Counted from the stretch's first letter, positions 1-64,000 are shown. The stretch: 64,000 bases of DNA from Sedimentisphaerales bacterium (GCA_963708075.1 OY970194.1:1248001-1312000); one strand, 5' to 3'. Program-made: numbers and translations. The notes: generated by a model not told the origin, from the letters alone.

Positions 1-108
1 AAGAACTGCAACGAGTGCGCCATTGCGGCCGCGTGTCCTTCCGGGGCGTTCAAGCGAGTCCCGGCGGACCAGCCGTACCTGCTCAAAGGAGTCGAACGGA
101 CACAATGA
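1..108 (+). CDS. 3' end of a ferredoxin-like / 4Fe-4S protein (partial, runs off window start)
   Basis: Frame 1 reads KNCNECAIAAACPSGAFKRVPADQPYLLKGVERTQ*, a CxxC...CP motif. The stop overlaps the next ATG (ATGA at 105-108). Confidence 0.7.
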   Translation, partial: KNCNECAIAAACPSGAFKRVPADQPYLLKGVERTQ

Positions 109-1406
109 CGCGCTGGGCCCGTATCACAGCTTTTCTGGTCGTCCTGCTGATGCCGTCTTTGAACGCGATGGGCGAGCTGCGCTTCCCGCCGCCGGAGTTT
201 GAAAGCGGCTACCAGTTTCCACAGACGACGTCGCCGGCAGCCAGGGCAGCCGTTTATGAGTATATCGACGCGGCGGTCTTGCTCGCGGCCCTGCTGCTGG
301 GGACGTATCTGATCCTCAGGAAGCGCAGCCGTCGGGCCATCTACGTCCTGATGATCTCCGCCCTGCTGTACTTCGGATTCTGGCGCGATGGGTGCATTTG
401 TCCTATCGGCGCGATCCAGAATGTCACTTTGACGATTTTTGACAGCGGCTACGCCATCCCGATTACCGCGGGCATATTCTTCGTTCTCCCCCTGGTCTTT
501 ACGCTATTCGTGGGCCGGACCTTCTGCGGGGCCGTGTGTCCGCTGGGGGCGATTCAGGACGCGGTGCTCATCCGTCCCGTCGCGGTCCCGCGCTGGCTGG
601 AGAGCGGGTTGCGACTGGGGGCATATACCTATCTCGGTGCGGCGGTGCTCTTCGCGGCCATCGGCAACGCCTTTCTCATCTGCCGATACGACCCATTCGT
701 CGGTTTCTTCCGGCTGAGCGGCAACTGGAACGTCCTCATCATCGGTGCCTCGCTTCTGTTGATCGGGCTGTTCATCGGCCGGCCGTACTGCCGCTTCCTC
801 TGCCCCTATGGCGTTCTGCTCCGCCAAATGTCCCGCCTGTCCAAGTGGCGCGTGACCATCACGCCGAACGAGTGCGTCAAGTGCCGGCTGTGCGAAGGTG
901 CATGCCCCTTCGGAGCCATCCGCGAGCCGACTGGGGACTGGCCACAAGGGGAGTACAAGATCGCCAAGCGACGGCTGGCTTTGTTCCTTCTTCTGCTGCC
1001 AGTGCTGGTTGCCGCCGGCGGCTGGGGCGGCTATGCCCTGAAGGAGCGATTGGCTCGCGTGCATCCGAGGGTCCGAACGGCGGAGCGTGTCTATCTGGAG
1101 GAGACGGGGAAGGTCGAAGGCACGACCAACGCCAGCAACGCATTTCGGGCGACGGGGCGGACCAGTGAAGAGCTCTACCAGGAGGCCACGGCGATTCGTG
1201 ACCGATTTGCTCTGGGGGGGGCGTTGCTTGGCGGATTTCTCGGCCTTGTTGTCGGCGGCAAACTCGTGGCTCTTTCCGTCCGACGCCGGCGCATAGACTA
1301 CGAGGCGGACCGGGCGGGTTGCTTTGCGTGCGGGCGATGCTATCAGTACTGTCCGAAGGAACGCGAGCGGTGGGACAAGGGCAAAGAGGTAATGGCAGGG
1401 CGTTGA
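105..1406 (+). CDS. Polytopic membrane 4Fe-4S binding protein (NapH/NosR-C/Fer4_5-like)
   Basis: Multiple TM helices; CICPIG, FCGAVCPLG and YCRFLCPYG motifs; ferredoxin motifs CVKCRLCEGACP and CFACGRCYQYCP. ATG at 105 is coupled to the upstream stop. Confidence 0.85.
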   Translation: MTRWARITAFLVVLLMPSLNAMGELRFPPPEFESGYQFPQTTSPAARAAVYEYIDAAVLLAALLLGTYLILRKRSRRAIYVLMISALLYFGFWRDGCICPIGAIQNVTLTIFDSGYAIPITAGIFFVLPLVFTLFVGRTFCGAVCPLGAIQDAVLIRPVAVPRWLESGLRLGAYTYLGAAVLFAAIGNAFLICRYDPFVGFFRLSGNWNVLIIGASLLLIGLFIGRPYCRFLCPYGVLLRQMSRLSKWRVTITPNECVKCRLCEGACPFGAIREPTGDWPQGEYKIAKRRLALFLLLLPVLVAAGGWGGYALKERLARVHPRVRTAERVYLEETGKVEGTTNASNAFRATGRTSEELYQEATAIRDRFALGGALLGGFLGLVVGGKLVALSVRRRRIDYEADRAGCFACGRCYQYCPKERERWDKGKEVMAGR

Positions 1407-3133
1407 TGGCGCAGACAACGGAACAGACTCGTTCGCATGACAGCGATGTCCGATACCGGATGGTGCGGAACACGGCCACTATAGCCGCTGTTTTCTCAGC
1501 GATCTTTACGGCATTGCTCGTGGTCAACCTCATCGGCAGCGGCATCATCGGGCCGTGGCGGGAGAACAGGCTGGCGGCCATGAAGCTGCAGGTGCAGAAA
1601 GAGCCGACGAATCAGGAGCTCGTATCGCAGGTGCGCCAACTGGACCTCAAGATCCGCCGCGACAGGATTTGGCGGCTGGATTTCGCCCACAAGGCAACGC
1701 ACATGCTGCTTGGCAGCGTGATCGTCATGATTGTGGCGGGCGGGATCGCGGGCAAGATGAGGAAAGGACTGCCCCGGCCACGGCATCAGCCGGATGCGGG
1801 GCAGATGCAGATAAGAGAAGCAAAGCAGGCCCGGCTGGCGGTGGTTGGCGCTCTGGCAGTCCTCGTCCTCGGAGGACTGTCTGTTGCTATGAGTGGATGG
1901 GTGAGATTCGCGCAGGCTGGAGATTCAGGACCGGCGTTCGCCACCGCGGAGGAAATGCGCCAGCAGTGGCCCCGCTTCCGAGGTCCCGGCGGCGCGGGCA
2001 TAAGCGCCTACGCCAATGTCCCCATGCAGTGGAACGGCAAGACCGGCGATGGGATCTTGTGGAAGTCCAAGGTGCCGCTGCCGGGACGGAATTCCCCCGT
2101 GGTCTGGAAGGACCGGGTTTTCCTCTCCGGCGGGGACCCGAATATGCGGCAGGTATATTGCTTCGATGCCGCCAAGGGTCAGCTCTTATGGACGGGCGAT
2201 GTCCCGACTGTGCCGCTGCCGAAGGACAAGGAGCTGAACGTCATGGAGGATACGACCTATGCGCCTTCGACCGTAGCCACCGATGGCCGGCGGGTCTACG
2301 CGATCTTTCCCACGGGCGACGTGGCCGGGTTCGACTTCCAGGGCAGGCGGCTGTGGCACAAGAACCTGGGCCTGCCCGACAACTCCTATGGCTACGCATG
2401 CTCGCTGGAGACCTATGAAAAGCTCGTTCTCATCCAATACGACCAGGGCGATGGCACGGAAGGCAAGTCGCGCTTTATCGCACTGGACGGGCAGTCCGGA
2501 AAGGTCGCCTGGGAAGTGAAGCGCGGAACGCCGAATTCCTGGACGACGCCGATTATCGTCGATGTGGCGGGCCAGCCCCAATTGATCACCGTGGCCAAGC
2601 CGTTCGTTATCGCCTACAACCCGGCCAATGGCGTCGAGCTGTGGCGCGCGGAGTGCGTGGGCGGCGACGTGGCCCCATCGCCGATCTATGCCGGCAGTCT
2701 GGTTATCGCGATCGAGCCGTATTCTCAGGTGGTCGCCGTCAAGCCGACGGGACAGGGTGACGTCACGAAGACGCACGTTGTCTGGCACATGGAGGACAGC
2801 GGACCGGACATCTGCTCGCCCGCCAGTGACGGCAAGTACGTATATACGCTCGAGAGCAGCGGCCTGCTGCTCTGCTGCAACGTGGAAGACGGCAAGAAGG
2901 TCTATGAAATGGATTTGAAGGAGGAGTGCCGGGCATCCCCCGGTATCGTCGGCGACAAGCTGTACCTGCTCGATATGAAAGGGATCATGCATATCGCCCA
3001 GATCGGGCCCGAGTACAAGGAGATCGCAAAGTGTGAGCTCGGCGAGGAGTGTTTCGCTTCCCCCGCATTTGCAGACGGCCGGATTTACCTGCGCGGGGCT
3101 GAGAACCTGTACTGCATTGGCAAGGCCCCGTGA
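1406..3133 (+). CDS. Membrane-anchored PQQ-like (BamB-type) beta-propeller protein
   Basis: Three N-terminal TM segments, then WPRFRGPGG and repeated G..LW / SP propeller blades ending ASPAFADGRIYLR. TGATG overlap with the upstream gene. Confidence 0.85.
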   Translation: MAQTTEQTRSHDSDVRYRMVRNTATIAAVFSAIFTALLVVNLIGSGIIGPWRENRLAAMKLQVQKEPTNQELVSQVRQLDLKIRRDRIWRLDFAHKATHMLLGSVIVMIVAGGIAGKMRKGLPRPRHQPDAGQMQIREAKQARLAVVGALAVLVLGGLSVAMSGWVRFAQAGDSGPAFATAEEMRQQWPRFRGPGGAGISAYANVPMQWNGKTGDGILWKSKVPLPGRNSPVVWKDRVFLSGGDPNMRQVYCFDAAKGQLLWTGDVPTVPLPKDKELNVMEDTTYAPSTVATDGRRVYAIFPTGDVAGFDFQGRRLWHKNLGLPDNSYGYACSLETYEKLVLIQYDQGDGTEGKSRFIALDGQSGKVAWEVKRGTPNSWTTPIIVDVAGQPQLITVAKPFVIAYNPANGVELWRAECVGGDVAPSPIYAGSLVIAIEPYSQVVAVKPTGQGDVTKTHVVWHMEDSGPDICSPASDGKYVYTLESSGLLLCCNVEDGKKVYEMDLKEECRASPGIVGDKLYLLDMKGIMHIAQIGPEYKEIAKCELGEECFASPAFADGRIYLRGAENLYCIGKAP

Positions 3134-5502
3134 GTCGTTTGTTGAGTTCTATGGACCAGTTGGATCTTACATTCGTTGATGAGATCGTCGGGAAGGTCGG
3201 CACCGGCAAGGAGAAGGTGCTGGAACTTCTTCAGGCGATTCAGGGCCATTACGGCTATCTACCGACGGAGGCCCTGCAGCGCGTCTGCGAACTGACGGAG
3301 ATCACGCCGGCGGCCATCGCGGGCGTCTCGACGTTCTACGACCAGTTTCGCCACCGTCCCGCGGGTCGTCATATCATCCACGTCTGCGTAGGCACCGCCT
3401 GCCACGTCAAAGGCGCGGAGCAGGTCTATGAGGAGTTCCGCCGGTACCTGCAGATTCCTGAGGGGGAGGACACGGATGCCCAGAAGCTATTCACGGTCGA
3501 GCGGATCGCCTGCCTGGGCTGCTGTACGCTGGCGCCGGCGGTGCAGATCGACGAGGTGACGTATGGTCATCTGACGCGGGAGACCGTCGCGAAGGTCATC
3601 AACGATTTTCTCCGGCTGGAACAGGCCCGGGCCACCGAGCGGCCGCGCCGCCTGCGGCGTGTGAAGCCCGGCGACCGCGGGGAAATTCGCATCGGACTGG
3701 GTTCGTGTTGCGTCGCACGCGGCAGTGGCAGATTGCATGGGGCTCTGCAGGATGCCCTGGCCCGGGCCGGCGCGAGGGTGCCGGTCAAGCGGGTCGGCTG
3801 CGTCGGCATGTGTCACCAGACGCCCCTGCTGGAGATCGTGCAGCCGAACGGGACATCGTTCCTCTATGCCCGGGTGCAGCCGGAGGATGCCACGCCAATC
3901 GTCCAGCGGCACTTTGGCGTGAAGGGGCCGCACCGGAGACTCTCCAATGCAATATCCACAACCCTGGACCGCCTGCTGACCGATGAGGACTCCGAGCCCG
4001 TCACACGGTACCCGATCAACGTGCGGGACCGTGGTGTGTCGGACTTCCTCGATCGTCAGATTCACATCTCCACGGAACACTGCGGCCACATCGACCCGAC
4101 GGACATTGATGAATACCTGCAGAATGACGGCTTCAAAGCGATGGAGAAGGCGCTGAAGGAGCTCGATCCCCAGGCCGTGATCGCACAGATCGAGGGCAGC
4201 GGACTTCGAGGCAGGGGTGGCGCGGGTTTTCCCACGCACCTCAAGTGGTCCGCCGTTCGCGCCGCTGATGGCGAGAAAAAGCACATCGTCTGCAACGGAG
4301 ATGAGGGCGACCCCGGCGCGTTTATGGACCGCATGCTGATGGAGTCCTACCCGTACCGGATTCTGGAGGGGATGATCATCGCGGCCCGATGCGTCGGCGC
4401 CCGTGAGGGCTACCTCTACATCCGCGCGGAGTACCCGCTGGCGATCAAACGCGTCACGGAGGCCTTGGAGAAATGCCGCGAGCGCGGCTTCCTGGGCAAC
4501 CATATATTGGGCACGGACTTCTCGCTTGAGCTGAAAATCGTGGCAGGAGCTGGGGCGTTCGTGTGTGGCGAGGAAACGGCGTTGATGGCGAGTATCGAGG
4601 GCCGTCGCGGGATGCCCAGGTTGCGGCCGCCGTTCCCGGCGCAGAAGGGTCTCTGGGGATGGCCGACGCTGATCAACAACGTGGAGACGTACGCCGCCGT
4701 GCCCTGGATCCTTCGCAACGGAGCGGAGGCGTTCGCCCGAATCGGGACAGGCCGGAGCAGGGGTACGAAGGTCTTTGCCCTGGCCGGCAAGGTGGCCCGG
4801 GGCGGCCTGATCGAGGTGCCTATGGGCATTTCGGTCGGCCAGATTGTCGAAGAGATCGGCGGGGGCATCGCGGGCGGGCTGAAATTCAAGGCCGTGCAGG
4901 TGGGCGGTCCCTCCGGCGGATGCATCCCGGCGACGAGGGACAACCTGTCCGTGGATTACGAGACGCTCACGGAGGCCGGGGCGATGATGGGCTCCGGCGG
5001 CCTGGTCGTGCTCGATGAGACCGACTGCATGGTCGATATCGCGAGATACTTCCTTCAGTTCACGCAAAACCAATCCTGTGGCAAGTGCACGTTCTGCCGG
5101 GTGGGAACTCGCCGGATGCTGGACATCCTCGACCGGCTGTGTATTGGCAAGGGCGAGGCGGCGGACCTCGAAGAACTCGAACACTTGGCAAAAATCATCA
5201 AGCAGGGCAGTCTCTGCGGGCTGGGCAAGACGGCCCCAAACCCGGTCCTTTCGACGATGCGGTACTTCCGCGACGAGTATGAGGCGCATGTCCAGGGACG
5301 CTGCCCGGCTCGCAAGTGCAAGGCTCTGATCAAGTACACCATCACGGATGCCTGCATTGGCTGCACGCTTTGCGCCCAGCACTGCCCGACGGAGGCCATT
5401 GAAATGAAGCCGTACGAGAAACACGAGGTCATAGACGAGAAGTGCACGCGGTGCGGGACATGCAAAGTCGTCTGTCCCTCCGATGCGGTTCGAGTGGAAT
5501 AG
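3130..5502 (+). CDS. Fused NuoE-NuoF (HydC-HydB-like) NADH-binding flavo-iron-sulfur protein
   Basis: NuoE motifs CVGTACH and CLGCC; second thioredoxin-like 2Fe-2S (CC...GCVGMC); FMN/NADH motifs GLRGRGGAGFP, NGDEGDPGAFMDR, GAGAFVCGEETAL; SCGKCTFCR..LCGLG; C-terminal 2x[4Fe-4S]. Confidence 0.92.
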   Translation: MSRLLSSMDQLDLTFVDEIVGKVGTGKEKVLELLQAIQGHYGYLPTEALQRVCELTEITPAAIAGVSTFYDQFRHRPAGRHIIHVCVGTACHVKGAEQVYEEFRRYLQIPEGEDTDAQKLFTVERIACLGCCTLAPAVQIDEVTYGHLTRETVAKVINDFLRLEQARATERPRRLRRVKPGDRGEIRIGLGSCCVARGSGRLHGALQDALARAGARVPVKRVGCVGMCHQTPLLEIVQPNGTSFLYARVQPEDATPIVQRHFGVKGPHRRLSNAISTTLDRLLTDEDSEPVTRYPINVRDRGVSDFLDRQIHISTEHCGHIDPTDIDEYLQNDGFKAMEKALKELDPQAVIAQIEGSGLRGRGGAGFPTHLKWSAVRAADGEKKHIVCNGDEGDPGAFMDRMLMESYPYRILEGMIIAARCVGAREGYLYIRAEYPLAIKRVTEALEKCRERGFLGNHILGTDFSLELKIVAGAGAFVCGEETALMASIEGRRGMPRLRPPFPAQKGLWGWPTLINNVETYAAVPWILRNGAEAFARIGTGRSRGTKVFALAGKVARGGLIEVPMGISVGQIVEEIGGGIAGGLKFKAVQVGGPSGGCIPATRDNLSVDYETLTEAGAMMGSGGLVVLDETDCMVDIARYFLQFTQNQSCGKCTFCRVGTRRMLDILDRLCIGKGEAADLEELEHLAKIIKQGSLCGLGKTAPNPVLSTMRYFRDEYEAHVQGRCPARKCKALIKYTITDACIGCTLCAQHCPTEAIEMKPYEKHEVIDEKCTRCGTCKVVCPSDAVRVE

Positions 5503-5504
5503 CC

Positions 5505-7076
5505 ATGCCAAAGATCACGATAGACGGCCGCGAAGTGCAAGTCCCTGTCGGCGCGACAATCCTCGACGCCGCGGAGAAGCTCGGGATCTCAATCCCGACG
5601 ATGTGCCACCTGCGCGGCCATGAGGCGGCAACGAGCTGCATGGTGTGCGTGGTCAAGGTGGTGGGCGTGAACGGCCTCGTGCCGGCCTGCGGCGCCCTCG
5701 TCCGGGACGAGATGCAGGTCCAGAGCGATTGTCCGGAAGTGCTTGAGGCGAGGAAAGCGGCGATTGAGCTGCTGTTGAGCGATCACGTGGGCGATTGCGT
5801 GGGTCCCTGCCAGATGGGTTGCCCGGCTCACATGAATATCCCGCAGATGATTCGCCAGATCGCGGCGGGCCAGTTGAAGGACGCCATCGCCACTGTCAAG
5901 CGCGACATCGCCCTGCCGGCGGTGCTGGGTCGAATCTGTCCCGCCCCGTGCGAGAAAGCTTGCCGGCGCAGGCAGCACGACGAGGCAGTCTCCATCTGCC
6001 TGTTGAAACGATATGTTGCCGACATGGACCTGCAATCGGCTGCGCCCTTCATTCCGGCGTTGTCGCCAAAGCGGGAAAAGCGTGTCGCGATCATAGGGGC
6101 CGGTCCTGCGGGTCTGGCTGCGGCCTTCTACCTGCAGCAAGACGGTTTCAATTGCACCATTTTCGATGACCATGACGAGCCCGGCGGTATGCTCCGCTAC
6201 GGCGTGCCGGAGGAGAACCTGCCTCGTGACGTGCTGAAGGCCGAGATCGCACAGATTGCGAGACTCGGTGTGACATTCCAATTCGGCACACGCGTCGGTG
6301 CCACTGTGCCGATGGAAAGAATCCGCAATCGGTTCGATGCCGTTTTCATCGCCGCCGGCGAGTCGCAGGCCGATGACCTTGCCTCCCTCGGCGTCGATGT
6401 GTCACCCGAAGGTGTCAAAGTCGATGGTCACACGAGCATGACAAGCGTCCCCGGGGTCTTCGCGGGCGGCGCTGTTGTGCGAAAGCATCGATTGACCGTA
6501 CGTGCAGTTGCCGACGGCAAGGCGGCGGCGGAATCCATCCATCGATACTTGACCGGCGAACGGGCGATTGAAGTCGGACGAGCGTTCAACAGCCGGATGG
6601 GCAAGCTCCAGGAGGGGGAAATGGAGGTCTTTCTGCGTTCAGCCAGTGGTGAAGCCAGGCGCAAGCCCTCCAGTTACACCGGCGGCTTTGGCGAGGAGGA
6701 GGCACGTGCGGAGTCCCTTCGTTGCCTGCATTGTGACTGTCGCAAGCTGGATGACTGCCTGCTGAGGCAATATGCACAAGCGTACGATGCTCGGCAGGCG
6801 AGATACAAGGCCGACCGGCGGCGATTCATCCAGCGGACCGAGCATCCGGAGATCATCTACGAGCCGGGCAAATGCATCAGTTGTGGCATCTGCATCCAGA
6901 TTGCCTCCGCGTTCAAGGAGAAGCTCGGCCTGACGTTCATCGGCCGCGGCTTCGACGTGCGCGTCGCCGTGCCGTTCGACGCCTCCCTGGCTCAGGGCCT
7001 GCAGATCGCCGCGGCACAATGTGTCCAAGCCTGTCCCACCGGCGCGCTGGCCTTTAAGGAGCATCGCGAGCCCTAA
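5505..7076 (+). CDS. NuoG-N/GltD-like FAD iron-sulfur oxidoreductase subunit (short, StnC-like architecture)
   Basis: N-terminal 2Fe-2S (PTMC..SCMVC..PAC); GltD-type PCQMGCP / GRICPAPCEKAC; FAD motif IIGAGPAG; RCLHCDC..C cluster; C-terminal CISCGIC / CVQACPTGAL. Confidence 0.85.
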   Translation: MPKITIDGREVQVPVGATILDAAEKLGISIPTMCHLRGHEAATSCMVCVVKVVGVNGLVPACGALVRDEMQVQSDCPEVLEARKAAIELLLSDHVGDCVGPCQMGCPAHMNIPQMIRQIAAGQLKDAIATVKRDIALPAVLGRICPAPCEKACRRRQHDEAVSICLLKRYVADMDLQSAAPFIPALSPKREKRVAIIGAGPAGLAAAFYLQQDGFNCTIFDDHDEPGGMLRYGVPEENLPRDVLKAEIAQIARLGVTFQFGTRVGATVPMERIRNRFDAVFIAAGESQADDLASLGVDVSPEGVKVDGHTSMTSVPGVFAGGAVVRKHRLTVRAVADGKAAAESIHRYLTGERAIEVGRAFNSRMGKLQEGEMEVFLRSASGEARRKPSSYTGGFGEEEARAESLRCLHCDCRKLDDCLLRQYAQAYDARQARYKADRRRFIQRTEHPEIIYEPGKCISCGICIQIASAFKEKLGLTFIGRGFDVRVAVPFDASLAQGLQIAAAQCVQACPTGALAFKEHREP

Positions 7077-7777
7077 GCAGGCCGGGCCATTCGCAGGGCG
7101 ACCTCGGCGACGCGTCGGCCGAGGGCTTTTGTTGTCGTCATGCCGTACTCGTCTTTGAGCACACCACCCTCGGCGCCGCTCCAGACGGTTCCGCCGAGGC
7201 GCGAGCTGGGCCGGCCGTTGCCGACAATGACCATTTCCTGGCAGTGAAGGGACATTTGCACCGACTGGATTGTCGCCTCCTGGCCGCCATTGCGCGAGCC
7301 GCCCACCGCCACGACCCCGGCCGCCTTGTTGCTCAACACGTAGTCAGGGTGATAGAGGACGATGCACCGCTCCAGAAAGGCCTTGCACAGCGAGCTCATG
7401 TTGCCGAAGTAGACGGGCGTGCCGATGATGATACCACCTACCTTCGGGTCCTTGAGTCTGGGCACGAGTGTCGGAAAGTCATCCCGTTCACCCTCTCCCA
7501 GGGGGACGCCCGCGGCGACATTGCCATTGATCCTCAGCCCGGCTAACTCGATCAACTCAGTTTCGATCCTCGGGCTGACTTCCTTCGCCGCATCGAGGGA
7601 AACCTGCAACGCAGCGGCTGTGGTTTTGCCTTTGCGGGGACTGCACGAGATGGCGATGATTCTGACCTTGTCATCTGATGAACCTGCGGCCGAGGCCATC
7701 GGTCCGGCAACGGCGGAAACGGCGGCACCGGCAACCATGGAACTCCTGACGAAATCGCGACGCGTGACATCTCTCAT
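7073..7777 (-). CDS. Tat-signal flavodoxin-fold protein (NADPH-dependent FMN reductase / Isf-like family)
   Basis: TRRDFVR twin-arginine leader; SCSPRKGKTT, GTPVYFG and GGSRNGGQE motifs; GAGGAG RBS upstream of ATG 7777. Confidence 0.85.
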   Translation of the reverse strand: MRDVTRRDFVRSSMVAGAAVSAVAGPMASAAGSSDDKVRIIAISCSPRKGKTTAAALQVSLDAAKEVSPRIETELIELAGLRINGNVAAGVPLGEGERDDFPTLVPRLKDPKVGGIIIGTPVYFGNMSSLCKAFLERCIVLYHPDYVLSNKAAGVVAVGGSRNGGQEATIQSVQMSLHCQEMVIVGNGRPSSRLGGTVWSGAEGGVLKDEYGMTTTKALGRRVAEVALRMARPA

Positions 7778-7922
7778 GAATATCTCCTCTTCACAATTTG
7801 GTGAACTGTTATTGCCGGGACAAGTATATATGGCTACTATGGATTTGAACAGGCTGACAGGCTTGGAATATACTCCTGAAGGCGTAAGTCCGTGTGAATA
7901 CTGAAGTTCAGAAAGGGTTGGC

Positions 7923-9176
7923 ATGGTGGGAAGGTCACTGCGATTCGTTGTCTCGGTTGTTGTCGTCTCTCTGGGAATTGCATGGAATAGCGTCGCGCTC
8001 GCTGACGACTGGCCGAACTGGCGGGGCCCCCATCATGACGGCATTTCAAATGAGACGGGCTGGCGCTGGGACCGGTTGGAAGGGGGCGCGAAGATCCTGT
8101 GGCGCAAGTCCATCGGCACCGGTTTTGCCTCCGTCGCCGTCAGTGGCGGCCGCATCTATGCCTTTGGCAATACCGGCAAGGAAGGGGACAACAAGGAAGC
8201 CGAGCAACAAGACGTCCTGCGGTGCTTCGATGCCGGGACGGGCGCGGAGATCTGGAAACATGCCTATCTGTCCCCCTTGCAGCCGAAAAACTACGAAGGC
8301 GGCCCCAATGCGACGCCCACCGTGGAGGGCGGCAAGGTCTACACCCTGAGCAAGCACGGACACGTGTTCTGCGTCGATGCCCAAAGCGGAGCCGTGGTCT
8401 GGCAGAAGCACCTTGGGAAGGACTACGGGATCGAGCCGCCCAACTGGGGCCTCGCAGGCTCCCCCGTCGTCATAGGCGACCTGATAATTCTGAACGCGGG
8501 CAGCTACGGCACGGCCTTGCGAAAGCAGGACGGTACACTGGCCTGGGGTGCCCAAAAGGGTCCGGCGGGGTACGCCTCCGCAGTGCCCTACGAGCAGCAG
8601 GGCAAGAGTTGTGCCGTGATTCTTGGGCACAGAGAGTTGTACAGCGTTGTCGCGGTAACCGGGCAGGTCCTGTGGAAGCAGCCCTGGACCACCATGCACG
8701 ACGAGAACATCCCCGACCAGATCGTGGCAGGGGACAAGCTGTTTGCGTGCTCGGGTCTGGGGACCGGGGCGGCCCTGTTTCGGATGGAGCCAGAGAAACT
8801 CGTCGAGATCTGGCGTCACAAGAACCTGCAGAACTGGCTGAGCAGCTCCGTCCTGTGGAAGGGACACGTGTACGGCGTGGATACGGGTAAGGCGAAAGGC
8901 GTCACGTGCCTGGATTTCCAAACCGGCGACGTGAAGTGGTCGGGCCCGAACGTCGGCGTTGGCAGCCTGATGTTAGCCGATGGCAAGCTGATCGTGCTCA
9001 GCGACGCGGGCAAATTGACCATCGTCGATGCCGTACCGACCGGGTACAAGGAGTTGGCGTCGGCGCAGATTCTTGAGGGCAAGTGCTGGACTATGCCGGT
9101 GCTGGCGAATGGGCGGATCTATGCCCGCAACGCCGTGGGGGATTTCGTTTGCGTGGACGTGAGCGGGGTGAAATAA
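7923..9176 (+). CDS. Secreted PQQ-like beta-propeller protein
   Basis: Signal peptide ending ALA-DDWPNWRGP; propeller repeats; C-terminal WTMPVLANGRIYAR. Confidence 0.88.
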   Translation: MVGRSLRFVVSVVVVSLGIAWNSVALADDWPNWRGPHHDGISNETGWRWDRLEGGAKILWRKSIGTGFASVAVSGGRIYAFGNTGKEGDNKEAEQQDVLRCFDAGTGAEIWKHAYLSPLQPKNYEGGPNATPTVEGGKVYTLSKHGHVFCVDAQSGAVVWQKHLGKDYGIEPPNWGLAGSPVVIGDLIILNAGSYGTALRKQDGTLAWGAQKGPAGYASAVPYEQQGKSCAVILGHRELYSVVAVTGQVLWKQPWTTMHDENIPDQIVAGDKLFACSGLGTGAALFRMEPEKLVEIWRHKNLQNWLSSSVLWKGHVYGVDTGKAKGVTCLDFQTGDVKWSGPNVGVGSLMLADGKLIVLSDAGKLTIVDAVPTGYKELASAQILEGKCWTMPVLANGRIYARNAVGDFVCVDVSGVK

Positions 9177-9265
9177 TCGCTTCGGTTTGATCGTCACATC
9201 TACAGCGGACCATCTACGTACCCGCGCAGAAGAGGTGAAACGCAGTGCTTGAAAGGGGTTTGAGG

Positions 9266-10547
9266 ATGTCGATGTCTGTGAGGTTGGCTGTGGTTGCCTG
9301 TGTGGCGTCACTGATTCTGAGCAGTTCTGTGGGGGCGGCGGACTGGCCGCAATGGCGCGGGCCCAACCGCGACGGCGTCTGCCAGGAGAAGGGATTGCTG
9401 AAGGAGTGGCCCAAAGACGGCCCGAAGCTGCTCTGGGAAATCTCCGGTCTCGGACCGGGATATTCCACGGTCTCCATCGCCAACGGCAAGCTCTACACAA
9501 TGGGCGACGGCGAACTGGACGGCCAGAAGGCCCAGCTCGTGTACGCCTATGATCTCAAGACGCAGAAGCGGCTGTGGGCGGCCAAAGTGGGTGGGACGCA
9601 CGATGACGGACCCCGATGCGCCGACGGTCGATGGCGATTCCGTCTATGCCATCGGTACGGATGGGAACGTCGTCGGCATCGCCGCCGATAGCGGCAAAGT
9701 GATCTGGATGAAGAATCTGCTGACCGATCTGGGCGGGGCTTCCAACCCCGGTTGGAAGTTCAGCGAATCGCCACTGATCGATGGTGATAAGCTGCTGTGC
9801 ACGCCGGGCGGCCACAAAGCCGTCATCGCCGCGCTCAACAAGAAGACGGGCGACATGATCTGGCAGTGTACGATGCCCGACATCGGCTCCAACGGCACGG
9901 ACGAGGCCGGGTATTCCTCCATCATGATCAGCCAGGGCGCTGGCGTGAAACAGTACGTGCAACTCACGAATGAAGGCGTGGTCAGTGTTTCTGCCGATGG
10001 CAAATTCCTATGGGGCTACAATCGCGTCGCCAACAAGGTGGCGAACATCCCGACGCCTGTGATTGATGGCGATTATGTCTTCACGTCCACCGCTTATCAA
10101 ACGGGCTCGGCGCTGCTCAAGCTCGTGGCTGACGGCGGGGGCGTCAAGGCCCAGGAAGTCTATTGGCTCGACAAGGGCCAGTTCCAGAACCACCACGGCG
10201 GGTTTGTGAAGGTCGGCGATTACATCTATGGTGGTCACAACCACAACAAGGGTGAGCCCACGTGCGTTGAAATGAAGACAGGCAAGATCATGTGGCACAC
10301 CGATCAGCCGGGCAAGGGCTCCGGATGCGTCTTGTACGCGGATGGGTGCCTGTATTTCCGCTATGAGAACGGCCTGGTTGCCCTGGTCGAGGCGACGCCG
10401 GAGAAGTACAACCTCAAGAGCACGTTCACGCCTCCGAACCGGCCGGGAGCTTCAGGCCCTGCCTGGGCGCATCCCGTCATCTCGGACGGCAAGCTGTATC
10501 TTCGCCATGCCGATGTCCTGTTCTGCTATGACGTGAACGCACAGTAG
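9266..10547 (+). pseudogene. Secreted PQQ-like beta-propeller protein, frameshifted near 9618 (possibly assembly error)
   Basis: The 5' frame (signal peptide, DWPQWRGPNRDG...GPRC) continues in another frame as PTVDGD...WAHPVISDGKLYLR. Restoring 2 nt gives the family-typical GPRCTPTVDG. Confidence 0.85.
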
Positions 10548-10710
10548 CCCGGAGGCAGTCTTACCGAGGTTGACTGGCTGAGTGCTTTTTTTGCTCCGTG
10601 TGAGCCCTTTCCCTATCCTGTTCTGCGTGAGATGCGCGATAGTGAGGGAATGGTCGCATGTCCCATGCAGAATGTGGGGCGGGCACGATTTCATTTCAGG
10701 AGTTCGGCGT

Positions 10711-11739
10711 ATGAGAGCGGCGCTGATACGCGAGCACGGTGACTTGGACGTTGTGCAGGTGGGGGAGGTCGAGGCCTCCGTGCCTGCCGCGGGGGAGGTC
10801 GCGCTGAAAGTCCTGTGCGCGGGCCTGAACCACCTGGATATCTGGGTGCGGATGGGCCGGACCAAGTTGAAAATGCCGCACATCCTGGGCTCAGACGCCG
10901 TCGGTATCGTCACGGCTGTGGGCTTGAACGTTGATAGCCCTCGGGTCGGCGATCGGGTGATCGTCAATCCCGGCCTGAGCTGCGGCCATTGTGAGTTCTG
11001 CCAGCGGGGGGAGCAAAGCCTGTGCGTATCCTTCGGGATCATGGGGCTCAGCCGGCACGGGACATTCGCCGAGCAGGCGGTCGTGCCGGCGTCGAACTGC
11101 TATCCCAAGCCTCCGCACCTGAGTGACGAGGAGGCAGGGGCCCTGGGGTTGACGCATGTCACCGCCTGGCGGATGCTCATGACCCGGGCACAGGTCAAGC
11201 CGGGCGAGAGCGTGCTCATCCACGGCATCGGAGGCGGCGTCGCCCTCAGCGTTCTGCAACTGGCCAAACGCATCGGGGCCGAGGTCTTCGTGACGTCATC
11301 ATCCAACGAGAAATTGTCACGCGCGCGAGAACTCGGGGCCGATCACACAATCAACTACAAAGAGGCAAATGTCGTCGAATGGATCAGGCAGCAGAAGGGG
11401 GACCGGGGCGTTGATGTGGCGATTGACGCCGTTGGCGCCGCGGCGTGGCCGCTTGATTTTACGTGCGTCCGCAAAGGCGGCAGGGTTGTCCTGTGCGGCG
11501 TCACGACCGGCGCAAAGGCTGAGACAGACCTTCGGACCCTCTACTGGAATCAGCTCACCGTTCTCGGCTCGACCCTGGGCTCGACACAGGATTTCGAGCA
11601 GATGCTCACGGCTGTGAACGTGAACCAGCTCCGACCGACAATCGACGAGGTCTACCCGCTGGACCGGGTACGCGATGCGATGGCGAAGATGGAGGAGGCA
11701 AGACAGTTCGGAAAGATCGTGCTGAAAGTCGCTGAATGA
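10711..11739 (+). CDS. Zinc-binding alcohol dehydrogenase / MDR family oxidoreductase
   Basis: LNHLD, PHILGSD, structural Zn site CGHCEFC..C, HGIGGGVA nucleotide-binding motif; AGGAG RBS. Confidence 0.9.
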   Translation: MRAALIREHGDLDVVQVGEVEASVPAAGEVALKVLCAGLNHLDIWVRMGRTKLKMPHILGSDAVGIVTAVGLNVDSPRVGDRVIVNPGLSCGHCEFCQRGEQSLCVSFGIMGLSRHGTFAEQAVVPASNCYPKPPHLSDEEAGALGLTHVTAWRMLMTRAQVKPGESVLIHGIGGGVALSVLQLAKRIGAEVFVTSSSNEKLSRARELGADHTINYKEANVVEWIRQQKGDRGVDVAIDAVGAAAWPLDFTCVRKGGRVVLCGVTTGAKAETDLRTLYWNQLTVLGSTLGSTQDFEQMLTAVNVNQLRPTIDEVYPLDRVRDAMAKMEEARQFGKIVLKVAE

Positions 11740-11834
11740 GAGCGTGACAGTACGGACTCTTGCGAACATAATTGTTGTGATTGCATACAGGAATGTAGAG
11801 ATCTCCATGAGTGATCCCTTGGAAAGGGTGGATT

Positions 11835-12410
11835 ATGGCGATGACAGCTTCCGCGATGCTTGAGCTCGGGACGAAAGCCCCCGACTTCAGCTTGCCCGAT
11901 ACGCAGGGCGGCACCGTTTCGCTTACGGATTTCGATGGCGCCAAGGCGCTGCTTGTCGTGTTCATGTGCAACCATTGTCCCTTTGTAAAGCACATCTTGT
12001 ACGTCCTTTTGAATTTGGCCCGGGAATATCAGCCCAAAGGGGTCGCCGTTGTGGGGATTAGTGCCAACGATGTGGATGCCTATCCGGAGGACGGGCCCGA
12101 GATGATGGCCCAGTTTGCGGCGCGGATGGATTTTCCATTTCCCTACCTCTATGACGCCACACAGGAGGTGGCCAAGAGGTATCACGCCGCCTGCACGCCG
12201 GATTTCTTTCTGTTCGACGAGGATCGAAAGCTGGTGTATCGTGGGCAGATGGACGACAGTCGGCCCGGCAACAAAGTGGCAGTGACGGGCGAAGATCTGC
12301 GCAGGGCGCTGGATGCCGTTCTGGAGGGCAGGCCCGCGCCGCAGGAGCAGAAGCCGAGCATGGGCTGCAACATCAAATGGAAGCCTGGGAACGAGCCTGA
12401 CTACGCATGA
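11835..12410 (+). CDS. Thioredoxin-like (AhpC/TSA family) protein
   Basis: APDFSLPD, FMCNHCPFV, ACTPDFF, YRGQMDDSRPG and GCNIKW motifs. Confidence 0.92.
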   Translation: MAMTASAMLELGTKAPDFSLPDTQGGTVSLTDFDGAKALLVVFMCNHCPFVKHILYVLLNLAREYQPKGVAVVGISANDVDAYPEDGPEMMAQFAARMDFPFPYLYDATQEVAKRYHAACTPDFFLFDEDRKLVYRGQMDDSRPGNKVAVTGEDLRRALDAVLEGRPAPQEQKPSMGCNIKWKPGNEPDYA

Positions 12411-12582
12411 GATTTTCCGCAAGAGGCGGAACGGATTTCTCTGAATGAACGTTATGTAGGTGAAGGACCTTGGGCGGCTGGATTGCAGTGCGTGCCTGTG
12501 CCTGGTGCTCTGACATGAATCGCCGGGCACTTCCCGGCTGAGTGCCTTGGGCTTCAGAATGAGAACGGTTCAGGAACTTTAG

Positions 12583-13914
12583 ATGGTCAAGCGAACGACG
12601 TTTATGCCTGTGATCCTTATCGTGGGGCTTGCAGGTCTTGTCTCAGGGGCCCAGCCGCCTGCCGCGGATGTCAACGCGCCGCAGACCTTGGAGGAATACC
12701 TCCGATTCGCGTCGTTGCACAATGCCGGTCTTAAGGCGGCGTTTGAGGAGTGGAAGGCAGCCCTGGAGCAAATCCCCCAGGCAAAGGCTCTGCCCGATCC
12801 GACATTCACGTACGGCTATTTCACCGAGCAGCTTCAGACACGCCAACAGGCGGGCATCATGCAGATGTTCCCGTGGTTCGGCAAGATCGAGGCCCGCACG
12901 GACGCGGCAGCAGCGGCGGCCAAAGCCGCCCGAAAACGCTACGAAGCGAGAGAGCTGCAACTATTCTTCGACGTCAAGGAGGCGTTTTACGAGTATCTCT
13001 ACCTGGCCAGCGCGATCCAGATCGCCAGGGAGAATCTCGAGCTGGCGCAGCACTTCGAGGAGATCGCACGGGCGAAATATCTGACCGCAACGGGCACACA
13101 TCCGGACATCATCCGGGCACAGATCCGGATCGCGGAGTTGCAGTACAAGCTCAATGCACTGGAGCAGGGACGGGACCCGAATGTGGCGAGGCTGAACGCC
13201 GTGCTCAACCGCCCGGCGGAAGCTCCGTTGCCCTGGCCCCGACAAGAGCCGATCCAGCCTGTGGAGATCGACCGCCGCACACTCGTCGCAGTGATGAAGG
13301 AGAACAACCCGCAGCTTCAAGCGATGGGATTCGATGTCGAGCAGCTTCGCCGGGAGGTGGACGTGGCGAAGCGCAACTTCTACCCGGACATCGGCTTGGA
13401 GGCGCAATGGATGAAGATGAACATGGGCGAGATGTCCGGCAACGATGACGATCTTATGCTGGGTCTGCAACTGAATCTGCCGATCTGGCGGCGCAGCTAC
13501 AAGGCCGGCGAACTGCAGGCACGGGCGATGGCTCGACGGGCCCAGCACGAAAAGAAAGACATGGAAAACGAGCTGGTCGCACGGACGGCCCGTACCTTGT
13601 ACGAGTACGAGGATAATGGCCGCCGGCTGCGGTTGTACGGCGATGAACTTGGCCCCAGGGCCCAGCAGCTTATCAGTGTTTCTGAGGCGGCCTACCTGGC
13701 GGGAACAGTTGATTTTCTCAGTCTGATCGATGCCCAACAGATGCTGCTGGAATTCCGGCTGGAACGGGAGCGGGCCTCGGCCAGCCGGCAGCAGAAATTG
13801 GCCGAGCTGGAGATGCTCGCGGGCACCGGTCTGGCGGGACCAATGCCTGAGTCGAAATCCAATGAGCAAGGACCCGCTGAAATGAATCCTGCAACATCAG
13901 ATCAGAGGAACTGA
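12583..13914 (+). CDS. TolC family outer membrane efflux protein (CusC-like)
   Basis: Signal peptide, ALPDP motif, two OEP-like helical repeats, Met-rich loop; lies upstream of cusBA-like genes. Confidence 0.88.
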   Translation: MVKRTTFMPVILIVGLAGLVSGAQPPAADVNAPQTLEEYLRFASLHNAGLKAAFEEWKAALEQIPQAKALPDPTFTYGYFTEQLQTRQQAGIMQMFPWFGKIEARTDAAAAAAKAARKRYEARELQLFFDVKEAFYEYLYLASAIQIARENLELAQHFEEIARAKYLTATGTHPDIIRAQIRIAELQYKLNALEQGRDPNVARLNAVLNRPAEAPLPWPRQEPIQPVEIDRRTLVAVMKENNPQLQAMGFDVEQLRREVDVAKRNFYPDIGLEAQWMKMNMGEMSGNDDDLMLGLQLNLPIWRRSYKAGELQARAMARRAQHEKKDMENELVARTARTLYEYEDNGRRLRLYGDELGPRAQQLISVSEAAYLAGTVDFLSLIDAQQMLLEFRLERERASASRQQKLAELEMLAGTGLAGPMPESKSNEQGPAEMNPATSDQRN

Positions 13915-14047
13915 GCGCCTGGCAACTTGCTCTTCGATTTTTGCCTTTGAACTGAACTCCTATGGGAATAGTATAGATTGCCAAGTGCTTATCTTTGTTT
14001 AGAGCCTTGGAAAACGTGGTTGGAAGTCAAGTTGAAAGGACCGCACT

Positions 14048-14404
14048 GTGAATCGTAAAGCAAGACTTATAGAGCATCTCGTAATGATGATGGTTCCGGC
14101 GTTCGGCGCACTTGTTCTGTTCGCTGGTTGCCAAAAGGAAAAACCGACGGTGGGGACGCAGGCAACGCAGACAAAGACGCAGGGGACAGTGCCGATGAAG
14201 CACGAGGCGACCCCCGCGCCGGCGCAGCAGGTAGCTCAAGTGGTGGAGCAGACCACCTGCCCGGTGATGGGCGGGCCCATCGACAAGAATGTCTTCATCG
14301 AGTATCAGGGTAAGAAGGTCTACTTCTGTTGCAACGGATGTCCCGAGACGTTTAAGGCCAACCCGGAGAAGTACATTTCCAAGCTGCCGCAGTTTGCCAA
14401 GTAG
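14048..14404 (+). CDS. YHS-domain lipoprotein (metal-binding)
   Basis: Lipobox FAGC; QTTCPVMGG...YQGKKVYFCCNGC..F..NPEKY. Confidence 0.85.
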   Translation: MNRKARLIEHLVMMMVPAFGALVLFAGCQKEKPTVGTQATQTKTQGTVPMKHEATPAPAQQVAQVVEQTTCPVMGGPIDKNVFIEYQGKKVYFCCNGCPETFKANPEKYISKLPQFAK

Positions 14405-14442
14405 AAGGGGCATTGGGCAATCCTCGCCCGGAGAGCAGAAGA

Positions 14443-15666
14443 ATGAAAAAGAGTAGAGTACTTGCCGCTATCTTTGTCGTCCTGGCATTGGCAGCGGCGA
14501 CAGTAGGCTTCATCGAGCGGGGTCCCTTGATCGCGTGGTATCGTAGCTGCACGGAAAAAGGCGGAATCAAGGGACTCTTCTACTGCCCGATGCATCCCGC
14601 GTTCACATCGGACCGGCCGGGGAACTGCGCCATCTGTGGGATGAGCCTGGTGAAGAAAGAGACGGCGGATGCCCCGGCCGGCGGACAGAAGGGGGCGGGT
14701 GGCGACAGGAAGATACTCTACTATCGCAATCCCATGAATCCCCAGGTCACCTCGCCGGTCCCGATGAAGGATGAGATGGGGATGGACTACGTACCCGTAT
14801 ACGAGGAGCAAGGGACTCAGGCGCATCCGGGTGTCTATATAAGCCCGGAGAAGCAGCAACTGATCGGCGTCAAGAAGGGTAAAGTCCAGATGCGCAAGCT
14901 CTCCGGGCAAATCCTGACGGTGGGCCGGGTGGCATACGATCCCGCTTTGTTCACGGCACAGCAGGAGTATCTGCAAATCCTGAAAGGCCGCCAGTTTGCC
15001 CAGAAGGCCAATCTGAACGAGGTGAACGAGCAGTCGGTTTCGCTGCTGAAGGCCGCACGATCCAAGCTCCTTCTTATGGGGATGAGCGACGCCGAAATCG
15101 ATGCCATGGAAAAACAGGGCAGGGCCGAGACGAACTTGTACCTGCCCACCAGCGAGGACGGGAATGTCTGGGTGTACGTCACGATCTACGAGTATGAGGC
15201 GGGATTGGTTAAGGAGGGTATGCCGGTCCAGGTTGACACGCTGGCCTATCCGGGCCAGACGTTCCAGGGCCGGATCGTCGCGATCACGCCCCTGTTGGAG
15301 ACCGCCACGCGTACGCTCAAAGCCAGGGCCCTGGTGGAGAATCCCGAAGGCAAGCTCAAACTCGAGATGTTTGCCAACGTCCGGATCGACTACGACATTG
15401 GCGAGAGGCTGGCCATACCCGAGGAAGCCGTGATGCACGCGGGCACGCGCGACATCGTGTATGTGGTCGATCCCAACGGCTATTTCGAACCCAGGACGGT
15501 GAGACTGGGTGTGAAGGCTCAAGGTTGGTACGAGCTCTTGCAGGGTCCCGCGGCGGATGAGGAAGTCGTCACTTCCGCCAACTTCCTGGTGGACTCAGAA
15601 TCGAAGCTCAATGCGGTTCTGAACCAGATGACGGAACCCAATCAGCCGGATGGTGGCCACCAATGA
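14443..15666 (+). CDS. cusB: CusB-like efflux RND periplasmic adaptor subunit with heavy-metal binding domains
   Basis: YCPMHP..PGNCAICGMSL, YYRNPMNP..KDEMGMDYVP, TRTLKAR, SANFLVDSESKL. Confidence 0.88.
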   Translation: MKKSRVLAAIFVVLALAAATVGFIERGPLIAWYRSCTEKGGIKGLFYCPMHPAFTSDRPGNCAICGMSLVKKETADAPAGGQKGAGGDRKILYYRNPMNPQVTSPVPMKDEMGMDYVPVYEEQGTQAHPGVYISPEKQQLIGVKKGKVQMRKLSGQILTVGRVAYDPALFTAQQEYLQILKGRQFAQKANLNEVNEQSVSLLKAARSKLLLMGMSDAEIDAMEKQGRAETNLYLPTSEDGNVWVYVTIYEYEAGLVKEGMPVQVDTLAYPGQTFQGRIVAITPLLETATRTLKARALVENPEGKLKLEMFANVRIDYDIGERLAIPEEAVMHAGTRDIVYVVDPNGYFEPRTVRLGVKAQGWYELLQGPAADEEVVTSANFLVDSESKLNAVLNQMTEPNQPDGGHQ

Positions 15667-18600
15667 TCGATAGAATCATCGAATTCTGCGCGAAGAACAA
15701 GTTCATCGTGATCTTCTTCACGATCGCGGCCATCGTCGCCGCCATCTACAGCGTCAAGAACATCCCGCTGGACGCCATTCCGGACCTGTCCGACACGCAG
15801 GTGATCATCTATTCGCAATGGGACCGCAGCCCCGACATCATCGAGGACCAGGTGACCTATCCGATCGTCACCGCGATGCTCGGCGCTCCCCATGTCAAAG
15901 CCATTCGTGGGTTTTCCGATTTCGGTTTCTCCTATGTCTACGTCATTTTCCAGGACGGCACGGACATCTACTGGGCGCGCAGCCGCACCGTGGAGTACCT
16001 GAGCAAGATCACCGCCCGCCTCCCGCAGGGAGTGCAGATGGAGATCGGGCCGGACGCCACGGCTTTGGGGTGGGTCTATCAATATGCCCTGGTGGACAAG
16101 ACCGGCAACAACAGTCTCGCCGATATGCGGAGTTTTCAGGATTGGTACCTGCGCTACTGGCTCCAAAGCGTGCCGGGCGTTGCCGAGGTCGCCACCGTCG
16201 GCGGTTTCCAGAAACAATACCAGGTGAACGTCAACCCAAACGCTCTGCTGGCCTACAACATACCGTTGACGAAGGTCGTGGAGGCCGTCCGGCAAAGCAA
16301 CAACGACGTTGGCGCCCGACTCCTCGAAATGTCCGGCACGGAGTACATGATCCGAGCCAAGGGCTATATCAAATCGCCGCAGGACCTGGAGAATACGGTC
16401 ATCGGCACGGATAACGCCGGTACTCCCGTGCTGGTGAAGAACGTGGCGAGCGTTGTACTGGGCCCGGATATCCGCAGGGGGGTAGCCGATCTCGACGGCG
16501 AGGGCGACACCGTCGGCGGGATCGTTGTCATGCGGCAGGGCGAAAACGCCCTTAATGTCATCAATCGCGTCAAAACCAAGATCGAGGACATCAGGCCGTC
16601 GCTGCCGAAAGGTGTTGAGCTCGTTACCACCTACGACCGCTCGGAGCTCATCAAGCGGGCCGTCGACACCTTGCGGCACCAGCTTATCGAAGAGGTGACC
16701 GTCGTCTGTCTCGTGATTCTGCTGTTTCTGTGGCATTTCCCTTCCGCCATTATCCCGATCATTACGATCCCCATCTCGGTATTGCTGGCGTTCATTCCGA
16801 TGTATGGCATGAAGCTGACCGCCAACATTATGTCGATTTCAGGTATCGCCATCTCTATCGGTGTGCTCTGCGACGGCGCCATCGTGGAGGTGGAAAATGC
16901 CTATCGAAAGCTGGAGCTATGGAACTCAGGGGGGCGCAAGGGGGATTTTCACGCTGTCCGCCTCAAGGCTCTGCAGGAGGTGGGGCCGTCGGTGTTCTTC
17001 TCCCTGCTGGTGATCGCGGTGGCGTTCCTGCCGATTTTCACACTGGTGGATCAGGAAGGCCGGCTGTTCAAGCCGCTGGCGTACAGCAAGAACCTGGCCA
17101 TGGCGATTGCCGCCATTCTGGCGATCACTCTCGACCCGGCCATCCGCATGCTGTTCGCTCGGATGGACTACCACTATTTTCGGCCCCGGTGGCTGGCCTG
17201 GCTGTACAATACGCTCACTGTCGGCAAGTACTACCCGGAGGAGAAGCACCCGGTCAGCCGGGTCCTGTTCGCCCTGTATGAGCCGCCCTGCAAGTTCGTC
17301 CTCAACCATGGGCGGGCGACGATCATTATTGCGATTCTGCTGATAATTATCACCGTGCCGGTGTATTTCCGCCTGGGCTCGGAGTTCATGCCGCCGTTGA
17401 ACGAGGGGACCATTCTTTACATGCCGACGACGCTGCCTGGCCTTTCGGTCACGGAGGCAGGCAACCTGCTCCAGATTCAGGATAAGATCCTGGCGTCGTT
17501 CCCCGAGGTGGAACGGGTGTTCGGCAAGGCGGGGCGGGCCAACACGTCCACGGACCCGGCTCCGTTTTCCATGATGGAAACCACCGTGGTCCTCAAGGAC
17601 AAGAAGGATTGGCGTCCGGGTCTGACGTGGGAGCAGTTGATCGACGAGATCAACGCCAAGATGCAGATCCCCGGCGTCACTAATGCCTGGACCATGCCCA
17701 TCCGCGCGGATCGACATGCTCACGACCGGCGTACGCACCCCCGTGGGTATCAAGATCTATGGGCCCAAGCTCGATGAGATCGAGAAGATCGGCATGCAGC
17801 TCGAGCAGATCGTCAAGCCGCTGTCGGGAACCCGCAGCGTGTACGCGGAGCGGGTGTCCGGAGGCTATTTCGTGGATGTCGCCCTCAAGCGAGAGCAATT
17901 GGCCCGTTATGGGCTGACCGTTGAGGACGCCGAGATGATTATCATGTCGGCTGTCGGTGGGGAGAACGTGACGACCGCCATCCAGGGGCCGGAACGGTAC
18001 GGCGTGAACGTGCGGTACGCTCGCGATTACCGGGACGACCTCGAGAAGCTTCAGCGAGTGCTGGTTCCGACCATGTCGGGCGCCCAGATTCCGCTCCAAG
18101 CCATCGCCGACATCAACGTCTCTCTCGGACCTTCGATGATCCGGGATGAAAATGGCATGATGGCGGGTTATGTGTATGTGGACCTTTCGAGCAAGGACAT
18201 CGGCGGCTACGTGGCTCAGGCGAAGCAAGCCGTGCGCGACCAGTTGCAGTTGCCCGCAGGCTATTCTCTCCAGTGGAGCGGCCAGTTTGAGAACATGCTG
18301 CGTGTACGAGAGCGGCTCTGGGTTGTGATCCCGTTGACGATCCTCATTATCTTCATCCTGCTGTATCTGAATACCAAGAGCGTGGTCAAGACAGGCATGG
18401 TTCTGCTGGCCGTGTGGTTCTCGCTGATTGGCGCCATCTGGCTGCTGTACCTGCTGGGCTACAATCTCTCGATTGCGGTCTGGGTCGGCATGATTGCTTT
18501 GATGGGCCTCGATGCCGAGACAGGTGTGTTCATGCTGCTGTTTCTGGATTTGTCCTATGAGGAGAGGCGGGCCCAGGGCCGGCTCAAGACCCTCGCCGAC

Positions 18601-18867
18601 CTGAAAGAAGCCGTGATCCACGGGGCGGTCAGACGTATCCGGCCCAAGATCATGACCGTTGGGACCACGTTCATTGGACTCATCCCCATCATGTGGTCCA
18701 TGGGCACGGGCGCGGACATGATGAAGCGAATTGCCGCCCCCATGATCGGCGGCATCTTCACGAGCTTTCTGCTGGAGCTGCTCGTATACCCGCCATTATA
18801 CATGACCTGGAAATGGCGCACCGAGATGAAGAAAGGCAAGGCTATCCCGCCCCAGCCAAGTGTATAG
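15663..18867 (+). pseudogene. cusA: CusA/CzcA family heavy-metal efflux RND permease, frameshifted near 17705 (probably assembly error)
   Basis: LDAIPDLSDTQVII, EDQVTYP, GSEFMPPLNEG. The frame breaks at WTMPIRA|RIDML within a GC dinucleotide run; the C-terminal frame carries RIRPKIMT and MKRIAAPMIGG. Confidence 0.92.
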
Positions 18868-18890
18868 CGAAAAAGGCTTGAGCAGGAAAA

Positions 18891-18965
18891 TCGGGGCGAG
18901 TGGACTTGAACCACCGACCTCTTGCACCCCATGCAAGCGCGCTAGCCAAACTGCGCCACGCCCCG
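18891..18965 (-). tRNA. tRNA-Pro(GGG), copy 1
   Basis: Reverse strand CGGGGCGTGGCGCAGTTTGGCTAGCGCGCTTGCATGGGGTGCAAGAGGTCGGTGGTTCAAGTCCACTCGCCCCGA forms a full cloverleaf with anticodon GGG; CCA not encoded. Confidence 0.97.
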
Positions 18966-18980
18966 AGGTATAACAAGGCT

Positions 18981-19009
18981 ATTGTAGTACTGTCGGCTGT
19001 CGCAGACAA
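18981..19009 (-). promoter_or_regulatory. Sigma70-type promoter of tRNA-Pro copy 1
   Basis: TTGTCT-17 bp-TACAAT on the minus strand, preceded by an A-tract (UP-like), 15 bp upstream of the tRNA. Confidence 0.65.
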
Positions 19010-19132
19010 GGCTTTTTTTTGCGAAAGTCAGATAGGACCAACTCAAATAGCCGCAGGATGTCCCGTCCGGCACAGGAAAATCCAACGCAAAACCGACGAT
19101 TGTGAGCTGCAAAAAAATATATTCATAATCGC

Positions 19133-19162
19133 TTGACAAAGTTAGGGTAGCCTAACTATGAT
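19133..19162 (+). promoter_or_regulatory. Promoter with DtxR/MntR-type operator
   Basis: TTGACA-18 bp-TATGAT. The spacer is filled by the palindrome AGTTAGG-GTAG-CCTAACT (19140-19157), resembling DtxR-family boxes, directly upstream of a DtxR-family gene. Confidence 0.8.
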
Positions 19163-19194
19163 GATGGAACGAGTGGCAACGAAAGGTCAGTGGC

Positions 19195-19677
19195 ATGGAT
19201 TCTCGCAATGAAAAACAGCTTAGTGCGTCCCTTGAGGACTACCTGGAGGCGATCCTCAACCTGGCGGGTGATTCGCAAGGGGCGAGGAGCAAGGATATCG
19301 CCGAGGCCCTGGGGGTTGCGAGGCCGTCTGTGACCGGTGCGTTGAAGGTGCTGAGAGAGCGGGGGCTGGCCAACTACCAGCCCTACGGCTGCATCACGCT
19401 GACAGCCAGCGGGCGGACGGTAGCCGAAGAGGTCGCTCGAAAGCACAGTGTCCTCACGTCCTTCTTCGTCAGCGTGCTTGGCGTGGAGGAAGACGTGGCG
19501 CAGAAGGCTGCCTGCAAGGCCGAGCATGCACTGGGGCCGGAGATTATCGGCAGATTACTATCCTTCATTGAATATGTTACGGCAAGCAATCAGAGCGGCT
19601 CCAATGTGGCCGGCGAGTTCCGGCAGCTCTGCAAGAAGCGGCCGGTCAGATCGAAGGGAAAAGGCCTGCAGCAATGA
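19195..19677 (+). CDS. DtxR/MntR family metal-dependent transcriptional regulator
   Basis: SLEDYLEAI, wHTH DIAEALGVARPSVT, ARKH..L, ACKAEH. Confidence 0.93.
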   Translation: MDSRNEKQLSASLEDYLEAILNLAGDSQGARSKDIAEALGVARPSVTGALKVLRERGLANYQPYGCITLTASGRTVAEEVARKHSVLTSFFVSVLGVEEDVAQKAACKAEHALGPEIIGRLLSFIEYVTASNQSGSNVAGEFRQLCKKRPVRSKGKGLQQ

Positions 19678-19701
19678 CAGACGATCTCTTTTTTTGTCGA
19701 G

Positions 19702-19723
19702 TAAGTTCGCCTCGCCTAACTTT
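19702..19723 (+). promoter_or_regulatory. Degenerate second DtxR-type box upstream of feoB
   Basis: TAAGTTCGCCTCGCCTAACTTT aligns with the 19140 box: AAGTT and GCCTAACT are identical, with the same spacing. Confidence 0.55.
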
Positions 19724-19759
19724 GGGCAGGCTGGTTTACGGCACAATGAGTGATACGCA

Positions 19760-20260
19760 ATGGCAAGACCCAAAGTAGTCCTTGTGGGCAATCCGAATGT
19801 AGGCAAGAGCGTCATGTTCAACAACCTGACGGGCTCGTACGTGACGGTATCGAACTATCCCGGCACGACGGTGGAGGTTTCCCGGGGCACCGGCAGGATC
19901 GGCGACATCGAGTTTGAGGTGATCGATACGCCCGGCATGTATTCGCTCCTGCCGATCACCGAAGAGGAACGGGTCGCCCGGAACATCATCCTGGAAGAAA
20001 GCCCGTCGGTCGTGCTTCACATCGCCGACGCCAAGAATCTGGAACGGATGCTGGGGCTGACCGTGCAGCTTGTGGAAGCCGGCCTGCCCACGATTCTCGT
20101 GCTGAACATGATGGACGAGCTCAAGACACTCGGAAAACGGGTGAATATCGACCTGTTGCGAGCACGACTGAACATACCTGTCGTACCGGCCGTTGCCACC
20201 GCACACGAGGGGATAGACCTGGTAGCACAAAGGATTCGTGATTATGTCTGTAAATCTTGA
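19760..20260 (+). CDS. feoB: FeoB small GTPase domain (N-terminal half of split FeoB)
   Basis: GNPNVGKS, NYPGTT, DTPG, NMMD G-motifs. Confidence 0.93.
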   Translation: MARPKVVLVGNPNVGKSVMFNNLTGSYVTVSNYPGTTVEVSRGTGRIGDIEFEVIDTPGMYSLLPITEEERVARNIILEESPSVVLHIADAKNLERMLGLTVQLVEAGLPTILVLNMMDELKTLGKRVNIDLLRARLNIPVVPAVATAHEGIDLVAQRIRDYVCKS

Positions 20261-21713
20261 TGCCGGGACGCCGCCTCGCAGCAGCCCGGCATTTACGCTC
20301 GATTATGCTGTGGAGCAAATCAGTGGTCTTCTCAAAGGCAACTATGGCCTCTCAAAACGAACGATAGCCCTGCTGCTGCTCCAGGATGATGCGCAGATAC
20401 ACCAGATCGTCAAAGCGCGAGATGCTCACGCGTATGACCAGATCGTGCAGACCATCGCTGCGACCCGACAAGGGTTCTGCGACCCGCTGGATTACATCAT
20501 TACGATGCGCCGCCAGCAGCGGGTCAACGAGCTTTTACAGGGGGTGATTGAGCCTGCCGGCACCGCTCGACGCAGTTTCGCTGAATCCCTGAGCCGACTT
20601 ACGATGCATCCGGTTACAGGGACCCTGATCCTCCTGCTGGTGCTCTATCTCGGATTGTACAAATTCGTCGGGCAGTTCGGAGCGGGCACTCTGGTTGACT
20701 TTCTGGAGAGCACCATTTTCGAGCAGCACATCAACCCATTCGTGACGAGAGTCGTCGAAGGGCTGATTCGCCGGCCCGTGCTCAGGGACCTGTTCGTGGG
20801 CGACTACGGCGTGCTGACGCTTGGTCTGCGATACGCCATGGCGATCATACTGCCGATTGTAACGGTCTTCTTCCTGGTGTTCTCCATCATCGAGGACACC
20901 GGCTACCTTCCGAGACTGGCGATGCTGATCGACCGGCTGTTCAAGAAGATCGGCCTGAGCGGCCGGGCGGTCATTCCGATGGTCCTGGGGTTGGGCTGTG
21001 ACACGATGGCGACGATGGTGACCCGGACCCTGCCGACCAAGCGCGAGCGCTTCATTGCCACGCTGTTGCTGGCGTTGGCGGTGCCGTGCTCGGCGCAGCT
21101 CGGCGTCATCATGGCCCTCCTTCACGACAGGCAGCTCGCGCTTGGCATCTGGGCCGGCGTGATCATCGGCGTGTTCCTGCTCGTCGGATATCTTGGCTCG
21201 AAGCTGTTACCGGGGAGCCGGCCGATATTCTACATGGAGATCCCGCCGCTACGGTTTCCAAAGCTGTCCAACGTATTCGTGAAAACGTACACAAGGGTGG
21301 TGTGGTATCTCAAAGAGATTGTCCCGATTTTCATCGTGGCCAGCGCACTGATCTGGATTGGACAGGTGACGCGGCTTTTCGATCTTTGCATCCGGTTGTT
21401 CAAGTATCCGGTCGGGCTGCTCGGACTTCCGCCGGATGCTGCCAATGTGTTCCTGCTGGGTTTCTTCAGAAGAGACTATGGTGCTGCGGGGCTGTACGAC
21501 CTGAATAAGTCGGGCTCGCTCACAGGCGTTCAGGTGGTTGTGGCGTGCGTCGCCCTTACGCTGTTTCTGCCCTGCATCGCCCAATTGCTGATGAACATCA
21601 AGGAAAGAGGTCTTCGAACGGGCCTGCTGATCTCCGGGATCACGCTGGTTTTTTCTTTCGTGGTGGCCTTTGTGGTGAACTTGATTTTGACTGCGACAGG
21701 GGTGGTATTGTGA
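20244..21713 (+). CDS. feoB: FeoB membrane domain (C-terminal half of split FeoB)
   Basis: EDTGYLPRLA, GLSGRAVIPMVLGLGC, AVPCSAQLG, FYMEIPP and LFLPCIA gate motifs. Confidence 0.92.
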   Translation: MSVNLDAGTPPRSSPAFTLDYAVEQISGLLKGNYGLSKRTIALLLLQDDAQIHQIVKARDAHAYDQIVQTIAATRQGFCDPLDYIITMRRQQRVNELLQGVIEPAGTARRSFAESLSRLTMHPVTGTLILLLVLYLGLYKFVGQFGAGTLVDFLESTIFEQHINPFVTRVVEGLIRRPVLRDLFVGDYGVLTLGLRYAMAIILPIVTVFFLVFSIIEDTGYLPRLAMLIDRLFKKIGLSGRAVIPMVLGLGCDTMATMVTRTLPTKRERFIATLLLALAVPCSAQLGVIMALLHDRQLALGIWAGVIIGVFLLVGYLGSKLLPGSRPIFYMEIPPLRFPKLSNVFVKTYTRVVWYLKEIVPIFIVASALIWIGQVTRLFDLCIRLFKYPVGLLGLPPDAANVFLLGFFRRDYGAAGLYDLNKSGSLTGVQVVVACVALTLFLPCIAQLLMNIKERGLRTGLLISGITLVFSFVVAFVVNLILTATGVVL

Positions 21714-21892
21714 AGTGCGCATTGTGTGGACACGAGTTCGATGAGCGGCAGGCTCAGAATGCCTGTGCCGGATGCGTCGTGGCAAAGGGATGCAAGCTGA
21801 TCCGCTGTCCCAATTGCGGATACGAGACTGCACCCACCCCCGAGTGGCTCAGGAAGATTGTCGACAGGAGAAAACATGATAACGCTCAGTGA
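21710..21892 (+). CDS. Small Cys-rich protein (60 aa) in the feo operon
   Basis: GTG start overlaps the feoB stop (GTGA). Reads MKCALCGHEF...CAGC....GC....CPNCGYE and overlaps the next gene's start. Confidence 0.75.
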   Translation: MKCALCGHEFDERQAQNACAGCVVAKGCKLIRCPNCGYETAPTPEWLRKIVDRRKHDNAQ

Positions 21893-22520
21893 GAGGGCTG
21901 AAGAAATCCTGGAAATACTCTGGCTGGAGACGGTGGAGAACCGTAAGACGCCCGATCTTTCGTTGTTCAGAGACGACACTGCCTTCAAGGAACTCCTCGA
22001 TCAGGGCTATGTTACGTCCGGTCCTGGCGGCGGGTTGACCAGCAAAGGGACAGAGGAGGGCAAACAGTGTGTGCGGAGGCATCGGCTCGGCGAGAGGCTG
22101 TTTGCGGATGTCATCCAAGTCAAGCCCGGGCTCGTTCACGAGGCCAGTTGCAGGCTTGAGCACATGCTGCACAAGGGAATTGAAGACAATATCTGCATTC
22201 TCCTTGGGCATCCGAAGACGTGCCCGCACGGCAAGCCAATTCCCGCCGGCACGTGCTGCAAAGACAGGAAGCACAGGTTCCACAGCGTCGTGATGGCGCT
22301 GTCGGAGATGAAGAAGGGCCAGAAGGGCAAGATCGCGTATGTCCACACCAGCGACAGGGAGATGTTGAGAAAGATCATGGCGATGGGCGCTTTGCCGGGC
22401 CTGGCCGTGACGCTGCTGCAACAGTTTCCGTCACCCGTCTTCCAGATTGGAGAGAGTCAGTTCGCCATCGACAGGGAGTTGGCCGACAGGATCCGTGTGT
22501 GGGTGAGAGATACGAACTGA
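21876..22520 (+). CDS. DtxR-family regulator fused to a C-terminal FeoA domain
   Basis: RRHRLGERL, CRLEH, LGHPKTCPHGKPIP, then FeoA/SH3-like ALSEMKKGQKG...MAMGALPG; AGGAG RBS. Confidence 0.88.
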   Translation: MITLSERAEEILEILWLETVENRKTPDLSLFRDDTAFKELLDQGYVTSGPGGGLTSKGTEEGKQCVRRHRLGERLFADVIQVKPGLVHEASCRLEHMLHKGIEDNICILLGHPKTCPHGKPIPAGTCCKDRKHRFHSVVMALSEMKKGQKGKIAYVHTSDREMLRKIMAMGALPGLAVTLLQQFPSPVFQIGESQFAIDRELADRIRVWVRDTN

Positions 22521-22576
22521 TTGAGCGCACCATCATGTTGCTGTGTGCTCCCTTGTTTTTTGAAAGGAGAGTGCAA

Positions 22577-23404
22577 ATGCGCGACAAGGTATTTGAGACA
22601 GCTACGCTGCTTTTGGTCCTGTATGGGAACGTCTCTGCCGGGGCTGAAGAGGTCAGGAAGATACAGGACAACTCCTTTTTGATCGAAGAGGCGTACAACC
22701 AGGAGGATGGGGTCGTGCAGCACATCCAGACTTTTCTGCTTACGGAAGGAGGGAGTTGGGCCTATTCGTTTACACAAGAATGGCCTGTGCCTACGCAGAA
22801 GCACCAGTTCTCCTATACCATTCCCTATCTGCGGGTCGATGACGCGGAGGATCCGACCGGCTTTGGATCTGTCCTTTTCAATTACCGCTATCAGGCTGTG
22901 CTGGAAGGGCCGATTGCATTCTCCCCACGCATCTCACTCATAACGCCCACCGGAGACCATGAGGAATGGCTGGGAGGCGATGCCTGGGGTATGCAGGGCA
23001 ACCTGCCCCTGAGCGTGGAGCTTGCGGACAGATGGGTTACGCACTGGAATCTCGGGGCTACTTTCTTAACGGATGCAAAGGGCCTCGATGGCTCGCGGGC
23101 CGACATAACCGGATTCAACTACGGGGTGGGTTTCATCTACATGGTGAACGACAATTTCAACTTGATGCTTGAACTCGCGGGGAACACAATCGAAACGGTT
23201 GGTGACGGAGGAAGAGTCGAGACGGAAGGCTTCTTCTTCATCAATCCGGGGGTGCGTTTTGCCATCGATTTCGAGTCAGGGCTCCAGATCGTTCCCGGCC
23301 TGAGCTTCCCCATCGGCGTTGGTCCATCAGAAGGAGACTTCGGCGTCTTCTGCTATCTGTCTTTCGAGCATCCTCTGTTCAAGCCGAAGCCATCATCTCG
23401 CTGA
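22577..23404 (+). CDS. Putative outer-membrane beta-barrel transporter (phenol MetA-pathway-like family)
   Basis: Signal peptide, IQDNSFLIEEAYNQE, alternating beta-strand pattern; GAAAGGAG RBS. Confidence 0.7.
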   Translation: MRDKVFETATLLLVLYGNVSAGAEEVRKIQDNSFLIEEAYNQEDGVVQHIQTFLLTEGGSWAYSFTQEWPVPTQKHQFSYTIPYLRVDDAEDPTGFGSVLFNYRYQAVLEGPIAFSPRISLITPTGDHEEWLGGDAWGMQGNLPLSVELADRWVTHWNLGATFLTDAKGLDGSRADITGFNYGVGFIYMVNDNFNLMLELAGNTIETVGDGGRVETEGFFFINPGVRFAIDFESGLQIVPGLSFPIGVGPSEGDFGVFCYLSFEHPLFKPKPSSR

Positions 23405-23436
23405 ATTCGGAAAGGGCTCCCTCCTCATTTGGTGTT

Positions 23437-23859
23437 TCAGCCCAAGCCCGAATGTTCGATGCGTCGCAGGGCACGGTAAAGGCGCGGGTGCCGGCGATAC
23501 CATCGTATTCGGGCTGTACCCTCGTACATCGTTGGAGTGAATAGCTTTGCAGAGGTCCGCACAGAACGCGGCAATCGACGGGTGCGTCGGGAGGTGGTTT
23601 CGGCAGGTTTCTCGGGGCTGTTGAAGGTCATGAGCAAGGCGCCGGCCGCCGCCCCGGTGGCGTAGCTCAGCGCCAGGAGCCAGTTGTTAGTACGGATGAA
23701 ATTCGACAGTACCCACAACCCCAAGAGATTTTCGAAAAACACAATAGTTACGAGAACGGTCTTCTCCCCGCGGGCGCACGCCAAGGTACGACGCAAGGCG
23801 AGATACCATTCGCCGCATCCGACTGTCAGGTAAAGGATCATCGCCGGGAGGAGGTTCAT
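23437..23859 (-). CDS. Small membrane protein (DUF5698/UPF0316-N-like)
   Basis: Three hydrophobic helices with R....RG, FE and YATG...G patterns; GGAGG RBS. Confidence 0.6.
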   Translation of the reverse strand: MNLLPAMILYLTVGCGEWYLALRRTLACARGEKTVLVTIVFFENLLGLWVLSNFIRTNNWLLALSYATGAAAGALLMTFNSPEKPAETTSRRTRRLPRSVRTSAKLFTPTMYEGTARIRWYRRHPRLYRALRRIEHSGLG

Positions 23860-24081
23860 AATCTTCCTCCTTCCCGATGGTCCACCGTGCCAGGATGTTC
23901 TGGTTCGTCCTCATACCTAAAGTATACCGTGCCGGCCTTTCCGTTGCAAGCACCGGCGAGCGATCTGCGCAGAATGTCATCTGGTTGTAAAGCATTGGCA
24001 CACCAGGAGTTAAGGTGCACTTGCACGGAAAGGTCCGGCCGCGATTGGGAATTTACTGACTCGCCTTTTCTATGGCCAATT

Positions 24082-25035
24082 TTACCGCAGGTCGGTCTCC
24101 TGTCTGAGCCATGCGACGAAGCTTGCCAGGCCGGTGCGGATGTCCGTTGCCGGGCTGTAGCCGAGGTCTCTTTGGGCCTTTGTTACGTCGGCAAACGTGC
24201 GGTCCACGTCGCCTGGCTGCAGCGGCAGATGAGTCTTCCGGGCCTTCTTGCCGAGCGCGATTTCGAGCTCGGCGATGAGATCGTTGACGCTGATCGGCCG
24301 GGATTCCCCAAGGTTGTAAATTTCGTAGCCGGTGCATCGGTTGATGGAGGCGACAACGCCGTTGATGATGTCATCGATATAGGTGAAGTCCCGCATCATC
24401 ATGCCGTCGCCGTAGACGGGGAGGGGTTTGCCCTCTTCAATGAGTCGGGCAAATTTATGGATTGCCAGGTCCGGCCGCTGGCGCGGGCCATAGACGGTGA
24501 AGAAACGCAGGCAGTTCATGGCAATACCGTGGAGGTGGTGGTACGTGTGGCAGATCAGCTCACCGGCCTTCTTCGTGGCGGCGTACGGCGATATGGGAAA
24601 ATCCACGTTGTCGTCCTCCGAGAACGGAACCTTCCTATTATTGCCATAGACACTCGAACTGGATGCAAAGATGAACTTGGGGATTTTGCGCTCGCGGGCG
24701 ATCTCCAGCAGGACGACGGTTCCGTTGATGTTGACATCCGTGTAGAGCACCGGCTCGGCGATGGAGGGTCTGACGCCGGCCCTGGCCGCCAGGTGCACGA
24801 TTGCATCGACGTCGCTTGCGATTGCTCTGCTCATGGCGACCCTGTCGCGGATGTCGGCCTCCACAAGCTCAAAACGCGGATTCGGCAGGCACGCGGCGAT
24901 GTTGCGGCGTTTGATGCGAGGGTCGTAGAACCCATCGAAGCTGTCTACGCCAACGACAGTCCAGCCGTCGTGCAGGAGACGCTCTGTCAAATGTGAGCCG
25001 ATGAAGCCCGCCGCTCCAGTGACTATCGCCTTCAT
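24082..25035 (-). CDS. NAD-dependent epimerase, UDP-glucuronate 4-epimerase-like
   Basis: TGAAGFIG, HLAARAGVRPS, ASSSSVYG, YAATK, RFFTVYGPRQRPD, QPGDV motifs. Confidence 0.92.
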   Translation of the reverse strand: MKAIVTGAAGFIGSHLTERLLHDGWTVVGVDSFDGFYDPRIKRRNIAACLPNPRFELVEADIRDRVAMSRAIASDVDAIVHLAARAGVRPSIAEPVLYTDVNINGTVVLLEIARERKIPKFIFASSSSVYGNNRKVPFSEDDNVDFPISPYAATKKAGELICHTYHHLHGIAMNCLRFFTVYGPRQRPDLAIHKFARLIEEGKPLPVYGDGMMMRDFTYIDDIINGVVASINRCTGYEIYNLGESRPISVNDLIAELEIALGKKARKTHLPLQPGDVDRTFADVTKAQRDLGYSPATDIRTGLASFVAWLRQETDLR

Positions 25036-25091
25036 GCCTTTGGATTCTCCTCTACCTCACCGCCAGAACTGTCCATGTTACGCTCGTATCG

Positions 25092-25958
25092 TCACAGGGT
25101 CTGGGCCAACCGCTTGATGTACTGGCGCAGGTCCTCCGCCATGTCGTCTCGCCGCAGCGCGAACTCGATATTCGTCCGGATGAATCCCTCCTTGTTGCCG
25201 ATGTCACATCGCCTGCCTTCCAGGCGCAGCCCATACACCGGCTGTTCCCGCACGAGGGCCCGCAGGGCCTCGGTGAGCTGGATCTCGCCGTCCTTGCTGG
25301 GCGCCGTCTGCTCGATGTGGCGGAAAATATCGGGAGTGAGCAGGTACCGACCGGAAATAGCAAGGTTAGATGGTGCGTTTTCCTGCTTCGGCTTCTCGAC
25401 GAAGTCGTTGATCCTGTAGACGCCGGGCTCAGTCTGGTACCCGTCGATAATCCCATAGAGCCCCACCTTCCTCGGCTCGACCTGCTCGAGCAGAATGACC
25501 GGCGCATGCACCCGCTCGTACAAGTCGACGAGTTGCCTGGACGCGGGCGTAACCGAGTCGATCAGGGTGTCCCCGAGCAGGACGACGAAGGGCTCGTTAT
25601 TGACGTGATGGCGGGCGTAGTAAACGGCGTCGCCCAAGCCCCTCATCTGCTTCTGCCACACGAAGTAGATATCCGCCAGGGTCGAGATGCGCCGCATGGC
25701 CTCCAGCTCCGCCGTCTTGCCGTGGGCCTGGAGCTGGCTCTCAAGCTGAAAACTGCGGTCGAAATGCTCTTCGATGGAGCGTTTGCCCGCGCCGATGATC
25801 ATGAGCAGGTCGGTGATGCCCGCCTGGACGGCCTCCTCCACGACATACTGGATCACAGGCGTGTCCACAATGGGCAACATCTCCTTCGGCTGCGACTTCG
25901 TCGCCGGAAGAAAGCGGGTGCCATACCCTGCGGCAGGAATGACGGCCTTGCGAATCAT
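25092..25958 (-). CDS. galU: UTP--glucose-1-phosphate uridylyltransferase
   Basis: KAVIPAAGYGTRFLPATK..PKEMLPIVD, GLGDAV, VEKP, GEIQLT. Confidence 0.92.
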   Translation of the reverse strand: MIRKAVIPAAGYGTRFLPATKSQPKEMLPIVDTPVIQYVVEEAVQAGITDLLMIIGAGKRSIEEHFDRSFQLESQLQAHGKTAELEAMRRISTLADIYFVWQKQMRGLGDAVYYARHHVNNEPFVVLLGDTLIDSVTPASRQLVDLYERVHAPVILLEQVEPRKVGLYGIIDGYQTEPGVYRINDFVEKPKQENAPSNLAISGRYLLTPDIFRHIEQTAPSKDGEIQLTEALRALVREQPVYGLRLEGRRCDIGNKEGFIRTNIEFALRRDDMAEDLRQYIKRLAQTL

Positions 25959-26974
25959 GAGTGCGCGTTTGCCTTTCCAGGGACAATTCTCGGCTTGATG
26001 ACCTTGATGTTGAGCTTGCGGAGCGTCTTGCGCAATTCCATGAACATACGCTCGTCCGCGTACGCTCCGACGATGGCCCCGCCGGAGCCGGTGAACGTGG
26101 CACTGGCGCCGGTGGAACGAGCGGCCTCGACCATCCGAATATTGTCGGTGGCGATTCGGTAGATCTGTGTTCGCTTGTCGAAGCCGGCATTGAGCAGACT
26201 GCCGATTCTGTCAAGGTGGCCGTCGAGCAAGCAGCGTTTGGCCTTATCGGTCAGGTCGGCCCAGAAACGCATCGCGTTGACGACTTTTCGCTCGCCCTGG
26301 TCGAAGCGGTGGCGAATATTGTTGTGGAACGTCTCTGTGGGCTCGCTCAGGTCGTCGCGATAGGCGATATAGAGCTTGGGCAGCAGCCTGGGATCGAGCG
26401 GCTCGTAGTAGCCGTATCCCTGCTTGTGCATGATCTCCTTGGCGAAATCCATGTACACCAGGCCTTCGTAGACCTGAATGACGCGATCCTGGAGTCCGGC
26501 AGGGATATGCAACTCCTCCGACTCGGCGGCCAGGACCAGGTTGGCCTGCACGTACTTCGGGATGCTGACCCCGTAAAAGGCCATGAGGGCCCGCAGACAC
26601 GCGGCGATGATCGCGCTGGAGCCGGCCAGGCCAACGCCGTGCGGAATGTCCGAGCTGTAGTGGATCGTGAAGTTCTTGTCGTGCAATTCGATCAGGTTTT
26701 CCTTGCAGTAGTCGTAGAACTTCTTGACGGTCGCCTTCAGCAGGCGAATGCCGCCATAGTAGCCGTGCAGCCGCACGTCCGTGACGAGGGCGTCAATGTC
26801 GTTGAAACAGGAGCGGTCCTTCTCGCTCGACAGAATCTCCAGCTCCGGTGTCTCGTACAGGATGACCTCCGCGCAGAAATTGTCGAAGACGAACGAAATG
26901 GTCTTGCCGAAATAGCCGTCCGAGGGGTTGCCCACGAGTCCCGCCCTCGGATAGGCCTTGGTCCGAATAATCAC
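25955..26974 (-). CDS. GHMP kinase, glucuronokinase-like
   Basis: RAGLVGNPSDGYFGKTIS, P-loop IPHGVGLAGSSA, AGLQDRVIQVYEGLVYMDF, FTGSGGA, all motifs shared with eukaryotic glucuronokinases. Confidence 0.8.
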   Translation of the reverse strand: MIIRTKAYPRAGLVGNPSDGYFGKTISFVFDNFCAEVILYETPELEILSSEKDRSCFNDIDALVTDVRLHGYYGGIRLLKATVKKFYDYCKENLIELHDKNFTIHYSSDIPHGVGLAGSSAIIAACLRALMAFYGVSIPKYVQANLVLAAESEELHIPAGLQDRVIQVYEGLVYMDFAKEIMHKQGYGYYEPLDPRLLPKLYIAYRDDLSEPTETFHNNIRHRFDQGERKVVNAMRFWADLTDKAKRCLLDGHLDRIGSLLNAGFDKRTQIYRIATDNIRMVEAARSTGASATFTGSGGAIVGAYADERMFMELRKTLRKLNIKVIKPRIVPGKANAHS

Positions 26975-27010
26975 ACCGTCTCCCCTAAAGCTGTGTGCAA
27001 CGTCCCCTTC

Positions 27011-27583
27011 CTATCCCTTCTTTTCACCGTGATTGGTTTCCGCTGGTTCGATCATGTCCATGCCGATTTCGACGCTTGCCGCCTGGCCCAGCATGTCGAT
27101 CTGCAGCACGAGCCGGGTATCGCCCCGGGTCTGCACGACGATCCCTTCCAAGCCCAGCAACGGTCCCGCGATGACACGGCACCACTGCCCGGTTTCGATG
27201 TACTTATGCGGCACCAGCGGCGCTCCGGCACGCAGGGCCTGCTCGAACCGCACCAGCTCACGGAGAAATGTCTCCTGGTTTTTGACTTCCAGGAGATTCG
27301 CCACGCGGTTGGTCTTCAGTAGTTCCACGCGTGCGGGCTCGTCGCCGCAGAAAAACAGGTAGCCCGTAAACAATGGCAGGAGGGATTTGATCGTTCGGTG
27401 GGTCTGGCGCCGCACCTTCCAGGTCATGGGCAGGAAGTAGCTGATGTTCTTGGCCATCAGGTCGTGAGCCAGGGCCTTTTCGTTCCTGCTGCGGGTGTGA
27501 GCGACCCACCATCGGCCCTGGAAAACCCGAATCGATTCCGTCTCCGGCCAAACAAGGGGCGGATTCTCATGTATCTTGAGCAA
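27011..27583 (-). CDS. NusG-paralog transcription antiterminator (UpxY/RfaH/LoaP-like)
   Basis: NGN domain WWVAHTRSRNEK...PLFTGYLF plus KOW motif GQWCRVIAGPLLGLEG; first gene of a nucleotide-sugar operon. Confidence 0.88.
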   Translation of the reverse strand: MLKIHENPPLVWPETESIRVFQGRWWVAHTRSRNEKALAHDLMAKNISYFLPMTWKVRRQTHRTIKSLLPLFTGYLFFCGDEPARVELLKTNRVANLLEVKNQETFLRELVRFEQALRAGAPLVPHKYIETGQWCRVIAGPLLGLEGIVVQTRGDTRLVLQIDMLGQAASVEIGMDMIEPAETNHGEKKG

Positions 27584-27849
27584 CTGCGTTCTCCGAACTT
27601 CTCACAACGCCGGGTTCAGTCGGGCAAAACCAACGCCCCCCATCGATTCCGGCGGTGCATCATCCTTAAACCATTCCGGCTTTCCAGCCGATTTACCGAC
27701 AGGGTGTTAGTGTATGTCTATCGACGGGAATTGTCAAAGCAAATAGGGATATCGCTGATGGACAAGGAAGACTCCGCTTGACCCTTGAAGTGAACGTCCT
27801 TACGATGGAAGAGGAATCGGCAACGGAGTAATCCTCCACAGGAGAGAAC

Positions 27850-28905
27850 ATGGGCAATTTGCAGGGCCATACAGCCGCACAAGGCAGCCGGGCTAAGGCC
27901 GCTGACCAAATGGCCGTGCTGTTTACCTGCATTGGCAGGCGAGTGTCGCTTCTGCGCAGCTTCCAGGACGCGGCGAAGAAGCTCAAGCAGAAGGTCTCCT
28001 TCTGCGGCACCGATACGAACCACCTGAGCCCTGCCTTGCAGCTCTGCGACAAGGCCTTTCTCGTTCAACCGATTACGCATGCCAGGTATATCGATCAGCT
28101 TCTGTCCATCGTCCGCAGGCACAAGGTCAAGTTGCTGGTCCCGACGGTGGATCTGGACCTGCGTTTGCTTGCCGACCACAAGCCGCAGTTCGAGCGTTTG
28201 GGTTGCCGCGTACTCGTCTCAGAGCCCGACGTGATCGACATCTGTCAGGACAAGAGACGGACGTTCGGGTTCCTTACGAAGCATGGCTTCGGTACGCCCG
28301 AGACGATGAGCGTCCGCATGGCTCTGGCGGCCGACCGTCGTGGGGAGCTTGCCTGGCCGTGCCTCCTGAAGCGATGGGATGGCTCTGCGGGCAAGGACAT
28401 CGCCGTTGTGAACAACAGGACCGAGATGCGGTTCTTCGCCCGCAGAATCCCCAATGCGATGTGCCAGGAACTCATCAAGGGGACGGAGTATACGTGCGAC
28501 GTGTACGTGGACTTCACCATGCGGGTCCGATGCGTTGTTCCCCGCCGGCGAATCGAGGTCCGCTCGGGCGAGGTGAGCAAGGGACAGGTCGTCAAGCACG
28601 GGGAGATCATGAGCCAGGCCAGGAGGCTGGCCGAGCTTCTGAAAGCCGGGCCGGGGGTAATCACGCTGCAACTGTTCGTCACGGAAAGCGGCCGGATTCG
28701 ATTCACGGAGATCAATCCCCGCTTCGGCGGCGGCGCACCACTGTCCATCCACGCCGGGGCCGATTTCCCCAAGTGGATCCTCCAGGAGTTGACCGGCGGC
28801 CGGCCTCGCATCGGGTTCGACGACTTCAAGGATGGCCTGATGATGCTGCGGTACGACGCCGAGGTCTGGCTTGAAGAGTCCCAGATCAAGGGCACGAGAG
28901 TCTGA
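27850..28905 (+). CDS. ATP-grasp domain protein (CarB-like short form, polysaccharide-locus type)
   Basis: GRRVSL, LLVPTVD, CQDK, EYTCD, EINPRFGGG. Confidence 0.85.
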   Translation: MGNLQGHTAAQGSRAKAADQMAVLFTCIGRRVSLLRSFQDAAKKLKQKVSFCGTDTNHLSPALQLCDKAFLVQPITHARYIDQLLSIVRRHKVKLLVPTVDLDLRLLADHKPQFERLGCRVLVSEPDVIDICQDKRRTFGFLTKHGFGTPETMSVRMALAADRRGELAWPCLLKRWDGSAGKDIAVVNNRTEMRFFARRIPNAMCQELIKGTEYTCDVYVDFTMRVRCVVPRRRIEVRSGEVSKGQVVKHGEIMSQARRLAELLKAGPGVITLQLFVTESGRIRFTEINPRFGGGAPLSIHAGADFPKWILQELTGGRPRIGFDDFKDGLMMLRYDAEVWLEESQIKGTRV

Positions 28906-30059
28906 TGTTCGATTCCCTTATAGGTGAAGAAAGGCCGCTGCGCTGGGTACTCCAGTTTTGGCCCGTACTTGCGACGGCGTTCGTCAGCTCGCTGGCGGCC
29001 ACGGCCCTGTGCAAGAAAGTCGCGATTCGATTCGGGATCGTGGACAGGCCGGACAATACCGTCAAGACGCACAGGGAGCCGATCGCATATCTTGGCGGGG
29101 TGGGCATGCTCATCGGTCTGACGGTCGGTGTCCTCGCCGGCGTTTACCTGTTGCGTACCGACGACGCGTTTCCACAGGAGCTTCGCTGGCTGCTGGGCGT
29201 GCTCGCCGGTGCGGCCATTGCGTGTTTCGTCGGCCTGGCGGATGACATTCTGGACCTTCGCCCGCGGCATAAGATGCTCGGCCAAGTGCTCGCGGCGGTT
29301 CTTCTGCTCCTGGTCGGCATCAACCCCAATCTTCAACAAATCGCCAAACCGCTCGGCCTGCCCATGCCGGCGCAGGTCGAGATCGTTCTCGACGTGTTGA
29401 TCGTCACTTTCTTTGTTCTCGGCGCAACGAATTCGTTGAACCTGCTTGACGGGCTGGACGGCCTCTGTGCCGGCGTGACAGGCATCATCACTGTCGCCAT
29501 GCTTCTGCTGGCCACGCATCTGGCCACGTGGGGATTCAGTGACTTCGGTGACCCCGTGCGGATTGTCATCTGCCTGGGCCTTGTCGGCGGCGTGTGCGGC
29601 TTCCTGCCATTCAATCGCCACCCGGCCAAGATCTTCATGGGCGACGCCGGCAGCATGCTCCTGGGCTTCGTCGTCGCCGGCCTGATGATCCTGTTTGCGG
29701 AGAAGGTGCCTCGCTGGTGGCTGGCGTCGGTAGTCGTTTTCGGCCTGCCGATCCTCGACACAGGCACGGCCGTCGTCCGGCGGCTCTTGAATCATCGCCC
29801 GGTCTTCCTCTCCGACCGCGGACACATCTACGACCAGATGATCGACCGGGGAATCCCCCTGAAGAGGACCGTCGCCATCTGCTATGGGCTGGCGGGGCTG
29901 TACGCCATGATCGGCCTGGCCATGAGCCAGATCCGCACCCGCTATGCGGCCGTCGTCTACATCCTTGTCTTCCTCATCTCTGCCCTGGCCGTCTGGCAGA
30001 AAGGCTACCTCCGGATGGAGGGCCTGCGAGGAGTCGTTCCTGAGAAAGCGACTCTGTAG
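28905..30059 (+). CDS. MraY/WecA family undecaprenyl-phosphate GlcNAc-1-phosphate transferase
   Basis: H..P..YLGG, GLADD, NSLNLLDGLDGL, FNRHPAKIFMGDAGS, SDRGHI. Confidence 0.9.
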   Translation: MFDSLIGEERPLRWVLQFWPVLATAFVSSLAATALCKKVAIRFGIVDRPDNTVKTHREPIAYLGGVGMLIGLTVGVLAGVYLLRTDDAFPQELRWLLGVLAGAAIACFVGLADDILDLRPRHKMLGQVLAAVLLLLVGINPNLQQIAKPLGLPMPAQVEIVLDVLIVTFFVLGATNSLNLLDGLDGLCAGVTGIITVAMLLLATHLATWGFSDFGDPVRIVICLGLVGGVCGFLPFNRHPAKIFMGDAGSMLLGFVVAGLMILFAEKVPRWWLASVVVFGLPILDTGTAVVRRLLNHRPVFLSDRGHIYDQMIDRGIPLKRTVAICYGLAGLYAMIGLAMSQIRTRYAAVVYILVFLISALAVWQKGYLRMEGLRGVVPEKATL

Positions 30060-30138
30060 GGTGTGCACCGCACACCGCTTCATAGTGAGGGCGTCCCACC
30101 CTTGTCTGCCGCTTATTGGTGTGCGATGCACACCCGAC
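30056..30138. repeat. REP-like inverted doublet (GTAG-tagged)
   Basis: GTAGGGTGTGCACCGCACACC (30056-30076) and inverted copy GGTGTGCGATGCACACCCGAC (30118-30138); each unit is itself a hairpin. Confidence 0.75.
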
Positions 30139-30159
30139 TGCCCCCAAACTGGGGGTAGC

Positions 30160-30239
30160 GGGTGCCATGCCCACGCTCGCGTGGGCATGCTTCATCGACA
30201 GGCCAAGGCATGCTTACGCAAAGCGTAAGCATGGCACCC
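30160..30239. repeat. Second REP-like inverted doublet
   Basis: GGGTGCCATG-CCCACGCTCGCGTGGG-CATG and inverted CATG-CTTACGCAAAGCGTAAG-CATGGCACCC; terminal 10-bp inverted repeat with two internal hairpins. Confidence 0.75.
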
Positions 30240-30291
30240 AGGCGGAACACTCTATCGCGCCCACAACTTTAAGAGGGTCGCAGTACTACCA

Positions 30292-31239
30292 TTAGATCGT
30301 CACCGTCAGGTACTCGCTGTCGCGGATGAACTTCACGGCCCCTTCGAATGCAGCCGGAATCAGCACGCAGTCACCCGCTTTGCACTCGACCGGCTCCACG
30401 TCCATCGAGAGAATGACCCCTCCGCCGGTGATGAAGATCAGCACCCGCATCAGCCCACGGACGAGAAGCAACTCGCAGTTCCTGCACTGATGGCCCTTGT
30501 CGACCTTGAAGTACGGTGAATCGACCAGCCGGCCCACGGTCGTCACCGGCAGCTTGTCCGGCGTGATGTCGAAGCGGATGCTCTCCAGAGCCTCGTCGAT
30601 ATGTAGCGGCCTCGGACTGCCATGCTCGTCCACGCGATTCCAGTCGAAGACCCGGTACGTCGTATCGGATGGCGTCTGGACCTCCGCGATGAGTAGCCCG
30701 GCGGAAAGAGCGTGTACGGTCCCGGCCGGCAGGTAGTGACATTCGCCCACCTGCACGGGGACCCGCGCCAACAGGTCGGCTACTGACCCGTCCTCGATCG
30801 CCCGGGTGAACTGCTCCTTGGTGACGCCCTTCTTGAGCCCTTTATAGATGGCGGCCCCAGGCTCGGCATGGATGATGTACCAGCACTCGGTCTTGGGCTG
30901 GCCCGTGCCCATCCGCCGACAGGTCTGCGGGTCCGGATGCACTTGCACGCTGAGCACATCCTGGGCATCAAGAAACTTGATCAGCAGCGGAAATGCCGTC
31001 GGAAAATCCTTTGTCCCCGTAATCTCCTCGCGATACCGCGCAACCGCCTCACCCAGAGTCTGTCCCCGAAGCGGTCCATTGCCGATAGTCGATCTCCCCT
31101 CAACCAGATCAGCGATCTCCCAGCTCTCGCCGATCTTCTTTCCCGGTGGCAACTCCTTGCCGAACACGTCCCGGAGCCTCTGTCCGCCCCAGATCCGCTC
31201 CTTAAACACCGGCACCGATTTCAACGGATATACTCTCAT
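30292..31239 (-). CDS. manA: Class I mannose-6-phosphate isomerase
   Basis: ERIWGG, GESWE, FPLLIKFLDA, LSVQVHP, KTECWY, PAGTVHA, EVQTPSDTTYR. Confidence 0.92.
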   Translation of the reverse strand: MRVYPLKSVPVFKERIWGGQRLRDVFGKELPPGKKIGESWEIADLVEGRSTIGNGPLRGQTLGEAVARYREEITGTKDFPTAFPLLIKFLDAQDVLSVQVHPDPQTCRRMGTGQPKTECWYIIHAEPGAAIYKGLKKGVTKEQFTRAIEDGSVADLLARVPVQVGECHYLPAGTVHALSAGLLIAEVQTPSDTTYRVFDWNRVDEHGSPRPLHIDEALESIRFDITPDKLPVTTVGRLVDSPYFKVDKGHQCRNCELLLVRGLMRVLIFITGGGVILSMDVEPVECKAGDCVLIPAAFEGAVKFIRDSEYLTVTI

Positions 31240-31287
31240 CCCGCCCATTCTATCCAAGACCCCGCCCGCTGACAAACCCGCTTTGGC

Positions 31288-32208
31288 CTAGAAAGGTTCC
31301 TCTGAGATTTCTTTATGACGTGACTGCAACTGACGAATCTTCCCGTCTACTGCATTCACTAAGTCCTTGGCTGCTCCAATCACGGTCTCGACATCCCCCC
31401 GTGACAGAAACCTTTCTTTGCCGTCGGTTGTCTTCCCATTTCGATGCACGATGTCATGACGAATCCTGACCGCTTCATACAAGGCCCCAAGCTTATCAGG
31501 CCAATCCACCCCAAGCACAGTCTTGTAGAGTTGATGCGCCCTAGCCAGGTTGTGCCAGCTTATCTGAAGAAGGTATTCTCGCACGACTTTTTCAGGTGTT
31601 ACGTCTCCACGAACAAGATCCGTAAGTTCGACCTTTCTTGCCTTCAAATTCGGGTCCGTGACTGCTAATTTACACAGGAGAGTTCTATCGGCAAGGACCG
31701 TGACGATAAAAGCATCTGAGAGATATGCTTCCAGTGCTATTATTACACTCGCATAGAGGAGTCGGAGGAAGTATCCCTCCGATGCCGAAGGCGGATTGAT
31801 ATCGAGGAGTTGTTCGATTGTATCGAGGCTGTGCCCAAAGGCCTGGTAGAACTGGCTGGTTCTTATCGCTTCGGCCAGATAGTCATCCGACTGATCTTGG
31901 TCTGGGATTCCAGACCATTCGTAGCACGAATATTCATTGACAAGCTCCTGAGCGCACTCATCAATGACATCGTCATCTACGATGCCGCTGAATTCGTTAG
32001 ACAGTTCTTCTTGAGCGTCGTAAGGACCGCCCCAGATATACTGGAAGCCTCCCTCGCGCGATTCGTATGGGCATACATTCGTCGGATCGTCATAGTGGGT
32101 TAAGAACCAAGCCTTCATAATCTTCTTCTGTTCCTCCGGCTCTGCCTCAGCGAGGTGGTCTGGGTCGAATCTCGGGGCGTCATCTTCGAAAAAGGACATC
32201 TGTGACAT
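31288..32208 (-). CDS. HEPN-motif protein with acidic N-terminal domain (putative RNase/defence protein)
   Basis: C-terminal helical domain with LEAYLSD and RHDIVHRNG (Rx4H); N-terminal DP...CPYESREGGFQYIWGGPYDA; low GC; GAGGAAG RBS. Confidence 0.75.
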   Translation of the reverse strand: MSQMSFFEDDAPRFDPDHLAEAEPEEQKKIMKAWFLTHYDDPTNVCPYESREGGFQYIWGGPYDAQEELSNEFSGIVDDDVIDECAQELVNEYSCYEWSGIPDQDQSDDYLAEAIRTSQFYQAFGHSLDTIEQLLDINPPSASEGYFLRLLYASVIIALEAYLSDAFIVTVLADRTLLCKLAVTDPNLKARKVELTDLVRGDVTPEKVVREYLLQISWHNLARAHQLYKTVLGVDWPDKLGALYEAVRIRHDIVHRNGKTTDGKERFLSRGDVETVIGAAKDLVNAVDGKIRQLQSRHKEISEEPF

Positions 32209-32295
32209 ATCTTCCTCTTTCAGTTCTCTGGATATGAGATCAGTTTATAGCCGGCACCCCGGCATAGTCATGTAGCGGGCAGGTCCTCATTGTGC

Positions 32296-33062
32296 TCATG
32301 CGGCGACCTCATCCATGAAGTGTCTAATGCCTTTGAGCATTTGCTCCACATCCGTACGACTGAACTGGTCAAACTGACCGTGTGCTGCGTTGTTACGTAT
32401 GTCTGCCAGTACAGTTGCTTGGCCTTCAACTGGTTGTAGACGCCAGCTTTCTTGAGGTCATCAATCATCACATTCATCTTCTTGTTCTCGCCATTTTCCT
32501 TCACGGTTGGTATGGACGGGTTTTGTCCCTTGCACAAGTCTCTCAGTATCTTTTCAAGTACCGCCCCGGCGAGCACGGCTCCGGGCACGTGGTCAAATTC
32601 GCCCTGTTGCCCTTCAGACAAGAGGCGTTCGGCCTGTCCCATATAGTCTGCCGCAAATTCTCTCTCAATTTGGCCGATCAAATCACCAAGGAAGCCATTT
32701 TCATAATCTGCTCTAAGGCCCTTTAGAGTGCCTATCCCCCAATCGAAGTGCCCAGGACAAATGCGAATATTCCGAAAGCCCTCAACATCATTCCTATGGG
32801 CACTTTCCGCGGGGAGGATCTGATCTAAGAGCGATGCACAGGAGGTGCGCCAAGCCATAAAGGGTTGGGGAGCAAGTTCGTAATGGTCTGGTAGTCTCTG
32901 CCGGGGACCAAGTCCGCCAAATGAGTCGTATTGGGTGTGGATAAAACTCTCACGATAACCACCCGGAACGGTGCGCATCTGTTGATAAAGGGTCTCTCCC
33001 TGTGCTATGAGTTCGTCGAATCGAGCTAAGTGTTTTTTTCTCAACTCAAGTGGAAGCAGCAT
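32296..33062 (-). pseudogene. HEPN/DUF4145-like protein, frameshifted near 32407
   Basis: AVLAGAVLEKIL...LKKAGVYNQLKAKQL, then a shifted frame reads ADIRNNAAHGQFDQFSRTDVEQMLKGIRHFMDEVAA* (Rx4H motif), with stop at 32296-32298. Confidence 0.75.
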
Positions 33063-33443
33063 TTTATGGTCCTCACCAGCCTTCAACGAGCAGCTCTTGA
33101 ACTGACGCCATTATACCCTCTAGTCGTGTACGCTAATCACAGGATTTGAGTGAATTGTCGGCTCTGCGCTGCAAGTGGCTGTAATCTAAAGAAAGGGGAC
33201 GGTGTCAGGTGTCTATTCGGAAGACCACTGGGCTGTAATTCCGGGGACATCCATGAGCAAGCCGTTGTCAGGCGTGCCCTGGGCTTGTCGAAGGGACGGT
33301 CGCGGGATTCTTTCGCGGGAGTCCCACACATCTATTCGGTGTCGCCCGACTAAAGACTCGGGGACGTGAGTCTCCGGGCCGCAGAGAGTTGCCAATGTTG
33401 TCGGGGCGTGGTCGGAAAGCGGTGGCGGCCTGCATGGCTCTTT

Positions 33444-33545
33444 GTAGGGTGAGCGTCCGCGCTCGCCCATTCTGAGGATTCACCACGGACCAGATGAGGT
33501 GCAAGGGCCACAGGCAACGGGGACGAGCGGGGACGCTCGTCCTAC
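33444..33545. repeat. REP-like inverted doublet (GTAG-tagged)
   Basis: GTAGGGTGAGCGTCCGCGCTCGCCC (33444-33468) and inverted GGGACGAGCGGGGACGCTCGTCCTAC (33520-33545). Confidence 0.75.
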
Positions 33546-33885
33546 GCGGAGATCGGAATCCGCCACCGAAGGCCGGCCGCAGCCTTTTGTCACTACTTGA
33601 CAAAAGTCATGGAACATTTTGCCTGCATGGAACGTCTTTAATACATGGTGAGATGACCATGTCTCATTGGGCGCAGCGACGCCCGGGCCGGCCCGGCGGC
33701 CACGGTCAATCGTATATCACGAATCGTTAATCGTAGATGTCCTGAGGGAACGTGAAATCCCAGCCGGCCGGCGGCATAGGTTCGATGCCCACTGCTGTCA
33801 AGCAAGGCCAGTCGCCGATATCCCGGAAAGTCTATAGGCAAGCTTCGCTTGACGATGCCGCCCCGTGGGGGGCAGCTATTGCGCC

Positions 33886-34460
33886 AAACAAAGCCAATTG
33901 GAGCAGCCTGGGTCCGTTTGTAGTGTGCCCGTAAGGGCATCAAGGGAAGAAACGCCTTACGGCGTCACTACGAACGAGGATGTGAAACAAAGCCAATTCG
34001 TGATGGAGGAAGGTGGGCCCTTGGGATTGCGGATTGCGGTTGAAGGACGGAAGACTGTCTCGTCGGGCTACGCAATGACAGCACAGGCGAATATGCGAAA
34101 CAAAGCCAAATTCGGGAGATATGGGGTATCTGGGGAAGAATCGGTATCGTGTCTGGCACGGGGCGGAATGTGCGAAACAAAGCCAATATGGCCTTGCCGA
34201 GCGGGCTACAGGCGGTGTGCAAAACAAAGCCAATTTGGGGCCGGGGGCCCTTGGATTGCGGATTTCGGAATGCGGATTGAAGACGAGGACCGCGGTTGCA
34301 GTGATGCCCTCGTGCGGCGTGCGGAACAAAGCCAATCCGGGGGAAGGAGTATCGAGTCTGAAGTGTGAAGTGTCAAATAGCACCCCCGCCCGCAGGGGTG
34401 ATCCCAGCCGAGGGCGGCTGGGCCACATGGTGGCTGACTCGACGTGCCGAACAAAGCCAA
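33886..34460. repeat. Array of 7 irregularly spaced direct repeats, invariant core AACAAAGCCAA
   Basis: 12-mers (A/G)AACAAAGCCAA start at 33886, 33985, 34098, 34175, 34222, 34324 and 34449, all on the same strand, with periods of 47-125 bp. Confidence 0.9.
33916..33975. repeat. REP-like inverted doublet inside the repeat array
   Basis: GTTTGTAGTG-TGCCCGTAAGGGCA and inverted ACGCCTTACGGCGT-CACTACGAAC. Confidence 0.7.
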
Positions 34461-34519
34461 TTTCCCAGGCCGGTTCGTGCGCGAGCCGGGTATACCCGAT
34501 GAGCGGCGGGGGATGGCGT

Positions 34520-35446
34520 CTATTGCAGGTAGTTCAGGATGCCGGCGGCTATGGCTTGGGCCAGGCGGGTTTGAAAGGTGTTGTCCTGGAGGCGGCGGGC
34601 GTCCAGGGGGTTGGAGAGGTAGCCCGTTTCGATGAGGATGGCGGGACAGCTTGTCAGCACGAGGACTTTGTAGTCGGCTTCGCGGATGCCGCGGGTGTCT
34701 GAACCCGTGCCGGCCATCTTCGCGCTGACGGCCCGGGCCGCCTCGTAGGCATCGCGCGACGCGTCCCTGGCCACATACAGAGTGAAGCCGCTGATGCTGC
34801 GGTCGGGGACCGAATCGGCGTGGATGCTCACGAACAGATCGGTGTCACGGCGGTTGGCGATCTCCGCCCGTTCTTCCAGTTCGATGAAGCGGTCGTCCTG
34901 CCGGGTCATGACCACGTTGATGCCCTGTTGCGCCAGCAACGCCGCGACCTTTGTGGCCACCTGCAGAGTGATGTGCTTCTCATAGCGCCCGGCGACCATG
35001 GAGCCAGGGTCTTTTCCGCCGTGACCCGCGTCAACGACGACAATGGCAGTGCCGGGCTTGGGGCGAGGGCGTGCCGCCACAGGCGGCTGCTCCGGTCCAG
35101 GGATGCGCAGGTACGGCTGGATCGTCGCGACGAGCGTCTCGGGAACGTAAACGGTAGTGCCGACCCTGCGAGTCTCGCCGACGGGGCCGATGGCCTTGCC
35201 GTTCACGAAGAACCGTCCATCCGCTTGTATGAAGATCAGCACGGTATTGGCGGCGTTCTTGAGGACAACGAACGTCTCGGCCCGCTCCTGGATACGAAGT
35301 CTCAGCCGGGCGGCCAGCTCATCGATGGTGACGGTCTGCTCCTTGACGGTCACGCTGACCGCAGGCCGCTGCTGCGGCTGCTGGCAGCCACCGACCGCCA
35401 GGACCACACCCGTAAGAATGGTGAGCAGTCTGGTTCTTGAACTCAT
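34520..35446 (-). CDS. N-acetylmuramoyl-L-alanine amidase (Amidase_3), lipoprotein
   Basis: Lipobox VGGC; VVDAGHGGKDPG, EK, TR.DD..I.L..R...AN, FVSIHAD, ILIETGYLSN. Confidence 0.92.
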   Translation of the reverse strand: MSSRTRLLTILTGVVLAVGGCQQPQQRPAVSVTVKEQTVTIDELAARLRLRIQERAETFVVLKNAANTVLIFIQADGRFFVNGKAIGPVGETRRVGTTVYVPETLVATIQPYLRIPGPEQPPVAARPRPKPGTAIVVVDAGHGGKDPGSMVAGRYEKHITLQVATKVAALLAQQGINVVMTRQDDRFIELEERAEIANRRDTDLFVSIHADSVPDRSISGFTLYVARDASRDAYEAARAVSAKMAGTGSDTRGIREADYKVLVLTSCPAILIETGYLSNPLDARRLQDNTFQTRLAQAIAAGILNYLQ

Positions 35447-35504
35447 AATAGAGTTTTTATCGGATATTGGGCCGTGAAATGTTTAGACTTTCTGGCGACA
35501 ATTC

Positions 35505-35927
35505 TCACGCGCAGGCCGGGCACAGGCCTTCCAGCCGGACTTGTTGACGGCTGATGACGAAGCCTTTGTCGGCAACCCTGGCCATGGGCAGCGAGATATC
35601 CGTGAGGCAGTGGGTGACGCCGCAGCTCGTGCATGTAAAATGCGGGTGGCACTGGTGTTCCGTGCAGTGGTCGGCCAGCTCGAAATACCACGCCCGCTTA
35701 TACGTGAACGCGCGGTGGACCAGTCCCGCCTCGACCAGCGATTCCAGCGTGCGGTAGACAGTGACCTTATTGAAGGTTTTCTCCATTGATGGAGGAGCGA
35801 TCTGATCCTGCCGAAGGGGCCTGGCTGTTTCCATGAGGGCCCGCAGAATGGCGATCCTCGCTTCCGTGCAATACAGCTTTGCGTGTTTCAGCATCTCCCG
35901 GGCCTTATTGTCAAGTCGTGTGATCAT
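35505..35927 (-). CDS. Fur family transcriptional regulator
   Basis: T.AR..IL, TVYRTL..L...GLV, HPHFTCTSCG, C-terminal GLCPAC. Confidence 0.92.
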   Translation of the reverse strand: MITRLDNKAREMLKHAKLYCTEARIAILRALMETARPLRQDQIAPPSMEKTFNKVTVYRTLESLVEAGLVHRAFTYKRAWYFELADHCTEHQCHPHFTCTSCGVTHCLTDISLPMARVADKGFVISRQQVRLEGLCPACA

Positions 35928-36643
35928 GCCGGGATCTCCACAGAGTGCTCATGGTCGAGGTGCAGGTGAGGCGAGCGAACGAAGAACATGGGAAAGATGA
36001 TATCGCTGAAGCAGCAAGGCAGCCAGACCGCGATGAACAGGACGACGAAAGCTCCGAGCAACAGCACGGGCGACAATTCCCGATGCGTGTTCATGAGGAT
36101 ATGGAAGGAGGACGCCCACGTGCTGACGAGGATATGGCCGGCATGGGGGAGCTTCGTTCGAGGCCGGCACCACGCAATGAGCACGCCCAGAATCGCCGCC
36201 GGGTTGACCAGGTACCACTCCTCGATAAATCCCAGATGTATCTCGGGTCTGCCGGATTCGGCTTCGTGACCGTGACCCGCCTCCTGGTCATCCGCATGGC
36301 TGTGCACCTTCGCCTCAGTCGGCACAGACACTCCGAGCAGGCTCTCTCCGAAGTATGGCAGAACGGAATCGCTGAGCGTGGCGGTCCCGACAGCCCCGAT
36401 GTAACCGACGAGCAGGACAACAAAAAAGCCTTTTCCCTTTTCGTACAGCCTGTACAGCGACGCGGTCACGGTCGCCGCCAGAATCACGTGGAGGGGATGA
36501 AAGACCCTGAACAGCCCGTGGGATACCTCCGTCGGGGCCTTGGCAAACAAAAGCATGGCCAGGATTCCCGTAGCGGCCCCGAAAAGCGTAAACGGGGCGT
36601 GCTCCCTGAGTTCTGTCACGATCCCATGTGCTCTCGTATGCAT
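35924..36643 (-). CDS. His-rich polytopic membrane protein (putative metal permease)
   Basis: About 6 TM helices with HAPFT, FHPLH, PHAGH, SSFH and PCCFSD; His-rich loop HSHADDQEAGHGHE; ATGA overlap with the Fur-family gene. Confidence 0.7.
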   Translation of the reverse strand: MHTRAHGIVTELREHAPFTLFGAATGILAMLLFAKAPTEVSHGLFRVFHPLHVILAATVTASLYRLYEKGKGFFVVLLVGYIGAVGTATLSDSVLPYFGESLLGVSVPTEAKVHSHADDQEAGHGHEAESGRPEIHLGFIEEWYLVNPAAILGVLIAWCRPRTKLPHAGHILVSTWASSFHILMNTHRELSPVLLLGAFVVLFIAVWLPCCFSDIIFPMFFVRSPHLHLDHEHSVEIPA

Positions 36644-36708
36644 TTCTATGTACTCCTCAGCGTCCGATAGATTCACATCCGTGCATCCACTGTACACAGC
36701 GATTCCAT

Positions 36709-36731
36709 AATTTGCAACTCAGTTGCAGATT
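36709..36731. promoter_or_regulatory. 11-1-11 palindrome, candidate Fur/Zur-family operator
   Basis: AATTTGCAACT-C-AGTTGCAGATT (one mismatch) in AT-rich DNA ~65 bp upstream of the membrane protein-Fur operon. Confidence 0.65.
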
Positions 36732-36912
36732 TTATAACGGGCTTCTATTTTATAGACTTTATGTGCAGCTATGTGCCCGCTCATTCCGATGATGTCCGGG
36801 GCGTGGCCTATGCGCGTGGCTGACAGGGCTCATGCGAGCATAAGTACAATGCCTCGCGGGAGTTGCGTACAGCCGGTTCCGACGGTGGTGTACGATCGGA
36901 ATGAGAAAGCAT

Positions 36913-36942
36913 GTGTCCGGGACCCGTGTCCCGGCACTTTTT
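36913..36942 (+). terminator. Terminator-like hairpin just upstream of the ccdA-like gene
   Basis: GTG(T)CCGGGAC-CCGT-GTCCCGGCAC followed by TTTTT. Confidence 0.45.
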
Positions 36943-36956
36943 GAAAGAGAACAACT

Positions 36957-37670
36957 GTGCTCGAAACACTGGAAAAGTCACTGATCGAATCGCCTGTTTC
37001 TGCCCTATTCGTCATATTCTGGATCGGGGCCGTAACCTCGCTCAGCTCGTGCACGGCGATCCGGCTGCCGATTGTGCTGGGGTATATTGGGGCCACGGTC
37101 CACTCCAGGAAACGCTCACTGCTCCTGACTGTGCTCTTTTTCCTCGGGCTGGTGGTCAGCTATGTGTTGATCGGGGCAGCCGCAGCATCTGTGGCCGGGA
37201 TGGTGCAACGATTGCTCAACACCAGCAAAGAGATCTTCTGGGTATCCGGCGCACTGCTGTTCGTCGCCGGCGCCTTGATTTCAGGCTTGATAGGTCCCGG
37301 TCTGCTGCCCGGCCGCTGCCGGCGTATCGGCGTTTGGCTGGACCGGACGCGCGGGCTAGGTGCTTTTGCCTTCGGGCTGATCTTCGGCCTGCTCACGATG
37401 CCCGCCTGTCCGCTCTGCGGTGCGGGTCTGATCGTGCTTGCAGGGATCGTGGCGGACAAGGGGCTGTCCTCGTACGGGCTCGCCATGTTTGCCAGTTTCG
37501 CACTTGGTCAGGCTCTGCCCGTCGTTGCTCTTGGGGTGCTGACCACAATTGTCGGCCCGGGGCTGGTGAATTGGGTACGGACGCGCCTGTGCTCTGCCGA
37601 GCAGCATGCCCAGTTGTTTTGCGGCAACCTGCTGATGGTCCTCGGCATCTACTTCATCGTCGTGGGTTAG
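36957..37670 (+). CDS. Cytochrome c biogenesis CcdA / DsbD transmembrane-domain protein
   Basis: Six TM helices with SLSSC...LPIVLGYI and MPACPLC. Confidence 0.8.
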   Translation: MLETLEKSLIESPVSALFVIFWIGAVTSLSSCTAIRLPIVLGYIGATVHSRKRSLLLTVLFFLGLVVSYVLIGAAAASVAGMVQRLLNTSKEIFWVSGALLFVAGALISGLIGPGLLPGRCRRIGVWLDRTRGLGAFAFGLIFGLLTMPACPLCGAGLIVLAGIVADKGLSSYGLAMFASFALGQALPVVALGVLTTIVGPGLVNWVRTRLCSAEQHAQLFCGNLLMVLGIYFIVVG

Positions 37671-37677
37671 GTGGAAT

Positions 37678-38301
37678 ATGGAAAACGGCCAAGTGATCGG
37701 TTCGAGGCGAAAGACCTGTCCAAACGGCTACAGGGAGCTCGCGGCGAAGGGATCGTACAGCGTCATCTTCATCGTGCTGGCCCTATTCATCCTTCGGCCG
37801 GTCATGGTCAACCACATGATCAGCCGAGCCGACGCTTACTCTGCGTACGGCATGCTTCAGGAATGCCGGCGGGAGTGCAACAAAGCCCTCTTGCTCGACA
37901 ACGACAACAGCGAGGCATGGTGCCGCATGGCTCGTCTTTATCGCACCGAGGGCGATCTGGATATGGCCTACGGAGCCTATCTCAATGCCGCGCAGGCCGA
38001 TGCCACAAACAAACCGGCCCATTTCGAACTGGGCATGCTGTATGTCCAGGACCATCTCTATAAAGAGGCGATTCCCTATTTCGATCAGGTGCGAAAGCTC
38101 GGGCCGGACAAGCCGCAGATCATCCAGCGGGGGGGCTTCCCGTACCACAAATCGTCGCTGGATATACTGGCTATGTGCTACGAGAAAGCCGGAGATATCG
38201 CCAAGGCGGAGTTCACCCTGGAGGAAATCAGGGTGTTCTACCCGGACTACGCGAAACCTGATACCCGGCTGGACGAGTTGAAACAACGCCAGCAGGAGTA
38301 A
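37678..38301 (+). CDS. Tetratricopeptide repeat protein with N-terminal TM anchor
   Basis: TPR patterns EAWCRMARLY, AHFELGMLY, LAMCYEKAG. Confidence 0.8.
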   Translation: MENGQVIGSRRKTCPNGYRELAAKGSYSVIFIVLALFILRPVMVNHMISRADAYSAYGMLQECRRECNKALLLDNDNSEAWCRMARLYRTEGDLDMAYGAYLNAAQADATNKPAHFELGMLYVQDHLYKEAIPYFDQVRKLGPDKPQIIQRGGFPYHKSSLDILAMCYEKAGDIAKAEFTLEEIRVFYPDYAKPDTRLDELKQRQQE

Positions 38302-38526
38302 CCCGCCCGGAGATCCGGCGGCATCCTGGGCAGCGTCCACCCCGCATATTGCGGGCCTCTCCCACCTTCGGCCCCTTCATCCCCCGGCGGCTTTTATCCC
38401 GGAAAGGCGTTGCGTCCACGTGACCAAGCGGTAAACTCTTTCGTAGTATAGAGTAGGGATCGGCCCGGTCCGCTTTCGATGATAGTGGGCGGTCGCAAGC
38501 GGCGATCTGAGAGAAGGCTTTTACTC

Positions 38527-39522
38527 ATGAAGGTGTTGACGGTACGAGCGGACTTTGCACAGGCCCGGAAGGGCTGCGTGCTGACGATAGGCAACTTCGA
38601 TGGCGTTCACGTGGGCCATCAGGAGATTCTTCAGACCGCCCGCCAACTGGCCAAGGACAGTGGCACGGAGATGGCGGTGATGACGTTCGAGCCGCACCCG
38701 GTGGCCATATTGCACCCGGAGAAGGCTCTTGGTGTGCTGACCCCTCTGTCGCTCAAGCTGCACCTGCTGAAAGACTACGCCGATCACTGCATCATCGTCC
38801 TGGAGGACAATCGCGAGTTGCTCAAGCTGTCGCCGCAGGACTTCGTCGATGAATTTCTCATGGCGACCCTCAAGCCTTCTGTCATCGTGGAAGGCGATGA
38901 TTTCAACTTCGGAGCGGGCAGAGCGGGCGATGTGAACACACTGATGCGGCTTGGAAATGAGAGAGGTTTCCGTGTGGTCGTGGTGCCGCCGAAGCAGATC
39001 GAGCTCGCCACGAATCAGAAGGTCCGGGTTTCGAGCACGATCATCCGCTACATGATCGAAGGCGGGCACGTCGCAGACGCGGCAGAGGCCCTGTCGCGGC
39101 CGTACAAACTCATCGGACCAGTCGAACGAGGATGGGGACGGGGACGTAAATTGGGCTTTCCCACGTTGAATATGCAGAAGCCCAGGCAGATCATCCCGGC
39201 TGAAGGCGTGTACGCGGGCTGCGTCGAACTCGCCGACGGGGAGGAACAGCTTTTGCAGGAGCAACAGCGTCGGCCGGCGGTGTTCAGCATCGGCCAGGCA
39301 AGGACGTTTGGGGATCAACACCCACTGTTGATCGAGGCCCATTTGTTGGCGGAGATCGTAGGAGATATGACGGGCAAGTGGATGGCAATGGACTTCCTGC
39401 AGCGGCTGCGCAGCCAGCACAAATTCAACACGCCGCAGGAGCTTGTTGCACAAATTGAAAAGGATTGCGAGGCTGCGAGGCAGATCCTCCAGGCCCACGG
39501 ATGCGTGTGTGAGAACAAATAG
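38527..39522 (+). CDS. ribF: Bifunctional riboflavin kinase / FAD synthetase
   Basis: IGNFDGVHVGH, TFEPHP, SSTIIR, GRGRKLGFPTLN, GVYA, IEAHL. Confidence 0.95.
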   Translation: MKVLTVRADFAQARKGCVLTIGNFDGVHVGHQEILQTARQLAKDSGTEMAVMTFEPHPVAILHPEKALGVLTPLSLKLHLLKDYADHCIIVLEDNRELLKLSPQDFVDEFLMATLKPSVIVEGDDFNFGAGRAGDVNTLMRLGNERGFRVVVVPPKQIELATNQKVRVSSTIIRYMIEGGHVADAAEALSRPYKLIGPVERGWGRGRKLGFPTLNMQKPRQIIPAEGVYAGCVELADGEEQLLQEQQRRPAVFSIGQARTFGDQHPLLIEAHLLAEIVGDMTGKWMAMDFLQRLRSQHKFNTPQELVAQIEKDCEAARQILQAHGCVCENK

Positions 39523-39585
39523 CCCGGTCCGGGTGCCTGGTTGGAAGGACTGCCCTGAGTTGCAGGTCTCTCGAGGTATAGGTTG

Positions 39586-40936
39586 ATGTTCACATATGGA
39601 CTGATCGTCATCATTGCCATGTTGGCGCTCAATGCCGTTTTTGCGGCATACGAGATGGGACTCGCGTCAATTTCCAGGGCGCGGCTGGCCATTCTGCTGA
39701 GTGAAAAGAAAAGAGGAGCGGCGGACGCAGCCTTCATGAAGGACCGCATGGAGGCGAGCCTGGCCGTCGTCCAGGTCGGCATTACGGTGGTCGGGTCCGT
39801 AGCGGCGGCGACCGGCGGGGCCGGTGTCACTCAAAGGCTCGCCCCTTACGTACAGCAGGAGTGGGGCCTGTCACGGATCTCCGCGGACGTGCTGGTGCTC
39901 GCGCTGCTGGTCATCCCGCTCACATACATCACGATCGTATTCGCCGAGCTTGTTCCCAAGATGGTGGCGTTGCATAACAACGAATGGATCGTGCTGCGAC
40001 TGTCGCCAGCCATGAGGATTCTCTCGCAGGTGGCGCACCCGGTCATCTTTGTGATCGAATGCACGGTCAAGGCCGTAGTGAACCTGTTGCCCCGGCAGAC
40101 TCGGGCGGACGCCGGGACCCGGGGCCAGTGGCTCCACGAGCTGCGGGCCGCGCTCTCGCTGGCCCGGACGTCAAAGCTGCTCGGCGAGCGGGAGGAGAAG
40201 ATCGTGCTCTCGGCGGCCCACCTGTCGACCCGGCCCGTCCGCGACATCGTCATCCCGGCCAAAGACGTATCGATGATTTACGTCGGAAGCCCCCTGATGG
40301 ACGCGCTCGTCCAGGCGCACATGGATATGCATACCCGCTTTCCCGTGTGCACGCGGCAGAACGATCCGCAGAGCGTCGAAGCCTATGTGAACTTCAAGGA
40401 TATCATCGCCGCCATGCGGGTGAATCCGAAGGACCCGAGCATCAAGGGGATATCGAGAACCGATCCTGAGAGTTCAGGAAGACATGGTGCTGTCGCAGCT
40501 CCTGGAGATGATGATCCAGCAGAAGACACACATCGTGCTCGTGGTCTCGAAGGAAGGCGCTGTTCTGGGAATGGTGACCCTGGAGGACGTGCTGGAGGAG
40601 TTGGTGGGTGAGATCGAGGATGAGTTCGATCGTCTGCCGGCGCACGTGCATCCGATTGGCGGGGCGTGGATCGTGGGCGGCGGGGTCTCCATGAACATCG
40701 TCGCCGCTACCGTGGGGATCGCCTGGCCGGCCAGGACCGACGGCGGCCGTGTGCCCAGCCTGGCTGAATGGTCCGTGCAGCATGCGCCCCCGGACTTCAA
40801 GGGCGGCGAAGCCTTCGAAAGTGACGGGCTGCGAGTCGTCGCACGCAAGTTCCGCAGGAAGAGACTGATGGAGGCGACGGTCAGTCCCGCCGGACGGAAC
40901 GCTCCGCCTCAGGGCGACCCGAATAGTGCTGCGTAA
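39586..40936 (+). pseudogene. Hemolysin/CNNM (DUF21-CBS-CorC) family protein, frameshifted near 40458 (possibly assembly error)
   Basis: DUF21 motifs NAVFAAYE, VQVGIT, ELVPK and HTRFPV. Removing one A gives IKGISRPILRVQEDMVL, continuing to GMVTLEDVLEELVGEIEDEFD. Confidence 0.88.
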
Positions 40937-40968
40937 CCGCTGTCCAAGGATAGGAAAAGGAGAAGAAG

Positions 40969-41244
40969 ATGCAGGAAGCAAAGAGAGCTGCGCACGTCAT
41001 CCTCGGCGTTCACATCACGGATCGGGTGTTGCACGTCCCCGCAATTCAAGATTTGTTCACGGAGTACGGCTGCAGCATCAAGACCCGACTGGGCCTGCAC
41101 GAGGCATCGAACGAGTTCTGCTCGCCGAACGGGCTGATCCTGCTCGAAATGACCGGTCCCGAAGGGCCCATCGAGGAGTTGGCCGGGAAACTCGCAGCCG
41201 TTCACGGTGTGGAAGTCCAAAAGATGATCTTCGAGCATCCGTAA
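40969..41244 (+). CDS. Small ACT/NikR-C-like protein (TM1266-like family)
   Basis: DR......Q..FTEYGCSIKTRLGLHE.....CS..GLILLE; AAAGGAG RBS. Confidence 0.7.
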   Translation: MQEAKRAAHVILGVHITDRVLHVPAIQDLFTEYGCSIKTRLGLHEASNEFCSPNGLILLEMTGPEGPIEELAGKLAAVHGVEVQKMIFEHP

Positions 41245-41262
41245 CAGGGTGGAAAGGTTTGC

Positions 41263-42267
41263 ATGACAAGAGAGGCTGTATATCAGCAGGCCGTTGCGCT
41301 GATAGAGAGATCGAACACTATCCTGGTGACGACGCACACGAGGCCGGATGGCGACGCGTGTGGGTGCGTCGCCGCAATCTCCGAGGTGCTGAGGAACACC
41401 GGCAAGAAGGTCCTGCCGTTGCTGCTTTCACCCCTGCCGCAGTGGTATGCGTTCGTATTCACCGAGAAGGTCCCGGTCCTCGGCAAAGACGTTCAGCCTG
41501 ATGATTTGACTCGGGGAGCGTTCGCCGATGTTGATCTCGTGATCATCGCCGACACCGGCAGCTACAGTCAACTGACGGGGCTTGAAAACTACCTCAGGCA
41601 ATCGGGCAAGCCGGTGCTGGTGATCGACCATCATGTCACCTCGGACAAGCTGGGACAGGTCGAGATTGCCGACCAGACGGCCGGGGCGGCGGGGCTCGTG
41701 CTATACGATTTTCTCACGTACGCCCGCTGGCCGATCACGCCCACGGCGGCTCAGGCTCTCTTTGTCGCCATCGCCACAGACACGGGCTGGTTTCAGCTCA
41801 GTAATACCGACAGTCGAGTGTACTGCAGTTGCGCAGAGCTTGTCGATCTCGGTGTCAAGCCGACGGAGCTTTATAAGAAGTTGTACCAGGATTTCTCCCA
41901 CGAGCGTTTCCACCTGATGGTCCGGATGCTGAACACACTCGAGTTGCACCTGGACGGCCGCTATGCCTCGCAGCAGATTCTCCTGGAGGACTTCGCGAAG
42001 ACCGGGGCGGCGCACCAGGACACGGAGAACCTGATCAATGAGTGTCAGCGCATCGGGTCCGTGAGGGTCGCCGCGCTGTTCGTTGAGCACAAAGACGGAC
42101 GAGTGCGATGCTCGTTGCGCAGCCGCGGCGAAGTGGACGTAAGTGACCTCGCCGTCAAGTTCGGCGGCGGCGGCCACAAAATGGCCGCGGGGACCTTTCT
42201 GCCCGGCCCGATGGAAAACGCCAAGCGACTGATCCTCGATGAGGTCGCTCGCAGACTGGGCCCATGA
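41263..42267 (+). CDS. nrnA: DHH family phosphoesterase (oligoribonuclease/PAP phosphatase NrnA)
   Basis: HTRPDGDA, IDHH, TDTG.F, SLRS, GGGGHKMAAG. Confidence 0.92.
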   Translation: MTREAVYQQAVALIERSNTILVTTHTRPDGDACGCVAAISEVLRNTGKKVLPLLLSPLPQWYAFVFTEKVPVLGKDVQPDDLTRGAFADVDLVIIADTGSYSQLTGLENYLRQSGKPVLVIDHHVTSDKLGQVEIADQTAGAAGLVLYDFLTYARWPITPTAAQALFVAIATDTGWFQLSNTDSRVYCSCAELVDLGVKPTELYKKLYQDFSHERFHLMVRMLNTLELHLDGRYASQQILLEDFAKTGAAHQDTENLINECQRIGSVRVAALFVEHKDGRVRCSLRSRGEVDVSDLAVKFGGGGHKMAAGTFLPGPMENAKRLILDEVARRLGP

Positions 42268-43299
42268 ATGGAGTCTTGTGAAATGGAGATCGGGAGAAGA
42301 GCAACTCTTTGGCTGCTGTCGAGTGTCCTGTTGTTGTTCGTCGGCTGCAAAGAGAAGGACCCGGGCACTGCCGGCGCGGACAGGCAGTACATGATTGCGA
42401 CGGTCGTCAAGCTCGATGGAATCGCCTGGTTCGACCGGATGAAGGAAGGGGTCAAGAGGTTCGCCCAGGATACCGGGCACCGCTGCCTGCAACTCGGGCC
42501 CTCGCAGGCCGACGCCGCACTGCAGGTGCAGATCATCGAGGACTTGATCGCCCAGGGTGTCAACGCGATTTGCGTCGTGCCGTTTTCCGTGGAGGCCGTG
42601 GAGCCGGTGCTGAAGAAGGCCAGAGACCACGGGATTGTCGTGGTCTGTCACGAGGCGTCCAACCAGGTCAACGCGGACGCGATCATCGAGGCCTTCGATA
42701 ACGCGGCGTATGGCGCGCACCTCATGGACCACCTGGCCCGCTCTATGAGCGGACAGGGCGAGTATGCGGTCTTCGTCGGCAGTCTCACGTCCAAGTCGCA
42801 CAACGAGTGGATCGACGCCGCAATCGCCAGGCAGAGACAGGACTATCCGAAGATGGTCCTCGTTACAGAGCGAATTGAAGAATACGACAATCAGAATATC
42901 GCCTACGAGAAGACCAAGGAGCTGATCAGAGCATACCCGAATCTGCGGGGCATCCAGGGCAGCGCCTCGACCACGGCGGCGGGCGCGGGGCTGGCCGTCG
43001 AGGAGAAAGGCCTGCAGGACAAGATCGCCGTGATCGGCACCGGCCTGGTTTCGCAGTGCGGCCCGTATCTCAAAGGCGGCGGCGCCAAGCTCATCAGCTT
43101 CTGGGACCCGGCGGACGCCGGCTACGTAATGAACAAGCTGGCCGTGATGCTCCTGGAGCACAAGGAGCTCGCCGACGGGATGGACCTCGGGGCTGAGGGC
43201 TACCACGCGGTGCGCAGGGACCCGGAAAAGTCCAATCTCTTCTACGGCTCCGCCTGGGTCGATGTCACGAAGCAGAACATGGACGCCTACAACTTCTGA
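42268..43299 (+). CDS. Sugar ABC transporter substrate-binding lipoprotein (LsrB/RhaS-like)
   Basis: Lipobox FVGC; VVKLDGIAWFDRM..G, Q...IEDLIAQGV.AI, WDPADAG. Start may be 42283. Confidence 0.9.
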   Translation: MESCEMEIGRRATLWLLSSVLLLFVGCKEKDPGTAGADRQYMIATVVKLDGIAWFDRMKEGVKRFAQDTGHRCLQLGPSQADAALQVQIIEDLIAQGVNAICVVPFSVEAVEPVLKKARDHGIVVVCHEASNQVNADAIIEAFDNAAYGAHLMDHLARSMSGQGEYAVFVGSLTSKSHNEWIDAAIARQRQDYPKMVLVTERIEEYDNQNIAYEKTKELIRAYPNLRGIQGSASTTAAGAGLAVEEKGLQDKIAVIGTGLVSQCGPYLKGGGAKLISFWDPADAGYVMNKLAVMLLEHKELADGMDLGAEGYHAVRRDPEKSNLFYGSAWVDVTKQNMDAYNF

Positions 43300-43310
43300 G
43301 TGAGCGGCGA

Positions 43311-44810
43311 ATGAAGGATGCCTTCCTCGATGCCCGGCATATCAGCAAACGGTTCGGCGGCGTGCACGCGCTGCGGGACGTCTCGCTGACAATCGGGCGA
43401 GGCGAGGTTCACTGCCTCGCCGGGGAGAACGGCAGCGGCAAATCGACGCTCATCAAAATCATCGCGGGCGCCTGCCGGCCGGATGAGGGCGAGATCGTTA
43501 TCAACAGGCGGAGTGTGGGACACCTTCGTCCCATCGACGCGGTCCGCGAGGGAATCCAGGTGATTTATCAGGACTTGTCCCTGTTCCCGAATTTGACGGT
43601 GGCCGAGAACCTGGCAATCAACTCGCTGATGGAATGCAGATGCCGCTGGGCAACACCACGACGCATTCACCGTGTTGCTTCGGAGGCTATCGCACGATTG
43701 GGTGTTGCGATCGACCTGCGGAAAGAGGTGGCCGGGATTTCCGTCGCCGAGCGACAGCTCGTGGCCATTGCCAAAGCCTTGCTCCAGGACGCGCGGCTCA
43801 TCATTATGGACGAGCCTACGACCGCCCTGACGCACCGGGAGATCGAATCGCTGTTTCGTATCATAAGGAATCTCCAGGCTCGCGGCGTCTCGACCCTCTT
43901 CGTCAGCCACAAGCTCACGGAGGTCCTGGAGATCAGCGAGAAAATCACCGTCCTGCGCAACGGAGGCAAAGCAGCGGAGGGCGACACTTCGAGCTTTGAC
44001 TATGGCACGCTCGTACACTACATGACGGGCCGGGAGATACGCAGACCCGAGCCTGTGCCTCTGTGCCAGGGCACGCGTGGTTTGCCTCTGTTGCGCGTGC
44101 AAGGCCTCTGTCTCCGCGATGCCTTCAATGACGTGAGCTTCGATTTGCGGCCTGGTGAGGTCTTGGGAATCGCCGGCCTGCTCGGATCGGGCAGAACTGA
44201 ACTGGCAACGTCCCTGTTCGGTCTAATGACAGCAGATACCGGCACAATCGAAATCAACGGTGAGACGGTGCAGTCCGGCAGTGTGCAGGATGCCATGGCG
44301 AGAGGGATCGCCTATATCCCCGAAGATCGATTGACAGAGGGATTGTTCCTGGAGCAATCAATCGAGCGGAACATATCCGCGGCCAACCTGGAATCCTTTG
44401 CTCGCTGGGGCGGCCGGCTGGACTTCGGTCGCATGCGGGAGATTGTCCGCAAGTGGATGTCGGCTTTGAGCATCGCCGCACCCTCGGTAGCCCTGCCCGT
44501 GCAGAGCCTCTCCGGCGGCAATCAGCAGAAAGTCGTCCTCGCCAAATGGCTGGCGGGCAAGGCCGGAATCCTGATTCTGAACGGTCCGACGGTCGGTGTG
44601 GACGTCGGCGCCAAGGTCGAGATTCACAGCAAGCTCATGGAACTCGCCCGCAAGGGGATGGGGATCATCATTATTTCCGACGATCTGCCCGAGCTGGCGA
44701 GCCTGTGCGGGCGCGTCCTCGTCATGCACCGGGGCCGAATTGTCGATGAGCTTGCAATGGCCCAAGAGAACGAGAGCACATTGGCCGCCCGGCTGAGCGA
44801 ATTGGAGTAG
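43311..44810 (+). CDS. Sugar ABC transporter ATP-binding protein (tandem NBD)
   Basis: GENGSGKST, IIMDEPT, LSGGNQQKV, GVDVGAK. Confidence 0.95.
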   Translation: MKDAFLDARHISKRFGGVHALRDVSLTIGRGEVHCLAGENGSGKSTLIKIIAGACRPDEGEIVINRRSVGHLRPIDAVREGIQVIYQDLSLFPNLTVAENLAINSLMECRCRWATPRRIHRVASEAIARLGVAIDLRKEVAGISVAERQLVAIAKALLQDARLIIMDEPTTALTHREIESLFRIIRNLQARGVSTLFVSHKLTEVLEISEKITVLRNGGKAAEGDTSSFDYGTLVHYMTGREIRRPEPVPLCQGTRGLPLLRVQGLCLRDAFNDVSFDLRPGEVLGIAGLLGSGRTELATSLFGLMTADTGTIEINGETVQSGSVQDAMARGIAYIPEDRLTEGLFLEQSIERNISAANLESFARWGGRLDFGRMREIVRKWMSALSIAAPSVALPVQSLSGGNQQKVVLAKWLAGKAGILILNGPTVGVDVGAKVEIHSKLMELARKGMGIIIISDDLPELASLCGRVLVMHRGRIVDELAMAQENESTLAARLSELE

Positions 44811-44815
44811 GCCTC

Positions 44816-45817
44816 GTGGAACGCCTGTCGAGAATCCTGCATAGACACGAGCTTTACCTCGCCGCCGTGCTTGTGCTGCTGGCCTCGATCATCGCTCTCA
44901 TCAACCCGGCGTTCCTCTCGCTGTCGAATCTCTTCGACCTGTGCAAGAGCAGCACGGTGCTGGGGATCTTCGCGCTGGGCGTGCTCATCGTCCTGCTTTC
45001 CGGCGGGATCGACATCTCGTTCACGGCCATCGCGGCATTGAGCATGTATGTCACGAGCAAGGTCCTCCCGGCGGCAGATTCCTCGGGCTCGGTCGTCGTG
45101 GCATTTATGATCGCGGGATGTCTCGGCCTTCTATTGGGCCTGTTCAACGCTTTCTTCATCTCCTGCTATCACCTGCCGACCTTGATCGTCACGCTGGGTT
45201 CCGCGAGCGTGTTTCGCGGCTTTCTGCTGGCCTTCATCGGCACAAAGATCGTGACGAGCCTGCCGGCGGGCATGGTGGATTTCTCCAGGCTGTCCCTATT
45301 CACGAGCACGCTGCCCGGCGGCGAGACGATTGGACTATCCGCATCGTTTCTCCTGTTTATCGGCGCGGCCGTAGTGGTCTGGACGCTGCTGCAGTACACG
45401 GTGCTTGGTAAAGGCATTTACGCCCTCGGAGGCAATCCCGAAGCAGCCGAGCGGGCGGGGTTCAATATCGCGCGCCTGCAATTCTTCATTTACGGGCTCG
45501 TCGGTTTTCTCTCCGGCATGGCGGGCCTGACTCACGCTTGCATGATGCGAAACGCCAATCCATTCGACCTCGTGGGCACGGAACTGGTCGTCATTGCAGC
45601 GGTCGTCCTCGGCGGCGCTTCCATCACGGGCGGGCGCGGGACCGTCATCGGCACGGTGCTCGGCGTCTTCCTGCTCGTCACTATCAACAACAGCCTCATT
45701 CTGCTGGGTATCCCTTCGTACTGGCAGAAAGTGCTGGTCGGTCTTGTGATCGTCGTCAGCACCGGCATCACCGCCCGCCGAAACCCGCGGGCTTTGCAGG
45801 GAGTTGTGGCAAGTTGA
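44816..45817 (+). CDS. Sugar ABC transporter permease
   Basis: GGIDIS, YALGGNPEAAERAG, IAAVVLGG.SITGGRG. Confidence 0.92.
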   Translation: MERLSRILHRHELYLAAVLVLLASIIALINPAFLSLSNLFDLCKSSTVLGIFALGVLIVLLSGGIDISFTAIAALSMYVTSKVLPAADSSGSVVVAFMIAGCLGLLLGLFNAFFISCYHLPTLIVTLGSASVFRGFLLAFIGTKIVTSLPAGMVDFSRLSLFTSTLPGGETIGLSASFLLFIGAAVVVWTLLQYTVLGKGIYALGGNPEAAERAGFNIARLQFFIYGLVGFLSGMAGLTHACMMRNANPFDLVGTELVVIAAVVLGGASITGGRGTVIGTVLGVFLLVTINNSLILLGIPSYWQKVLVGLVIVVSTGITARRNPRALQGVVAS

Positions 45818-46893
45818 GCGATGCACGTGACAACGTGAGCCTGCGAAACGGTTCGGCTTCTCTCCTGGGTCGGCTCCAGCAGTGGCTGCCCACGGAAGGG
45901 GCGACCCTGCGTCTGCTCATCATTACAATCGCCGTGCTTACCATCATGAGCCTGCTCAATCCCGGCAGGTTCCTGACCTATCGCAACTTTTCCTCCATGT
46001 GCTTTCAGTTCCCGGAGCTGGGGATCTTCGCGCTGGCCGTCATGCTTTCGCTGGTCACCGGCGGCATCGACCTGTCCGTGATCAGCATCGGCAATCTCAC
46101 TGGGCTCTTGGCCGCCTTGATCCTGGCGCGCACCACGGCCTCCGATCTGTCCGCCCCCATGCTTGCCATGTACATGGTCGTGGCAATCGTCGCCGCGCTG
46201 GCCGCAGGCGCCCTCTGCGGATGGATCAACGGCGTCCTGATCTCCCGTTTCGCCATCACGCCCATCCTCGCGACCCTGGGAACGATGCAGTTGTTCATGG
46301 GCGTTGCCCTTGTGCTCACGAAGGGGCACGCGATTGCCGGTTACCCCAAAGCAGTTCAGTTCATCGGCAACGGCACGCTCGCAGGTGTCCCCGTGCCGCT
46401 GCTCATCTTCCTGCTCCTGGTGTGCCTCGTGCACGTGATGCTGAGTCGGACCCGGCTCGGCCTGCACCTGTACCTTGTGGGCACGAACCCCGTGGCCGCC
46501 CGCTTCTCCGGCCTCGACGTCCGCCGGCTGCTGAGCAGGACGTATCTCCTGACCGCGCTGCTGTCCACGGTCGCCGGCCTCGTGATCATCTCGCGCACGA
46601 ACTCCGCCAAGGCGGACTACGGCAGCTCCTACCTGCTTCAGGCCGTCCTCGTAGCCATCCTCGGCGGCGTGAACCCTCGCGGCGGCTTCGGCTCCGCCTG
46701 GGGCATCCTGCTGGCTGTCCTCTCGCTGCAGTTCCTCTCCAGCGGGCTGAACATGCTGCAACTGAACGAGACCGTCGGCCCGTACATCAACAATTTCACC
46801 AAGGAGTTCACCTGGGGCGCACTGCTGCTCGCCGTGATGGTCCTCGGTCACTACAGCAACCGCCCCCGAGCAGGCTACTCCGGCCGGCAGTAA
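45814..46893 (+). CDS. Sugar ABC transporter permease
   Basis: TGGIDLS, GTNPVAARFSG, AILGGVNPRGGFG; TTG start overlaps the upstream stop (start uncertain). Confidence 0.9.
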   Translation: MSDARDNVSLRNGSASLLGRLQQWLPTEGATLRLLIITIAVLTIMSLLNPGRFLTYRNFSSMCFQFPELGIFALAVMLSLVTGGIDLSVISIGNLTGLLAALILARTTASDLSAPMLAMYMVVAIVAALAAGALCGWINGVLISRFAITPILATLGTMQLFMGVALVLTKGHAIAGYPKAVQFIGNGTLAGVPVPLLIFLLLVCLVHVMLSRTRLGLHLYLVGTNPVAARFSGLDVRRLLSRTYLLTALLSTVAGLVIISRTNSAKADYGSSYLLQAVLVAILGGVNPRGGFGSAWGILLAVLSLQFLSSGLNMLQLNETVGPYINNFTKEFTWGALLLAVMVLGHYSNRPRAGYSGRQ

Positions 46894-47468
46894 GTGGGCC
46901 GCTCACCATTCTTGTTGGGGGCGAAGGCCTCCTGAAGAAGCTGCTGTCCGAGCCTGCTGTCGGCGGGGATCCAGAGCTTGTCATCGACTTTCCGGATCAT
47001 TCTGCCCTTACCCCATTTCCTGGCGGCACTGGCACTGTCCCGCCGCTTCGGCAATTTGGCCAGGATCTCCGGGGAAGTCGTCGTTTCGAGGAAGCCGATG
47101 AATCGCTCCGATTCGTTCGGTTCGTAAACGTAGGTCAGGACATACGCCCGGACACCGGCGGGCGTGCCGTCGGGCAAGGGCCCGGAAGGCGTGTCGATGG
47201 GCGGAGCGAGGCCTTTCTCGGCCGTGAACAGCTTGCCCGTATTGAGGTCGTAGTACCACTCCTTCTCGATGGTTACTATGGGGAGCGGCTTGTCGGGGAT
47301 CAGCAGCCAGATGACGATCGCCAGGAGCAGCATGACCGAGGCCGCCGCAACGGAGAATACGACGGTCGGATACTCATTGATCCATCCTCGCAGCGTCGGC
47401 AGCCCGAGCCGTTCGCTCAGCCGTTCCCATCTCCACCGAAGCTCGATCTTCACCCAGTCAGGCAGCAT
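46875..47468 (-). CDS. Hypothetical single-TM protein
   Basis: 197-aa ORF with one TM helix and a globular C-terminus (WYYDLNTGKLF); co-oriented downstream of a pseudopilin. Confidence 0.7.
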   Translation of the reverse strand: MLPDWVKIELRWRWERLSERLGLPTLRGWINEYPTVVFSVAAASVMLLLAIVIWLLIPDKPLPIVTIEKEWYYDLNTGKLFTAEKGLAPPIDTPSGPLPDGTPAGVRAYVLTYVYEPNESERFIGFLETTTSPEILAKLPKRRDSASAARKWGKGRMIRKVDDKLWIPADSRLGQQLLQEAFAPNKNGERPTYCRPE

Positions 47469-47522
47469 ATGAAGTCACTCTTATCGCTGTATAAACGCGC
47501 CATGGGTCGCCAAAAGCATCTG

Positions 47523-48323
47523 CTATTCGCGCTTGCCCTCCAGCAACTGGACCATACGTTCCAGGTCCGGATTGTACTCGGAGGCATCCGCCGGATCGAT
47601 TGCGTACTCTGCCAGCAGGATCGTCCGCGGGTCCCGATATCTCCAGTATTCGCAATGACCATCCGCCAACGAGATATTGCATCCGTCGCTGTGGCGCGCG
47701 CTGATGTTGCGGCTGTTGCTGACAAACCACTCGGGTGCCGCCGCGTCCATCTCTCTGACGGCGCAGAACGACCCTTCCATCCACAGCGTGCGGCACGCGC
47801 CGTCGATGAAGACGAGCCGTTCGCTGGCTCGGGTGACTTCGCTCCACCCGCGGAATGGCCTGATGTTGTTGCTCTCGTGGCCGTACCCCTGGCCGTTCAT
47901 GGCTCGCGAGATCGCATAGCTGCGAAGCTGCTCCGTGATATCGCTCTTGCACTTGTAGAGTCCGAGCGTCTCTCCCGTGTAGGGCCACAGGATCCCGGCC
48001 ATGATCGCCTCCGCCGTGCCACCGATCTCGTTGCCCGGCATGACCGGCCCGTCCGCCACCCAGTGGCAGTCCGGCGGCACGTCCCAGCCCGTATCCGCCG
48101 AGCACAGCCGGTCGTCGTTCTCCAACGCGTACATCAGCCAGCACTGCGTCAGGCTCCGCATGTTGGACAGGCACATTACGCGTTTGCCCTGTTCCCGTGC
48201 CCGCGTCAACGACGGCAGTGTGATCGACATCAGCAGGCAGATAATGGAAATGACCACCAGAAGTTCCATGAGCGTGAACCCGCACAACATGTCCTTGGAC
48301 TGCCGTGCGCCTCGCCTGTCCAT
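47523..48323 (-). CDS. Prepilin-type N-terminal cleavage/methylation, H-X9-DG domain protein (DUF1559-like)
   Basis: G|FTLMELLVVISII...LPSL..AR......C.SN; C-terminal HSDGCNISLADGH. Confidence 0.9.
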   Translation of the reverse strand: MDRRGARQSKDMLCGFTLMELLVVISIICLLMSITLPSLTRAREQGKRVMCLSNMRSLTQCWLMYALENDDRLCSADTGWDVPPDCHWVADGPVMPGNEIGGTAEAIMAGILWPYTGETLGLYKCKSDITEQLRSYAISRAMNGQGYGHESNNIRPFRGWSEVTRASERLVFIDGACRTLWMEGSFCAVREMDAAAPEWFVSNSRNISARHSDGCNISLADGHCEYWRYRDPRTILLAEYAIDPADASEYNPDLERMVQLLEGKRE

Positions 48324-48927
48324 AGTTCCCGCCCAACCGAACCTGGAAACAAATCCCTCAGCCATGTCTCTTAGTATATCCCCGCTCACCTGCCCGGGCA
48401 AGTGGAATCGGCTCACCACAGGACCGCGACGGGGACAACTTGTCCCGCATTGTGACAAGTGGTAAAGCAACGTATGAGTTCCAGGTGTCATTTGCCTGGT
48501 AGTGGAGACAGAACCGTGCCCGAGCCGGCTACTCGAACGGGCTGCTGATCTACAGATGGATCGACGATAATTTCCTGCTCTACAGTTGCGGGGCGGATTT
48601 CGATGATGACGGAGGAGTGCCGAGCAAATGGGGCGAAGGCAAGGGAGGGGCGACCAGGGCTTCTGGCCTGTCCAGGATAGGGATTGAGACGATGCACGCT
48701 CCAGCAGCCAACAAGCTACGTCTCTTCCCTATGGGGATTAGGCAAGTTACTTATTCCTTCTTGGTGGATGGTCCGGCTATTCTGCTGACAATTCTCATCG
48801 CGGTTATGCCGGTTGTACGCGGATTCAGCGGCATCGCCTGTGCAGGGCAGGCATCCCGCGGGTCCAGATTCTCGTGTCCGTGATGATCTTTATCGTTTCC
48901 CTGTCTTGAGCTTTGGAAGGAGTCCTT

Positions 48928-49518
48928 ATGAGAGCTATCGTATGGGCATGCATGTTGGTGGCCGCAGGAATGTTGTGCCTGACCGGCTGTAAGACCGCTC
49001 CCAAGACGGTCGAGGCAAGGTCTGACTTGGGCCAGACAGTTCGCCAGACGATCAATCTCGCCCGTCAGACGGACCCCGGCATCCAGGGATTCATCGACAG
49101 CTCCGCCGGCTATGCCGTTTTCCCCACCGTGGGCAAAGGGGCCGTCGGAGTTGGCGGTGCGTTCGGCCGGGGTGAGTTGATCCAGGGCGGCAAGATGGTC
49201 GGCTATTGCTCACTGACCCAGGCCAGCGTCGGACTCGCTCTGGGAGGCCAGTCGTACAGTGAATTGGTCTTCTTTGAGACTCCCGCAGCCTTGGAGAAGT
49301 TCAAGTCAGGCGACTACACTTTTTCCGCCCAGGTTTCCGCGGTGGCGCTCAAGTCCGGTGCCTCGGCCAATGCCAAGTATGCTGACGGTGTGGCAGTCTT
49401 CACGATGGGCGAGGCGGGCCTGATGGTCGAGGCCTCCGTCGGAGGACAGAAATTCAGCTTCCAGCCGGTCGCCGTGGCACGGGATGTGTCGGCGCAACCT
49501 GCGACGACCCCTCAATGA
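48928..49518 (+). CDS. YSC84/SYLF-like lipid-binding lipoprotein
   Basis: Lipobox LTGC; GYAVFPTVGKG..GVGG.FG.G, ASVGLALGGQ, EASVGGQKF; AAGGAG RBS. Confidence 0.85.
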   Translation: MRAIVWACMLVAAGMLCLTGCKTAPKTVEARSDLGQTVRQTINLARQTDPGIQGFIDSSAGYAVFPTVGKGAVGVGGAFGRGELIQGGKMVGYCSLTQASVGLALGGQSYSELVFFETPAALEKFKSGDYTFSAQVSAVALKSGASANAKYADGVAVFTMGEAGLMVEASVGGQKFSFQPVAVARDVSAQPATTPQ

Positions 49519-49611
49519 TAGCCGCCGGCCTTTCCTGCGTCATGTAACGCACCTGGCGTTTTTAATCGGGACATCTGCCCCTGCGGTTGATATCCTGCAT
49601 CCACAGAGCGT

Positions 49612-50028
49612 ATGCCCTTCTTGGGCATGCAGGACAAGCAAGGGCAGATGTGGGGATGTCTCGTGGACGGCACAGGTGGACGTGACGATCAGATATCGCA
49701 GACTGGCGATTCCGTATGGCGGTGCAACTTCTGTCAGCGGCAAATCCGCGAGGGCTTGTTGCTATGTCCGTTCTGTGGTCGGCGGATCAGCTCTGCCAAT
49801 GGGCCGCAGAGGAGATGGTACCATTCCAGATACGCTGTCATGATGAGCATAGCCACTCTTGGCCCATTCGCTCTGCCGATACTCTGGTCCAATCCCCGCT
49901 ACACAGTCCGCACGAAGGTCACCATCACAGTCCTGACTCTCGCGCTGACGGTCCTGCTCGTCTGCATCCTGGTGATGGTATGTGCTCGGCTGATGGAGCA
50001 ACTCAGGCAATTGACGACCGCGTACTAG
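49612..50028 (+). CDS. Small zinc-ribbon membrane protein
   Basis: CNFC...CPFCG followed by two hydrophobic segments (LGPFALPILW); start uncertain. Confidence 0.6.
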   Translation: MPFLGMQDKQGQMWGCLVDGTGGRDDQISQTGDSVWRCNFCQRQIREGLLLCPFCGRRISSANGPQRRWYHSRYAVMMSIATLGPFALPILWSNPRYTVRTKVTITVLTLALTVLLVCILVMVCARLMEQLRQLTTAY

Positions 50029-50172
50029 GTCCGCCCGATCCATTGTGTCCGTCGACATGGATTTCGACCGCTCCTCGTCGTCTGCCGCACCTGCGACCCC
50101 ACAGCAGATCGTTGCTCGGCGAAAGAAGAAATTTGCCTGCCATCGCCAATCACAGTAGATAGTGGTACCTTT

Positions 50173-50247
50173 CGGGGCGTGGCGCAGTTTGGCTAGCGCG
50201 CTTGCATGGGGTGCAAGAGGTCGGTGATTCAAGTCCACTCGCCCCGA
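50173..50247 (+). tRNA. tRNA-Pro(GGG), copy 2 (one T-stem substitution)
   Basis: 74/75 identical to copy 1; T-arm GGTGATTCAAGTCCACT versus GGTGGTTCAAGTCCACT. Confidence 0.9.
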
Positions 50248-50385
50248 TTTTCCTTCTGTCGAGAGTAGAGCGGGGAAATTGTTTCTGACTGGCATGGTCC
50301 TTGGGCAATTTGAGGGTATTTCCCATGTAATGAGGGATTTGCCTATTTGCTCCTGCTGCTGATACCTTACAGTGGATGATAGACC

Positions 50386-50514
50386 AGCGACAGGATAGAC
50401 GGGAGGGCCAACAACTACCGAGTGAGCGGGGGATGTCTCTCCTCCACCTTGGTCATGGCCAGCCTGCCTCCAGTTGTGTAGTTGACTGGCTTGGGAACCC
50501 GGGGTCCGGTCGCT
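50386..50514. ncRNA. Candidate structured RNA (long interrupted hairpin); family unknown
   Basis: Nested pairings AGCGAC/GTCGCT, GGA/TCC, CGGG/CCCG, GGGCCA/TGGCTT and CAACTAC/GTAGTTG in intergenic DNA. Confidence 0.35.
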
Positions 50515-50534
50515 CGTGGGGGGTATGAAGCGAG

Positions 50535-52014
50535 ATGAACAGAAAGCTTCTACGTACCTTCGCACCATCAGTGAGCATTCGCACCTTGGTCGCATTATGG
50601 GCCGGCAGCGTGTTTCTTGCCTGGGCTATTCTGGTTGTTGCCTGGATCGTGGCCAAGGGCGAATTTGGCCGCCTTTCTCAGCGGATGGCAGTTGACGGGA
50701 GAGCGTTGGGCATGGCCCGCGAGCTCGAACTGGCCGTGCTCGCGGAAAGACGCGCGGACTTGCTCTGGCAGACCACGGGCGACGATCAGTTCCGGGAGGC
50801 GCAGAGATGCATACGGGACCATTGCGGAAGGGGTCACCGACAGTCTGAAATCGTATGTGCATACAGAGCAGGGCCGGGGACTCCTGGTGGAAGCCCGCGA
50901 GAGACTGAAGGTCCTCCACAGTCAGTCCGGATTGCCGACTCTACCGCCCCCGGAGTCTCTGACGCAGACGGCGGATGAGTTGCTGACGGCAGCCAGAGGG
51001 CTCAGTCTGCACATGCGGAGCCACATGGAGCAGACAGTCCAAGTGGCCAATCGCCGGCAGAGGGCCATCAGTACGTGGATGCTCGGGTTGTCGGCCGGCA
51101 CGGCCATTCTACTGTTTGTCGGCGCACACAGCATCATCCACCGGGTGGCGTATCCCGCATTAGCACTGACGAAGGCGGCCGATGCTTTCGGCAGGGGGGA
51201 CTTCTTCGCCAGGGCCCCGATCCTGCACGATGATGAGCTGGGAGCGCTGGCGAGGACCTTCAACAATATGGCCAACGACATCGCTGATCGCGAGAGCCAT
51301 CGGCTGCAATTCGTCGCCACGGTGGCCCACGACCTGAAGAATCCCGTGCTCACCATCGAGTTGGCCGGCCGGATCCTGGGCGACTCCGCCCCGAGCGAGG
51401 AGCAGCGTCCGTACGTTGATGCCGTGATCGACGAGGCGAGTCGCCTGAAGGTGACGCTGCGCGACCTCATGGACGATCTGCAGGTGGCCAGCGGCTATCT
51501 TTCGATCCGCAGGGCTGACGTGGAGCTGGGTTCGGTGGTCCGGCAACTGGTTGAAACACAGGCCAAGGCTGTCACGGATCACGAGTTCGTCATCGAGACA
51601 CAGGAGTGCACGGTGCTCGGCGATGCGAGGAGACTCGAACGGGTCATATCGAACCTGGTCTCCAACGCCGTCAAGTACAGTCCGTCCAACACGCGGGTTA
51701 CGGTCAGGGTGGAGAAGCAGGAATCGGCGGTGGTGCTGTCCGTCTCCGATGAGGGGCCGGGCATCGCGGCGGAGGATCTGCGGGCGATCTTCCAGCCCTT
51801 CGGCCGGGGTCGAGCCGCCGATGCTCTGGCTGACGGCACCGGAATCGGACTGTACGTCGTCAAGCAGATCGTCGAAGCCCACGAGGGTCAAATCGAGGTG
51901 CACAGCGAGCCCGGGCATGGCGCGACGTTTCTGGTCAAGCTGCCTCTGACCGAGGCGGGCCGAGAAGCAAGAGAACTCCACGCCCTGGGCAGCCGTGAGC
52001 AGAGCGGTCCATAG
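50535..52014 (+). pseudogene. HAMP-domain sensor histidine kinase, frameshifted near 50798 (possibly assembly error)
   Basis: TM1 is in frame 50535. Removing one G gives QFRERRDAYG, continuing to TM2, HAMP (DELGALARTFNNM), H-box AHDLKNP, NLVSNAVKY, DEGPG and GTGIGL. Confidence 0.88.
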
Positions 52015-52191
52015 AGCCATGCCTGCGCCGAGTGAAAACAGAGTGTCCCGCCGGCCGTCGTTCAGTGTCTGTGAAAACAACCCGGCACGGTGCCTAAAAA
52101 CCTGCACAGACACGTCGTTCACGCCTTTGGAATCCAAGCTTGCTTTTCCAGGTTGCCATGCTGACAATGGGGCAAGGTAACAGTCCGCATT

Positions 52192-53376
52192 ATGGAGCAA
52201 CACGGTGGAAAGATGGAGGTAAGCCTGATGAGCATCGTTGGTGGCACGTTCATCGAGCGACACGTGACCGCTCGCGATGAAGGATGGTCGGTTCTGTGCC
52301 TTTTGGCTTTCTTGGCCATTGTGAGTCCGATGCGGGCAGCGTCACAAGGGATGCCGGCGATCCGGATCTCTGAAGATGGGCGCGGCTTCGTCCATGAGGG
52401 CGACGGCCGGTCTTTTGCGGCGTGGGGATTCAACTACGACCACGACGAGAAGGGGCGGCTGCTGGAGGACTACTGGGCGGCTGAGTGGCCCAAGGTGGAG
52501 GGGGACTTTCGCGAAATGAAGGAACTCGGGGCCAACGTGGTGCGCGTCCACCTTCAAGTCGGCAAGTTCATGCGGCAGGCGGATGCGCCGAACGATGTCT
52601 CGTTGGACCGGCTCGCCCGTCTCGTGGAGTTGGCCGAGCGCCTGCACCTGTACCTGGACGTGACGGGCCTGGCATGTTACCACAAGGCCGATACACCGGC
52701 GTGGTATGATCCGCTGCCGGAAGGAGCTCGCTGGGATGTGCAGGCCCGCTTCTGGGAGGCGATCGCAGGGCGGTGTGCGACGAGTCCCGCCATTTTCTGC
52801 TATGATCTGATGAACGAGCCGATCCTGCCTGGTGATAAGAAGGAGACGGATTGGCTCACGGGCGAGCTCGGCGGCAAGTACTTCGTCCAGCGTATCACGC
52901 TCGACCTCGCGGGACGCACGCAGCAACAGGTGGCCAAGGCCTGGGTGGATCGGCTCGTCACCGCGATTCGAAAGCAGGACAATCGCCACCTGGTGACGGT
53001 CGGGGTGATCCCCTGGGTCCAGGTCTTCCCCAAGGCCAAGCCGCTGTTCTACTCCAAGGAGGTGGCGGAGAAGCTCGATTTCGCGAGCGTACACTTCTAC
53101 CCGGACAGCGGAAAGGTCGATTGGGCGCTTACGGCGCTTGCCGCCTACGACATCGGCAAGCCCCTTGTCATTGAGGAGATGTTTCCACTCAAGTGCAGCG
53201 TGGGGGAGTTGGAGGCTTTCATTGACGGTTCGCGGAAGATCGCCGACGGCTGGATTGGCTTCTACTGGGGTAAGACACTTGAGGAATACCGCGGATCGAA
53301 GGAGTTGTCGGATGCCATCACGGCCGGCTGGCTGGAGTTCTTCAAGCGAAAAACCGAGGCGATCAATCCGCGATAG
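52192..53376 (+). CDS. Glycoside hydrolase family 5 (cellulase superfamily) protein
   Basis: WGFNY, LGANVVRVH, YDLMNEP acid/base, SVHFY, PLVIEE nucleophile; start uncertain. Confidence 0.82.
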   Translation: MEQHGGKMEVSLMSIVGGTFIERHVTARDEGWSVLCLLAFLAIVSPMRAASQGMPAIRISEDGRGFVHEGDGRSFAAWGFNYDHDEKGRLLEDYWAAEWPKVEGDFREMKELGANVVRVHLQVGKFMRQADAPNDVSLDRLARLVELAERLHLYLDVTGLACYHKADTPAWYDPLPEGARWDVQARFWEAIAGRCATSPAIFCYDLMNEPILPGDKKETDWLTGELGGKYFVQRITLDLAGRTQQQVAKAWVDRLVTAIRKQDNRHLVTVGVIPWVQVFPKAKPLFYSKEVAEKLDFASVHFYPDSGKVDWALTALAAYDIGKPLVIEEMFPLKCSVGELEAFIDGSRKIADGWIGFYWGKTLEEYRGSKELSDAITAGWLEFFKRKTEAINPR

Positions 53377-53379
53377 TGC

Positions 53380-53904
53380 ATGAATCGGAACGTGGAAATC
53401 AAGGCGAAGGTCGCTGACCTCGCGGCTATACAGAAGAAGGTCGAGCAGCTCGCCGACAAAAGGCCCGTCGTGCTTGAACAAGAGGACACGTTCTTTCATT
53501 GCCTGGAAGGTCGGCTCAAGCTCAGGTGTTTTCGCGACGGCACACCGGCGGAGTTGATCGCCTACCGGCGGGGGGATGCGGCGGGACCGAAGGAGTCGCG
53601 CTACGTCATCTATCGCACGTCCGACCCGCAAGGGCTCCTGGCCGTGCTGTCGGCGGCACTGGGAGTCCGGGTCGTGGTCCGCAAACGCCGCACACTCTAT
53701 CTCATCGGCCCCACCAGAGTGCATCTGGACCAAGTTGAAGGACTCGGCCAGTTCGTCGAGCTGGAGGTCGTTTTGCAGCCGGGTCAAGCTGTCGCCGATG
53801 GTGTCACCGTCGCTCATGACATCATGGCCAGGCTGGGCATCCCACAAGACCAGCTCGTTGAGAAAGCCTATGTGGACCTCCTGCAAGAGGCTCAGCCTGA
53901 GTGA
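53380..53904 (+). CDS. CYTH domain protein (class IV adenylate cyclase family)
   Basis: NVEIKA, QEDTFF, GRLKLR, RVHLDQVEGLGQFVELEV, YVDLL. Confidence 0.9.
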   Translation: MNRNVEIKAKVADLAAIQKKVEQLADKRPVVLEQEDTFFHCLEGRLKLRCFRDGTPAELIAYRRGDAAGPKESRYVIYRTSDPQGLLAVLSAALGVRVVVRKRRTLYLIGPTRVHLDQVEGLGQFVELEVVLQPGQAVADGVTVAHDIMARLGIPQDQLVEKAYVDLLQEAQPE

Positions 53905-53937
53905 CGTTGCCAACTGCCACAACTGTTCGGCAGACGG

Positions 53938-54753
53938 CTACCTGATCTCGGTGGGGCCGGAACCCTCCGGAGGCGGGCGGTTGCCCAAAGCATCATCGCT
54001 GGTCCATCGTAATTGCGGCAGGTCCTCCTGCCTGACGAACGCGACATGGCCGTCCACGAAAAGTACGTTGCAGCCCTCGCCCTGATGGTTTTCGACCGTG
54101 AGGATCTTCGGACCGCCCGCCTGATTCCAGCCGGGAGAGGTCTCGTACAGCAGAACCATATCCGGCGGGGCGCTGGTCCCGAGTCCTTCCACGGATCTGT
54201 TCATCGCGTAGTTGGAAGGCCCGTCGTTGCTGCCTTTGCAGCGGAAAGCCGTCGGGCGGACACCGGTGCGTTCGCTGAGAAGGTCGCACCAGTTCGAAGG
54301 GGTGGGGAACTGGCCGTTATGGTCCCCGGCATAGGCATGCATGGCATTGCCAAGGCTCACGAGGTTCTGGCCACAGGTCACTCGGAGGGCGAGCAGATGG
54401 ACCCTGGCCAGCGCCGGCATCAGAATGCCCATGGCCAGTGCGACCAGGGGCAGGACGACAATGGGCAGGGCGATACCGGCGACGGCCATGCCGATGCCTT
54501 TCAACCGTCCGTTCGAGTGGCTGATCTTCACGAGGGCGACGATACCGGCAACGACAGCCGGCAGCATGGTGAGCATACACGTGAATGGGCTCAGAATCCC
54601 CAGCACCAGCGCCGCGATGGCCCAGCCGGAGGTTTGCGGCCTCGTCATGGGGCCGGCAGGGGTCTGTGGAACGGCAACCGCCATAATCTGCCCACACGCG
54701 CTGCACAATCTCGCACTATCAGCGTTCAACGCTCCGCATTTTGGACAATACAT
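53938..54753 (-). CDS. Zinc-ribbon + DUF4190 + H-X9-DG domain membrane protein
   Basis: MYCPKCG..N....CSACG; TSGWAIAALVLGILS..G.G.AVAG; C..NL..LG.AM..Y..D; HQGEGCNVLFVDGH. Confidence 0.85.
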   Translation of the reverse strand: MYCPKCGALNADSARLCSACGQIMAVAVPQTPAGPMTRPQTSGWAIAALVLGILSPFTCMLTMLPAVVAGIVALVKISHSNGRLKGIGMAVAGIALPIVVLPLVALAMGILMPALARVHLLALRVTCGQNLVSLGNAMHAYAGDHNGQFPTPSNWCDLLSERTGVRPTAFRCKGSNDGPSNYAMNRSVEGLGTSAPPDMVLLYETSPGWNQAGGPKILTVENHQGEGCNVLFVDGHVAFVRQEDLPQLRWTSDDALGNRPPPEGSGPTEIR

Positions 54754-54934
54754 GCTGAGTCTCCTTCAACCAACTGGATCGCACACCGCTTTTTGCATCC
54801 TTCGCCGGCCGCACCTTCAGTGACGGCATTATCCATGACGCAACGGCGTAAATCAAATGCAAAACGCAGTGGGTGTTTGACAAGACGACTCATTGCCGCT
54901 AATGTGACGGGCAGTCGTCCTGGAGCGCCGAGTG

Positions 54935-55831
54935 ATGCCCCTATGGAACAACATAGCGGAACTGATGGACTACTACATCCCTTCGCTGCCCTCGGACTAC
55001 TGGCTCGACATCCACCGGGGGTGTAACCTGAGATGTATCATGTGTCCCCAGTCCAAGGGGCTGCGACCCCGGCCAACGAGCATGACGCTTGAGATGTTCA
55101 GGGGCATTGTTGACGAGGTGTGCGAGACCCGGCCCCTGATCAGGCTGTACTTGTCCGGTGAGCCCCTGCTTCATGACGGTCTGCTGGAGATGATTGAATA
55201 TGCCGGGGCGAGAGACTGCGAGACCGCGGTCCACACGAATGCGACCCTGCTCACTCAGGAGATGTCGGAAAAGCTGCTTTCGTCACGACTGACTTATCTG
55301 TCATTCTCGTTCGATGGATGTTCTGCGGAGGTGTATGAGCGGTTGCGCCCGCCTGCGAAATTCGCCGAGGTAGAATCGAATATCCGGCGGTACCTCGACC
55401 TGCGACGGCAGGGCGGGCGCGGCGGTCCCTATACGGCCATCGAGATCATCCGCATGCGCGAGACAGATGAGCTACTGCACGACTTTGTGAACCGGTGGGA
55501 GACCAGTGGGATCGATGACGTGCGGATTGCAGCGTACATGGCGTGGCACGGCTTGGTGGAGGACAGGCGGGTGGAAGGTGCGCCCGATGGGGCCGGATAC
55601 AATCCCTGTGCCGCTCCGTTTGCTCACGGCTGCATTCTGTCCGATGGAACGGTCGTGCCTTGCTGCCTCGATGTCAATGGTGAAATGCCCCTGGGAAATG
55701 TCACCGACAAGAAGTTCCGGGACATATGGATGGACGATGGCTACCGGCGCCTGCGCCTCGCGATGTTGACGGGGACCGTGTCGCCCGGCTGCATCTGCGA
55801 TAGCTGCAACAACATCTTCCGCGAGGCATAG
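54935..55831 (+). CDS. Radical SAM / SPASM (twitch) domain protein
   Basis: CNLRCIMC, GEPLL, TNATLL, SFDG; C-terminal CAAPF..DG.VVPCC.D..LGN..C..C. Confidence 0.9.
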   Translation: MPLWNNIAELMDYYIPSLPSDYWLDIHRGCNLRCIMCPQSKGLRPRPTSMTLEMFRGIVDEVCETRPLIRLYLSGEPLLHDGLLEMIEYAGARDCETAVHTNATLLTQEMSEKLLSSRLTYLSFSFDGCSAEVYERLRPPAKFAEVESNIRRYLDLRRQGGRGGPYTAIEIIRMRETDELLHDFVNRWETSGIDDVRIAAYMAWHGLVEDRRVEGAPDGAGYNPCAAPFAHGCILSDGTVVPCCLDVNGEMPLGNVTDKKFRDIWMDDGYRRLRLAMLTGTVSPGCICDSCNNIFREA

Positions 55832-55956
55832 CCGGAGGATTATGCTCGAATGCTGTCCCCTGTCGTGATAGTATACCGGCTCTCGGTACTCGATGGACGT
55901 GAAGGACGCTTGGAGCATACGAAGACATTCGTTCAGGCTGAAAGGAGGCAGAGAAC

Positions 55957-57060
55957 ATGAGATTTGTGCGGCTGATGCTTGTGGTCTTGCTGGCGGCCAG
56001 CTCTTGCCGGTCGGCGGGGGAGGGCGATCGGGTCATCATTCGCAGCGCCCCGCGGGTGCAGTTCCCGGGGGTCGTGCATGAGGGCGGTAATCCCCAAGAG
56101 CCGGGGGACATCGACTGCAGCAGTCCGGCCCACTGGGATGACGGAACGATGTACATGTTCTATTCGACCGGGCATCCGTTTCGTTCACAGGGCCTGGACC
56201 TGCTCCACTTGAGCCGGCCGTCGCAACGGACGACATTTGACAACGAAGCCACGTGGAAGATGGGGGCACGGTGGATCGAGGCGACGCACAAGGCGCAGGA
56301 CGGCACGCTGTACATGTGGTATCACAACGAGCCGCCGCTGCCGGGCGGCAAGACGGCCCCGCGGATCGGGGAGATGGTTTCGATGGACAACGGCCTGCAT
56401 TGGCGGGACCTGGGGATCATCGTCGAGGCCCCGGCGGGCTCGAACAACGAAGCCTCGGCCAACTATTATTTCGTCGGCGGCAACGGGGATTTCACAGTCA
56501 TTGCAGACCGTAAGAACGAGTATCTCTACTGCTACACAAGCACCTACAATAAGGACATCACCGAGCAGGGCGTGGCGGTCGCGCGGATGCGGTATGAGGA
56601 CCGCGATGCTCCGACAGGCAAGGTATTCAAGTGGTACAAGGGCGCGTGGACGGAGGCTGGCCTCGGCGGGCACGTGACGCCTATCTTCACTGTGCGGACC
56701 GACTGGCACGAGCCCGACGCCGATGCATTCTGGGGCCCATCGATTCACTGGAACACCCACCTCAAGACCTGGGTGATGCTCCTGAACCGGGCCAAGGACA
56801 AGGATTGGGTGCAGGAGGGCATCTATGTGAGCTTCAATCCGAGCCTTGGCGACCCCACCGGCTGGACCCCGCCTGCAAAGATCCTCGACGCCGCAGAGCT
56901 GGAGAAATCGAAATGGTACCCGCAGGTCGTCGGGCTCGATGCATCGAAACGCGAAACGGACAAACTAGCCGGCAAAACGGCAAGACTCTTCGTCGCAGGC
57001 GTATCGAAGTGGGAAATCACGTTCCTCCGCTCCGGTGAGCAGACGCTCGCCGCACCCTGA
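55957..57060 (+). CDS. Secreted protein, probable glycosidase-like beta-propeller
   Basis: Signal/lipoprotein leader; Asp-box-like SMDNGLHW; WYHNE; FWGPSIHWN; GGAGG RBS. Confidence 0.65.
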   Translation: MRFVRLMLVVLLAASSCRSAGEGDRVIIRSAPRVQFPGVVHEGGNPQEPGDIDCSSPAHWDDGTMYMFYSTGHPFRSQGLDLLHLSRPSQRTTFDNEATWKMGARWIEATHKAQDGTLYMWYHNEPPLPGGKTAPRIGEMVSMDNGLHWRDLGIIVEAPAGSNNEASANYYFVGGNGDFTVIADRKNEYLYCYTSTYNKDITEQGVAVARMRYEDRDAPTGKVFKWYKGAWTEAGLGGHVTPIFTVRTDWHEPDADAFWGPSIHWNTHLKTWVMLLNRAKDKDWVQEGIYVSFNPSLGDPTGWTPPAKILDAAELEKSKWYPQVVGLDASKRETDKLAGKTARLFVAGVSKWEITFLRSGEQTLAAP

Positions 57061-57113
57061 TGTGCCTCTCGTGGAGTCTTGGGACTGGTGCTCGCAACAC
57101 AAGGGTTTCGGAT

Positions 57114-57185
57114 TGGGCCCGGTAGGATTTGAACCTACAACCAAGGGATTATGAGTCCCCTGCTCTACCGTTGAGCTACGAGCCC
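57114..57185 (-). tRNA. tRNA-Ile2(CAT) (lysidine type; Met less likely)
   Basis: GGGCTCGTAGCTCAACGGTAGAGCAGGGGACTCATAATCCCTTGGTTGTAGGTTCAAATCCTACCGGGCCCA forms a cloverleaf with CAT anticodon and paired G1-C72; anticodon arm resembles Ile2 tRNAs. Confidence 0.92.
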
Positions 57186-57326
57186 ACTGGTTTTTCACGC
57201 CAAGTGATTCGCACGTGGACACCATAAATCTACATCTGGATGGGGATTATGACAAGTGTTTTCGGCGATCTGTGCATTGACCGGGGCGTCCGATTCGTCT
57301 ATACATGAGCAGAAGGGTCATAGAAG

Positions 57327-58358
57327 ATGAAAGCAATTCACCGTCAAAAGCCGGTCTTGTGCGTGGCTCTCGGCAGCACGCTCCTGTATCTGATCATGGG
57401 CTCGGCCTGCGCCGATTCGGGTAATCCGTCCGAGCAGGGGCGCGGGTCGGCAGGGCAGTGGAGCCGGGTTGAACTCGTGGATCACTATTCCTTTGCAGGC
57501 AGCCTGCTGGAGGATACAGACCTCAGCGGCATCGCGTGCATCTCCGACAAAAGCTGCCTTGTAGGTGCTGACGAGGGCCGGGCGGTCCAGATGGTCGAGC
57601 TGTCGCGCGCGGCGAAGATGCTCAAGGTTGTGAGGACGGTCCCGCTCCTGCAATCGGGTAAGGAGGTCGACATCGAGGCCATCGCCGCGGAGGGCGACTC
57701 ATACTATATCATCGGCTCGCATGGCATCTCCAAAAAGGAGGGCGAACAGCAGTCAAACCGGTTCAGGATCTTCCGGCTGAAGGTGGATCGTGCGACGGGC
57801 AGGCCAGCGGGCGTGGATGCGGCAAGCTTGTCCGGTATCCTGCGTGCGGATGCGGTCCTGGGCGAGCACTTCCAGATGCCTCTCCAGCAGAGCGGGGTGA
57901 ACATCGAGGGCCTGGCCGTGCGGAATGGCCGATTGTTCGTGGGGTTCCGAGGGCCGAATCTGGACGGCTTTGCGTTCGTCATGGAAATCGCAGCGGCGGA
58001 CGTTTTCGATAGCAAGCCAAAGCCGCAGTACACGCTCCATCGACTTCGTCTTGGCAAGGGACTCGGCATCCGCGAGATCGTCGCTGCCAGGAGCGGTTTC
58101 CTGATCATTGCGGGCAATGCCGGCTCCGAGCCTTCGGAGAAGTACACGGACTCGGAGAACTACGAGGAAGATCGCGACTATTCACTGATCCTGTGGGACG
58201 GCAAAGGCTCCGAGGTCCACCGGATCGGCCCACTACCGAATCCGCCGGGCAAGGCGGAGGCCATGACGATCCTGGACGAATCCGCAAGCGAGGTCACGGT
58301 GCTGATCCTCTTCGACGGCCCCAAAGGAGGCCAGCCCTCGGTCTATCGCATCTCTTGA
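57327..58358 (+). CDS. Secreted DUF3616-like protein
   Basis: DLSGI, GADE, DIEAIA, GSHG, NIEGLA..GFRGP, LGIRE, KAEAM. Confidence 0.75.
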   Translation: MKAIHRQKPVLCVALGSTLLYLIMGSACADSGNPSEQGRGSAGQWSRVELVDHYSFAGSLLEDTDLSGIACISDKSCLVGADEGRAVQMVELSRAAKMLKVVRTVPLLQSGKEVDIEAIAAEGDSYYIIGSHGISKKEGEQQSNRFRIFRLKVDRATGRPAGVDAASLSGILRADAVLGEHFQMPLQQSGVNIEGLAVRNGRLFVGFRGPNLDGFAFVMEIAAADVFDSKPKPQYTLHRLRLGKGLGIREIVAARSGFLIIAGNAGSEPSEKYTDSENYEEDRDYSLILWDGKGSEVHRIGPLPNPPGKAEAMTILDESASEVTVLILFDGPKGGQPSVYRIS

Positions 58359-58390
58359 TGCCTGCACGATTTGCTGGGCAGGGACGTGGT

Positions 58391-59584
58391 TCAGCCCACT
58401 CGGTGAGTGAAAATGCGCTTCCAGTCGAGCTCGACGCCCATTCCCGGTGTCTGCGGGATGGTCACTCGGCCCTGGTCGTCGCAGGTGGGTTCCGGCGTGG
58501 CCCTGCCGGGCAGGATGTAGGACTCCTGCGAGGGCGAGGGGAATCCGAAGTACTCGATCAGCGATGGCTCGGTGGCGGCGATGAGCTGCAGATGAGGATA
58601 ACTGTCGGGGCCGACATTGGGCAATTCCAGCGGGATCCCGGCCGCTTCGCACGCTGAGGCCAGCTCGACGCAAGCTGTGAGGCCTCCGTGGAGAGCATCC
58701 ATGCAGGCGATGTCACAGGCTTTGGCCGCGATCCAGAGAACACGGGCGGGATAGGAATCCGGATTGGCCGCCGGCGTGCAGATTGGCGTTCTCACCTGTG
58801 CCGCCAGCGACGCGTACCGGTCCCGCCATCCATCGTCCTCAGGCATCGGGGATTCGTACCATCTGTACGCAAGGTCATCGAGAAGCCGCCCGACGCGCAG
58901 CGCCTCGTCGAACGTGTACGTGCGTGAGCCGCCCGCCATGCAAGTGAAGTCGGGTCCCACAGCGTCCCGAACAGCCTTGTACACGGCCATGTCGCGGTCG
59001 GGGGATGCGACGTACGGCTGGACCTTGCAGGCAGGGATGCCTTTCTCCTTGCATGTCACTGCATACGCCGCATATGCCTCCGGGGCACCAAGATTGAACC
59101 CCGTGTTCGCGTACACCGGGACATTTTGCCTGCGTGTCCCAAGCAGTGCGTGAGCCGGTTTGCCCTCCAGTCGCCCGCGCAGGTCCCAGAGGGCGACATC
59201 CACGGCCGCCAGCGAGCCGAGCGGGATGCCCTGTTCATAGAGCTGGCGCCAGACTACCTTGTGCTCGGCGGTGCTTCGCCCAAGCAGGATGTTCCTGATG
59301 AGTTCGATGCCGGCATGGTCGGGCATCGTCGAGCCTGTGAAATCGGCCCAGCCCTGGACCCCGTTCGTACCCGTGATTCGGACGGCACACCGGCGCTCCG
59401 GCTGATTGTCCGGCTGCCGGCGGCCCGTCTCATATAGGACCCATTCAATGTTCGAGATGCGCGAGGAGTCTTCTACACCGATGACAAACAGTGAGCGTGC
59501 CGGGGCGCTGTCACCCACCAGAAGAAAAGCGCCCGCCGAACCCAGGGTTTTCAGGAACGATCTTCGATTCATCATCGTGAACAT
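58391..59584 (-). CDS. Tat-signal mandelate racemase/muconate lactonizing enzyme family protein (degenerate active site)
   Basis: NRRSFLK leader; AAVDVALWDLRGRLEGKP...LLG; AVRDAVG; WYESP; PQTPGMGVELD. Confidence 0.85.
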   Translation of the reverse strand: MFTMMNRRSFLKTLGSAGAFLLVGDSAPARSLFVIGVEDSSRISNIEWVLYETGRRQPDNQPERRCAVRITGTNGVQGWADFTGSTMPDHAGIELIRNILLGRSTAEHKVVWRQLYEQGIPLGSLAAVDVALWDLRGRLEGKPAHALLGTRRQNVPVYANTGFNLGAPEAYAAYAVTCKEKGIPACKVQPYVASPDRDMAVYKAVRDAVGPDFTCMAGGSRTYTFDEALRVGRLLDDLAYRWYESPMPEDDGWRDRYASLAAQVRTPICTPAANPDSYPARVLWIAAKACDIACMDALHGGLTACVELASACEAAGIPLELPNVGPDSYPHLQLIAATEPSLIEYFGFPSPSQESYILPGRATPEPTCDDQGRVTIPQTPGMGVELDWKRIFTHRVG

Positions 59585-59866
59585 GCAACGGCCCCAACCG
59601 ATCCCGTTCGCCCTCACGGCCGCAACTGCATGCTCCTCCCATTATCCGTTCTCTCCGCCCCCTCGAAGCGAAAGGGCGTTGTGACGGAGGACCCACCCTT
59701 TCCTTATATATTGTACAGGGGACATGCCACAAACGCAAGCTCTATTGTGACTATTCGGGGACATGGGCCGATAATGTGTGCCTGTGGGTCACAGTGGCCA
59801 AGTAGGAGTGCAACGGGCTCGCAGACAAGCCAAATCGCCAGCGGCGGATCCTGATCTGGTGCAGCC

Positions 59867-61066
59867 TCAGGCGGCCCCGGCGGGGGTGAGCGCCGAACAG
59901 CGAGTCCTCAAGTTATCGAGAATGTTCATGTAGTTGATGTACGAATCGTAGGGTGAATCGTACGGATTGAAGTACTTGTGCACGTCACCGTCGGCAAACC
60001 ACTTCGTACACATGTAATAGAGATGGTCGGACGTCTGAAGCTTCCGCCAACGTTCCAGGATGCCCGGGTCACCGGACGCCTTGACTGTGGACTCGAGCCT
60101 GTACAGTTCTCGGATCGCGCTGTGCTGCATGGCGTTGCCCAGCCACGCGGAGAGATCCCGCTCGATGTCGGCCCAACTGACATAGTAGGGCACATCGACC
60201 GCATCGACAGCCTCATAGGCGGCAGCCGCCTCGCTCGGCGTCTTGAAGTCGTTGTCCGGGTGCTTGAGGACCTCGACGGGCAGGTGCCGGAGGAACTCGA
60301 AGATGCCGGTGTCCTCCCATTGATGTTCGCCGAAGGTCTCGTAGTCGATGAACAGGTTGACCACGTAGCCATTCCCATTGACCGCGTTGATCCACTGAGC
60401 GAACTTGTCCGCCCCCAGCGGCCATTCGCTCCAGCCCCGGTTGGAGAAGCGGAACGCGATGTCGTCGCTGAGCCTATAGTTCTTCAAGAGCAGCTTCAGC
60501 TTGGAGCAGTTGGGAGGCCTGTAGACGTAATTGGGACTTCGATAGCCGAGGATGTGATCGGCCCCTTCCGCCAGAATCGCATCGAATCCACCGATTCGCT
60601 CGACCGCCTGCGCGATGGAGTTGTTGTAGATCAGCTCGGTGTTTCGGAACACGCGGGGCGTTTGGCCGAATAGATCATACATCAGTTGCCGGTGGGCCTG
60701 GACCTGCTCGGCGAATTCACGGGGGGAATACAGGTAGCTGAGGCTGTGGTGATAGGTTTCGCACAGGAACTCGACGCATCCCGTGTCGGCAAGCGCGTGG
60801 AAACTGTCCAGCACCTTGGGGGCATACTCTTTCAACTGCTCCAGCAGGACGCCCGTCAGACTGTAACTGATCTTGAACTGGCCGTGGTGCTGGCGGATCA
60901 GATCGAGAAACAGCCTGTTCGCAGGCAGGTAGCATTTCTTCGCCACCTTTCTGCAGATTTCCGCGTTCTTGTGGGTGTCGAAGTAGTCGTTTCCCGAATC
61001 GAAGATCGTGTAGTGCCGGAGCCTGTACGGCTGATGCACCTGGAAATAGAAACAAACGGACGCCAT
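59867..61066 (-). CDS. Glycoside hydrolase family 57 (alpha-amylase-like)
   Basis: FQVHQP.RL, ETYHHSL, FRNTELIY, LSDDIAFRF, DYETFGEHQ, SWAD.ERD.SAW, QTSDH.YYM. Confidence 0.93.
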   Translation of the reverse strand: MASVCFYFQVHQPYRLRHYTIFDSGNDYFDTHKNAEICRKVAKKCYLPANRLFLDLIRQHHGQFKISYSLTGVLLEQLKEYAPKVLDSFHALADTGCVEFLCETYHHSLSYLYSPREFAEQVQAHRQLMYDLFGQTPRVFRNTELIYNNSIAQAVERIGGFDAILAEGADHILGYRSPNYVYRPPNCSKLKLLLKNYRLSDDIAFRFSNRGWSEWPLGADKFAQWINAVNGNGYVVNLFIDYETFGEHQWEDTGIFEFLRHLPVEVLKHPDNDFKTPSEAAAAYEAVDAVDVPYYVSWADIERDLSAWLGNAMQHSAIRELYRLESTVKASGDPGILERWRKLQTSDHLYYMCTKWFADGDVHKYFNPYDSPYDSYINYMNILDNLRTRCSALTPAGAA

Positions 61067-61090
61067 CAGTACCTCCAGACCATGAAACGC

Positions 61091-62362
61091 TTACATCATG
61101 CTCATGGCCTTATGATAAATCTCGCCGACTCGTGCCGCGGAATCCTCCCAGCGGAATCGCAGCGCCTCTTTCCTGCCTTCGATGCGAAGCATCTCCTGCA
61201 GAGGCGGATATCGCAGGACGGCCACCATCTTGTTGGCCATTTCGTTGATATCCCAGAAATCGACCTTCAGGGCATTGCGGAATGTCTCCGCGATGCCGCT
61301 CGTTTTACTCATCAGCACGGGCACATTGTGCTGCAAGGCTTCCAGCGGAGCGATGCCGAACGGCTCGGAGACCGAGGGCATCACGTACAAGTCGGCCATC
61401 TGGTAGGCACGGTCGACGTCGGCGCCTCGCAGGAATCGGGTGAAGAAGACCTTGTGGCCGATGCCGAGGTTTGCCGCCAGTTCGATACTCCGGTAGAGCA
61501 TGTCGCCGTCGCCGGCCATGACGAACTTGACGTTGCCCATCTTCTCCAGGACTCTCTTTGCTGCGAAGAGGAAGTACTCGGGACCTTTCTGCATGGTCAC
61601 GCGGCCGAGGAACAGGACAGTCTTGTCCGGCCCCACCCGCGGGAGAGAGGCTTCCACATGACCATTGAAATCGATCCCGTTGTATACAACTTCGATCTTT
61701 TCCGGCGGTACGCCGTAGCGGTTGATGATGATGTTTCGGGTATAGTTGCTGACCGCGATGACTGCCGTGGCCGCATGCATGCCCTGACGCTCGATGTCGT
61801 AGACATACTGGTTCACATGCTCTCCGCTGCGGTCGAACTCGGTGGAGTGCACCTGCACGACCAGCGGCTTACCCGTCATGGTTGCCACCGCGATCCCGGC
61901 CGGGAACGTCATCCAGTCATGGGCATGGATGACATCAAACTCTTCGCTCTCGGCCACCTTCATCACCTGGACCGCGTAGCGATGGACCTCCGCGCATACA
62001 TCGGGGCCGTAGATGGCCCGCTGCTCTTCGGACGCTTCCAGCGTTGCACTCGAGGCCTGCGTTTTCACCTGACGCCAGTGCGCGGCTCCATAGGATTCGC
62101 CTGGCGTGTAGGGAACCAGGGTCGATGGGATGGGTCTCAGGCGGACATGGCGCATTCCGGTCTGGTAGTACTCGGATCCCTCCACACCCGACGATGATTC
62201 CTGGCCCGCTGCAAACCGAATCGGCATGGCGCGGGGAAGGACAAAGGTCACCGGCATGCCCAGGCGATCCATTGCCTTGGTCAACCCATAGCAGGCTGTG
62301 CCGAGTCCTCCGCTAATGAACGGCGGGAACTCCCAGCCGAGCATGAGCGTCCTTGTCTTCAT
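61091..62362 (-). CDS. Glycosyltransferase family 4 (glycogen synthase-like)
   Basis: GWEFPP.ISGGLG, HAHDWMT, HSTEFDR, GRVTMQKGP, PSVSEPFGI..LEA. Confidence 0.92.
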   Translation of the reverse strand: MKTRTLMLGWEFPPFISGGLGTACYGLTKAMDRLGMPVTFVLPRAMPIRFAAGQESSSGVEGSEYYQTGMRHVRLRPIPSTLVPYTPGESYGAAHWRQVKTQASSATLEASEEQRAIYGPDVCAEVHRYAVQVMKVAESEEFDVIHAHDWMTFPAGIAVATMTGKPLVVQVHSTEFDRSGEHVNQYVYDIERQGMHAATAVIAVSNYTRNIIINRYGVPPEKIEVVYNGIDFNGHVEASLPRVGPDKTVLFLGRVTMQKGPEYFLFAAKRVLEKMGNVKFVMAGDGDMLYRSIELAANLGIGHKVFFTRFLRGADVDRAYQMADLYVMPSVSEPFGIAPLEALQHNVPVLMSKTSGIAETFRNALKVDFWDINEMANKMVAVLRYPPLQEMLRIEGRKEALRFRWEDSAARVGEIYHKAMSMM

Positions 62363-62534
62363 GAGTCGTTCCTCCCTGCCTAGCACTACCGGACCCAAAG
62401 CCATTTCGTATCATAGTATGCGCCTTGGTCGCCTACCGGGTTCATTTGCGACTGAAATGCTTCTTAATTGCTATCGTCGCAGGTACTGACAATCACAAGA
62501 GTACCACATATGCGGGATGGGTCAAGAGGATTGT

Positions 62535-62738
62535 TCAGACAATCTGCACATCTTTGGCGAATTTCCTGAGCCACTGTCCGTCACAACCTACCCTGCTACA
62601 TGTGTACCACACAAACAGAGCCCGGCCTTCGGCCAGCCGGTCCGCTTCCGTCATGATTGCCCCGCACTCGGGGCAGCACTGTTCGCTATTCAACTGCCGG
62701 AGTTCACTCTCTGTTGCCCGCCGCTCCAGGGTGTTCAT
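62535..62738 (-). CDS. Small zinc-ribbon protein (67 aa)
   Basis: AAGGAG RBS; CPECG...WYTC...GC. Confidence 0.65.
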   Translation of the reverse strand: MNTLERRATESELRQLNSEQCCPECGAIMTEADRLAEGRALFVWYTCSRVGCDGQWLRKFAKDVQIV

Positions 62739-63211
62739 GTACTACTCCTTGTGTCACACGGGTCTGGACCCGCCACTGTGTGCCATGTGATGCCCCACCC
62801 GGTTTGTCGACCTGTTGCAAATCATATGAAGGTCAAGGTACATTAAACAGGCAAAGAGGAAAATAGGTAGAATGCTTAATCTTGTGGCAGGAAAAATCGC
62901 ACGTCCCCTGTTAGAACCTTATGGCGAGAGGGGCAAAGTCCCCGGCTTCACATTACCGGCTGCCCGGGGATATCCATATTAACTATCGGCCGGAGGAGGG
63001 CGTGACGGTGCCACTTTACAAACGTGTGCTCACTACACGACGTAGACCGTGATTCGCGCAAACGGTTTCTCCTCGAGCTGTTTCCCAACGCTTTAGGTGC
63101 TTTCCTTACGGAGAAGTTTTGCATCCTGACGGCGCAGCCGCGTAAAGAGAATAACAGGAGGGAGTATAGGCTTGATTCATCAGACACATGTGATAATGGG
63201 AAGGAGAAACG

Positions 63212-64000
63212 ATGAACGATCAGACTGTGAGGATTTTGGGCTCAGAGGCAGACGGCTTGCTCCGTCATGAGTGCCGGACCGTGTCGAAGGACAAGCTGCA
63301 CCTGCCCCGGCCGACTTTCATCGATGATGTCATGTCGGCCTCGGACAGATCACCTGCCGTCTTGCGAAATCTCCAGACGACGTTCAATCACGGCAGGCTC
63401 GGGGGGACGGGGTATCTGTCCATACTCCCGGTAGATCAAGGAATCGAGCATTCCGCCGGAGCGTCCTTTGCGCCTGCCCCTGAGTACTTTGACCCGGAGA
63501 ACATCGTCAAGCTCGCCGTCGAGGGCCAGTGCAATGCTGTCGCCTCCACCCTGGGCGTGCTGGGGGCTGTCAGCCGCAGGTACGCCCACAAGATCCCGTT
63601 CATTGTCAAGATCAACCACAACGAGCTGTTGAGCTATCCCAACACCTATGACCAGCGGCTCTTTGGCTCTGTGGACCAGGCGTTCGGGATGGGGGCCGTG
63701 GCCGCCGGCGCAACGATCTATTTCGGCTCCCCGGAGTCCAGGCGGCAGATCGAGGAAATCTCGGAGGCGTTCGAGCGTGCGCATGAGCTGGGCCTGTTCA
63801 CCGTGCTATGGGCATACCTGCGGAATGAGCACTTTGAGAAAGATGGCGTGAGCTATGAGACCTCCGCGGATCTGACCGGGCAGGCGAACCACCTGGCGGT
63901 GACCATCGAGGCCGATATCGTCAAGCAGAAGCAGCCGACCAATAACGGCGGGTACAAGGCTATCGGTTTTGGGAAGACGCATCGTGATGTGTACGAGAAA
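63212..64000 (+). CDS. fbaB: Class I fructose-bisphosphate aldolase (partial, runs off window end)
   Basis: AAGGAG RBS; my translation gives [59 protein letters not shown]. Confidence 0.95.

Follow-up and report, generated by a model that had tools for sequence, protein, structure and literature searches.

In a stretch of 64,000 nucleotides from a Sedimentisphaerales bacterium (GCA_963708075.1, OY970194.1:1248001-1312000; hereafter the window), a short sequence recurs seven times on one strand at uneven distances, in a region flanked by an Amidase_3 gene, an ORF without a family and a FUR gene. The question raised by this locus is what such repeats are and at which level they act, that is, whether they are the remains of a coding repeat, sites on DNA or sites on RNA. 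The seven repeats belong to a genetic unit that occurs many times in the genome, and they form its array. In its intact form this unit consists, in order, of a promoter-like element, a leader of AAATCRN heptads, a gene for an all-helical protein of about 190 amino acids and a same-strand array of the motif tGcGAAACAAAGCCAATt, and in one subfamily it is closed by a conserved tail; the units between the motifs are reshuffled among arrays.

The Array in the Window

The 11-mer AACAAAGCCAA occurs exactly and on the + strand at 33887, 33986, 34099, 34176, 34223, 34325 and 34450 of the window, so that the seven same-strand copies of an invariant 11-mer which the earlier note had placed at 33886-34460 are all exact and all in their places. 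The periods of 99, 113, 77, 47, 102 and 125 came out with the same values when re-measured, and the G-Y-G upstream of the copies and the T after six of the seven are present as described. When one mismatch is allowed, the window holds nine matches (the seven exact ones and two elsewhere with one mismatch) against a chance expectation of 0.58, and nine was reached in none of 100 shuffles. The three forward frames through the window array contain 5/4/4 stops and none of them is open, which bears out the view that no single frame runs through it. Other repeat modules had been reported in the spacers, and the inverted repeat and both heptamer runs were found there. The features of the window copy, including the 5' part discussed below, are as follows.

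33610..33637, + strand: promoter-like element TGGAAC-N17-CGTCT, with AACATT and CGTCT invariant against six gene 5' regions
33644..33661, + strand: small leader hairpin CATGGT-GAGATG-ACCATG, with the ATGGT...GACCA segment conserved in gene copies
33708..33742, + strand: five AATCGTA-like heptads of the 5' leader, aligning with the AAATCRN heptads directly 5' of the Shine-Dalgarno site of gene copies
33743..33835, + strand: Shine-Dalgarno-like TGAGGGA, GTG start at 33752 and about 25 decayed codons of the 5' end of the ANRRNAAKSTGP gene
33836..33884, + strand: pre-array segment (GGCAAGCTTCGCTTGACGATGCC...), a copy of the commonest short repeat of the genome, aligning with what precedes motif copy 1 in gene-linked arrays
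33885..33898, + strand: motif copy 1 (CAAACAAAGCCAAT)
33899..33983, + strand: spacer of unit 1, hairpin module ...ACGCCTTACGGCGTCACTAC, arms 33915-33936 / 33955-33976
33984..33997, + strand: motif copy 2
33998..34096, + strand: spacer of unit 2, GGATTGC heptad run at 34015-34055
34097..34110, + strand: motif copy 3, next base A
34111..34173, + strand: spacer of unit 3, GGGAGATATGGGGTATCTGGGG module
34174..34187, + strand: motif copy 4
34188..34220, + strand: spacer of unit 4, short (33 nt)
34221..34234, + strand: motif copy 5
34235..34322, + strand: spacer of unit 5, heptad run at 34244-34284
34323..34336, + strand: motif copy 6
34337..34447, + strand: spacer of unit 6, GAAGTGT repeats and CCCAGCCGAGGGCGGCTGGG module
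34448..34461, + strand: motif copy 7, the last

Arrays Across the Genome

The source genome (G000) is a single contig of 7.52 Mb with 60.4% G+C. It carries 265 exact copies of the 11-mer (101 on the + and 164 on the - strand). Apart from 11 of them, these copies are grouped in 41 clusters, each with 2-13 members and confined to one strand; the word "orphan" used for the window array is therefore withdrawn. The consensus over all genome copies is the tGcGAAACAAAGCCAATt given above, with an information content of 2 bits at the 11 core positions that falls below 0.6 bits once 6 nt on the upstream side or 3 nt on the downstream side are reached, and the conserved core spans 14-18 nt. A search with the 14-mer at up to two mismatches gave 323 matches, compared with 21 in a reversed-sequence control, and 291 of the 323 sit in 42 arrays, each of a single orientation. 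These approximately 42 sites are spread round the chromosome, and the orientation of the 42 arrays along it follows no pattern. Successive units are spaced at 32 to 375 nt, the values 87, 34, 63, 77 and 81 recurring, the spacers are 18-361 nt long and the shortest units measure about 34 nt. Moreover, array formation is peculiar to this motif: among the commonest 373 families of 12-mers, only the ten that overlap the motif form arrays, a family being counted as array-forming when half or more of its copies have a neighbour 25-300 nt away on the same strand.

The Linked Protein Gene

Comparison of flanks revealed that about ten arrays share approximately 900 nt upstream and 146 nt downstream, and the upstream stretch they have in common is an ORF read on the strand of the motif. 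By tblastn, nine copies of an N-terminal domain of about 190 amino acids were found, with the N-terminus M..EAQV.ANRRNAAKSTGPRT.QGKA, and all nine are followed by an array on the same strand 39-535 nt downstream. The idea of an array that goes with no gene is thus overturned, every copy of one gene family being followed by one. One gene copy is frameshifted, and its array (A29/A30, G000 4779032-4780340) is split by about 1.3 kb with an opposite-strand ORF of 396 amino acids that has the look of an insertion sequence.

The protein is small and basic, and its AlphaFold model (pLDDT 82.6) is all-helical. It matched no family in Pfam, NCBIfam or PHROGs and nothing in PADLOC at E up to 1, and only "hypothetical" clusters in the ESM Atlas. 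A sequence-profile search of the PDB gave nothing below E 0.28, Foldseek against the PDB gave no match at E up to 0.001, and the best hits of a wide VIA-align search (Z 9.1) were generic helical hairpins. As many as 1479 database proteins, 215-437 amino acids long, match the domain at E up to 0.001; among the matches listed, all those that bear a name are called hypothetical, and the longer homologs contain no informative domain fusion.

A common tail, in variants of ...RPRPRVAYHCHDIARSY (DNA alignment of six tails), closes seven of the eight intact copies and also carries ...RVAYHCHDIARSY; this tail is absent after motif copy 7 of the window. A tRNA reading of its T-arm-like look was rejected because it matches no tRNA gene in the genome, and a tRNA scan of five loci found none. 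Rfam gave no match at E up to 1 in window positions 32000-36000, and in four gene-linked loci only sub-threshold, chance-looking matches overlap array or tail. One gene-linked unit is preceded, on the minus strand at L013:1166-1221 (G000 about 940268-940323), by a match to the nhaA-I riboswitch that exceeds the gathering score (49.2 bits, E 2.3e-7).

The position of the arrays directly downstream of a gene for a small basic helical protein brings to mind plasmid partition or replication repeat arrays, in which case the repeats would be double-stranded DNA binding sites for the protein of the unit itself. The direct repeats with their conserved core of 14-18 nt and the 42 or so sites round the chromosome are compatible with this. 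However, spacing is irregular (32-375 nt) and lacks helical phasing, no DNA-binding fold or family was recognised in the protein, no partition ATPase or replication gene lies nearby and the arrays are oriented without pattern along the chromosome, so we regard such a role as highly improbable.

The Window Copy as a Gene-less Derivative

Window positions 33585-33830 align with the 5' regions of six gene copies, and the parts shared are the T(G)nAACATT...CGTCT element, the small hairpin, the AAATCRN heptads, the Shine-Dalgarno-like site, the start codon and decayed first codons, the start belonging to an ORF at 33752-33934. A profile of nine gene 5' regions matches window 33600-33747 with E=1.8e-12 (nhmmer) and precedes 20 of the 42 arrays, nine of them gene-linked and 11 solo. 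For the window array too, the idea that it has no link to a gene has to be given up, since the promoter-like region, leader and first codons of the gene are still present. The profile, which extends about 75 nt into the CDS, ends 520-700 nt before the first motif in intact copies and 138 nt before it in the window, so that the domain-coding part, a stretch of about 550-650 nt, is missing there. With the protein domain lost and no frame open through the array, the window array reads as a gene-less derivative, one of about 33 in the genome, and the window copy itself may be inert. An ortholog of the amidase was found in 15 relatives, none with an array within 1.5 kb, but its protein identity is low (44-62%) and synteny does not extend to the downstream gene; neither gain nor loss at this locus can therefore be dated.

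The AAC ... CGTC shape of the promoter-like element, with its N17 spacing, presumably resembles that of ECF-sigma promoters. A strict regular expression for the element gave 10 matches, 8 of them at these units, versus 6 in the reversed control, and it pointed to no sigma-factor gene. A sigma-70 scan detected no + strand promoter and no terminator. On the minus strand, a sigma-70-like site (TTGACA, 17 nt, GATACT; 10/12) lies at 34376-34348; it points away from the amidase gene and is formed by the reverse complement of the GAAGTGT module in unit 6.

Two further repeats were observed. A palindromic repeat of about 183 bp (33403-33586, arms 33444-33468 / 33521-33545) lies just 5' of the unit; with some 40-55 related genome copies in both orientations it is MITE-like, and at the right end it is similar to the final 30 nt of the gene-linked unit tail. 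AAATCRN heptad runs directly 5' of Shine-Dalgarno sites gave 269 signature matches outside arrays, far outnumbering the arrays; many are paired back to back between divergent positions, and they may be a feature of leaders or promoters in this lineage generally.

Reading Frame and Nucleotide Constraint

The frame of the gene continues through seven longer gene-linked arrays without a stop, whereas the other frames contain 1-9. Stops in the three forward frames of these arrays are as follows.

A06: 5/0/4
A11: 0/6/5
A12: 3/0/3
A14: 7/0/4
A15: 8/0/6
A21: 4/0/1
A36: 9/0/2

Because a frame is kept stop-free, translation matters in the gene-linked copies, and an RNA site alone leaves this frame unexplained. 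In addition, homologs in other genomes have the same gene-through-array layout. Annotators should beware that the "hypothetical proteins" of this family (215-437 amino acids) owe their variable tails to read-through into the array.

The peptide, on the other hand, is not what is conserved. Within single ORFs the motif is read as KQSQ or as TKP(I/M), never as NKAN, and, with the 87-nt duplicates excluded, the spacings modulo 3 are distributed 78/65/78. When twelve 87-nt units were compared in pairs, the first, second and third codon positions accounted for 268/410/379 differences, with 105 synonymous versus 529 non-synonymous codon differences in the 87-nt array units, in contrast to the protein domain, which has a third-position excess (e.g., 9/7/19) and about as many synonymous as non-synonymous differences. 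In solo units, stops are spread evenly over the motif-relative frames (87/89/87), and the exact 11-mer is retained in 213 of 241 solo copies (88%) and in 41 of 50 gene-linked ones (82%). Coding by solo arrays was considered for A31, A32, A37 and A41, which are fully open, and dropped because chance fits at 1.6% stops per codon. The two frames within ORFs, the even solo stops, the solo retention and the unconstrained peptide all uphold the proposal that the motif is selected as nucleotides, independently of frame. The motif is held constant as nucleotide sequence and not as peptide; where the gene is present, the frame is open and the peptide drifts freely, while the motif nucleotides are fixed everywhere. 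This combination points to a function of the motif in RNA or DNA.

These data bear on another explanation, according to which the array encodes a repetitive, disordered C-terminal part of the protein, the solo arrays are pseudogene remains and the motif is kept constant by homogenisation of repeats. The stop-free frame of the gene-linked arrays and their shared ending in ...RPRPRVAYHCHDIARSY would be expected from it, as would the same layout in homologs elsewhere, the full-length matches in the same genus, which are mostly open frames of 243-530 amino acids for a query of 187, and, in the window, the stops in all frames next to a decayed gene start. However, the motif stands in two frames within one ORF, the array-encoded peptide is without amino-acid constraint, and solo arrays retain the exact motif at 88% versus 82% although their gene remnants have decayed. 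Furthermore, lineages that share only about 45-55% identity in the protein domain have the same motif nucleotides, as do those where the array follows the stop codon, and homogenisation would affect spacers too, yet the spacers are diverse. We therefore consider this explanation very unlikely. The earlier note had set its own reading against that of a decayed coding repeat gene whose intact homologs keep one frame: intact copies do keep a frame open, but the motif falls in two frames within one ORF and the peptide is unconstrained, so that this idea survives only in its first half. Likewise, of what marks a coding tandem-repeat protein, the open frame was found in the seven gene-linked arrays, and a single frame with constraint on the amino acids was not.

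Spacers and the Reshuffling of Units

Apart from many singletons, the spacers fall into a few families. The GGATTGC heptad module occurs in 32 units of 19 arrays, and the GAAGTGT module and the 87-nt module are represented by 16 units each; there are also hairpin modules, among them ones ending in ...CTAC (GTAG on the other strand). Spacer modules are also common outside arrays, for example 304 times outside versus 48 inside, and within arrays they are co-oriented with the motif (48:0, 9:0, 9:0, 13:0 and 14:2). The most frequent 12-mers in the genome (about 270 copies) come from the short repeat GGGTGGCAGCG(G/T)CAAGCG.AGCTTGCCGATGG, which makes up the pre-array segment and the 87-nt units and has 92 copies outside arrays.

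A relative was found for 138 of 249 spacers, and the closest one lies in another array for 112 of the 138, whereas only one of 50 adjacent unit pairs is collinear with its relatives, although best-hit analysis in large module families can understate collinearity. Consequently, the arrays are mosaics of re-assorted units and not copies of whole arrays. The window array is an example, its units having their best relatives in three different arrays: unit 1 in the first unit of A11 (82% over 72 nt), unit 5 in A03 and unit 6 in unit 4 of A20 (90% over 96 nt). For unit 6, the blastn match (86% over 146 nt) includes both flanking motifs, and for the spacer of unit 3 no relative above threshold was found.

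Such mosaics are the basis of the main rival explanation, in which the motif acts on DNA as a junction where units are gained, lost or exchanged and the arrays are cassette-like, either by site-specific or microhomology-driven recombination or by targeted insertion of short dispersed repeats. The scattered closest relatives and the near absence of collinearity argue for it, as do the abundance of the modules outside arrays combined with their motif orientation inside, the range of unit lengths (32-375 nt) down to minimal units of 34 nt and the 10-11-nt duplications of the motif in low-GC relatives. Nevertheless, the surroundings of the units contain no conserved recombinase, integrase or transposase, the protein of the unit is unlike any known recombinase in sequence and fold searches, and the motif is non-palindromic and without an inverted partner; besides, the same motif accompanies different modules in different lineages, which suggests a sequence-specific function beyond recombination. 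On balance we think a DNA junction somewhat unlikely. A more elaborate form of it, in which the motif would be the exchange site of a cassette system, the gene-less arrays a silent reservoir and the helical protein the agent that performs or guides exchange, appears quite unlikely to us. If it were true, exchange would re-assort the tails of a protein family, or gene-less RNAs, among some forty arrays, and programmed mosaic-making of this kind is not known to have been described in bacteria.

Secondary structure was also considered. The window array folds no better than its shuffles (z +0.65 on the + and -1.38 on the - strand), and neither do 223 of the 249 spacers (those of 30-140 nt), with a mean z of -0.13, so the idea of an array of hairpins was abandoned. 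A stem of GCCAAT with upstream ATTG(T)GC was rejected as well, the needed bases being present in only about half of the units. The predicted probability of being unpaired is 0.64 for the motif versus 0.35 elsewhere, and this high predicted accessibility comes largely from base composition.

Occurrence in Other Genomes

Within the genus, the exact 14-mer is abundant in 9 of 23 genomes (305, 122, 117, 75, 32, 15, 12, 11 and 10 copies) and occurs in 0-2 copies in the other 14. The gene is present in 21 of the 23, with 1-21 matches each, and thus also in motif-poor members, where the extensions of the ORF read CETNPI or RQTNPI, that is, a variant AACAAACCCAAT. Of 301 genomes sampled evenly across the phylum, the source genome among them, 56 contain the 13-mer and two have more than six copies of it, namely the source genome (232) and one other (22).

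Species-representative genomes contain at least 567 related gene loci, and all 80 that were kept are from Planctomycetota MAGs. Among the 74 MAG loci with at least 300 nt downstream, a forward motif lies within 1.5 kb downstream in 49 and two or more copies in 38, and a reverse motif in none. Co-orientation of gene and array can be inherited, however, and alone does not separate an RNA from a DNA function. Within 2.5 kb of 91 loci, no neighbour gene is conserved besides the ANRRNA gene.

In lineages of low G+C (41-47%) the stop codon of the gene comes shortly behind the domain, and the array, separated by a gap, lies outside the gene; these arrays have units of about 90 nt with 10-11-nt mini-repeats or duplications of the motif. 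One frame is often stop-free throughout them. Their units of about 90 nt (L057, L097, L116 and others) have a conserved module AAATGAACGTAAAC ... AAAGGATTATGAA, corresponding to the G000 module GACGCTAACC ... GGAAAGGGGTTAT, and the stem bases of the two appear to co-vary (TAACC/GGTTA versus TAA(A)C/GATTA).

A Proposed Recognition Site on the Transcript

The reading that we prefer, and to which we would give an even chance, is that the unit is transcribed from the conserved promoter-like element and that the motif works at the level of the transcript, where it would be an accessible recognition site present in several copies. It is based on the promoter-like leader and start, which are kept in solo arrays, and on the motif, which is kept both inside and outside ORFs. 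Transcription would start from the conserved promoter-like element, and the transcript would present 2-13 times a C/A-rich, G-poor and mostly unpaired site, which might be recognised by a protein, possibly the basic helical protein of the unit, or by a ribonuclease. Gene-less copies would then give an RNA bearing only motif sites, and the repetition of an identical motif would make arrays prone to gain, loss and exchange of units. If this holds, Planctomycetota carry a widespread and self-contained unit, made of an unknown protein gene and an array of an invariant motif, and in a few genomes the gene-less derivatives of this unit have multiplied until the motif copies number in the hundreds.

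Comparison with Known Repeat Systems

CRISPR arrays have repeats of constant length (about 23-55 nt), near-uniform and mostly unique spacers and cas genes nearby. The exclusion of CRISPR by the earlier note is confirmed, as the core here is 14-18 nt, the spacers are 18-361 nt long and 138 of 249 are related to other units; cas genes are absent from the flanks of the window array, and none is conserved within 2.5 kb of the 91 loci. REP/BIME units are imperfect palindromes, often in alternating orientation. Their clusters are likewise intergenic mosaics of several short repeat families, some spacers here contain palindromic modules and the hairpin spacers ending in ...CTAC presumably resemble GTAG-REP; but the motif is non-palindromic, all 42 arrays are of single orientation and tied to one gene family, and no link of the arrays to a REP-associated transposase was seen. 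Integrons are recognised by an intI integrase gene adjoining the array and by attC sites, in which inverted core sites are paired. A conserved short junction and units of variable length shuffled between arrays are common to integron cassette arrays and those described here, which, however, have no attC-type imperfect palindrome, no inverted core sites on either side of the units and no integrase nearby, and whose units are too short for genes.

In type III toxin-antitoxin systems, tandem repeats of identical length stand upstream of a gene for a ToxN/AbiQ-type endoribonuclease. As in ToxIN, a small protein gene here lies beside short direct repeats with an A-rich conserved site, but the array is downstream, its units vary in length and sequence, and the protein is all-helical and without a PADLOC match. 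Plasmid centromere and iteron arrays differ in that spacing here is irregular (32-375 nt) and no partition or replication genes are conserved nearby. Rickettsia palindromic elements are short repeats inserted in frame into genes; the resemblance is that short dispersed repeats lie inside an ORF without breaking its frame, whereas here only the tail of one family is concerned, the linker is invariant, gene-less arrays exist and there is no sequence kinship. Sponge RNAs such as CsrB/RsmZ and CrcZ are similar in that many predicted single-stranded motif copies would lie in one putative transcript; the motif, however, belongs to neither of the types found there (GGA and AANAANAA), the loci number about 42 instead of one to three, and some arrays lie inside an ORF. 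The unit fails the defining tests of CRISPR, REP/BIME, integrons, type III toxin-antitoxin systems and centromere/iteron arrays, and it matches none of the repeat systems compared, being only loosely like sponge RNAs and in-frame palindromic elements. Full-text searches of the literature gave no description of the AACAAAGCCAA motif, of the protein motif (KSTGPRT etc.) or of such arrays in Planctomycetes.

Upstream of the window copy, an ORF of 306 amino acids on the minus strand (31288-32208) weakly matched two HEPN-type domains, with scores below the cutoff (E 3e-4 and 8e-4).
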